Shown: positions 1-32,000 of the stretch, piece by piece
How the letters are laid out: every line of letters begins with the position of its first letter
Numbering within the stretch: the stretch's first letter is position 1
Origin: Candidatus Nanopusillus sp.
Lineage (GTDB): Archaea; Nanobdellota; Nanobdellia; Nanobdellales; Nanobdellaceae
DNA: 32,000 nt
Direction: 5' to 3'
Assembly: GCA_028275885.1 (NCBI GenBank)
Contig: JAPWTW010000004.1
Location: forward strand, 46,992 to 78,991
Notes under the pieces: model-generated
The model's input: the letters and a program-made list of their open reading frames with translations, nothing else
What the model was told of the DNA's origin: nothing
The model's database searches: none
Translations under genes and position numbers: made by a program

Positions 1-174
1 TGTTCCATTATTGGAATAGCACGCTCTTTCAACTGTTGCATATAAATTTTGACATGAAGATATATTTTTATATAATAATTGAGTCTCATTATTTATGCCT
101 GTAAATTTAAAATATAAATATAAAGATAAACCAAAAGCAATAATTGCTATAATTATCCAAAACCACTTTTCCAT
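1..174 (-). CDS. Small N-terminally membrane-anchored secreted protein, partial (3' end lies beyond the window start). Last visible member of the pilus-like operon.
   Basis: My own translation of the reverse complement from the ATG at 174-172 gives MEKWFWIIIAIIAFGLSLYLYFKFTGINNETQLLYKNISSCQNLYATVERACYSNNGT with no stop before position 1. It starts 2 nt after the stop of the 177..590 ORF. It has an N-terminal TM helix, N-x-S/T sequons and the same C-Q-x-L motif as its neighbours. Confidence 0.55.
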   Translation of the reverse strand, partial: MEKWFWIIIAIIAFGLSLYLYFKFTGINNETQLLYKNISSCQNLYATVERACYSNNGT

Positions 175-176
175 TT

Positions 177-590
177 TTATCCTTGAATATTAATATAAAC
201 ATAATTTCCTGCCGAATAAATTAATATATACTTTCCAGGATTTATATTATAATTACAATTTTGCATTGCAACATTTGGATCTATACTCTTTACTCCATTT
301 ATTAAATCTTCACATGTAAATGATGGCCCCTGATAATGAATCAAGTAACAGAGACCTTGAGCTTTTTTATAATAACATGATACCACATTCATTGCAACAG
401 TTGTCATTGAACTTACATTTGTTTCTACTACAGTCTGTGTAGTATTGTATTTGGGCATTATGTTATTTATGTATGAAGATATATTTTCTCTTAATACAAA
501 TATTATTCCTGCAATTGTTAATGTAACAATTATTCCAATAAAGATTAAAAAAGTATAATTAATTGGGAGCTCTTGAATTCTCATTGCCAT
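177..590 (-). CDS. Small N-terminally anchored, 4-Cys putative surface/minor-pilin-like protein (hypothetical).
   Basis: 137 aa with a single N-terminal hydrophobic helix (YTFLIFIGIIVTLTIAGIIFVL). It has 4 Cys, several N-x-S/T sequons and the C-terminal strand motif KYILIYSAGNYVYINIQG shared with neighbours. It overlaps the upstream ORF by 10 nt. Confidence 0.6.
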   Translation of the reverse strand: MAMRIQELPINYTFLIFIGIIVTLTIAGIIFVLRENISSYINNIMPKYNTTQTVVETNVSSMTTVAMNVVSCYYKKAQGLCYLIHYQGPSFTCEDLINGVKSIDPNVAMQNCNYNINPGKYILIYSAGNYVYINIQG

Positions 591-1060
591 ATTATAATAT
601 AGCTATTGTTGTATATTATAAATATGCTGTTGTATGGATATATATTTCCTCCACTATTATTTAAATGGAATATAATTTTATTTGGATTAAATTTAGTATA
701 ATTTTGTACATATTGTATTAATGTTGCTGAATTTAGGATAATATTCTTATTTATATAAACATCATAACATATATTAAATAATTTATTTGTATTTACATTA
801 TTATTATAACAATTTAATATTAATCCTACTATACTTAAATAAATTGTATCAATACTCTCATTTGTATATATTATATTTATTGCAGAAGGATAATATTTTT
901 CACATGATGGAGAAAAACCACCTTGTGATATTAATGTTTGACAATAATATGCTTGAGAATTGCTAAAGAATTTTGTATATATAATACTCAATATAACTGC
1001 GACAGATATTATTGCTATTATTATTATAAATATTGTATCTATTGTTATATCATTCTTCAT
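581..1060 (-). CDS. Small N-terminally anchored, 4-Cys putative surface/minor-pilin-like protein (hypothetical).
   Basis: 159 aa with an N-terminal TM helix (IFIIIIAIISVAVILSIIY). The YYCQTL motif follows the helix. It has 4 Cys, a C-terminal SIFIIYNNSYIIIWQ, and a 4-nt overlap with the upstream ORF. Confidence 0.6.
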   Translation of the reverse strand: MKNDITIDTIFIIIIAIISVAVILSIIYTKFFSNSQAYYCQTLISQGGFSPSCEKYYPSAINIIYTNESIDTIYLSIVGLILNCYNNNVNTNKLFNICYDVYINKNIILNSATLIQYVQNYTKFNPNKIIFHLNNSGGNIYPYNSIFIIYNNSYIIIWQ

Positions 1061-1341
1061 ATATAATTAATACTTCCATTATAAATATATATAATTCTAT
1101 ATCCAGCAGGTATTGTTATTCCATTTATTGTACAATTTTCATTAAGAAATACTTTAATATCAATTATTTCTTGAAAACTTTTATTATATAAGTTTTTTAG
1201 TTGTTGGCAATTAATTGTTTGTATACTATTTTCACTTAAATTATTTTTTACATTATAAATATAATAAAAAGAAAATAGGCCAGCAGCTATAATTAATATA
1301 AAAGTTATTATAATCCAATATATTGTTTGTTGTAATTTCAT
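1057..1341 (-). CDS. Small N-terminally anchored, 2-Cys putative surface/minor-pilin-like protein (hypothetical).
   Basis: 94 aa with an N-terminal TM helix (IYWIIITFILIIAAGLFSFYYIY). It carries the NCQQL motif, 2 Cys and a C-terminal GYRIIYIYNGSINYI. Its start overlaps the stop of the platform gene by 4 nt. Confidence 0.6.
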   Translation of the reverse strand: MKLQQTIYWIIITFILIIAAGLFSFYYIYNVKNNLSENSIQTINCQQLKNLYNKSFQEIIDIKVFLNENCTINGITIPAGYRIIYIYNGSINYI

Positions 1342-3308
1342 AATTGTATATTTGTTGGTAAATATGGGCCAAATATTGTATATACTATTAATATTCCTAT
1401 TATTGAAAATATAACATAAAATATTGTTCCAGACAATAAATTTCTACCTATATAATATGATGTCATTGTATTGTCAAATCCATATTTTATTCCAGCACTC
1501 ATATATGAAGTTATTATTACATATTCTATAAAAAATGTACCAATTATTGCTTCAAAAAATGTTGGCGGTATTAAATTATATAGATTAAATGTATTTACAA
1601 CAAAATTGAATATATTTGTTCCTCCACCAAGACCAAAAGATTGATCTATTAATTGAAAGAAATATGCAAGTGCAAAAAGCATTGAAACTATACCATTATT
1701 AAAAATTGTAACTATTGCAGAAATTAATGGTACAAGATTTTTTGATGTTATATCTATTAATCCAATTATTTCATTTAATATTTTTCTTACGCTATATCTT
1801 ATGTTATTTACATTTTCTAAGTTTGTTGATATATTATATGCGATCTTTGATAAAACTTCAGGACCTTTTGATACAGAAGTAACTAAAAGTTGCATAGATT
1901 CTCTTACTAATTTTGATGGATATAAATTTAATGAACCAATTTTTGAATCAAATATAGAAGTACTTAAATCATAACCCCTTCTTAAATTATATAATGTTGT
2001 TTTTAGAAAATTTTCCATAATTCCAGATGATTTTATTATTTTATAATTATAATATGTTTTTTCAATTACTATTTCAAATGGATAGCCATCTTCTAATAAT
2101 GATGCAAATTCATATATAACAATTGGAAACTCATTTTCTATTTCTTCAATTTGATATATTTTTTTAACTTTTTGAAAAGATGTTAAATAATAATAAGATC
2201 CTATACTTAAACCCAACCCTAAAGGTAATGTTAAAGTTAAAACAGAATATATTAGCGCTCTATCTTGATAAACTATATTTAAATATTCACTTAAAAATCC
2301 CTGTGGAATAAATGTAATTCTTATAGCTAAAGAAACTAAATGATATATTCCCAGAACTGCAATCGATCCCAATATTATTGAAATTATTATTGCTGGAACT
2401 TCTTTATTTCCAATTTTAAATTTTCCAGGTTTTGGTAAATCTCTTGCTAAAGATAAATCTGGAACAGAAAATGCAAAAGGATTTTTTGATAGGAAGTTTT
2501 GAATTATTAAAAATGTAATAACTGGTAAAATTATTATATATGAAAATGCTATGAAATAGAAACTTACAGTATTTAATAAAAATGTAGATATTATTGGTAA
2601 TAGCAATAAACTAACTATTGGCATCATTACTAAAAAAGATACTATAACTGTTGCAGGTTCTTTTAAGGCATCTACATATAATTGGGATTTTTCTAATGAT
2701 TTTTTTAATACCCATCCCAATATTCTATCTAATAATTTATTTATATCATCAATAGATGTTTTATATTTAATATTTACAATATGTGTCATTGCATATGCAA
2801 AATCTGGACTTAAATAAAACCATCGTCTTTGATAGTATTCTAATGCAGATTCTATATCTTTAAATTTATTTGTTTCTAAATTATATAATAATGATCTAAA
2901 GTCTGTTGCAATATAACCTCTCATATAATATGCTACATATTTTATTCCATTTTCTAAATTAGGATTCCTTTTTAGATATAATGATAAATATAATATTATC
3001 CATATAATTTCTGATGTTACTTGAATTCTAATAACCTGTGTATAAAATATTGGATAATATGCAAAATAGAATGATAATATTAATAAAGATATTAATAAAG
3101 AAAAAGCAAATTGAAAGCTAACAAAACTTAAAATAAAATATATAACTATAGAAAATAATATTAGAGTTACTACAGAAGAAAATATATTATCAGGATTTGT
3201 ATTTAATCTATTTAACCATAAATGAAAGGTATATTTTTTATATATTGGATCAGGAGCTTTTAGTTTTATTAAATTAAAATTATTATAAAAATATTCAAAA
3301 AAACTCAT
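1338..3308 (-). CDS. Polytopic membrane protein, FlaJ/TadC/PilC-like (T2SS-F type) type-IV-filament assembly platform.
   Basis: 656 aa built from alternating TM bundles and two soluble domains of about 100-150 aa. The second soluble domain (EFPIVIYEFASLLEDGYPFEIVIEKT...LYNLRRGYDLSTSIF...LVTSVSKGPEVLSKIAYNISTNLE) matches my recollection of the T2SSF helical repeat. The protein contains no cysteine at all. It sits inside the operon of anchored secreted proteins. Confidence 0.6.
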   Translation of the reverse strand: MSFFEYFYNNFNLIKLKAPDPIYKKYTFHLWLNRLNTNPDNIFSSVVTLILFSIVIYFILSFVSFQFAFSLLISLLILSFYFAYYPIFYTQVIRIQVTSEIIWIILYLSLYLKRNPNLENGIKYVAYYMRGYIATDFRSLLYNLETNKFKDIESALEYYQRRWFYLSPDFAYAMTHIVNIKYKTSIDDINKLLDRILGWVLKKSLEKSQLYVDALKEPATVIVSFLVMMPIVSLLLLPIISTFLLNTVSFYFIAFSYIIILPVITFLIIQNFLSKNPFAFSVPDLSLARDLPKPGKFKIGNKEVPAIIISIILGSIAVLGIYHLVSLAIRITFIPQGFLSEYLNIVYQDRALIYSVLTLTLPLGLGLSIGSYYYLTSFQKVKKIYQIEEIENEFPIVIYEFASLLEDGYPFEIVIEKTYYNYKIIKSSGIMENFLKTTLYNLRRGYDLSTSIFDSKIGSLNLYPSKLVRESMQLLVTSVSKGPEVLSKIAYNISTNLENVNNIRYSVRKILNEIIGLIDITSKNLVPLISAIVTIFNNGIVSMLFALAYFFQLIDQSFGLGGGTNIFNFVVNTFNLYNLIPPTFFEAIIGTFFIEYVIITSYMSAGIKYGFDNTMTSYYIGRNLLSGTIFYVIFSIIGILIVYTIFGPYLPTNIQL

Positions 3309-3312
3309 TACA

Positions 3313-4074
3313 TTAGCTTGTTACACTTGGTATATTATTTAACTGGGAATATGGTACTTGTAATAAGAATTGACATAATGGCATTCCATTGACATTATTA
3401 TTTATACCTAATGCTGTACAATTTCCAGTTACTACTAATATTCCATTACTAACTGTTAAATTCAAATTACATCCATTTGCAGTATTATAATAGTTAATTA
3501 TCTTTAATAATGCACCAAATACTTGGTTTGTAATCCATGTTGGCAATTGTGCAGAACATTGTGCTGGACCTGGATATAATATTTGAGATGGAGAGGAAAT
3601 AATAATATTTGCTTGTCCTGATTTTATATCAAATGATGTAGCAGGAGAATAATTTCCAAATACATAACTTGTTGCTTGTGCTGGACTATAATATAGATCA
3701 TTAATATAATACTGACATTCTATATACATACAGTTAAGAGGCGTTATAGTATATCCTTCATGTTGACATTGACTAGAAGGGCCACCATATAATTGTAATA
3801 TTACACTACATGGAACAGCATTTGAACAGATATAATATCCAGGACTTACTTGTACAAGTCCATTTCCTATATTTTCATATTTTGTACAAAATGTTGTTGG
3901 GGTTGAACAATAGCTTGAACAATCTGAAACTGCCTGTTGTATTTGCGTATTTGATATTGTACTAATTTTTGATGATTGTTGTTGGAATAATTTAATTACA
4001 ATAACTGCTACTACTAACATTATTATTATTACAAATATTAACTGTACAGCTATATCTATACCTCTCCTTCTCAT
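3313..4074 (-). CDS. Cysteine-rich (12 Cys) secreted protein with a class-III (type IV pilin-like) signal-peptide-like N-terminus. Candidate major filament subunit or adhesin.
   Basis: The N-terminus MRRRG|IDIAVQLIFVIIIMLVVAVIVIKLF has a basic stretch, then Gly, then an immediate hydrophobic helix. The remainder is Ser/Thr/Asn/Gly-rich with 12 Cys and N-x-S/T sequons. It is the first gene of the operon and lies directly upstream of the platform gene with a 4-nt gap. Confidence 0.55.
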   Translation of the reverse strand: MRRRGIDIAVQLIFVIIIMLVVAVIVIKLFQQQSSKISTISNTQIQQAVSDCSSYCSTPTTFCTKYENIGNGLVQVSPGYYICSNAVPCSVILQLYGGPSSQCQHEGYTITPLNCMYIECQYYINDLYYSPAQATSYVFGNYSPATSFDIKSGQANIIISSPSQILYPGPAQCSAQLPTWITNQVFGALLKIINYYNTANGCNLNLTVSNGILVVTGNCTALGINNNVNGMPLCQFLLQVPYSQLNNIPSVTS

Positions 4075-4097
4075 AATTAAGGATAAACATTTTATTC

Positions 4098-4105
4098 TTT
4101 ATAAA
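4098..4105 (-). promoter_or_regulatory. TATA-box candidate for the pilus-like operon.
   Basis: TTTATAAA is centred about 27 nt upstream of the ATG at 4074, in the 36-nt gap after the DUF371 stop. This spacing is expected for a leaderless archaeal mRNA. The background is very AT-rich, so specificity is limited. Confidence 0.35.
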
Positions 4106-4110
4106 TATTT

Positions 4111-4518
4111 TTAATAATATATAATAAATTCTATATCTCTTTCATTCCTTAATCTTTCTATTAATCTTCTATCAATATCAATAGCACTCTTATTTGAATT
4201 TATTGCCAAAGTTCTATCATCAATATAATTGCTTTTTCTTATAACAATACTTCTATCATTTGTTAATAATAATCTTCTTGAACCATATGCAATTATCTTA
4301 TCTATTAATTCATCAACTTTAATTACAATTTTTATTTTTCCTTCATTTAATAAATGATCTTTAAGATCCTCTGGTAAATCTTTTACAGAGTAATTTGCAC
4401 TTATACCAATTATACAATCCCCTCTTTCAGTTAAATAATTGTCTTTAGTAATTTCTAAAGTACTTTTATGTGTTGCTTTTATTAATTTATTTCCCTTAGC
4501 TTTTATTACTAATTTCAT
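4111..4518 (-). CDS. DUF371-family protein (conserved archaeal protein of unknown function).
   Basis: 135 aa. The motif IKATHKSTLEITKDNYLTERGDCIIGI matches the H-x-T-T-x-E-I-T-K...RGDCI pattern I recall for DUF371. Confidence 0.6.
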   Translation of the reverse strand: MKLVIKAKGNKLIKATHKSTLEITKDNYLTERGDCIIGISANYSVKDLPEDLKDHLLNEGKIKIVIKVDELIDKIIAYGSRRLLLTNDRSIVIRKSNYIDDRTLAINSNKSAIDIDRRLIERLRNERDIEFIIYY

Positions 4519-5347
4519 TTAAGTAATTTAATATTTCTCTTGTAACATTTTTATTTAAATATTTATCAAACCCCTCATATTGAAATATATGATGTAAATC
4601 TATTAAATAATATTGATTATCTTTTAATAATAGATCAAATGCAAATATTTGTAAGTCGCATTTTTCCATAATTTTATATCCAATATCTATTATTTCTTCA
4701 TCTAATTTATATTTTCTTCCATATCCACCCTGACTAATATTTGCCTTAAAACTATTTTTATTAATTCTTTCCATTGCATCAATAGGTTTTCCCACAAAAA
4801 TTATCCTTATATCTTTCTCATAAGGTATATATTTTTGAAATATTAAATGTTTTATATTTATTTTCTTCTCCAATAAATATTTTTCTAAAAAATCATATAA
4901 TTCTTTTTCATTATCTATTTTATGTACAAATTCTCCTCTATGAGCAAATTGATGCTTTATTATCATTGGAAATCCTATCTTATTTATTACATATTCTATG
5001 TTATCTATTGAATATATCTTCACAAATTCTGGAATTTTTATATATTTATTAAGAACACTATAAAATAAGGTTTTTGATATTATAGATTCTTTAACATGTA
5101 TTTTATTTATTACTTCTTTTCCATTTTTTTCAAGATATTTTGCCAAAAAGTGTATATCAGATAAAAAATTTGATCCAACGAAAAAGTAATATATATCATA
5201 GTTTAATATTTTTTCATTATATGGAAATATGTTATCCTTTTCTATATCAATTATTTCAATGTTATTATAATTTTTTATTTCTTCTTTTAACTTTATTATT
5301 CTATAATCTTGTAAATCAGGTTTTGTTAATATAGCTACTCTACCCAT
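4496..5347 (-). CDS. ATP-grasp ligase, RimK/alpha-L-glutamate ligase-like.
   Basis: 283 aa. The pattern GFPMIIKHQFAHRGEFVHKI...IFQKYIPYEKDIRIIFVG...FKANISQGGYG...IFAFDLL follows the RimK-type ATP-grasp pattern. The 3' end overlaps the DUF371 start by 23 nt. Confidence 0.7.
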   Translation of the reverse strand: MGRVAILTKPDLQDYRIIKLKEEIKNYNNIEIIDIEKDNIFPYNEKILNYDIYYFFVGSNFLSDIHFLAKYLEKNGKEVINKIHVKESIISKTLFYSVLNKYIKIPEFVKIYSIDNIEYVINKIGFPMIIKHQFAHRGEFVHKIDNEKELYDFLEKYLLEKKINIKHLIFQKYIPYEKDIRIIFVGKPIDAMERINKNSFKANISQGGYGRKYKLDEEIIDIGYKIMEKCDLQIFAFDLLLKDNQYYLIDLHHIFQYEGFDKYLNKNVTREILNYLNEISNKS

Positions 5348-5398
5348 TCTTAATATCTGAGAGGTAAAGTTATAAGTTTTTTATAAAAAATAAAATAA

Positions 5399-5713
5399 AT
5401 GGCTAAATCTACTAAAAAGTCCAAATCTAAAAAAGCTTCCAAGGTTAATCAAACTAAAAAAAGTTTAAGTGAGTTATCAGAAATTGATATAACAAAACAT
5501 TATTTAGTACCAAAACATATAATATTATCTGAAGAAGAAAAGAAAGAATTATTAGAAAAGTATAAAGTATCTTTATCAGATTTACCAAAGATTAAAATAT
5601 CAGATCCGGCAATAAAGAATTTAAATGCTAAGCCTGGAGATATTGTTAAGATTATAAGAAATAATCCATGGATTGGGGAAGAAATATATTATAGAGTTGT
5701 TGTTGAGGATTAA
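5399..5713 (+). CDS. rpoH: DNA-directed RNA polymerase subunit H (Rpo5) with a roughly 30-aa Lys/Ser-rich N-terminal extension.
   Basis: [54 protein letters not shown]...YYRVVV is the canonical RpoH core. It lies immediately upstream of rpoB. Confidence 0.93.
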
Positions 5714-5745
5714 GCTTATAAGGATATCTTATATATAAATAAAAA

Positions 5746-7266
5746 GTGGCTAATAATAATGTAGACAATTATATCTTATTTTATAAATATTTGGAGGAAA
5801 ATGATCTGTTAGGAGTGCAACTTAGGTCCTTTGAATATTTTGTTGATGTAGAAATGACAAAGATTGGAAGGAAATTGGGGACATTTTCTCCAAGATTATT
5901 AGCTCCAGGATTAAGGGATCTACAATTTAAAATAGAAAGAATATGGTTGGGGAAGGCAGACTTTATGGAAAAGGAAGGAGTTTCTAGATTAATATATCCT
6001 ATAGAGGCTAGAATTAGAAAACTTACATACGCTGGAACAGTATATATGGAATTCTCTGTATATGAAAATGAAACATTTAAAAGTAAATATCAGGTATCTA
6101 TTGGCAGATTACCAATAATGGTTAGATCAAAATATTGTAATACTTATGGATTATCTGAAGAAGAATTAATAAGAATTGGAGAGGATCCTACAGATAGAGG
6201 TGGATATTTTATTATTAATGGAAATGAAAAATTAATTATATTATCCGAAGAACTTGCTACAAATAAATTTTATGTTCAAAAAGAATCTGGTTCTGTAAGA
6301 TATAGTGGATATTTACTATCAGAATCTTTAACTCAATTAAGGGCTCACAGAATGGAAATGACAAAAGATGGTTTATTATACTTATCATTTGAGAAATATA
6401 AAAGGGTTCCTTTAATACCATTGGTAAGGGCTCTTGGTTTAGAAAAGGATGTTGAAATAAACCAATTAATTTCTGAAGAGGATGATTTTGAAGAAGTATA
6501 TATTAATTTATTGGAGTTCCAAGATATAAAAACTTCTGAAGATGCAATAAGATATTTGGCTGATAAATTAAAATTAACAGGATCTCCAGAAGTTAAAAGA
6601 GAAAAATTATTATCAATATTAGATAATTTATTATTACCGAATATTGGAACATCACCAAATGATAGATTATTAAAGGCGTACAATTTATTGAAGATGGCAA
6701 GAAAGTTATTATTATTAGCCCATGAAAAAATTAATGAAGATGTGAAAGATCATTTTGCAAATAAAATAGTTAGAACACCTGGAGAATTAATGAGAGAAAT
6801 TTTCTTAGTTACTTTAAGAACATTGATGACAGATGCAATGTATCAATATGAAAGGTTGGTGAAAAGGGGAAAAATACCCACATATACATCTATATTTAGA
6901 TCAAAAATATTTACTGAGAGGTTTGAAAATGTAATGGCTATGGGGAAATGGACAAGAAATAGGACTGGAATTTCACAGAATCTTGATAGAACAAATAAAA
7001 TTTCTGTCTTATCTCATTTAACAAGGGTTGTTTCTTCAATATCTGGAGAAGCTGAATTATTAGAAGCAAGAATGGCTCATGGTACACACTGGGGTAGATT
7101 GGATTTAATAGAAACACCCGAAGGTCATGAAACTGGATTGAGAAAAAATAAAACAATACTATCAAAAATAAGTTTTGAGGAGGTTGATAAAGATGAATTA
7201 ATTAGGAGATTAGAAGATATAGGATTAAGGCCAACAGTTAAAAATATTTCAGATATAAAAAAATAA
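5746..7266 (+). CDS. rpo2N: DNA-directed RNA polymerase subunit B'' (Rpo2N, N-terminal half of split RpoB). GTG start.
   Basis: 506 aa with GGYFIINGNEKLII and GRLPIMVRSKYC motifs. The start codon at 5746 reads GTG in the sequence. The stop lies 1 nt before the B' start. Confidence 0.96.
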   Translation: MANNNVDNYILFYKYLEENDLLGVQLRSFEYFVDVEMTKIGRKLGTFSPRLLAPGLRDLQFKIERIWLGKADFMEKEGVSRLIYPIEARIRKLTYAGTVYMEFSVYENETFKSKYQVSIGRLPIMVRSKYCNTYGLSEEELIRIGEDPTDRGGYFIINGNEKLIILSEELATNKFYVQKESGSVRYSGYLLSESLTQLRAHRMEMTKDGLLYLSFEKYKRVPLIPLVRALGLEKDVEINQLISEEDDFEEVYINLLEFQDIKTSEDAIRYLADKLKLTGSPEVKREKLLSILDNLLLPNIGTSPNDRLLKAYNLLKMARKLLLLAHEKINEDVKDHFANKIVRTPGELMREIFLVTLRTLMTDAMYQYERLVKRGKIPTYTSIFRSKIFTERFENVMAMGKWTRNRTGISQNLDRTNKISVLSHLTRVVSSISGEAELLEARMAHGTHWGRLDLIETPEGHETGLRKNKTILSKISFEEVDKDELIRRLEDIGLRPTVKNISDIKK

Positions 7267-7267
7267 A

Positions 7268-9070
7268 ATGGCATATGAGGTTTATATAGATAGTATTTTT
7301 GTTGGATATGTTGATGATGCTAATAAGTTTATTGAAGAATTTAAGGAAAAAAGAAGAAAAGGTATTATTCCATATTTTGTAAATATATATTTTGATGAGA
7401 CAAGAAATGTTATAGAAATATTAACAAGAAAAGGAAGGATTTTAAGGCCTTTAATTGTTGTAAAAGATGGTAAACCATTATTAACAAAGGAACATATTGA
7501 AAAATTAAAGAGAGGAGAAATAAAGTGGTCTGATTTAGAAAAGGAAGGTATAATTGAATGGGTTGATCCTGCTGAGGAAGAAAATTTAAATGTTGCATTG
7601 TATCCAGAAGACATAAAAGAAAATACAACTCATTTAGAGTTATCTTCATTAGTAATATTTAGTATAGCTACATCTTTAGTTCCATTTTCAAATAGAAACC
7701 AATCTGCAAGATTAAATAGAGGTGTTAGACCACAGAGACAGGCTCATGCTATATATTCATTAAACTTCCATAATAGATTTGATACTGATATATCGATATT
7801 ATATTATCCTCAATACCCGATTACCAGAACATTTTCTTTTAATATATTTAAGGATGATTATGCAATAGGACAAAATGTAATTGTTGCTGTTATGACACAA
7901 GAAGGATATAACATTGAAGATGCAATTATCATGAATAAAGGTTCAATAGATAGAGGATTATTTAGATCTGTATATTTTAGATCTTATGAAACAGAAAGAT
8001 TAAGATATTCTGGGGGATTACAAGATGAAATTACAATTCCAGATCCATCTGTAGAATTATATAGGGGAAAAGATAAATATAAAAATTTAGAAGAAGATGG
8101 AATTGTTGCTGTCGAATCATTTGTAAAATCTGAAGAGGTCCTTGTTGGTAAAGTGTCACCTCCAAGATTTATTGGTTTAACTTCCGAATCTATTGCAACT
8201 GGTTTAAGAAAGAAAGATTCTTCATTAACTACTGGTAGTGGGGAAGAAGGATGGGTAGATAGGGTTATAATAACAGAATCTGCTGATGGAAATTTACTTG
8301 TTAGGATAAAATTAAGAGATTTGAGGATTCCAGAACTTGGAGATAAGTTTTCTGTAAGACATGGACAGAAAGGTGTTTTGGGAATTATTGTTGACCCATC
8401 AGATATGCCATGGTCATCTTCAGGTCTTGTTCCTGATATAATATTTTCTCCTGCTGGAATTCCGTCAAGACAAACTGTTGGTTTATTATTAGAATTACTT
8501 GCTGGAAAGGTTGGAAGTTTAAATGGAAGATATGTTGATGGAACTCCATGGTATGGGGAAAGTGAAGAAGAATTAAGAAAGGAATTATTATCTTTGGGAT
8601 TTAGAGAAGATGGAACAGAAACATTATATAACCCTTTAACTGGAGATGAATTTAAAGTTAAAATATTTATTGGAAGTATTTATTATTTAAGATTAAAATA
8701 TATGGCAAAGAATAAATTACAAGCAAGAGCAACAGGTCCCGTTACATTATTAACAAGACAACCAACAGAAGGTAAATCAAAGAAAGGTGGTTTGAGATTT
8801 AGTGAAATGGAACATGAAGTTCTTGCTGCTCATGGTGCTTCTATATTATTAAGAGAATTATTTTCTTCTGATGATACAACTATTTATGTTTGTGAAAAAT
8901 GTGGTTCTCTCGCTGTTGAAGATAATATAAGAAATAGGGTTTATTGTCCTATTTGTGGTGAAACTGAAAAAATATCAAAAGTTAAAATTTCTTATGCATT
9001 CTACTTATTATTAAATGAATTAATTTCTCTTGGAATTTGGCCTAGACTTAAGTTGAATTATAAGTTTTAA
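7268..9070 (+). CDS. rpo2C: DNA-directed RNA polymerase subunit B' (Rpo2C, C-terminal half of split RpoB).
   Basis: 600 aa with SVRHGQKGV and GGLRFSEMEHEVLAAHGAS motifs. The C-terminal zinc ribbon reads CEKCG...CPICG. Confidence 0.97.
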   Translation: MAYEVYIDSIFVGYVDDANKFIEEFKEKRRKGIIPYFVNIYFDETRNVIEILTRKGRILRPLIVVKDGKPLLTKEHIEKLKRGEIKWSDLEKEGIIEWVDPAEEENLNVALYPEDIKENTTHLELSSLVIFSIATSLVPFSNRNQSARLNRGVRPQRQAHAIYSLNFHNRFDTDISILYYPQYPITRTFSFNIFKDDYAIGQNVIVAVMTQEGYNIEDAIIMNKGSIDRGLFRSVYFRSYETERLRYSGGLQDEITIPDPSVELYRGKDKYKNLEEDGIVAVESFVKSEEVLVGKVSPPRFIGLTSESIATGLRKKDSSLTTGSGEEGWVDRVIITESADGNLLVRIKLRDLRIPELGDKFSVRHGQKGVLGIIVDPSDMPWSSSGLVPDIIFSPAGIPSRQTVGLLLELLAGKVGSLNGRYVDGTPWYGESEEELRKELLSLGFREDGTETLYNPLTGDEFKVKIFIGSIYYLRLKYMAKNKLQARATGPVTLLTRQPTEGKSKKGGLRFSEMEHEVLAAHGASILLRELFSSDDTTIYVCEKCGSLAVEDNIRNRVYCPICGETEKISKVKISYAFYLLLNELISLGIWPRLKLNYKF

Positions 9071-11742
9071 TGATGAATGACATATTTTTTAAGAGAATTT
9101 CTGAAATTCAATATTCTCTATTAAGTCCAGATGCAATAAGGAAAATGTCTGCAGCAAAAATAATTGTATCAGAATTATATGATGAAGATGGAACCCCAAT
9201 AAGGGGTGGATTGATGGATTTAAGATTGGGAGTAGTAGATCCAAGCTATGTATGTGAAACATGTGGAAAAACTGCAGGAAAATGTCTAGGTCATTTTGGT
9301 CATATTGAATTGGCAAGACCAGTATTGCATCCAGAATTTTTACCAATTGTTAAAGAATTAGTAAATGCAGTTTGTCATAATTGTGGTCATGTAAAATTAA
9401 CAAAAGAAGAAAGAGAATTTGCATTAAATAGAATAGAAAAGTATAGGAATGCAAGAAGATGGAATAGATTATATAAATTTATAGTTAAGTTTGTATATTC
9501 AAAAGCTAAAAAAAGGTCAAAATGTCCTATATGTGGATATGAAAATCCAAAAGTTGAATTTAAGAAGCCATTTTACTTTTATATTAAGAATAAAGAAAAT
9601 GAAAGAAGGATGTATCCTGTTGAAATTAGAGCAATATTTGAGAAAATACCAAATGAAGATTTACCATTAATTGGATTTGAACCATCACTTTCTAGACCAG
9701 AGTGGATGATATTAACAGTTTTACCTGTACCTCCAGTAACAATGAGACCTTCAATAGTTTTAGAAACTGGTGAAAGAGCAGAAGATGATTTAACTCATAA
9801 ATTAGTTGATATTGTAAGAACAAATCAAAGATTAAAAGAAGATATAACTACGGGAGCTCCACAAGTTATTGTAGATGATATATATAATTTATTACAATAC
9901 CATATATTTACATATTTTAATAATACCTTACCATATGTTCCGAAAGCCCAACATAAATGGGGAAAACCTTTAAAATCGTTAGTTGAAAGAATATCTGGAA
10001 AAGAAGGAATAATTAGGAGATATCTGCTTGGAAAAAGGATAAATTATAGTTCAAGAGCAGTTATTACTCCAGATACAAAGATAAAACCAAATGAGGTTGG
10101 AATACCATTATATGTTGCAAAAACATTAACAGTTCCTGAAAGAGTTACTGAATGGAATATTGAAAAAATGAAGGAATATGTATTGAATGGACCTGAAAAA
10201 TATCCAGGCGCAAATTATGTAATATCACCAGATGGAAGAAAAAGGGTAATTACTGAAGAAAATAAAGAAACACTTGCTTCAATGATTGCACCAGGATGGA
10301 TTGTTGAAAGACATTTAATGGATGGGGATATTGTATTATTATTAAGATATCCTTCTTTACATAGATTATCAATGATGGGACATTATGTTAAAGTGCTTCC
10401 AGGAAATACTTTTAGGATAAATCCAATAATATGTAAACCTTATAATGCAGATTTTGATGGAGATGAAATGAATATATTCTTACCAAGAAGTGAAGAGGCA
10501 AGGGCAGAGACAGAATTTTTAGCAGAAATATCAAATAATTATATTACTCCAAGATATGGAGACTTTATTGTTGGTATGATTCAAGAAATGATAACAGGAT
10601 TATATTTAATAACACAAGATGATGTAAAGATACCAATTAATCAAGCAGCACAGTTAGTATATATGTCAAATGCTAATGATAAAGATTTAGATAAATTGTC
10701 TAATATTATTAAAAAAGCAAAAGATGAAGGAAGGAATTATTTAACTGGAAAGGAAGTAGCTTCAGTATTTTTACCAGATGACTTCAACTTTGAAAATGAT
10801 AAAATAAAGATAGAGAATGGAATGATAGTTAGAGGATATTTAGATTCAAGTTTAATAAAAGCAGAAAAAGGTAGATTATTTGTTATATTATATAAATTAT
10901 ATGGAAAAGAATATGTAACGGATCTATTACAAAAGTATAGCTTACTAGGAATATATTATCAATATAATTTGGGAATTACAATGTCTATTTCAGATTTTGA
11001 TTTACCAGAGGGGGCAAAAGAAGAAATAAAAAAGATAATAGATGATACTCAAAAGACAGTAGATAATTTATATAGGCAATATACTGAAGGAACTCTTGAA
11101 AGAATTGCTGGTAGAACTTTGCAGGAAACATATGAATTAAAATCTATACAAGTAATATCTGAAAGTGTTACAAAAATACAGGATGTTCTTAGAAAATATA
11201 TGAAAAAGGATACTGGTACATATATTATGTCTGTAACTGGTGCAAGAGGAGATTGGCAGGATGCTGTCAAGATGGCTGGGTCTTTAGGATTTCAAGCATT
11301 TAGAGGAAGATTCATAGATTTTGGTTATAGAGGAAGGAATTTATCAATATTTGAGAAAAATATATATCATCCAAAATATCATGGTTGGGTAATAAGTTCT
11401 TTTAGAGATGGATTAAAACCATGGGAAATGTTCTTCCATGCATTACCTGGTAGAGACTCTTTAATGGATACTGCAATAAGAACCGCTCAATCTGGATATT
11501 TCTATAGAAGATTAGTATTAAGTTTATATGATCTTCATGTAAATGATGATTTAACTGTTAGAGATGCTTATAATAAAATTATACAATTTGTTTATGGAGG
11601 AGATGGTGTTGCAGTACATAAATCAATAAATGGAAAATTAGATGTAAATTTACTGGCCCAAATTTTAAAACCTTATGTAGAAAATAATAAAGATGGAACT
11701 ACCAGAAAAAATAAAAAAGGAACTAGAAAAAATAGAAGATGA
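9070..11742 (+). CDS. rpo1N: DNA-directed RNA polymerase subunit A' (Rpo1N).
   Basis: 890 aa with N-terminal Zn motifs (CETCG...C..H.GH) and the catalytic YNADFDGDEMN motif. The start overlaps the B' stop (TAATG). Confidence 0.97.
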   Translation: MMNDIFFKRISEIQYSLLSPDAIRKMSAAKIIVSELYDEDGTPIRGGLMDLRLGVVDPSYVCETCGKTAGKCLGHFGHIELARPVLHPEFLPIVKELVNAVCHNCGHVKLTKEEREFALNRIEKYRNARRWNRLYKFIVKFVYSKAKKRSKCPICGYENPKVEFKKPFYFYIKNKENERRMYPVEIRAIFEKIPNEDLPLIGFEPSLSRPEWMILTVLPVPPVTMRPSIVLETGERAEDDLTHKLVDIVRTNQRLKEDITTGAPQVIVDDIYNLLQYHIFTYFNNTLPYVPKAQHKWGKPLKSLVERISGKEGIIRRYLLGKRINYSSRAVITPDTKIKPNEVGIPLYVAKTLTVPERVTEWNIEKMKEYVLNGPEKYPGANYVISPDGRKRVITEENKETLASMIAPGWIVERHLMDGDIVLLLRYPSLHRLSMMGHYVKVLPGNTFRINPIICKPYNADFDGDEMNIFLPRSEEARAETEFLAEISNNYITPRYGDFIVGMIQEMITGLYLITQDDVKIPINQAAQLVYMSNANDKDLDKLSNIIKKAKDEGRNYLTGKEVASVFLPDDFNFENDKIKIENGMIVRGYLDSSLIKAEKGRLFVILYKLYGKEYVTDLLQKYSLLGIYYQYNLGITMSISDFDLPEGAKEEIKKIIDDTQKTVDNLYRQYTEGTLERIAGRTLQETYELKSIQVISESVTKIQDVLRKYMKKDTGTYIMSVTGARGDWQDAVKMAGSLGFQAFRGRFIDFGYRGRNLSIFEKNIYHPKYHGWVISSFRDGLKPWEMFFHALPGRDSLMDTAIRTAQSGYFYRRLVLSLYDLHVNDDLTVRDAYNKIIQFVYGGDGVAVHKSINGKLDVNLLAQILKPYVENNKDGTTRKNKKGTRKNRR

Positions 11743-12787
11743 AAAATTAAGAAAAGTTGTAGAAGATTTTTCATATAAATTCATAGTAGATCCTGGTGAA
11801 CCTGTTGGTATAGTTACTGCTCAATCAATTGCAGAACCAACTACACAAATGATATTGAAATCTTTCCACTTTGTAGGTATATCTGCTCAGCAGGTTTCTT
11901 TAGGTTTACCTAGAATTACTGAAATAACTGATGCAAAAAAGAAAATGAAAAGGAAATATATGATAATAAGGTTATTGGATGAGTATAAAAATGATCTAAA
12001 TGTAGCTCAAGATGTTGCAAAAAGGATAAAGGAATTATTATTGGAGGATTTATTATCATCAATAACATTGGATGTATTTGAAAATAAGATAATAATTAGT
12101 TTAGATAAAGAAAAATTGAAAAAGGAAGAATTAACATTTGATGAAGTATTTAGAATATTAAAAAAGAAAATAAAGAAATATAAGGTTGAGAATGATAAAC
12201 AAAAAATATATATAATTGCTCCTAAATTATCTGCAAGGGAGTTATATTTGCTTAAAGAAATGATAAAGAAAATATTAATAAAAGGGATAAAAGGAATTAA
12301 AGATATAACTATACAGAAAGAAGGTAATGAATATGTAATATATACCGTTGGATCTAACTTATTAGAAGTTATGAAAATACCAGAAGTAGATTATACAAAA
12401 GTATATACAAATGATTTAAGAGAAATAGAAAAAGTACTTGGAATAGAAGCTACTAGGGCTGCAATATTACAAGAATTAGTTAAATTATATGAACAACAAG
12501 GTCTTAATGTAAATGTAAGACATTTTATGTTGGTAGCAGATATGTTGACATGGTATGGTATATATTTAGGTATAAATAGATATGGATTGCATGCAGAAAA
12601 AGAATCTACATTATCAAAAGCAGCATTTGAAACTCCAGTTTCTATATTTGTTAGATCTGCAATAATAGGGCAATCTGATAAAGTATTAAGTGGAATAGAT
12701 AATTCTATAATGAATCAACCAATATATTTAGGTACTGGTTTATATGATATATATTTTGTAGGAAATAAAAAGGAAGATAAGAAATAA
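11693..12787 (+). CDS. rpo1C: DNA-directed RNA polymerase subunit A'' (Rpo1C).
   Basis: 364 aa. VDPGEPVGIVTAQSIAEPTTQMILKSFHFVG is the trigger-loop region. It overlaps the A' 3' end by 50 nt in another frame. Confidence 0.95.
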   Translation: MELPEKIKKELEKIEDEKLRKVVEDFSYKFIVDPGEPVGIVTAQSIAEPTTQMILKSFHFVGISAQQVSLGLPRITEITDAKKKMKRKYMIIRLLDEYKNDLNVAQDVAKRIKELLLEDLLSSITLDVFENKIIISLDKEKLKKEELTFDEVFRILKKKIKKYKVENDKQKIYIIAPKLSARELYLLKEMIKKILIKGIKGIKDITIQKEGNEYVIYTVGSNLLEVMKIPEVDYTKVYTNDLREIEKVLGIEATRAAILQELVKLYEQQGLNVNVRHFMLVADMLTWYGIYLGINRYGLHAEKESTLSKAAFETPVSIFVRSAIIGQSDKVLSGIDNSIMNQPIYLGTGLYDIYFVGNKKEDKK

Positions 12788-12813
12788 AAATATTTTTTAT
12801 ATAGATAAATTTT

Positions 12814-13086
12814 ATGGTAACATTTGATGATTTAAGAAAGAAAATAGTTGATGAAAAAAGCATAATTATTGGGTATAATAGAACTTTAAAAATGATTAAA
12901 AGAGGAAAAGTTGAAAAAGTATTTTTAGCAAAAAATGTTCCTGAAAATATAAAAAAAGATATAGAATATTATCAGAAGTTAGGAAATTTTGAAGTAGAAG
13001 TACTGAATTATTCAAATGAAGAAGTAGGTTTGTTATTGAAAAAGCCATTTAAAATTTCCGTTATATCTATATTAAAGAATGGCTAA
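12814..13086 (+). CDS. rpl30e: Ribosomal protein eL30.
   Basis: 90 aa. The pattern LRKKI...[36 protein letters not shown]...[13 protein letters not shown] follows archaeal L30e. It occupies the canonical position after rpoA''. Confidence 0.9.
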
Positions 13087-13507
13087 TGGATTATTTGCTG
13101 CTAAAAAATTAATTGAAAATAGAAAAAAATTTAGATGGAGTAAGAAAGAATGGAAAAGAAGAATATTAAAATTAAAAGAGAAATACGATCCCTTGGAAGG
13201 AAGTCCAATGGCATCGGGAATTGTATTGGAAAAAGTACAGATTGAAAAAAGACAACCATATTCTGGTATGATAAAATGTGTAAAAGTACAATTAAAGAAA
13301 AATGGGAAAATTGTTACAGCCTTTGCCCCAGGTGATAAAGCAATAAAATATATTGATGAACATGATGAAGTATTAATAGTTGGAATAGGTGGACCTAAGG
13401 GAAGAACTATAGGTTCAATACCCGGAGTAAGATATAAGGTAGTACTAGTAAATAGACAACCTTTAGAATTATTAAGAAAAGGTAAGATAGAAAAAGCTAG
13501 AAGATAG
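13079..13507 (+). CDS. rps12: Ribosomal protein uS12.
   Basis: 142 aa with [47 protein letters not shown]. It overlaps eL30 by 8 nt. Confidence 0.95.
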
Positions 13508-13575
13508 TTTTTACTGAATAATTTTCCATATAGAAAGGATAAGAAAATAGTTACTATTTTTTGATAACAGAAATA

Positions 13576-13583
13576 TTTATATA
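13576..13583 (+). promoter_or_regulatory. TATA-box candidate for the inserted membrane-protein gene.
   Basis: TTTATATA is centred about 25 nt upstream of the ATG at 13605. Oligo-T runs (13509-13513 and 13555-13560) precede it, after the uS12 stop. Confidence 0.35.
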
Positions 13584-13604
13584 ATTTTATTACATAAAAA
13601 ATAA

Positions 13605-14420
13605 ATGGTATATAACTTATTGATATCTATAGGTTATTTTATTGGTTTTCTAATATTGGGTGGCATAGTAGGTTATTTTATTGGATGGATAGTATATAAA
13701 GTATTGAACTGGCTATTTACAAAATATGTAAAAATAGCAAATGTATATGAAAAATTAAAATCAACATTTAGCAAATTGCCAGAGATAAATGTAGCAAGCT
13801 TATTATCATATTTAGTTGGAATAATATTAGGAATATTAGTATTTAATAATGTATTATCATTGATGCCATACTTATTAACATCAGCACTGTATTATTATGT
13901 ATCTGATATATTCCAATGGACAATGATGATTTCTTCAGCATTATTATTAATATCAATAGTTGTATTAATAATAGCAGCTGGTGTAATTTTTTCTATATTC
14001 TTTACATCATATCTATATATATTAATTGAAGGATATAATGAATATGTAGCAGAATTATTGAAACTATTACTATTTGTAGGATTTGTATGGATAATAATAT
14101 ATTATTCCTTAAAATTATTAGGATTCCAATATACATTATTTGATAATATAATAAGTGTATTTGTTGTATTATCAATTGGATTAATTGTAATGAAATATAT
14201 AACAGAAAATATAAGCGAAAATGCATATTATAAAAATGTAAAACCATTTATCCAAGTATTTATATATTCAATATTCGTTATATCATCATTATCAGTATTA
14301 ACTGTTGGATATTCAAACATTTCACCAAGTATAGAGAAAATATTTGCATGGGGCTTTGTAATATTATTTGTACTAACACTAATACCAATTTTAGTTAAGG
14401 CAATAAAAGAATCAGAATAA
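13605..14420 (+). CDS. Polytopic integral membrane protein, unknown function (about 7-8 predicted TM segments).
   Basis: 271 aa, almost entirely hydrophobic helices separated by short loops. I recognise no family motif. It is located between uS12 and uS7. Confidence 0.6.
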   Translation: MVYNLLISIGYFIGFLILGGIVGYFIGWIVYKVLNWLFTKYVKIANVYEKLKSTFSKLPEINVASLLSYLVGIILGILVFNNVLSLMPYLLTSALYYYVSDIFQWTMMISSALLLISIVVLIIAAGVIFSIFFTSYLYILIEGYNEYVAELLKLLLFVGFVWIIIYYSLKLLGFQYTLFDNIISVFVVLSIGLIVMKYITENISENAYYKNVKPFIQVFIYSIFVISSLSVLTVGYSNISPSIEKIFAWGFVILFVLTLIPILVKAIKESE

Positions 14421-14451
14421 TTTTTTTAATTTATCTTTAATATTATTTTTA

Positions 14452-15057
14452 ATGGTAAATAATATTGATGATTTAAAATTTCTTGGAAGATGGAAATATG
14501 AAATAGATGTAGAAGATGAAACCTTGAAAACATTTATGAATCTAAAGCCGTATATTGTTCCTAAGACAAATGGTAGATATCAAAATAGAAAATTTGGAAG
14601 AAAAAATATACCAATTATAGAAAGATTGATTGGCAGATTAATGACACCAGGTCATTATGGTAAAAAACATAAGTTTACATCATATTATGCTTCTGGAGAA
14701 TATTACAAAGTATTAAAAATATTAATAAAAACATTTGAAATAATTGAAAAAGAAACAAAACAAAATCCAATAAAAGTATTGACAAAGGCAATAGAAAATG
14801 CTGCTCCAAGAGAAGAAATAACAAATATAGAAATGGGTGGTGCAAGATATCCAAAGGCAATAGATATTTCACCTTTAAGAAGAATTGATCTAGCTATAAG
14901 ACATATTGTATGGGGGGCATATCATAGTTCTAGAAATAAAAAAGATATGGCAAGTGCATTGGCAAAAGAAATAATAAATGCATATAAAAATTCAGTAGAA
15001 TCATTTGCAATACAAAAGAAATTAGAATTAGAAAGATTGGCTTCATCTTCTAGGTGA
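14452..15057 (+). CDS. rps7: Ribosomal protein uS7.
   Basis: 201 aa. The pattern IIERLIGRLM...GKK...IENAAPREEIT...GGARYPKAIDISPLRRIDLAIRHI follows archaeal S7. Confidence 0.93.
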   Translation: MVNNIDDLKFLGRWKYEIDVEDETLKTFMNLKPYIVPKTNGRYQNRKFGRKNIPIIERLIGRLMTPGHYGKKHKFTSYYASGEYYKVLKILIKTFEIIEKETKQNPIKVLTKAIENAAPREEITNIEMGGARYPKAIDISPLRRIDLAIRHIVWGAYHSSRNKKDMASALAKEIINAYKNSVESFAIQKKLELERLASSSR

Positions 15058-15092
15058 TTTATTTATAAAATTATAAAAGTAATTTTTATTTT

Positions 15093-15578
15093 ATGAAACC
15101 GCGGAGTCTCGTACCGAAAAAAGTTTTCTTTACCTCTGGTGTGGGTGTAGCAGATGATCCATTATTAAGTTTTGAATATGCATTGAGAGATGCAAAAATA
15201 GAGAAATTTAATCTAGTTCCGGTATCTAGTATAGCACCACCAAATATAAAAATTATAGATATAGATGAGGGATTAAAGTATCTAAAAGCAGGTCAGATTG
15301 TATTTTGTGTTCTAGCAAGATTTACATCAAATGAAAAGGATAAAGAAATATTTTCATCAATTGGAGTAGCATTACCTAAGGATAAAAAATATAATGGATA
15401 TTTTACAGAATATCATGGATATTATACTGGAAAAGAAGAAGGGTATGCAAAAAATATGGCAAAAAATATGTTAAGGTCTATGTATAATATAGAAATAAGT
15501 AGGGAATTTGAGATATTTAAAAAGGCAATTGTGAGAGATTACACAACAGTTGTATCTGCTGCAGTTTTTATTTTATAA
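15093..15578 (+). CDS. pdaD: Pyruvoyl-dependent arginine decarboxylase.
   Basis: 161 aa. VPKKVFFTSGVGVADDPLLSFEYALRDAKIEKFNLVPVSSIAPP contains the characteristic self-cleavage Ser-Ser region. Confidence 0.88.
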   Translation: MKPRSLVPKKVFFTSGVGVADDPLLSFEYALRDAKIEKFNLVPVSSIAPPNIKIIDIDEGLKYLKAGQIVFCVLARFTSNEKDKEIFSSIGVALPKDKKYNGYFTEYHGYYTGKEEGYAKNMAKNMLRSMYNIEISREFEIFKKAIVRDYTTVVSAAVFIL

Positions 15579-15585
15579 TCTTTTA

Positions 15586-16413
15586 TTATTCAAATATTTT
15601 TTTATATATTTCTTTTAGTTGACTTGGAACAACATGTGTATATATTTGTGTAATATTTAATGAACTATGTCCTAGTATTTCTTGTATATATCTTATATCA
15701 ACACCTTTTGATAATAATGTTGTTGCAAGAGAATGTCTCAATACATGAGGGGTCACTTTTTTACTTATTCCAGCTTTTTTTGCAATATTCTTTATAATTC
15801 TTTCTACTTGCCTTGGTGATAATGGAAAAATATTTTCAGTATTTATTTTATTTATATAATCTTTTAACTCATTTAACAATTCTTTTGGTATTGGTACTAT
15901 TCTTTCTTTCCCACCCTTTCCATATACTTTTACAAAACCTTCTTCAAAAATTATATCATTCTTTTTTATTTTTATTAATTCGGAAACTCTTACCCCAGTA
16001 TAAAATAAGAATTTAATAATTAATTTATCTCTATAATTTTCAGCATTTTCTAATAATTTATTTAATTCATCATATGTAATAAATTTTGGTAATCTTTTAT
16101 CTACCTTTGGAGCTTTTATTTGCTTTGCTAAATTTTCATTATCTAAAAATTTTAGAAATGAAGATAGAGCTCTAATATATAATCTTAATGAATTTGAATC
16201 CAATTTTTTCTCAACCTTTAATTTAGATAAAAATTTTAGGATTAAATTTTTGTCTAATGAATTATTAATAGATTTTATATCTTTAATAATTATTCCATTA
16301 TTTATTAGAAATTCTAAAAATTTCTTTATTATACCAGAATATGTTTTTATTGTATTTTTAGATTTTCCCTGTATCTCTAACCATACTTTATATTCTTCAA
16401 TAATTTCATTCAT
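15586..16413 (-). CDS. xerA: Tyrosine recombinase, XerA/XerC/XerD-like.
   Basis: 275 aa. It has an N-terminal SAM-like core-binding domain and a C-terminal catalytic region (GVRVSEL...HVLRHSLATTLLSKGVDIRYIQEILGHSSLNITQIYTHV) carrying the R..HxxR..Y residues. Confidence 0.88.
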   Translation of the reverse strand: MNEIIEEYKVWLEIQGKSKNTIKTYSGIIKKFLEFLINNGIIIKDIKSINNSLDKNLILKFLSKLKVEKKLDSNSLRLYIRALSSFLKFLDNENLAKQIKAPKVDKRLPKFITYDELNKLLENAENYRDKLIIKFLFYTGVRVSELIKIKKNDIIFEEGFVKVYGKGGKERIVPIPKELLNELKDYINKINTENIFPLSPRQVERIIKNIAKKAGISKKVTPHVLRHSLATTLLSKGVDIRYIQEILGHSSLNITQIYTHVVPSQLKEIYKKIFE

Positions 16414-16443
16414 TTATATTCCAGAAACTTTGTGATATAAAAA

Positions 16444-16451
16444 TTTTAAAT
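16444..16451 (+). promoter_or_regulatory. TATA-box candidate for the sRNA locus.
   Basis: TTTTAAAT is centred about 26 nt upstream of 16474, the first base of the GC-rich hairpin. Confidence 0.4.
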
Positions 16452-16473
16452 AATAAAAATATTATAATTTTAT

Positions 16474-16527
16474 CCCTACCTGCCATGCACTGGGGATATA
16501 TGAACCAGTTCCTCCAGGTAGGGAAGA
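16474..16527 (+). ncRNA. H/ACA-like guide RNA candidate (single pocket hairpin plus ANA trinucleotide).
   Basis: The lower stem CCCTACCTG (16474-16482) pairs with CAGGTAGGG (16515-16523) over 9 perfect bp. The internal loop has 6 nt (CCATGC) on one side and 5 nt (TCCTC) on the other. The upper stem ACTGG (16489-16493) pairs with CCAGT (16505-16509). The 11-nt apical loop GGATATATGAA contains GA dinucleotides. AGA at 16525-16527 lies just 3' of the stem, 15-17 nt from the upper-stem base. The locus is a GC-rich island in an AT-rich intergenic region. Confidence 0.45.
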
Positions 16528-16528
16528 A

Positions 16529-16581
16529 TAATGATGTAGTTGGCTTGAAACTGAAAAATGATGAATACGGCTACGCTGATA
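16529..16581 (+). ncRNA. C/D-box sRNA (2'-O-methylation guide) with a complete C, D', C', D box set.
   Basis: C box ATGATGT is at 16531-16537, followed by a 13-nt guide. D' box CTGA is at 16551-16554, followed by a 3-nt spacer. C' box ATGATGA is at 16558-16564, followed by an 11-nt guide. D box CTGA is at 16576-16579. Box order and spacing match archaeal C/D sRNAs. The locus is intergenic and the boxes read only on the + strand. Confidence 0.7.
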
Positions 16582-16588
16582 AAAATAT

Positions 16589-17215
16589 TTATAATATATT
16601 TTTTATAATATCTTTGGCTTTAGAAGCATATTTTTTATATTTTTTCGAATATTCATCAAATATATTGTAAAATAAGTCTTCATCATAGCTATATTTTTTC
16701 ATCAAATAAGCTAATATTTTTATATCATTCCAGTCCTTTTCTTCCTTTCTATTTAAATAGGTAAATATTTTATCTACTAATAGATATTCCATTTTAGCAA
16801 CATATAATTTTATTTTCTTTTTGTTCAAATTTAATTCTATTTCATTATATGGTACTTCTTTATCTTTAAATAATATACTTATGCTAGGGCCATATTTATA
16901 TTCAATTTTAATTCCATCATATCCAAATATTATTCTTTCCTTAATTGATAAATTTGATAATTTTCTATATATTATTTCTTTTGCATTTACTTTTTTATTT
17001 TTATTTATTATAAAATCTATATCATTTGTACTTCTATATTTCTCATGAGTATAATAATATATATATGCAGCTACAGCCATTCCACCTATTAATACTGGTT
17101 TTACTTTATCATTATCACTAAATATTTTTAATATACTTTCAAGATTTTTTATTGTAGGCTTATCAGTTAATTTATAACCTTCCTGTGATATATTGTTTGA
17201 TATTACACGTGGCAT
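16589..17215 (-). CDS. Nucleotidyltransferase, AbiEii/DUF1814-like (type IV toxin-like). No adjacent antitoxin gene.
   Basis: 208 aa. LIGGMAVAAY...RSTNDIDFII is a GG...D-x-D NTase motif. A later LLVDKIFTYLNRKEEKDWNDIKIL resembles the conserved AbiEii helix (K..A...R...D..D). This is a motif-level call only. Confidence 0.4.
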   Translation of the reverse strand: MPRVISNNISQEGYKLTDKPTIKNLESILKIFSDNDKVKPVLIGGMAVAAYIYYYTHEKYRSTNDIDFIINKNKKVNAKEIIYRKLSNLSIKERIIFGYDGIKIEYKYGPSISILFKDKEVPYNEIELNLNKKKIKLYVAKMEYLLVDKIFTYLNRKEEKDWNDIKILAYLMKKYSYDEDLFYNIFDEYSKKYKKYASKAKDIIKNIL

Positions 17216-17310
17216 ATATAAAGATAAGTATAGAAATATTTATAAATATTACTATTAAAATATCTACTAAAAAATAACTACTAGGCATTAAATTCAAAAA
17301 AGTGAATTTT

Positions 17311-18174
17311 CTAATCTTTAATATTTAGTTTTTCTTTTAATGTTATGGATCTTCTGTTTGTAATTCTTAATAAATCTTTTATTGTATCTTTTGTTGGTAT
17401 TCCAATATTTAGTGATAATTTTACTAAGTTTTGGTATGCTTTTGCTAATAATATTTTTATATTTTCTTTTGTTGGGAATGCAATCTCTAATGTTAATGAT
17501 ATGGCTTTTCTAAATCCAGATCTTAATTGATTTATGTATTCTTCTAAAGGCGTTGATAATATATCATATGTATATAATGTTTTCCTATCATATACTACTA
17601 ATAATTTTATTTTTACAGGTATTGGAGCTATATTAAATTTCTGTAATAATGATACTAATTCATTATCAACCTTTTGGCCTTTCTTTGCTACTAATGAATC
17701 TTCAATTATAACAATTTTTCCATTTTCAACCTTTGTTTTTATATTATATTTCTTTAATTCAGTTAATACAGGACCTGGTGTTAAATTTGTAGGCCCAGCT
17801 CTTATTATTATATCTTCCTCTAATATATCTCCTTCCTTGGCAGATCTATAACTTTTATTTTCTTCTAATATCTTGTTTAATAAAAACGGATTTATATCAT
17901 CTTTTGGTAATATTAATAAAACTGTAATTCTTTTATTTTCTTCAATTATATCTATCATCTTTTTAATATTTGGATCATTAAATTTTTCTAAAGCTTTAAT
18001 AAAAAGATTCTTTTTAACAACTTTTACATTAATATTCATTTCCTTTAACTTTTTTCTAATTACTTGTAAAGAATTTGATGGAATATCCATTACATTTGCT
18101 ATTCCAATTATCTTAGAATTAGATAATTTAGAATATAGATCATTTACATATAATATTTTTTGTTGGGATACCAT
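17311..18174 (-). CDS. rplP0: Ribosomal stalk protein uL10 (P0), C-terminally short.
   Basis: 287 aa. The N-terminal region matches L10/P0 (VNDLYSKLSNSKIIGIANVMDIPSNSLQVIRKKL). Spine-helix repeats are present (FPTKENIKILLAKAYQNLVKLSLNIGIPTKDTIKDLL). There is no acidic/hydrophobic C-terminal tail. Confidence 0.88.
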   Translation of the reverse strand: MVSQQKILYVNDLYSKLSNSKIIGIANVMDIPSNSLQVIRKKLKEMNINVKVVKKNLFIKALEKFNDPNIKKMIDIIEENKRITVLLILPKDDINPFLLNKILEENKSYRSAKEGDILEEDIIIRAGPTNLTPGPVLTELKKYNIKTKVENGKIVIIEDSLVAKKGQKVDNELVSLLQKFNIAPIPVKIKLLVVYDRKTLYTYDILSTPLEEYINQLRSGFRKAISLTLEIAFPTKENIKILLAKAYQNLVKLSLNIGIPTKDTIKDLLRITNRRSITLKEKLNIKD

Positions 18175-18175
18175 T

Positions 18176-18829
18176 TTACATTATTCTTATAGAATCACTC
18201 ATTGTTAGCTTTATATAAACACTCTTTATGCTATTTTTATTTCCAGGAATCCTATTAATAAAATATTCTAATACATGATTTGCATTTTCTAATATATCTT
18301 CATATTTCATATCTTCAGTTCCAATTGGAATACCAATTGTTTTATGATTTTTTACAACAATTCTAACCATATTTTGTAATTTATTATAAATTGATCTTAA
18401 GAAATCCTGATTTGCATTATCTGGAAATATCATCCCATATTTTGGATTTGGCATTTTATTTTTTGTGGATAAATATTTACCCAAATATCTTCCTACATCT
18501 GACATAGTTGAAGCTTGTGCTACAAAAATATAATATTTTCTAACTAATTTTTTTGCTTCCCTCTTATTTTCAGCTATTTCTTTTATCTTATCTTTAACTA
18601 ATACAAAATCAAATATTTCTTTTGCTGGTTTTTCTAATTCAGGTCCAACAATTGCAGCAATTTTTATTTTCTTTCCTCTACCTTTAGGCAACTCAACATA
18701 TTCTGTAAATCTATTTTCACTTTTATTTAAATCATATTCTTTCTTTAAATTAATTATTAGCTCTACTGTCTGTTTAAATCTTCTCCTTTTTGATTTTTCT
18801 ATTAATGATTGTATAGTTTGAACATCCAT
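18176..18829 (-). CDS. rpl1: Ribosomal protein uL1.
   Basis: 217 aa with the pattern RRFKQTVELIINLK...D...LP.GRGK..KIAAI...GKYL. It lies adjacent to P0 with a 1-nt gap. Confidence 0.9.
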   Translation of the reverse strand: MDVQTIQSLIEKSKRRRFKQTVELIINLKKEYDLNKSENRFTEYVELPKGRGKKIKIAAIVGPELEKPAKEIFDFVLVKDKIKEIAENKREAKKLVRKYYIFVAQASTMSDVGRYLGKYLSTKNKMPNPKYGMIFPDNANQDFLRSIYNKLQNMVRIVVKNHKTIGIPIGTEDMKYEDILENANHVLEYFINRIPGNKNSIKSVYIKLTMSDSIRIM

Positions 18830-18860
18830 AGAAAAAAGAAATATGGAATATATTTAAAAA

Positions 18861-19013
18861 TTATCTTTTAACAAATAGCTCTATTATATCCTTTATTGAT
18901 TTTTTAGATAAGAAATATTTTCTTATATAATGTCTTATAATTATAAAAATTACAATAATTGATATAATTATTCCAGATATTAAACCAATTAAAAAACTTA
19001 AAATATCAAACAT
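18861..19013 (-). CDS. Candidate 50-aa single-TM small protein, below the cutoff of the supplied ORF track.
   Basis: My own translation gives MFDILSFLIGLISGIIISIIVIFIIIRHYIRKYFLSKKSIKDIIELFVKR*. The ATG starts 1 nt after the uL11 stop codon (TAA-T-ATG), consistent with translational coupling. It has a hydrophobic helix followed by a basic tail. Confidence 0.35.
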   Translation of the reverse strand: MFDILSFLIGLISGIIISIIVIFIIIRHYIRKYFLSKKSIKDIIELFVKR

Positions 19014-19014
19014 A

Positions 19015-19494
19015 TTATTTTAATAACTCATCATATAATCCTTGATCTACTTCCTTTATTAACTCTTTTGGATTTCTATTATTTACTGTTAATCCTAGAG
19101 ATAATGCTGTTCCTAAAATCATTTTTACTGCAGATTTTAAATTATTAGTATTTAAATCTTTAATCTTCATTTTTGCAATTTTTATTATTTGTTCCATTGT
19201 AATGTTTCCAACTATTTCGTCTGGTTTTGTCCTTTTTGCAATTTCTATATTTGCTTCTTTTTTTAATAATGATGATGTTGGTGGTAATCCTACTTCTATT
19301 TCATATTTTCTTGTTTCTGTATCTACTATTATTTTTACGGGTACTTGCAAACCTTTGAATTCTTTTGTAGCTTCATTTATTTTATTTATTACTTCTCCAA
19401 CGTTCAATTTTAGTTGACTTAATTTTGGTCCTACATTTGGTCCTGGTTTAGCATTTCCACCTTCTACTAATAATTCTATAACTTCCTTGCCCAT
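19015..19494 (-). CDS. rpl11: Ribosomal protein uL11.
   Basis: 159 aa. The pattern VEGGNAKPGPNVGPKLSQLKLNVGEVINKINEATKEFKGLQVPVKIIVD follows L11. Confidence 0.93.
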   Translation of the reverse strand: MGKEVIELLVEGGNAKPGPNVGPKLSQLKLNVGEVINKINEATKEFKGLQVPVKIIVDTETRKYEIEVGLPPTSSLLKKEANIEIAKRTKPDEIVGNITMEQIIKIAKMKIKDLNTNNLKSAVKMILGTALSLGLTVNNRNPKELIKEVDQGLYDELLK

Positions 19495-19506
19495 ATAGAT
19501 TTGTTT

Positions 19507-19524
19507 TTTAAAATATATTTTAAA
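19507..19524. promoter_or_regulatory. Perfect 18-nt palindrome carrying two back-to-back TATA-like boxes. Candidate bidirectional promoter for uL11 (-) and secE (+).
   Basis: TTTAAAATATATTTTAAA equals its own reverse complement. It sits in the 40-nt gap between divergent start codons. The left half is centred about 24 nt from the secE ATG (19535). The right half is centred about 26 nt from the uL11 ATG (19494). Confidence 0.4.
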
Positions 19525-19534
19525 GATTATATAG

Positions 19535-19720
19535 ATGGGAATAATTGATAGTATAAAAGAAATGAAGGAGATATATGAAACAGCTAATAAACCTACCTGG
19601 GATGAAGTAAAGAAATTAGTTTATGTTACATTATTATTCTTTGCATTAGTTGCAGCTATTGTATTGCCTATATTTATAAGTTTACAGTATAGTATAATGA
19701 TATGCCAATATATGCCGTAG
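19535..19720 (+). CDS. secE: Protein translocase subunit SecE/Sec61-gamma.
   Basis: 61 aa. It has an amphipathic N-terminus and a single C-terminal TM helix (LVYVTLLFFALVAAIVLPIFI). It occupies the canonical position directly upstream of spt5/nusG. Confidence 0.75.
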   Translation: MGIIDSIKEMKEIYETANKPTWDEVKKLVYVTLLFFALVAAIVLPIFISLQYSIMICQYMP

Positions 19721-20139
19721 TTGTAACATCTGGAAGAGAAGAACTTGTAGCAGATATTTTAGCAAATGAGGGAAAAAATGGAAAGTATGCTATATATTCT
19801 GTAATGCAAATACCTGGTGTAAAAGGATATTTATTTGTTGAAACAACAAATTCTTTAGAATTACAAAGGGCTGTTTTAGGAATAAGGCATGTTAGAAGAG
19901 TTATACCTCAGGAAATTCCAATAGAAGATTTATTGAAATACTTTGAAGAAGAAAAAGTTAAATATGATATAAACGATATAGTAGAAGTATTATCTGGAGC
20001 ATTTAAAGGAACTAGAGGGAAAATAATAAACATAGATGAAAAGAAAAAGGAAGTAACAATAGAATTAATTGATGTTCCAGTTCCTTTGCAATTAAATGTA
20101 CCTATAAATAGTTTAAAATTAATAGAAAAATCTAAATAA
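19702..20139 (+). CDS. spt5: Transcription elongation factor Spt5 (NusG).
   Basis: 145 aa. The NGN domain reads IYAVVVTSGREELVADIL...GYLFVE. The KOW motif reads DIVEVLSGAFKGTRGKIINIDEKKKEVTIEL. Confidence 0.9.
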   Translation: MPIYAVVVTSGREELVADILANEGKNGKYAIYSVMQIPGVKGYLFVETTNSLELQRAVLGIRHVRRVIPQEIPIEDLLKYFEEEKVKYDINDIVEVLSGAFKGTRGKIINIDEKKKEVTIELIDVPVPLQLNVPINSLKLIEKSK

Positions 20140-21205
20140 CTTCAATTCCAAGATCGCTTTCTAGCTTTTTCTGTTCCTCAGGTCTTAATTCTTTTTCTCC
20201 AGATTTTATTCCTAATATGAATGATGGAGGAGCTTTTAATTTTGTAATTGTTAATGATACCCTTATATAGTTCTTTTTGTCTTCTTCAAATGTAATACCT
20301 TGTATTATTTTTGCTTTTGGATCTAATACAGATTTTATTGTATCTAATATTTTATTTATATCTGTAGGTGTTACATCTGGTGATGCAACAATTCTTACTA
20401 ATGCAGCCTTAGCTCCTGTAGCATCAACATCAACTAATGGATTATTTAATGCTCTTTGAACAGCTTCTGCAGCTTTATTTTCTGAATTTGATTCTCCAGT
20501 TCCAAATACACCATATCCAGAGCCAACTACAATTGATCTAAAGTCTGCAAAATCTACATTTATATATCCTGGTTTTGTTAATAGTTCTGTTAGATCCTTT
20601 AATGCATTTGCTAATAATGAATCTGCAACTTTAAATGCTTGAATTAATGGAATATTTGGATATAAACTTTGTAATTTATCATTTGGAATAATAACTAATA
20701 GATCAACATTATTTTCTAACTTTTCTAAAGAATATAAAGCATTATCCCATATATTTGCACCCTCTACAGAGAAGGGCCATGTACATATAGCAATTACTAA
20801 TATTCCCATCTTTTTTGCAATTTCAGCAATAATTGGAGCTACACCACCACCAGTTCCACCACCAAGACCACAAGTTATGAATATAATATCAGCACCTTCT
20901 ATTGCTTTTTTTAATTCTTGTTCAGATTCCTTTGCAGCTTCTTCTCCAACTTTAGGATCTTTTCCTGCACCCAAACCTCTTGTTAACTGTTTTCCTACCA
21001 ATATTTTTTTATGCGCCTTTGTTATTAACAAATGTCTAACATCAGTATTTACTGCTATTAATTCTGGACCTTCAATTCCCATACTATATAATGTAGAAAT
21101 TGTATTACTTCCACCACCACCACATCCAATAACTTTTATCCTCTTTGTTGCCTGTGCTAGATATTCTTCTAACTCTTTATCAAAAATTTCCGCATTATTA
21201 TCCAT
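20132..21205 (-). CDS. ftsZ: Cell division protein FtsZ.
   Basis: 357 aa with IKVIGCGGGGSNTI, NTDVRHL, GLGAGKDPKVGEEAA and the tubulin signature GLGGGTGGGVAP. Confidence 0.96.
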   Translation of the reverse strand: MDNNAEIFDKELEEYLAQATKRIKVIGCGGGGSNTISTLYSMGIEGPELIAVNTDVRHLLITKAHKKILVGKQLTRGLGAGKDPKVGEEAAKESEQELKKAIEGADIIFITCGLGGGTGGGVAPIIAEIAKKMGILVIAICTWPFSVEGANIWDNALYSLEKLENNVDLLVIIPNDKLQSLYPNIPLIQAFKVADSLLANALKDLTELLTKPGYINVDFADFRSIVVGSGYGVFGTGESNSENKAAEAVQRALNNPLVDVDATGAKAALVRIVASPDVTPTDINKILDTIKSVLDPKAKIIQGITFEEDKKNYIRVSLTITKLKAPPSFILGIKSGEKELRPEEQKKLESDLGIEVI

Positions 21206-21300
21206 TAAATTTTTTTGAAAATAAAATTAATAAAACTATCTTTTTTAGATAATCAAAAACTTTAAATAATTTATATAAACTTTATTTAGATTTTTCATCA

Positions 21301-21879
21301 ATGATAAAGTGGGTTGAGATTGAATATTCAATATATGATCAAGATAATAGATTATTGGAAAAAACAAATGAGCCAGTAATAATACCTTTAGGATATAATA
21401 TATTGAATAAAGAAATTGAAGAGAAATTAGTTAATGCAGAATATGGGAAAGAATATAACTTTTTATTAAAAAGACCCTTTGGAGAAAGAGATCCAAGTTT
21501 AATTAAAATAATACCTACAAGTGAATTTTATAAAAGAAATATAAATCCAATACCAAATTTGGTTGTAAATGTAGATAATATGATTGGCATTATAAGATCT
21601 GTAAATAGTGGAAGGGTTGTTATAGATTTTAATCATCCATATGCAGGTAAAGATCTATTATATGTAATAAAGCTAAATAGAGAAGTTACAGATTTAAAAG
21701 AAAAAATTATGGGGATTTTAAGTATAACATATAATATTTCTAAAATGAATATTGATGTAAATATTGATGAAAATAATAAGAAAATATCAATAAATGTTAA
21801 GGATTCAGATTTGACTAAAGAACAGAAAGAAATCATAAAAAATTTTATACCAGAAGTAAAAGATTACAATATAGAATAA
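21301..21879 (+). CDS. FKBP-type peptidyl-prolyl cis-trans isomerase (archaeal SlyD-like, with IF insert and a C-terminal extension).
   Basis: 192 aa. The pattern VEIEY...FGERDPSLIKIIP..F...VIDFNHPYAGKDLLYVIKL follows the archaeal FKBP pattern (DFNH.LAGK.L.F). Confidence 0.85.
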   Translation: MIKWVEIEYSIYDQDNRLLEKTNEPVIIPLGYNILNKEIEEKLVNAEYGKEYNFLLKRPFGERDPSLIKIIPTSEFYKRNINPIPNLVVNVDNMIGIIRSVNSGRVVIDFNHPYAGKDLLYVIKLNREVTDLKEKIMGILSITYNISKMNIDVNIDENNKKISINVKDSDLTKEQKEIIKNFIPEVKDYNIE

Positions 21880-21912
21880 TTTATAATTTATTTTTATCAT
21901 AAAAATTATATT

Positions 21913-21985
21913 GGGCCCGTAGCTTAGTTGGTAAAGCGTCGGGCTCTTAACCCGAAGATCGGGGGTTCGAATCCCCCCGGGCCCG
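21913..21985 (+). tRNA. tRNA-Lys (anticodon CUU). No intron and no encoded CCA.
   Basis: A manual cloverleaf fits the sequence. The acceptor pairs GGGCCCG with CGGGCCC. The D arm is GCTT/AAGC. The anticodon stem pairs TCGGG with CCCGA, with loop CT-CTT-AA. The variable loop is 5 nt. The T arm pairs GGGGG with CCCCC, with loop TTCGAAT. The discriminator is G. A T5 run follows at 21991-21995. Confidence 0.97.
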
Positions 21986-22020
21986 GGTTCTTTTTATACA
22001 TAATCATAAAATAATATTTT

Positions 22021-22752
22021 ATGATAAAAGTAGGAACCTGCGGATTTCCTATATCAAGAAAAAAATATTATGAAGAATTTAATGTAATAGAAATAAATAG
22101 TACATTTTATTCAATACCTGATATTGAATGGGTGAAAAAAATAAGAGATGAAGCACCTAAAAATTTTGAATTTACATTTAAAGCATTTCAAGGTATTACA
22201 CATGATGTAAATTCTTTTACATGGAAAAGATCAAAAATAAAAAATTATAAAGAATTAAAGGGAAAAGTTGGATATTTAAGAAATACAAAAGAAGTATTTG
22301 AATTTTGGGAAAAACAAGAAGAAATTGCAAATATATTAAGGGCAAATATAATTGTTATTCAATTACCAAATTCATTTAAAGATAAAAAAGAAAATATTGA
22401 AAATGCATATAATTTCTTTAATTCAATTGGTAAAAAATATAAAATAGCAATAGAACTAAGGGGGTGGAGTAAAGAAAATAGGGAAAAGATATGTAAAGAA
22501 TTTGATTTAATAGATATTGTAGATATAAATGTTGAAGATCCAGTATATGATTCTGATATAAAATATTATAGATTACATGGATTACATGAAGGAAATAGGT
22601 TAATATATAGTTATGATTATTCAAAAGAAGAATTGAATAAAATAAAGGAAAAAGTATTAAAATATAATAAAAAAGATAGTTATGTAATGTTTAATAATTC
22701 AATGATGTATGAAAATGCAAAGGAATTTATGGAATTAATAAAAAATGTATAA
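22021..22752 (+). CDS. DUF72 (UPF0759) family protein.
   Basis: 243 aa. The pattern KVGTCGF...YYEEFNVIEINSTFYSIP......P.NFEFTFKA.QGITH is typical of DUF72. Confidence 0.75.
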   Translation: MIKVGTCGFPISRKKYYEEFNVIEINSTFYSIPDIEWVKKIRDEAPKNFEFTFKAFQGITHDVNSFTWKRSKIKNYKELKGKVGYLRNTKEVFEFWEKQEEIANILRANIIVIQLPNSFKDKKENIENAYNFFNSIGKKYKIAIELRGWSKENREKICKEFDLIDIVDINVEDPVYDSDIKYYRLHGLHEGNRLIYSYDYSKEELNKIKEKVLKYNKKDSYVMFNNSMMYENAKEFMELIKNV

Positions 22753-23509
22753 TTATTTATTAAGAATAAAATATAATGGAGAGAGTTATCATGGAATTGC
22801 ATATCAAAAAAATGTAAAAACAATTTCAGGGGAGATTTTAAATTATTTTAATATAAAAGAATTTAAATTATCAATTGTTTCAAGAACTGATAAGGGAGTA
22901 AGTGCGGAAGAGAATTATATTGTTATATCTTCAGATAGAAATATTGATTTTTCAAATTTTCGAAATAATGATATAAAAATATTGAATGTATATAAATTAA
23001 AAGAATTTATTAATATTAGGAAATTTTCTAGAGGTAAATTATATGAGTATAAATTACCAAAAAAATTATTTGAGAAAAAATATATGCCAAAATATTTAAT
23101 AAATAATGAAAAAATATTAATAAAATCTGAAGAAAAAGAATTTGATATAAATAAATATATAGAAGCATCAAAGCATTTTATAGGTATAAAAAGTTTTCAT
23201 AATTTTGCAAAAGGTAAAGTAAGAGATCCTATATGTAATATAACAAAATTTGAAGTAATTGAAGATAATGACTTTTATATAAATTATATTGAAGGAAATA
23301 AATTTCTATATGAAATGATAAGAAGAATTGTTACATTTTTAATTTCTGTAGGTTATAATTTGTTTCCTTTGGATTTGATTGAAAAAGTTTTTATATATAA
23401 TCTAGAACCAAAACCCTTTCCTTCAGATCCAAAATATTTAACATTAAAAAAGGTTTACTTAGATTGGAAAGAACTATATAAATATATTGAAGATGTTATT
23501 GAAATATAA
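22745..23509 (+). CDS. truA: tRNA pseudouridine synthase A (TruA/Pus1-like).
   Basis: 254 aa with YNGESYHGIAYQ and the catalytic-Asp motif SRTDKGVSA. Confidence 0.75.
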   Translation: MYNYLLRIKYNGESYHGIAYQKNVKTISGEILNYFNIKEFKLSIVSRTDKGVSAEENYIVISSDRNIDFSNFRNNDIKILNVYKLKEFINIRKFSRGKLYEYKLPKKLFEKKYMPKYLINNEKILIKSEEKEFDINKYIEASKHFIGIKSFHNFAKGKVRDPICNITKFEVIEDNDFYINYIEGNKFLYEMIRRIVTFLISVGYNLFPLDLIEKVFIYNLEPKPFPSDPKYLTLKKVYLDWKELYKYIEDVIEI

Positions 23510-23539
23510 TATTTTTAACATTTCTATAATAATATTGTT

Positions 23540-23863
23540 ATGATTGTAATATTTCTATCCATAAAATATGGAGATGGAATAAATATTTCTAGAAGAATAT
23601 TGGAAAGAAAATATGCAATATCAATAGATATAAAAAGAGTTGAAACATTATATTTAGAAAAAGATAATATTAAACAAGAAGATAGAGAATTATTAATAAT
23701 AAAGACAAGAGAAGAATTATTTGATAAAATAGAAGAATTAATAAAAGAAATATATAAAAATAATATAATTGAGATATATTCAATAAATGTTGAAGATGCA
23801 AATAAAGATTTTTTAGATTTATTGGAAAAGGAAACATCTATAAAGAAAATAAAAAATGCTTGA
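23540..23863 (+). CDS. Hypothetical small acidic/charged protein.
   Basis: The ORF encodes 107 aa on the same strand as its neighbours and overlaps the map start by 8 nt. I recognise no motif. The N-terminal boundary is uncertain. Confidence 0.4.
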   Translation: MIVIFLSIKYGDGINISRRILERKYAISIDIKRVETLYLEKDNIKQEDRELLIIKTREELFDKIEELIKEIYKNNIIEIYSINVEDANKDFLDLLEKETSIKKIKNA

Positions 23864-24737
23864 AGATTTAAAAAAAGCTGCTGAAATTACAAAAAAAGTA
23901 AAAAGAGAAGCTGAGAAATTATTAAAACCTGGAGAAAGTATGTATAATATTGTAGAAACTATTGAACAAAAAATAATAGATCTGGGAGGATTTCCTGCAT
24001 TTCCAGTTAATATATCTATAAATAATATAGCAGCACATTATACACCAACAATAAATGATAATACAATATTAAAAGATGGAGATGTTGTAAAGGTTGATTT
24101 TGGTGTACATGTTAATGGATATTGTATAGATACAGCATTTACTGTAGAAATAAATGATAATAAGTATAAAGATCTTATTGAAGCTCCTAGAAAAGCATTA
24201 GAAAATGTTAAGAAAATAATAAGAAAAGATATTGAAATATCTGAAATTGGAAGAGTAATAGAAAATACTATCAGATCATATAATTATAGTCCGATATATA
24301 ATTTATCTGGTCATAAAATAGAACAATATGTTTTACATTCTGGAATTACAATACCAAATTATGATAATAAGTCAAAAATAAAATTATCTGAAGGGATATA
24401 TGCGATTGAACCTTTTGCTACAAATGGTGTTGGACTTGTAAAAGAGGACAAACCATCAGGAATATATTCAATAATTTCTACTAAACCAATTAGAGATCCA
24501 AATATTAAGAAATTCTTTCAAGAAATATATAATAAATATAAAACACTTCCTTTTTCATATAGATGGTTATATAAGGATTATAATAACAAAATAAACTTAA
24601 AATTATTTATAGAATATCTAAAAAAGAATGGAAATATTCATGAGTATCCAATATTAGTAGAACAATCTAATGGAATAGTAACTCAATTTGAAAAAACTTT
24701 TTATATTTATGATAGAGTTTATGACATGATGGATTAA
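23856..24737 (+). CDS. map: Methionine aminopeptidase, type 2 (archaeal).
   Basis: 293 aa with AAHYTP, DGDVVKVDFGVHVNGYCIDTAFTV, GHKIEQYVLHSG and IEPFAT metal-ligand context. Confidence 0.9.
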   Translation: MLEDLKKAAEITKKVKREAEKLLKPGESMYNIVETIEQKIIDLGGFPAFPVNISINNIAAHYTPTINDNTILKDGDVVKVDFGVHVNGYCIDTAFTVEINDNKYKDLIEAPRKALENVKKIIRKDIEISEIGRVIENTIRSYNYSPIYNLSGHKIEQYVLHSGITIPNYDNKSKIKLSEGIYAIEPFATNGVGLVKEDKPSGIYSIISTKPIRDPNIKKFFQEIYNKYKTLPFSYRWLYKDYNNKINLKLFIEYLKKNGNIHEYPILVEQSNGIVTQFEKTFYIYDRVYDMMD

Positions 24738-24801
24738 TATTTAGGGGATAATATATTATGGTCATGTTAAATTGACTTAAACAAATGTTAAAACAAAAGA
24801 T

Positions 24802-24809
24802 TTTTATAT
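24802..24809 (+). promoter_or_regulatory. TATA-box candidate for the histone gene.
   Basis: TTTTATAT is preceded by a purine-rich BRE-like AACAAAAGA. It is centred about 25 nt upstream of the ATG at 24831. Confidence 0.4.
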
Positions 24810-24830
24810 TAGTTAGTCAATAATATTATT

Positions 24831-25058
24831 ATGGCAAAGAGAACAACACCAATTCCAGTGGCACCACTATATAGAATATTAAGAAAGGCCGGTGCATCAA
24901 GGGTAGGACAGGATGCAAAATTAGCAATGGTAGAAGCAGTATTGCAAGTAGCAGAGGCAATATCTGCTAGAGCAGTAGAATTAGCAAAACACGCAGGAAG
25001 GAAAACTGTACACGAAGATGATATAAGGTTAGCAATTAGGGAACTTAGAGGCCTATAG
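24831..25058 (+). CDS. Archaeal histone (HMf-type histone fold).
   Basis: 75 aa. The pattern PVAPLYRILRKAGASRVGQDAKLAMVEAVLQVAEAISARAVELAKHAGRKTVHEDDIRLAIREL follows the HMfA/B pattern (AGA.RVS.DA...A..LA.HAGRKT....DI.LA). Confidence 0.93.
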   Translation: MAKRTTPIPVAPLYRILRKAGASRVGQDAKLAMVEAVLQVAEAISARAVELAKHAGRKTVHEDDIRLAIRELRGL

Positions 25059-25114
25059 AAATATATTTTTTAGGTCTTATTAATTTTTATAAAACATTGT
25101 TATAATATATTATA

Positions 25115-25732
25115 ATGGAAAATTTAGAAAGAAAACCGGTAGATTTTAAGAAAGAGAGACCACAATTGTTTAAAATGAAAGGTATTTCGGCAAAAACAGT
25201 GGAAGAACATTTGAAGATATATGAAGGATATGTAAAAAAATTTAATGAAATAACACAAAAGCTGAATAATTTAACAGATGAAGATTATAATGCAGCAAAT
25301 CCTACATATTCATCGATAAGAGAATTAAAAGTTGAATGGACTAGAGCATTTGGAGGAATGATTAATCATGAAATATATTTTAGCCACTTGGGTGGAGAAG
25401 GTGGAAAACCAGGATCATCATTGGGATCTCAAATAGATAAAGATTTTGGATCATTTGAAAAATTTGTTAAAGAAATGAAAGCAACTGCAATGGGTGCAAG
25501 AGGGTGGGCCTGGTTATTATGGTCTGATGATTTAAATAGATTGGTAATTAGTATATCTGATGAACAGAATACGTATGTGGTACAAAACTCAAAATTAATA
25601 TTAGCATTAGACGTATTTGAACATGCATATTATATAGATTATGGAAGTAATAGAAAAGGATATGTAGATATATTCTTTGATAATATAGATTGGCCAGTGG
25701 TGGAAAAAAGATTTGAGGCATTGAAAGTATAA
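25115..25732 (+). CDS. sod: Fe/Mn superoxide dismutase family protein (divergent N-terminal domain).
   Basis: 205 aa. Candidate metal ligands are conserved: H in VEEHL, H in INHEIYF, and D and H in LDVFEHAYYIDY. The canonical HH.KHH helix is replaced by EEHLKIYEGYV. Confidence 0.8.
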   Translation: MENLERKPVDFKKERPQLFKMKGISAKTVEEHLKIYEGYVKKFNEITQKLNNLTDEDYNAANPTYSSIRELKVEWTRAFGGMINHEIYFSHLGGEGGKPGSSLGSQIDKDFGSFEKFVKEMKATAMGARGWAWLLWSDDLNRLVISISDEQNTYVVQNSKLILALDVFEHAYYIDYGSNRKGYVDIFFDNIDWPVVEKRFEALKV

Positions 25733-25743
25733 TTTTTTGAAAA

Positions 25744-26247
25744 TTACTTATTAATCAACAAATTATTTTCATATTCCAGCAATTTTCTTTTAAATTCAAT
25801 CCCTAAAGGTGTATAACCAGAAATATTATCTTCTTTAACAATCCTATGACATGGAATTAAAATAATAAATGGGTTATTTTTTATAGCATTCAATATCTGT
25901 AACATATTATATTTTTTATTTAGACTATTATATAATTCTTTATATGTTATAGTTTTTCCAAAAGGTATTTCTAATATTTTTTCATATATATCTTTATATC
26001 TATATCTACTTAAATCTAATTTAAGTGTTTCTTTATTATTTAATACTTTATTTATCTTTTCTTGAAAAAATTTATCTATATTTTCATCAAAAATAAGATC
26101 TCCATTCAAATTATGAAATTTAGCAATTCTTACTAAATTTTTTATTAGAATATCTTTATCATTATGTAAGGAATAAGCAACAATTTTTCCATCTAACATT
26201 ATATATCCGGAATATAGTTCGTAATCAAGTATTTTTATCATCATCAA
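25744..26247 (-). CDS. ogt: Methylated-DNA--protein-cysteine methyltransferase (Ogt/MGMT).
   Basis: 167 aa with the active-site motif IPCHRIV and preceding FGKTITYKELY. Confidence 0.88.
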   Translation of the reverse strand: MMMIKILDYELYSGYIMLDGKIVAYSLHNDKDILIKNLVRIAKFHNLNGDLIFDENIDKFFQEKINKVLNNKETLKLDLSRYRYKDIYEKILEIPFGKTITYKELYNSLNKKYNMLQILNAIKNNPFIILIPCHRIVKEDNISGYTPLGIEFKRKLLEYENNLLINK

Positions 26248-26354
26248 ATATTGTAAGAAAAATTTATATTATCCGAGAATTTATAACTAAAATATGGCCT
26301 GTGGTAGAAAATCTTCAAATAAAAGCAAAAATGAAAAGAAGTAGATAGTTAAAT

Positions 26355-26804
26355 TTAGAGGCCTCTGTTGTGTAATTCTTTAATTTTTTCTAGAGCTCTA
26401 TCAGCATGTTCTTCAGCATTTTTTAATGATTTTAATGTTTCAACAATTTTTAAATTTTTATCTATTATAAAAGTAATTCTACTTGCTCCTTTTCCTCTAC
26501 TACTTTTTGCATTAAATAGGTTTATTATCTTTAATTCGGGATCAGCAATCAAAGGAAATTTTGCACCATATTTTTCAGCAAATTTTTCCTGTGTATCCAA
26601 TTTATCATTACTTACACCAATTATTTCTGTATTATATTTTTTAAATTCTTCATATAATTCTACAAACCTCTTTAATTCTTGTGTACATCCGCTAGTAAAT
26701 GCTTTCGGATAAAAATATAAAACTACAAAATCTTTTTCCTTTAATATATTGCTTAACTTTATTTTTCCAATCGTACTTTCAGCTTCAAAATCTATAGAGC
26801 CCAT
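26355..26804 (-). CDS. bcp: Thiol peroxidase, Bcp/PrxQ-type peroxiredoxin (single Cys).
   Basis: 149 aa with VVLYFYPKAFTSGCTQEL and GVSNDKLDTQEKFAEKY. Confidence 0.88.
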   Translation of the reverse strand: MGSIDFEAESTIGKIKLSNILKEKDFVVLYFYPKAFTSGCTQELKRFVELYEEFKKYNTEIIGVSNDKLDTQEKFAEKYGAKFPLIADPELKIINLFNAKSSRGKGASRITFIIDKNLKIVETLKSLKNAEEHADRALEKIKELHNRGL

Positions 26805-26855
26805 ATATTATGATAAATAAAAAACTTTATAATTATTATATTAAATTAGTTATTA

Positions 26856-27296
26856 ATGGTACGAAAATCGTACATAGACGATATTGACAATAAAATAATT
26901 AAGATATTATTAAATAATTCTCGTATATCAAATACAAAAATAGCAAGATTATTAAATATATCAGAAGCTTCTGTTAGAAAAAGAATTAAAAAGATAATGG
27001 AAATTGGTATAATAAAAAAATTCACAGTAGAATTAAATTATAACTTATTAGGATATAAAAGAGTATTTATAGGATTGAACATAGATAAAGATAAGATATT
27101 TAATATATTAGAAAAAATATCTAAGAATAAAAATATAAATAATATATATTTAACTGGGGGAGATCATGATGTATTAATAGATTTTTTATATTCTAAACCA
27201 GAAGAACTCGATGAATATATAAAATATTTACAAAGTATTGAAGGTATTAAATCTGTATGGCCGACAATTGTAATAGATTATTATCAATCACGATAA
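26856..27296 (+). CDS. lrp: Lrp/AsnC-family transcriptional regulator.
   Basis: 146 aa. The HTH region reads DDIDNKIIKILLNNSRISNTKIARLLNISEASVRKRIKKIMEIGIIKKFTV. A RAM-like C-terminal domain follows. Confidence 0.88.
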   Translation: MVRKSYIDDIDNKIIKILLNNSRISNTKIARLLNISEASVRKRIKKIMEIGIIKKFTVELNYNLLGYKRVFIGLNIDKDKIFNILEKISKNKNINNIYLTGGDHDVLIDFLYSKPEELDEYIKYLQSIEGIKSVWPTIVIDYYQSR

Positions 27297-27347
27297 ACTA
27301 GATACGAATTTTAACCCTTATAAAAATAATATATAACTATATTTTTT

Positions 27348-28043
27348 ATGGAGGAAGAAAAAAATAACGGAATTCCAAGAATAGGTAGTAGATTTCCAGA
27401 AGTAGAAGTACATACAACACACGGAAAAATAAAATTGCCAGATTACTATAAAGGAAAGTGGTTTATATTATTTAGCCATCCAGCAGATTTTACACCAGTA
27501 TGTACAACAGAATTTGTAGAATTTGCAAGAATGTATCCAAAGTTTAAAGAAATTGGAGTAGAATTAATAGGATTATCTATAGATCAAGTATATTCTCATA
27601 TAAAGTGGGTTGAATGGATAAAAGAAAAGGCAAAAATAGAAATTCCATTCCCAATAATTGCAGATGATTTAGGTAAATTAGCATCTATGTTGGGTATGTT
27701 ACCAGTAAATGGAGGTACAAATACTGTAAGGGCTGTATTTGTTGTAGATCCAGAAGGAATTATAAGGGCAATATTATATTATCCAAAAGAAGTTGGAAGG
27801 AATATTACAGAAATATATAGATTGGTATATGCATTACAAGTATCGGATAAAGAAAAAGTTGCATTACCAGCAAATTGGTATGTAGATAAATTAGAATGGA
27901 AATCATCTAGTTTAATTGGAAATAAAGTAATAATACCACCAGCAAGTACAATTGAAAAAATGAAAGAAATAGAAGAGAAAGCTAAGAAGAAAGAAATAGA
28001 AATGTTAGATTGGTGGTTTGCTTATAAAGAGCTAAAGAAGTAA
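27348..28043 (+). CDS. Peroxiredoxin, Prx6-like 1-Cys type.
   Basis: 231 aa with [19 protein letters not shown]. Only one Cys is present in the protein, and it has no C-terminal resolving Cys pair. Confidence 0.9.
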
Positions 28044-28060
28044 TATTTTTCAATATTTTC

Positions 28061-28750
28061 TTATATATCAACTGCTTCTCCAGGATTTAATATTATTACA
28101 TTTGTGTTTTTGGCTTTTTCTTTTAAAATTTTTGGATCTGTTTCAATAGCATAGAATGTATTATAGTGCATTGGTATAACATTTTTTGGCTTTAGATATT
28201 CAATTGCAATTAAAGCCTGATTAATATCCATTGTATAATGTCCTCCAATTGGTAATAAAGCTAAATCAATATCCCCAACAATTTTTGGTATTAATTTCAT
28301 ATCTTCAAATACCATAGTATCACCAGCATGATATATTATTCTATCATCAACCTTTATTACAAAGCTACCAGGATTTCCTAACCATAATATATTATCTTTC
28401 TCATCGATTATGCTTGAAGTATGCACTGCAGGGAATAAATATATTTCTATATTATTATGAACTGTTCTACCACCAAAATTTAGTCCAATTGCTTTTATTC
28501 CAAATTTTTCTAAGTATTTAGCTATTTCAAAGACAGAAATTACTTTTACATCTTTATTTTCAGCTAATTCTATTGTATCGCCTAAATGATCAAAATGAGC
28601 ATGTGTCACTAATATAATATCTATATCTTCTAAATCAGATTCATCATATTTTGCTTTTGGGTTTTGTTTAATAAATGGATCTACTAATATATTTCCATAT
28701 GTACTCCTAATTAAAAAACATGCATGTCCTATCCATTTTACATATACCAT
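28061..28750 (-). CDS. Metallo-beta-lactamase-fold metal-dependent hydrolase (UPF0173-like).
   Basis: 229 aa with KWIGHACFLI, LVDPF and LVTHAHFDHLGD. Confidence 0.85.
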   Translation of the reverse strand: MVYVKWIGHACFLIRSTYGNILVDPFIKQNPKAKYDESDLEDIDIILVTHAHFDHLGDTIELAENKDVKVISVFEIAKYLEKFGIKAIGLNFGGRTVHNNIEIYLFPAVHTSSIIDEKDNILWLGNPGSFVIKVDDRIIYHAGDTMVFEDMKLIPKIVGDIDLALLPIGGHYTMDINQALIAIEYLKPKNVIPMHYNTFYAIETDPKILKEKAKNTNVIILNPGEAVDI

Positions 28751-28792
28751 AAAATAAATATATTTATTATATTTTAGAATATTTTTTATAAT

Positions 28793-30100
28793 ATGTCCAT
28801 AATTTCCTATATAATATTAATAATAATATTTATAGAACTGTTAATGTCAATATATACTTTATTATTTTTGTTATCCTACGATAAAGAAGAAATTAATTAT
28901 GAAATTAAAGATTATCCGAGAGTATCAATAATTGTACCAGCATATAACGAAGGTAAAAATATAAAAAATACATTGGAAAGATTAATAGATTTGGAATATC
29001 CAAAAGATAAATTGGAAATAATTGTTGTAGATGATGGATCAAAAGATAATACATATGAAATAGCAAAAGAATATGAAGAAAAGTATGGTTTTGTAAAGGT
29101 ATATAAAAAGGAAAATGGTGGAAAATCTTCAGCATTAAATTATGGAATAAAGAGATCTAGTGGAGAAATAATTGTTACATTAGATGCAGATTCTATTCCA
29201 GAAAAGGATTCTTTAATAAAAATGTTAAAATATATGTATTATTATAATGCAGATATTGTTGTTCCAGCAATTCAAACAATTAATACAAAAAAATTAATTG
29301 AAAAGTATCAATATATTGATTATATTATACATAATTTCTCTGGTATTGTTGTCGATACAATGAATTCTGTATTTATAGCATCAGGCCCATTTTCTATATT
29401 TAAAAGATCTGTATTTGAAAAAATTGGATTATTTGATGAAAAAAATATAAGTGAAGATATGGAAATTGCATTAAGAGCTCAAAAAAATAATTTTAAAATA
29501 AAATTTTGTCCTGAGGTTATTATAAAAACAGTTCCTCCAGATAATTTTAAATCATTATTAAAGCAAAGGGTAAGGTGGGCGCTTGGATTTATTGATAATT
29601 ATATGAAATATAGAGATATAGAAAATATATATTTGAGAGAAGTTGTTTTTGGCATTAATATAATTTTATATATTTTAATACCATTAGCATTTTCAGTAAT
29701 ATTATATACATATGGATATCAGTTATATAACTTTCTAATATATTTATCTTCTATAAATTATGATATATCATATCTTATAAAAAATTCCTTTTCTTTTAAT
29801 ATTAATACATATATCTTTCAATTATTATCCACATCTCAATTAATTTTAATGATATTTTCAATTATTTTATTAGTAGATTTCTTTCTTTTTATTAGTATAT
29901 ATAGAAGATATGATAAATCAAAATCTTGGTTATCAATAATTTATTATTCGATTATATATCTATTTTTTTCAATATACTTTAATGCAATTTTTATAATTGT
30001 AGCAATATACTATAAACTATTTGGTAAAAATCTAAGATGGGGCGGGATTGTATGGAATAATAGTTTAATAAATAAACTGTTAAATAAAAAATATGGATAA
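28793..30100 (+). CDS. Membrane-embedded family-2 glycosyltransferase, processive synthase type (PgaC/IcaA/NodC/chitin-synthase-like).
   Basis: 435 aa with an N-terminal TM helix. Catalytic motifs are VSIIVPAYNE, IIVVDDGSKDNT, LDADS and the processivity motif QRVRW. A cluster of C-terminal TM helices follows. Confidence 0.8.
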   Translation: MSIISYIILIIIFIELLMSIYTLLFLLSYDKEEINYEIKDYPRVSIIVPAYNEGKNIKNTLERLIDLEYPKDKLEIIVVDDGSKDNTYEIAKEYEEKYGFVKVYKKENGGKSSALNYGIKRSSGEIIVTLDADSIPEKDSLIKMLKYMYYYNADIVVPAIQTINTKKLIEKYQYIDYIIHNFSGIVVDTMNSVFIASGPFSIFKRSVFEKIGLFDEKNISEDMEIALRAQKNNFKIKFCPEVIIKTVPPDNFKSLLKQRVRWALGFIDNYMKYRDIENIYLREVVFGINIILYILIPLAFSVILYTYGYQLYNFLIYLSSINYDISYLIKNSFSFNINTYIFQLLSTSQLILMIFSIILLVDFFLFISIYRRYDKSKSWLSIIYYSIIYLFFSIYFNAIFIIVAIYYKLFGKNLRWGGIVWNNSLINKLLNKKYG

Positions 30101-30752
30101 GCCTAAGAACATAATAACAATATCGGTAATAATATCCGTACTATCCTTCTTCTTAGGAATAATTTTAGGCTATTTATTATATCAATATTCATTCCAACAG
30201 AGTATATTAAAAATTAATGAAATAAATTCTTTGGTAATTTCAGCTCAATATTTGGCAAATTCTCAAAGTTTAGAATGTAGTGATAGTTATTTATCTTTTT
30301 TAGAATATCTAAAATCGCGAATTGCCCAGGTTGGACAGGAATTAACATATTTAGAATCAAAGGAAAATATATACTACAATGAAGGAGAAGTAAAATATTT
30401 AAAATCCCAATATTTTAATATGCAATATTTGCATTATTTATTAACTAAAAAATATATAGAAGATTGCAATGTAACAAATTTCACATTGATTTTATATTTC
30501 TATAATAATCAATATTGTGGTAATAAATGTGCTATGGAGGGGGATATTTTAACTTATCTATATGTACAAAATAAAAATAGTTTGTATATATATTCATTTG
30601 ATTCAAGTTATCCAAATTATTTTATAAGTTATTATAATTTAAATTATAATATTACGACATGGCCATTTATTATTATATATAAACGTAATGAAACATACAC
30701 AATTAGAGGATTTGCAAGTTTAGATGAATTAAAAAGTTATTTAACAAAATAA
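30093..30752 (+). CDS. N-terminally anchored extracytoplasmic protein with 4 Cys. Possible thioredoxin-like fold (hypothetical).
   Basis: 219 aa with the TM helix IITISVIISVLSFFLGIILGYLLY. LILYFYNNQYCGNKC (C-x3-C after a beta-strand-like segment) and a later TWPFIIIY...G...ELKSYL are reminiscent of a Trx fold. The start overlaps the GT2 stop by 8 nt. Confidence 0.45.
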   Translation: MDKPKNIITISVIISVLSFFLGIILGYLLYQYSFQQSILKINEINSLVISAQYLANSQSLECSDSYLSFLEYLKSRIAQVGQELTYLESKENIYYNEGEVKYLKSQYFNMQYLHYLLTKKYIEDCNVTNFTLILYFYNNQYCGNKCAMEGDILTYLYVQNKNSLYIYSFDSSYPNYFISYYNLNYNITTWPFIIIYKRNETYTIRGFASLDELKSYLTK

Positions 30753-32000
30753 TCATTTACTCTATAAACATATATTTGACAACCATTTGGATCTATATAA
30801 TAATATATTAATGATATATTATAATCATTCGGATTAAATGGGAAAGGTACTCCACAATTTGGGGAATATACAATAAATTGTGGATAGACTCTTGGAATTA
30901 AATATGTGGCATTATACATTATATAAACTTGGGAATTTGTATAATATGCAATCATTGGCCAATTATCATTTGTTAATATCACTTCTGGATTATATTGTTT
31001 TAAATAATCTGAAGCTCTGTATATATAATTTAAATATGTGTTTCCAAGATTTGTATTATAATTTATTAGAAATATTATACCGTAATACATTGATACAATA
31101 TTTAATATAGAAAATAGGAATAAATATGGAAATTGTAAACCCTTTATTTTATTAATAAATATTCTAGTTAATATTAAAAATGGAGGTAATATCATTAAAA
31201 TATATCTTGGATCCTTTGACTTAACAAAAAATGCAAGAAATATTATTGATAATATTATATATAAATATATAGATTTATTATAGTTTTCAATCTTCTTTGG
31301 ATTTTGTAATAAAGAAAATAAATATGCAGAGGAAAATATAAGCAAATTAGATAAAAATAATGAAAAGGACTGATAAGATGTATATTTATAAACAACTTCA
31401 GTCTGTTTAATAAATATAAATATTGGATTATTGTATAATATTAAATTATATAAAAAGTATGGAATTAAAAATAGTAAAGAATATAATATTGTCTTTAATT
31501 TATCCTTATTCTTCAAAAAAATTATTGAAGAAATTAACCATAAACCATATTCATATTTTGAAAGAGTTGATAAAACTGAAAATAATGAATATGAAACTAA
31601 GTTCTTTTCTTTACTATCTTTAAAATATTTTATGTAGAAATATATGGAAAATACTAATAAAGAAGATGCTAAAATGTCTGGATAAATCCTTGATGCCCAA
31701 ATTAGAAATAAACCATTCAATGAATAAAATAAAATCAAAATATAGTTTATATATTCATTATCATATTCTTCTAATATTTTGTATAAAACTACTACAGATA
31801 AAGAAAAAACAAAAATTAAAAATAATTTTATAAAAAATATATTGAAATTTGTAATATAAGAAATTGGGATTAGCATCCACCACAATAATGGAAATCTATA
31901 ATATTCAAAATATGGTGTATTTAATAATACACGCTTTACATTGTTTAAATATGAATATTCATCCCAAAACAATATTGGTGGGGATAATAATAAAATAATT
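30737..32000 (-). CDS. GT-C fold polytopic glycosyltransferase, PMT/ArnT-like (COG1807-like). The 5' end probably lies beyond the window.
   Basis: It has at least 411 aa and many TM helices. The loop motif FWDEYSY (a DE motif after the first helix) is typical of the ArnT/PMT family. The track start at 31972 is a TTG codon. The frame stays open to position 32000 (...IILLLSPPI-L-FWDEY), so the true start is likely upstream. Confidence 0.55.
   Translation of the reverse strand, partial: IILLLSPPILFWDEYSYLNNVKRVLLNTPYFEYYRFPLLWWMLIPISYITNFNIFFIKLFLIFVFSLSVVVLYKILEEYDNEYINYILILFYSLNGLFLIWASRIYPDILASSLLVFSIYFYIKYFKDSKEKNLVSYSLFSVLSTLSKYEYGLWLISSIIFLKNKDKLKTILYSLLFLIPYFLYNLILYNNPIFIFIKQTEVVYKYTSYQSFSLFLSNLLIFSSAYLFSLLQNPKKIENYNKSIYLYIILSIIFLAFFVKSKDPRYILMILPPFLILTRIFINKIKGLQFPYLFLFSILNIVSMYYGIIFLINYNTNLGNTYLNYIYRASDYLKQYNPEVILTNDNWPMIAYYTNSQVYIMYNATYLIPRVYPQFIVYSPNCGVPFPFNPNDYNISLIYYYIDPNGCQIYVYRVNDYFVK

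Follow-up and report, generated by a model that had tools for sequence, protein, structure and literature searches.

The minus-strand genes at the start of the 32,000-nucleotide stretch of Candidatus Nanopusillus sp. DNA analysed here (the window) appear, with moderate confidence, to belong to a cluster that forms one half, platform and subunits, of a split type IV filament system (subclade 4F). The system probably serves host contact, and the cluster probably supplies the "missing pilins" of subclade 4F in nanoarchaea. Judged from sequence, window positions 1-4105 are the promoter-proximal portion of a conserved Nanopusillaceae cluster of ~13 genes; in relatives, about eight further genes of the same operon follow past position 1.

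Gene organization and selection

ORF calls place six close-packed genes between 4074 and 1 on the minus strand, the sixth partial, with spacings of +4, -4, -4, -10 and +2 nt at successive junctions from g1 to g6. These coordinates agree with the initial annotation, which had described six packed genes with gaps or overlaps of -10 to +4 nt.

4098..4105, minus strand: TATA-like box TTTATAAA, 23 nt 5' of the g1 ATG
3313..4074, minus strand: g1, 253 aa, putative pilin-like surface protein, 12 Cys
1338..3308, minus strand: g2, 656 aa, predicted polytopic platform, T2SS-F/TadC family
1057..1341, minus strand: g3, 94 aa, single N-terminal helix (MKLQQTIYW...), 2 Cys
581..1060, minus strand: g4, 159 aa, single N-terminal helix (MKNDITIDTIF...), 4 Cys
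177..590, minus strand: g5, 137 aa, single N-terminal helix (MAMRIQELPINYTF...), 4 Cys
1..174, minus strand: g6, 5' end of a putative surface protein, 58 codons visible, start MEKWFWIII..., 2 Cys in the visible part

The TATA candidate at 4098-4105, also proposed initially, is kept in four related loci (L008, L001, L009 and L010; their g2 proteins are 53-93% identical to that of the window), where a TATA-like octamer lies 21-23 nt 5' of the orthologous ATG. Its position implies that the operon transcript is leaderless or near-leaderless. The source organism is a tiny host-dependent hot-spring archaeon, and with a genome of ~24% G+C a TATA-like box alone is weak evidence. We consider g1-g5 real genes because their dN/dS values (0.13-0.41) compare with 0.04-0.36 in flanking housekeeping genes. 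Across the family the cluster keeps its synteny, and its genes evolve under purifying selection.

g2 is a divergent T2SS-F/TadC platform

By composition, g2 has no Cys and ~9-10 hydrophobic segments, and its relationships mark it as a divergent member of the T2SS-F/TadC/FlaJ platform superfamily. This identity, suggested initially, is borne out through homologues only: g2 by itself had no significant Pfam (T2SSF included), NCBIfam or PDB match, whereas 10 of 22 g2 homologues matched PF00482 (best E 1.7e-9), both halves exceeding the gathering cut-off in the distant relatives sampled. When a g2 profile was compared with the PDB, GspF/EpsF was the top match (E 0.006), and comparison of the N- and C-terminal halves revealed a weak internal repeat (E 1.2e-3). 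The AF2 model is all-helical (pLDDT 86.9), and a Foldseek search of g2 against the PDB returned no informative match. An Aenigmatarchaeota platform that shares its operon with a T2SS-E ATPase is 27% identical to g2 (E 1e-61), and the N. acidilobi orthologue (Nps_00520, mapped by synteny) is listed as arCOG01814, "TadC".

The distant relationship of g2 to FlaJ, and the presence in terrestrial nanoarchaea of archaellum genes outside the traditional cluster, would fit a reading in which the locus is part of the archaellum, g2 being a FlaJ/ArlJ variant and g1 an archaellin. We consider this very improbable and archaellum identity effectively refuted, given that Nst1 encodes a separate 549-aa FlaJ (arCOG01809) and archaellins (arCOG01829), that FlaI, FlaH and FlaD/E of N. 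acidilobi are found at Nps_00925-00940, that g1 does not match the archaellin Pfam family, and that the g2 orthologue belongs to arCOG01814 and not arCOG01809.

g1 carries a conserved class-III-type signal

A class-III signal needs G, A or S at position -1, preceded by a charged residue at -2 (PMC4371748). The g1 protein starts with MRRRG↓IDIAVQ (the arrow marks the predicted cleavage site) followed by a hydrophobic helix; the AF2 model (pLDDT 76.6) shows an N-terminal helix at residues 2-36. Across 18 homologues the site reads [KR][KR][G/S]↓[IV][DE]; once start codons are corrected, A, plus S in L010, emerge at -1, so that the motif of the orthologues overall is [KR][KR][G/A/S]↓[IV][DE]. In the deep relative L011 the counterpart begins MVAGGKRG↓IEQTIF. 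The predicted cleavage motif is conserved and accompanies a long N-terminal helix, and the resemblance to a class-III signal noted initially stands.

The count of 12 Cys was likewise exact; 11 are invariant and one nearly invariant across the 18 homologues. A g1 orthologue is labelled "pseudopilin PulG" by IMG, and we regard g1 as a candidate major subunit. No Pfam family, pilin families included, matched g1 in a Pfam scan, and the anticipated pilin fold was not demonstrable, as the globular domain had no fold match among solved pilins in the PDB.

The remaining products are predicted to be anchored external proteins

The other cluster products contain Cys and have predicted N-terminal anchors, with one N-terminal hydrophobic segment in each of g3-g6 (2, 4, 4 and 2 Cys). 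Even Cys counts and three or four N-glycosylation sequons in the proteins other than g2, which are far shorter, against no Cys and a single sequon in g2 itself, are the reason to predict an external location. Two features of the initial description were not borne out. The small proteins are not demonstrably a set of at least four paralogs, since g3-g6 show no detectable paralogy to one another and their likeness is confined to the N-terminal 25-50 residues; a g4-g5 profile comparison gave weak similarity over 96 columns (probability 38%). Nor need the sixth product be short: the window ends inside g6, whose orthologue reaches 579 aa in one relative (L001_579) and is shorter or split in others.

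Orthologues of g3, which has a dN/dS of 0.14-0.41, occur in every Nanopusillaceae locus (that of L010 starts MKG↓EIDLYF); g3 is a candidate minor pilin-like or assembly component. For g4, an orthologue is found even in L007, a deep relative (28% identity, E 1e-10), and L011 has a 163-aa gene in its place. For g5, orthologues start with MKSQEMP or MKNQEMP and dN/dS is ~0.20. The visible part of g6 shares 64-67% identity with the N-termini of L001_579 and L009_256. A papain-like protease domain (Peptidase_C1) was found in L001_579 (E 6.4e-18), where it is C-terminal, and in L010_502 (E 4.6e-11), and N. acidilobi Nps_00495 is annotated "Peptidase C1A" with one TM.

Outside g1, a canonical class-III site is mostly lacking: in g3-g6 and the majority of downstream proteins, position -1 is occupied by N, L, I, T or V in place of G/A/S, and a count over 23 orthologue N-termini found G/A/S in only ~35%. 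Downstream N-termini take an M-K-[N/S]-Q form. Canonical signals (K[GA]↓Q and KRG↓IE) do occur among the small proteins of homologous loci.

A candidate partner ATPase lies at a separate locus in sister genomes

Pfam scans of 27 window ORFs revealed neither a T2SS-E ATPase nor an A24 peptidase (ORFs for RNA polymerase and ribosomal proteins, with a few small ones, were assigned by synteny), and the full cluster likewise lacks both. In a tree, g2 falls within a clade of platforms that are not ATPase-adjacent (bootstrap 99%). "ATPase-less" nevertheless appears to describe the locus in cis and not the organism. A search with a DNA pattern (AT-biased, Walker-A plus Asp-box) located a 747-aa ATPase whose gene overlaps that of a 669-aa platform; the pair is present in N. 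acidilobi, Nst1, AB-777_F03 and a further five genomes of Nanopusillaceae. This ATPase belongs to arCOG01818, and the platform beside it is a second paralogue. The ATPase shares 41% full-length identity with that of locus L003, and its two small divergently transcribed neighbours have homologues in the corresponding pair at L003 (E 4e-15 and 2e-9). The module is orthologous to that adjoining g2-family platforms in Aenigmatarchaeota. Nst1 has both the ATPase locus (L057) and a g2 at least 90% identical to that of the window. A platform gene remote from its ATPase gene is an unusual arrangement. The N. acidilobi annotation lists no prepilin peptidase; absence of the peptidase in two nanoarchaea was reported previously (Makarova 2016).

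Several observations would also suit uncleaved Sec signal-anchor surface glycoproteins with a degenerate, ATPase-independent g2 (e.g. a scaffold or chaperone) and no filament: the non-canonical -1 residues of most small proteins, the unannotated peptidase, the lack of an ATPase in cis at all nine g2-clade loci examined (eight related loci and the window), the missing pilin fold match for g1, and the N. acidilobi proteome table, in which the ATPase Nps_02250 has a value and Nps_00465-00525 have none. We nonetheless judge this improbable. Along its whole length, both T2SSF repeats included, g2 is conserved with platforms that are coupled to an ATPase; purifying selection acts on the genes (dN/dS 0.13-0.22); the cognate ATPase module is kept in sister genomes; and the restriction of g1 position -1 to G, A and S over deep divergence is hard to explain without cleavage.

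Comparison with known type IV filament systems

The system falls within subclade 4F, which has a dedicated pilin set and a coiled-coil accessory protein, is best described in Halobacteria and Methanomicrobia, and was reported to lack identifiable pilins in nanoarchaea (Makarova, Koonin, Albers 2016). The g2 orthologue and the trans ATPase fall into the arCOGs of this subclade (TadC arCOG01814, ATPase arCOG01818). Shared, too, are a one-gene platform of ~650 aa with ~9 TM segments, after which come several small proteins anchored at the N-terminus, and small E/K-rich proteins beside the ATPase. The latter are soluble and look coiled-coil by eye. Unlike in subclade 4F, the pilin-like genes have beside them a second platform paralogue, apart from the ATPase; the subunits fit none of the described pilin families, and in most of them N or S takes the place of G or A at -1; and a papain-like protease is among the cargo.

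The gene order, which the initial annotation set apart from the archaellum fla operon and the Ups/Aap pilus loci, has precedent in DPANN relatives that include the ATPase, and it is their ATPase/pilins/platform/minor-pilin layout minus the ATPase. L003 (Aenigmatarchaeota) encodes a 745-aa T2SSE, two pilins, a platform and seven N-terminally anchored proteins; an ATPase in cis is also found in L006 (Aenigmatarchaeota) and in L035 and L050 (Nanoarchaeia). The L003, L006 and L050 platforms match g2 from end to end (identity 25-27%, E values 1e-37 to 1e-66), and these loci have the cluster's layout of pilin(s), platform, then five to seven small proteins with a single N-terminal helix and large Cys-rich proteins. 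Unlike the cluster, they carry a T2SS-E ATPase of 745-766 aa in cis, and their signals are canonical (K[GA]↓Q or KG↓I); no sequence homology of their small proteins to g3-g5 was detected past the N-terminus.

That pilins can work with an ATPase/TadC module encoded elsewhere is established in Haloferax: in Haloferax volcanii the PilA1-6 subunit genes and the PilB3/PilC3 genes lie at different loci. There, however, the platform accompanies the ATPase and the pilins stand alone, whereas here one platform paralogue accompanies the subunits and a second the ATPase. In the Sulfolobus bindosome (Bas) and other "functionalised" TFF machineries, large proteins with pilin N-termini are likewise encoded with the platform. 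The bindosome belongs to subclade 4I, and its ATPase, BasE, adjoins the platform BasF; the present cluster has no substrate-binding proteins.

Proposed mechanism and cargo display

In the proposed scheme, g1 and the downstream proteins would be inserted through Sec and kept anchored by their N-terminal helices. g2, alone or with the 669-aa paralogue, would couple to an ATPase encoded in trans, most likely the 747-aa arCOG01818 enzyme or, alternatively, an orphan arCOG01817 ATPase. Coupling would pull the helices out of the membrane into a g1 polymer, a short pilus or pseudopilus bearing minor subunits, adhesin-like proteins and the papain-like protease for host-cell attachment.

A less likely possibility is that the platform builds no long pilus and instead assembles a short pseudopilus or bindosome-like array, which would display large cargo with pilin-like N-termini at the host contact, namely the papain-like protease and Cys-rich proteins of 400-500 aa. 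In L001 the 510-, 409- and 215-aa proteins all begin with a short M-[KR]-x-Q stretch and a helix, to which the N-terminus of the 579-aa C1 protease is related, and an N-terminal module is common to a 141-aa and a 510-aa protein (hhalign probability 94%). The homologous Aenigmatarchaeota locus ends with Cys-rich proteins of 451 and 595 aa carrying KG↓M and KA↓Q signals, and bindosomes and functionalised TFF machines are a recognised concept. Against display, no cluster product matched substrate-binding-protein families in Pfam scans, and g1, at the head of the operon with the best class-III site, has the look of a major subunit. Pilus and display roles are compatible with each other.

A compact minus-strand operon

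The six tightly packed minus-strand genes of the initial annotation were recovered at the left end of the window, with junctions of +4, −4, −4, −10 and +2 nt from g1 to g6 and hence within the range of −10 to +4 nt.

Genes of the operon
4074-3313, minus strand: g1, 253 aa, pilin-like protein
3308-1338, minus strand: g2, 656 aa, predicted platform-family protein
1341-1057, minus strand: g3, single-helix protein
1060-581, minus strand: g4, single-helix protein
590-177, minus strand: g5, single-helix protein
174-1, minus strand: g6, first 58 codons, running past the window edge

A TATA candidate, TTTATAAA, lies 23 nt 5' of the g1 ATG, and the position of a TATA-like octamer is kept, 21-23 nt from the start, in four related loci. 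This suggests that the operon transcript may be leaderless, with the AT-rich genome (window G+C ~24%) making the box evidence modest. Against three relatives, g1-g5 gave dN/dS values of 0.13-0.41 (0.04-0.36 for flanking housekeeping genes) and are therefore considered functional genes. The gene order of the window is that of terrestrial nanoarchaea (RimK-like ligase, DUF371, RpoH, split RpoB, RpoA'/A'', L30e, S12, S7 and PvlArgDC). Its sole RNA gene is a tRNA-Lys at 21.9 kb, no plus-strand ORF longer than 59 aa lies opposite the operon, and nothing else notable was found there on either strand.

g2 is assigned to the T2SS-F/TadC platform family through its homologues

None of the six products gave a significant match in Pfam, NCBIfam or PDB searches, and g2 alone had no PF00482, NCBIfam or PDB match at E ≤ 1. 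The proposed similarity of g2 to T2SSF/FlaJ proteins thus failed as a direct profile match and held as an assignment through homologues (PF00482, GspF/EpsF and arCOG01814). A search of 5.8 billion proteins yielded 22 full-length g2 relatives, 10 of which match PF00482 (T2SSF; best E 1.7e-9). Profile searching of 1.84 billion representatives recovered 1,433 relatives, 605 with E <1e-30; the best 150 of the 1,433 are mostly 620-790 aa long and align over nearly their full length. T2SSF matches were found in 5 of 10 sampled distant relatives (two above the Pfam gathering score), either in the N-terminal half (about 150-300) or in the C-terminal half (about 433-587), and the two halves of the g2 family align weakly to each other (hhalign E 1.2e-3), as an internal repeat. 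When a profile of 80 g2-family sequences was compared with the PDB, GspF/EpsF was the top match (E 0.006). As expected of a platform, g2 is a polytopic, all-helical predicted membrane protein with helical soluble domains; its AlphaFold model (pLDDT 86.9) is almost wholly helical, the PDB offering no useful full-length platform for comparison.

Synteny identified Nps_00520 as the N. acidilobi orthologue of g2. The published N. acidilobi table lists it as an "uncharacterized conserved membrane protein" with 9 TM segments and places it in arCOG01814, "Pilus assembly protein TadC", which is tied to the archaeal type IV pilus subclade 4F (Makarova 2016 tables). g2 shares a 90%-identity cluster with a protein of Nst1 (Ca. 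Nanobsidianus stetteri), and g2-type platforms form one clade with 99% support. Taken together, these sequence comparisons place g2, at the family level and through its homologues, among the predicted T2SS-F/TadC platforms. Its identity with the highly polymorphic T2SSF gene 2735310502 of Jarett 2018 was rejected, that gene being a 669-aa paralogue located beside an ATPase gene.

g1 carries a class III-type signal

Archaeal prepilin-peptidase substrates have G, A or S at −1, a charged residue at −2, a short basic leader and a hydrophobic stretch of about 20 residues (PMC4371748). g1 begins MRRRG↓IDIAVQLIFVIII (the arrow marks the putative cleavage site), followed by a hydrophobic helix, and its family conforms to M-[KR]-[KR]-[KR]-[G/A/S]↓[IV]-[DE]-[MI]-A-V-[QE], with KRRG, KKRA, KKRS, GKRS and GGKRG as orthologue leaders. 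A and S at −1 were seen in diverged orthologues after start-codon correction, and one deep relative reads MVAGGKRG↓IEQTIF. Variation at −1 is thus confined to G, A and S, with K/R at −2, which is exactly the PMC4371748 rule; one orthologue is labelled "pseudopilin PulG" in IMG. Among 18 homologues, 11 of the 12 cysteines of g1 are invariant and one is nearly invariant. The acidic residue at +2 would presumably fail the strict FlaFind pattern.

The AF2 model of g1 (pLDDT 76.6, three loops below 50) comprises a helix at residues 2-36 and a mixed alpha/beta head. Foldseek found no PDB match to the model at E<2; because the head has no match to a solved structure, a pilin fold is not demonstrated. 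At 90% identity, homologues of g1 form 39 clusters, exclusively from Nanopusillaceae and mostly from hot-spring metagenomes, against 8 clusters for g2 over a similar identity range, a count to be read with the caveat that short genes are more readily recovered whole from short contigs. Within the cluster, g1 also has the highest dN/dS relative to the closest relative (0.22 versus 0.13), and both observations would fit a diversifying surface protein. Population data flagged parts of type IV pili, and surface proteins with a single helix, as fast-diversifying (Jarett 2018). We also noted a 148-aa fragment, P0061, on a 607,503-bp contig of Candidatus Nanopusillus massiliensis; it is 80% identical to g1, covers only 56% of it, and could be truncated or wrongly called.

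N-termini of g3-g6 look like derived signals

Each of g3-g6 has a single N-terminal hydrophobic helix and 2-4 cysteines. Among g1 and g3-g6, the g1 site (MRRRG↓I) alone fits the class III pattern, and no class III motif with G/A/S at −1 is present in g3, g4, g5 or g6. The N-termini in the window read MKL↓Q (g3), MKN↓D (g4), MAMRI↓Q (g5) and MEKW (g6). Leaders of this type consist only of M-K-x, with mostly N or S at −1 and L or I in the window. By our own count, the −1 residue is N in ~43% and G/A/S in ~35% of 23 orthologue N-termini in the cluster. The +1 residue is mostly Q, D or E, which resembles EppA-type K[GA]↓Q substrates (PMC4371748) with the −1 rule broken. Since the equivalents in other DPANN loci bear classic signals of the K[GA]↓Q or KRG↓IE type, the nanoarchaeal N-termini look like putative derived class III signals.

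In two deep relatives (L007, 2342-2697; L011, 3853-4257), two pilin-like proteins start with M-E and a hydrophobic stretch (MELAVELVF... and MEFVIETIFKIII...), closely preceded by a stop codon and lacking any basic leader, as if encoded already "processed".

The suggestion that the small anchored proteins are paralogues did not survive comparison: BLASTP gave no cross-matches among g1 and g3-g6, and hhalign likeness was confined to the first 25-50 residues, that is, to the N-terminal helix. A weak g4-g5 alignment was the exception in the profile-profile comparisons.

A candidate ATPase is encoded elsewhere in sister genomes

In agreement with the initial annotation, Pfam scanning of 27 ORFs in the window, with the RNA-polymerase, ribosomal-protein and a few small ORFs assigned by synteny, found neither a secretion ATPase nor an A24 prepilin peptidase. 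A T2SS-E ATPase is likewise not adjacent in seven further AT-rich loci of nanoarchaea that belong to the g2 clade, nor at L005, a more distant homologue outside the clade. Platform homologues have an ATPase in cis at two Aenigmatarchaeota loci (L003, L006) and two Nanoarchaeia loci (L035, L050). The Aenigmatarchaeota operon encodes a 745-aa T2SS-E ATPase, two pilins, a platform 27% identical to g2 and seven more N-terminally anchored proteins, large Cys-rich ones included; in a second lineage the ATPase lies directly upstream of the platform. To call the gene order unprecedented was therefore an overstatement, as the canonical layout, with ATPase, is known in Aenigmatarchaeota, while the interpretation was right in kind, the locus being of the type IV filament sort and without an ATPase of its own.

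Used as a protein query, the Aenigmatarchaeota ATPase retrieved nothing but close relatives from Aenigmatarchaeota. When species-representative genomes were scanned with an AT-biased DNA pattern (RGSGKT[ST]-18 aa-EDTxE[IL]), N. acidilobi 7A, Nst1, AB-777_F03 and a further five Nanopusillaceae genomes proved to encode a 747-aa ATPase. Over its whole length this protein shares 41% identity with the Aenigmatarchaeota enzyme, and its gene overlaps that of the 669-aa platform, which is only 25% identical to g2 and belongs to the most polymorphic genes (Jarett 2018). Two small soluble, divergently transcribed neighbours are homologous to Aenigmatarchaeota ones (E 4e-15 and 2e-9).

Trans-encoded ATPase module
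L051 (N. acidilobi, CP010514), 49-5406: 747-aa ATPase and 669-aa platform; also at L057 (Nst1) and L046 (AB-777_F03)

"ATPase-less" is accordingly true of the locus and an overstatement for the organism, as judged from its sister genomes. In the Wurch 2016 table the ATPase, Nps_02250, is assigned to arCOG01818 and is present in the proteome, and Nps_02245 and Nps_00520 are both assigned to arCOG01814; the table further contains an orphan ATPase of arCOG01817, with single-TM proteins on either side, and a third ATPase accompanied by two TadC genes. Both arCOG01818 and arCOG01814 thus occur in the sister genomes (sequences in L051, L057 and L046), the genome under study having been covered within the window only. 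The subunit module described here has its own platform, and no pilin genes lie near the ATPase module, except for one encoding a 132-aa Cys-rich single-helix protein. Because the ATPase and the 669-aa platform are found elsewhere and the loci of the g2 clade lack an ATPase, a putative ancestral single locus is split in Nanopusillaceae into an ATPase module with one platform and a subunit module with another.

Just upstream of a g1-like gene in the deep relative L013 (7880-8719, minus strand), we observed a divergent KaiC/RecA-type "ATPase" (PF06745, the family that includes FlaH); this may be coincidence.

The full cluster includes a papain-like protease in some relatives

The order DUF371/g1/g2/g3 is kept in four relatives, with g2 53-93% identical, and g4 and g5 follow in all three loci long enough to show them. 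Beyond g5, the relatives encode g6, several Cys-rich proteins of 140-510 aa (M-[KR]-[NSA]-Q) and a ~400-aa polytopic membrane protein. The g6 orthologue of the relative YN1 (L001, 13201-14940) has 579 aa and a papain-like Peptidase_C1 domain (E 6e-18). In some relatives, also at L010 (13579-15087), g6 orthologues consist of a membrane helix at the N-terminus, a linker rich in Pro and Ser, and a cysteine protease of the papain family; in others g6 is split into two genes, shorter, or without the protease. Nanopusillaceae are obligate ectosymbionts, and a surface-anchored protease is thus encoded inside a pilus-type cluster of such an organism.

In N. acidilobi the cluster spans 13 genes, from Nps_00525 to Nps_00465, with an arginase gene at the end and no ATPase among them; the Wurch 2016 table gives no arCOG for Nps_00525 or Nps_00500-00515. 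The ~400-aa polytopic protein was considered as a hidden prepilin peptidase and rejected, as it lacks the GxGD/GxHyD motif and matches no Pfam family.

Proposed mechanism

Building on the component identities, the synteny and the ATPase encoded elsewhere, we infer as most likely a pathway of coupling, cleavage and filament formation. Sec would insert the subunits and the g1 leader would be cleaved. The g2 platform would then engage the trans-encoded ATPase, possibly together with the 669-aa paralogue, by analogy with TadB/TadC or EpdJ/EpdK pairs. A short g1 filament or pseudopilus would be assembled, carrying the minor subunits, adhesin-like proteins and the papain-like protease for host contact.

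Several points count against this mechanism. The Wurch 2016 gene tables show no gene with an A24 prepilin-peptidase annotation in N. acidilobi, although they list archaellum genes and no fewer than four secretion ATPases for it; absence of the A24 peptidase was noted in two nanoarchaea (Makarova 2016), and the host Acidilobus has one, SE86_03235 (Wurch 2016 tables). The −1 residues downstream of g1 are non-canonical, and g1 lacks a pilin-fold match. Finally, the cluster proteins were not detected in the N. acidilobi proteome (Wurch 2016 tables), membrane, glycosylated and Cys-rich proteins being hard to detect.

A further reading, which we consider unlikely, is that the cluster is a type IV filament derivative rewired in hyperthermophilic nanoarchaea. 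A dedicated second platform with no genetic link to an ATPase would assemble subunits with leaders shrunk to M-K-[N/S], or absent in some lineages, in genomes that lack a recognisable prepilin peptidase. The protease and Cys-rich adhesins presented in this way would open or hold the contact site on the S-layer of the host. If true, the rewired arrangement would amount to an organelle for attacking the host or attaching to it, with processing unlike that of all characterised type IV filaments.

Relation to known archaeal type IV pili

Subclade 4F is defined by arCOG01818 and arCOG01814, with pilin families arCOG02981, arCOG10216, arCOG04673 and arCOG05166, and nanoarchaea were reported to have its ATPase/TadC module without identifiable pilins (Makarova 2016). 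The present cluster is the obvious candidate for these missing pilins. It is predicted to be the branch of subclade 4F found in nanoarchaea, one that is split and has a second platform; a "System 2 / clade 2" classification was dropped for subclade 4F on the arCOG assignments. An archaellum locus was ruled out: there were no Pfam matches at the locus to archaellum parts (archaellin PF01917, FlaH/FlaI, arCOG01809 FlaJ), and FlaJ, archaellins and FlaI/FlaH are encoded elsewhere in Nst1 and N. acidilobi. Orphan ATPases have precedent in archaeal systems (PMC4371748), and in Haloferax the PilA1-6 pilins act in trans on the PilB3C3 ATPase/TadC module. As far as we found, there is no description of a platform paralogue that has become separated from the ATPase and accompanies the subunit genes.

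The cluster thereby offers a concrete candidate for the missing half of the nanoarchaeal 4F system of Makarova 2016, with the 747-aa ATPase, the 669-aa platform paralogue and the papain-like protease as candidate partners. It also sharpens the question of how pilin-like proteins are processed in genomes without an annotated class III signal peptidase, for which the G/A/S site of g1 and the downstream M-K-[N/S]-Q N-termini are natural substrates.

Other genes in the window

Between PvlArgDC and the ribosomal operon for L10/L1/L11 are genes for a tyrosine integrase (PF00589; E 6e-43) and for an AbiEii-like nucleotidyltransferase (15586-17215, minus strand); N. acidilobi has cytochrome bd subunit 1 as the gene following PvlArgDC. 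This segment could be a small integrated element or mark a point of rearrangement. A family-2 glycosyltransferase (28793-30100, plus strand) and a PMT_2-like, dolichyl-phosphate-mannose-type transferase (30737-31972, minus strand) may bear on how the sequon-rich surface proteins are glycosylated.

Follow-up and report, generated by a model that had tools for sequence, protein, structure and literature searches.

Guide RNAs that join an H/ACA module to a C/D module have already been described in Pyrococcus. The Rfam family RF00065 consists of the Pyrococcus H/ACA guide Pab21 (also called Pf1) together with the C/D sRNA annotated as snoR9 (sR9). In P. abyssi, Pab21 and sR9 are made as one transcript, which Northern blots detect both with the C/D part and lacking it (PMC2377435). 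The K-loop of Pab21 is protected by L7Ae (PMC3726423). By the rules for archaeal H/ACA RNAs, the upper helix (H2) measures 5-6 bp and the ANA box follows at a distance of 14-15 nt (PMC2377435). The same ANA spacing is given in a second study, where pockets of 6/5 form the largest Pyrococcus subfamily ("65") and the GA stem has 10 layers in 14 of 15 productive Pyrococcus folds (PMC4652768). The Pyrococcus guide Pab19 targets U1017 in helix 34 of the 16S rRNA and was shown in vitro to direct modification on the substrate GAGAGGAGGUGCAUGGCCGCCGUC; archaeal 16S helix 34, that of N. equitans included, reads GAGAGGAGGUGCAUGGCC (alignment in the supplement of PMC4644070). N. equitans possesses a Cbf5 gene and an expressed H/ACA sRNA, and the promoters of its sRNA and tRNA genes carry TTTAAA 26 nt before the start (PMC3491384 for the sRNA and promoter data). 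In the literature that was searched, we found no paper pairing Nanopusillus with pseudouridine or with C/D box, and none on guide RNAs in Nanopusillus. Because RF00065 (Pab21 plus sR9) already joins H/ACA and C/D guides, the fused design is established in the Thermococcales and is not new. The element described below is a further example of it, and the statement in the earlier note on this DNA that such fusions are rare was too strong.

The element lies in a 32-kb window, by which we mean the whole stretch of DNA that was analyzed. The genes around it are archaeal; among them are those for split RNA polymerase subunits, the ribosomal proteins S12, S7, L10P, L1, and L11, NusG/Spt5, FtsZ, and a histone. 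The XerA-type recombinase encoded beside the element showed 91-95% identity to those of Ca. Nanopusillus/Nanobsidianus, 81% to that of strain YN1, and 74% to that of Nanobdella aerobiophila. Because of these archaeal flanking genes and XerA identities, the window is assigned to a nanoarchaeon of the Nanopusillus/Nanobsidianus group, which are tiny archaea of hot springs.

A hairpin and a C/D module were read directly in the sequence at 16474-16581, and every base agreed with the anatomy described earlier, namely, a 9-bp lower stem, a 6/5 internal loop, a 5-bp upper stem, an 11-nt apical loop, and a C/D pattern. The features are collected in the table. As shown, the lower stem is a perfect 9-bp pairing of CCCUACCUG (16474-16482) with CAGGUAGGG (16515-16523), to which U16473-A16524 possibly adds a tenth pair. 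After the upper stem, 14 nt lead up to the end of the lower stem; one A, the AGA box, and AUA follow, and box C begins directly afterward at 16531, so the C/D module does start 3 nt after AGA as had been stated. Counted from the upper stem as drawn, the distance to the ANA box is 15 nt; counted from the first guide-target pair, it is 14 nt. The 7-nt linker AAGAAUA joins the hairpin to the C/D module. The latter follows the pattern AUGAUGU-13-CUGA-3-AUGAUGA-11-CUGA, which has the order and spacing of archaeal C/D box sRNAs, where guides measure about 12 nt and the C'-D' spacer is short; with all four boxes in order and invariant in the 10 relatives, the description of a complete C/D sRNA was borne out.

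Table. Features of the hairpin and C/D element and of the flanking candidate signals (positions in the window).
Feature	Position	Strand	Remarks
TTTAAA, candidate box A/TATA	16445..16450	+	about 27 nt before the likely start A16472; weak, region about 80% A+T
Lower stem P1, 5' strand	16473..16482	+	U + CCCUACCUG
5' guide strand of pocket, GCCAUG + C	16482..16488	+	G16482-G16487 complementary to 16S C1054-C1059; CAUGC invariant
Internal loop, 6/5 nt	CCAUGC 16483-16488 opposite UCCUC 16510-16514	+	direct sequence reading
Upper stem P2/H2, 5 bp	ACUGG 16489-16493 with CCAGU 16505-16509	+	sequence and alignment of relatives
K-loop GGAUAUAUGAA, 11-nt apical loop	16494..16504	+	invariant ends; likeness to the RF00065 (Pab21) consensus
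3' guide strand of pocket, U + CCUCC + A	16510..16516	+	C16511-C16515 complementary to 16S G1047-G1051; CCUC invariant
Lower stem P1, 3' strand	16515..16524	+	CAGGUAGGG + A
ANA box, AGA	16525..16527	+	AUA in Nanobdella; spacing rule 14-15 nt
Box C, AUGAUGU	16531..16537	+	invariant in relatives; same variant in N. equitans sRNA13
D' guide, 13 nt, AGUUGGCUUGAAA	16538..16550	+	U16546 is the fifth base from box D'
Box D', CUGA	16551..16554	+	sequence; conserved in relatives; followed by AAA spacer
Box C', AUGAUGA	16558..16564	+	sequence; conserved in relatives
D guide, 11 nt, AUACGGCUACG	16565..16575	+	C16571 is the fifth base from box D
Box D, CUGA	16576..16579	+	sequence; conserved in relatives
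Run of six T, candidate archaeal terminator	16599..16604	+	20 nt after box D; inferred

Within the 32-kb window, the full C/D box pattern occurred once, and no other stem-GA...GA-stem hairpin of like quality was found outside tRNA and coding sequence. The hairpin is itself the minimum-free-energy fold (-24.1 kcal/mol, z = -3.2), and 2 of 200 shuffled sequences folded equally well. The element has a G+C content of 36% compared with 24.7% for the whole window, as expected from its earlier description as a GC-rich intergenic island, and is the sole such island in the window besides the tRNA-Lys gene. We consider it probable that a single gene of about 110 nt for a composite guide RNA covers roughly 16472-16581 on the + strand.

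The element was found in all 10 related loci, where the order L1-L10P-(AbiEii-like)-sRNA-XerA is kept; the element has the divergent XerA gene on one side and, on the other, L10P or a variable AbiEii-like gene. Its identity was 95-98% within Nanopusillus/Nanobsidianus and 81-83% in YN1 and Nanobdella, and the 3' flank was unalignable. Invariant among the 10 relatives were the four boxes, the ends GGA and UGAA of the apical loop, and the pocket cores CAUGC and CCUC; the middle of the K-loop varied, reading ACAT in one locus (L005). Compensatory changes were observed in both stems. In the lower stem, an A-U pair is replaced by G-C in YN1 and a C-G pair by U-A in Nanobdella, and the fourth pair of the upper stem is G-C in seven sequences, G-U in two, and A-U in one. 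The sole pairs broken in relatives are the top two of the lower stem (16481/16516 and 16482/16515). Over the alignment, 96.7% of the cells were paired, compared with 27-64% when the partners were slid, and RNAalifold independently recovered the same hairpin. The covariance check in homologous loci that had been suggested earlier was therefore answered in favor of the hairpin: it is conserved in 10 of 10 loci, three pairs in all carry compensatory changes, and the observed covariation score was reached by 4 of 500 shuffles, a result that gives support rather than proof because the sample is small and covers three lineages only. The position of the ANA box is likewise fixed in all three lineages, being AGA in most genomes and AUA in Nanobdella. 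Judged by these comparisons, the hairpin and the C/D element are a real, conserved small RNA gene.

The best Rfam match was RF00065 (snoR9), to which 16472-16593 aligned end to end in a permissive search of 261 nt with a score of 34.4 bits (E = 1.2e-6), which is far below the 90-bit gathering threshold of the family, and the element is not filed as a member. In this alignment, the ends of the K-loop and all four boxes agree. Further sub-threshold matches for the C/D part were sR5, sR28, and snoPyro_CD, at 17-33 bits; the gathering score was reached in the Rfam search by tRNA alone.

The hairpin was then measured against the rules for archaeal H/ACA guides. The lower stem of 9-10 bp, with compensatory changes at two positions, compares with about 7-10 bp expected, and the 6/5 pocket as drawn lies within the 5-8 nt expected for the 5' guide and the 5-6 nt expected for the 3' guide. 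H2 has five Watson-Crick pairs and AGA lies at 14-15 nt, both in agreement with the published rules (PMC2377435). The apical loop permits three stacked G.A pairs (G16494.A16504, G16495.A16503, and A16496.G16502), and its signature GGA...UGAA is invariant and has the same ends as the K-loop of Pab21, which strengthens the earlier suggestion of a possible K-loop. On this signature, the apical loop is a K-loop like that of Pab21 and is a predicted L7Ae site. The hairpin thus has the parts of an archaeal H/ACA guide: a covarying lower stem, a pocket of 6/5 nt, an upper helix of 5 bp topped by a K-loop, and, at 14-15 nt, an ANA box.

Other measures depart from the rules, and they bear on a rather unlikely reading in which the working guide is the C/D half only and the hairpin is an L7Ae-binding K-loop stem with another role, such as a 5' stability or processing element, a platform for C/D RNP assembly, or a decayed H/ACA motif. 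The GA stem has 8 layers as drawn rather than 10, and a total of 9-10 requires that a C.U layer and a G-C pair within the pocket be included. A stretch of 20 nt separates the last G.A pair from the ANA box in each of the three lineages, one short of the 21 nt that we counted from the sequences of Pab21, Pab19, and N. equitans hairpin 1. The box is AGA, not the commonest ACA, and the pairing with the target proposed below is non-canonical and weaker in Nanobdella. Moreover, 5' K-turn elements may be regulatory and not guides (PMC4247193). Against these points, an 8-layer GA stem and a non-canonical spacer do not prevent Pab19 from working in vitro, and the ANA box holds its position in each of the three lineages. 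In addition, no unpaired part of the hairpin is as conserved as the two strands of the pocket, in which CAUGC and CCUC are invariant, and together these strands complement a single 16S site, proven to be an H/ACA target in Pyrococcus.

All rRNA targets were judged on the rRNAs of N. equitans and others as surrogates for those of the Nanopusillus family. The surrogate DPANN rRNA operons, a few in number, were taken from a metagenome scan with GCCCGTCAAGCCARC, which returned mostly unrelated DNA and none of the Nanopusillus family; two scans of viral contigs yielded no rRNA of this family either. For E. coli numbering, compared with standard primer positions, we took G1053 to be the G of GCAUGG, A1408 to follow GUC, and G1508 to be the archaeal G in GGUAGCC. 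The target previously predicted from strict junction pairing, GAGGA-U-N-GCAUGG, did not hold: it matched none of the 16S sequences read, and no convincing site was found in four archaeal 16S and two 23S sequences from metagenome loci, these two being the only 23S sequences scanned with the full pattern. A substring search of a seven-species archaeal 23S alignment returned GCAUGG once (M. maripaludis) and neither CAUGGC nor GAGGAU. A recurrent partial match at GAGGAUUGUAACUC (E. coli ~1310) was dropped, as only 3 bases were paired on the 5'-guide side. The target of Pab21, GGAA-UU-GGCGGG, was also considered and, by reasoning, does not fit this pocket.

In the surrogate rRNAs, a fit was found instead in 16S helix 34, where the pocket can pair in the form 5'-GGAGG-U-G-CAUGGC-3', with E. 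coli U1052 as the predicted target uridine. The two guide strands, CCUCC on the 3' side and GCCAUG on the 5' side, pair with the 16S positions listed in the table, leaving U1052-G1053 free. For this fit, a single guide base next to the upper stem must stay unpaired on either side, and the lower stem must open at its top two pairs, which are exactly the two non-conserved ones. In the 16S rRNA of N. equitans, U1018 was the sole site of such quality, with 11 Watson-Crick pairs (5+6), and the fit extended to the consensus shared by six of the seven archaeal 16S sequences aligned. An equal fit occurred in 85 of 5000 shuffled 4.4-kb sequences under a Watson-Crick-only test, which replaced a looser null (G.U allowed, at least 10 pairs) that was uninformative, being reached by 760 of 2000 shuffles. 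Where a DPANN-type 16S has U at 1049, the 3'-guide helix would be without its middle pair. For Nanobdella, whose pocket strand is GGCAUGC, the pocket-target pairing falls to about 8-9 bp; this strand predicts GCAUGCC in the 16S of Nanobdella itself, or else weaker pairing. If the helix-34 target is true, the family 16S holds GGAGGUGCAUGGC with U at 1052 (E. coli 1043-1060).

Both guides of the C/D half also found 16S sites among the surrogate rRNAs, with 8-9 or more contiguous pairs covering the fifth position. Against CGUCAAGCCAACC of several DPANN-type 16S rRNAs, the D' guide forms an unbroken run of 10-11 Watson-Crick pairs, and against the 16S of N. equitans a run of 8; U16546 faces A1408. 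For the D guide there are two candidate sites: GGUAGCCGUAGG, close to the 3' end of 16S (E. coli 1504-1515), with nine Watson-Crick pairs and C16571 facing G1508, or alternatively CGUAGCCGG, with eight Watson-Crick pairs and C16571 facing about G584; it had no matches in the surrogate 23S. At least nine pairs were obtained by chance in 4-5% of shuffles. Apparently, then, the D' guide is directed to 16S A1408 and the D guide to G1508 or about G584. The D guide of Nanobdella, AGACGACUGCU, differs at four positions and fitted none of the surrogate rRNAs, which predicts either a changed 16S in that organism, for example GUAGUCGU, or functional drift. If the A1408 target is true, the family 16S reads GUCAAGCCAACC at E. 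coli 1400-1412. Taken alone, the C/D half is very probably a functional guide; that both halves are functional guides is, in our estimate, somewhat more probable than the contrary. A composite guide RNA for 16S, with an H/ACA half for U1052 and a C/D half, is the reading that we favor with moderate assurance.

The expression signals bear on whether the two modules belong to one transcript. The TATA candidate claimed upstream of the hairpin was found as TTTAAA about 27 nt before the likely start, a spacing like that of N. equitans promoters; it carries little weight in surroundings of about 80% A+T. T-runs were also present within 5-20 nt of box D in all relatives, although the flank is unalignable, and neither TTTAAA nor T-runs discriminate in DNA so A+T-rich. 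Just upstream of TTTAAA, an invariant ATATAAAAATTTT was observed, which may instead serve the divergent XerA gene. The linker between the modules, at 7 nt, is too short to hold a promoter, in agreement with the earlier statement that no TATA lies between them. The K-loop contains ATATAT (16496-16501) at a promoter-like distance from 16523-16525. This allows a very unlikely reading in which the hairpin and the C/D sRNA are two separate genes whose RNAs are at no time joined, the latter having its own start with the A+T-rich middle of the K-loop serving as TATA about 26 nt before A16524. Such a start would recall sRNA13 of N. equitans, a stand-alone RNA with its own promoter that has box C and the D' guide in common with the element. 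Nevertheless, the modules are just 7 nt apart, the loop middle varies among relatives and is flanked by a G+C-rich stem, and the Pyrococcus counterpart is one transcript; it is unlikely that the K-loop middle drives a C/D start. As for the protein machinery, none of the genes for Cbf5, Nop10, Gar1, L7Ae, Nop5, and fibrillarin lies within the 32-kb window.

It is hardly credible that there is no RNA gene, the hairpin and boxes being due to chance, to a - strand terminator of the AbiEii-like gene, or to a 61-aa ORF (16485-16670): such an ORF exists mechanically and the hairpin also folds on the - strand, where A+T-rich DNA follows, but this reading is already contradicted by the strand-specific conservation of the four boxes, K-loop ends, and guides, by the compensatory changes in the stems, by an element that is 81-98% identical while its flanks are unalignable, and by its persistence in Nanobdella, where the AbiEii-like gene is absent. 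The ORF itself is not credible as coding, since one-base indels in the loop and the unalignable 3' flank break its frame in relatives.

For the composite guide RNA, we propose the following mechanism. The primary transcript probably carries both modules, as in Pyrococcus Pab21/sR9, and, again by analogy, may be partly processed into separate forms. L7Ae would bind the K-loop, and the lower stem and AGA box would dock Cbf5-Nop10-Gar1. The pocket would then pair with 16S helix 34 and present U1052 for conversion to pseudouridine. The C/D half, 7 nt later, would bind L7Ae, Nop5, and fibrillarin; its D' guide would direct 2'-O-methylation of 16S A1408, and its D guide would direct methylation of G1508 or, alternatively, of about G584.

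The element reveals no new mechanism. It widens the range of H/ACA plus C/D composites from the Thermococcales to the Nanopusillus family; the sole nanoarchaeon studied by RNA sequencing showed one unrelated H/ACA RNA and no composite. The element may share ancestry with Pab21/sR9 or may have arisen by an independent fusion, and a fusion shared with the Thermococcales would bear on the disputed placement of the Nanoarchaeota. The element also predicts three modifications at the decoding center of a minimal ribosome, which are concrete and checkable. Further, it would be a second natural case, besides Pab19, of a short upper helix and a non-canonical pocket directed to the same uridine, and could probe how strict the geometric rules are. 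A more speculative thought, to which we give little credence, is that the three guides (helix 34 U1052, helix 44 A1408, and helix 45 G1508), which all address the 16S decoding region, make a particle with Cbf5 and fibrillarin modules into a single three-point folding clamp for the 30S decoding center during assembly in a genome-reduced symbiont, and also that the fusion is either shared with the Thermococcales or convergent.

Compared with the known systems, this hairpin combines a Pab21-type layout with a predicted target of the Pab19 type. As in Pab21/sR9, one H/ACA hairpin capped by a K-loop comes first, then an ANA box and, a few nt on, a double-guide C/D sRNA; the K-loop consensus of Pab21/RF00065, GGGGAAuCGUGAACC (GGGGA...UGAACC), agrees at both ends with GGGGAUAUAUGAACC here. 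In contrast, all three guides differ. The target of Pab21 is 16S U891 and not helix 34; its upper helix has two pairs more than the one here, and the box here is AGA instead of ACA. With Pab19, the hairpin shares a 16S uridine as its predicted target, a 3'-guide core CCUCC (CCUCCU in Pab19) pairing with GGAGG directly 5' of the U, an 8-layer GA stem as first drawn, three stacked G.A pairs, a non-canonical spacer (three bases in Pab19 as first drawn), and a box other than ACA (AUA in Pab19, which is active in vitro). However, Pab19 contains a K-turn in place of the K-loop, an additional stem-loop at its 5' side, and a 15-nt 5' guide that pairs further downstream (GCCGCCGUC), and it has no C/D partner.

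N. equitans, which belongs to the same phylum, offers counterparts of the C/D guides. Its sRNA13 has the same box C, AUGAUGU, and a D' guide for the same 16S adenosine (16S-1373); the two guides differ where the 16S sequences are expected to differ (GGUGG compared with GGUUGG, for CCACC and the expected CCAACC here, respectively). The D' guide of sRNA18, AUACGGCUACC, resembles the D guide here. These counterparts are, however, found in two stand-alone sRNAs with no upstream hairpin, and the only H/ACA RNA reported for N. equitans is an unlike double hairpin of 159 nt. Eukaryotic composite C/D-H/ACA scaRNAs such as U85 similarly place a methylation guide and a pseudouridylation guide on one RNA. 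They differ from this element in their eukaryotic domain order and size, their spliceosomal snRNA targets, the lack of a K-loop in the H/ACA part, and their residence in Cajal bodies.

In the C/D half of the composite guide RNA, RNAalifold joined the part of the D′ guide nearest box C (GUAGUUG) to the part of the D guide nearest box D (CGGCUAC) through seven base pairs, two of which were G·U. The substitutions found in Nanobdella, a more divergent lineage, retained this pairing, changing U-A to U·G and U·G to U-A. As modelled, such a helix could sequester both guides. Alternatively, the pairing could have arisen by chance, because purine transitions opposite U never break pairing.

Upstream of the hairpin, every relative, even the divergent ones, had an identical ATATAAAAATTTT stretch. 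By contrast with this stretch, the bases separating it from the hairpin were variable among the relatives, and nine of them were deleted in the divergent lineage YN1. Judged from the sequence, ATATAAAAATTTT may be a promoter element, either shared or directed toward the recombinase gene XerA, which would then be nearly leaderless. Approximately 2.3 kb of additional DNA adjoined XerA in six relatives (L001, L004, L005, L006, L009, and L010), where it separated the recombinase gene from that for arginine decarboxylase. This segment was missing from the window and from the loci L002, L003, and L008.

The AbiEii/DUF6036-type gene in close relatives showed 50-78% identity or was fragmentary, compared to 87-96% identity for the neighbouring genes, and it was without a match in Nanobdella. 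Elsewhere, the TruA/Pus1-type synthase was the sole pseudouridine-related protein in the window. The histone-fold gene was located within a G+C-rich island, and its 75-aa ORF was shorter than the 100-aa ORF cut-off.

Coordinates of the features in the window
Feature	Position	Strand	Remark
ATATAAAAATTTT	16436-16448		Between sRNA and XerA
GUAGUUG, D′ guide end	16537-16543		
CGGCUAC, D guide end	16568-16574		
AbiEii/DUF6036-type nucleotidyltransferase gene	16589-17215	-	Adjoins sRNA 3′ end
TruA/Pus1-type stand-alone pseudouridine synthase gene	22745-23509	+	
Archaeal histone-fold protein, 75 aa	24831-25058	+	PF00808, E = 1.9e-15

Regarding the surrogate rRNAs, the 23S rRNA gene of L101, a metagenome locus from an uncultured DPANN-type archaeon, contained a group I intron (3994-4255). 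For N. equitans, another surrogate, the D guide of sRNA13 (GAGGAGGUGAUA), for which no target is given in PMC3491384 (supplement), showed complementarity to the 16S rRNA 3′ end (AUCACCUCC). The D′ guide of sRNA18 (AUACGGCUACC) matched, through 10 Watson-Crick pairs, the sequence GGUAGCCGUA close to the 3′ end of 16S. The published site for this guide is 16S-522 (PMC3491384, supplement); by sequence complementarity, the GGUAGCCGUA site looks better than the published one.
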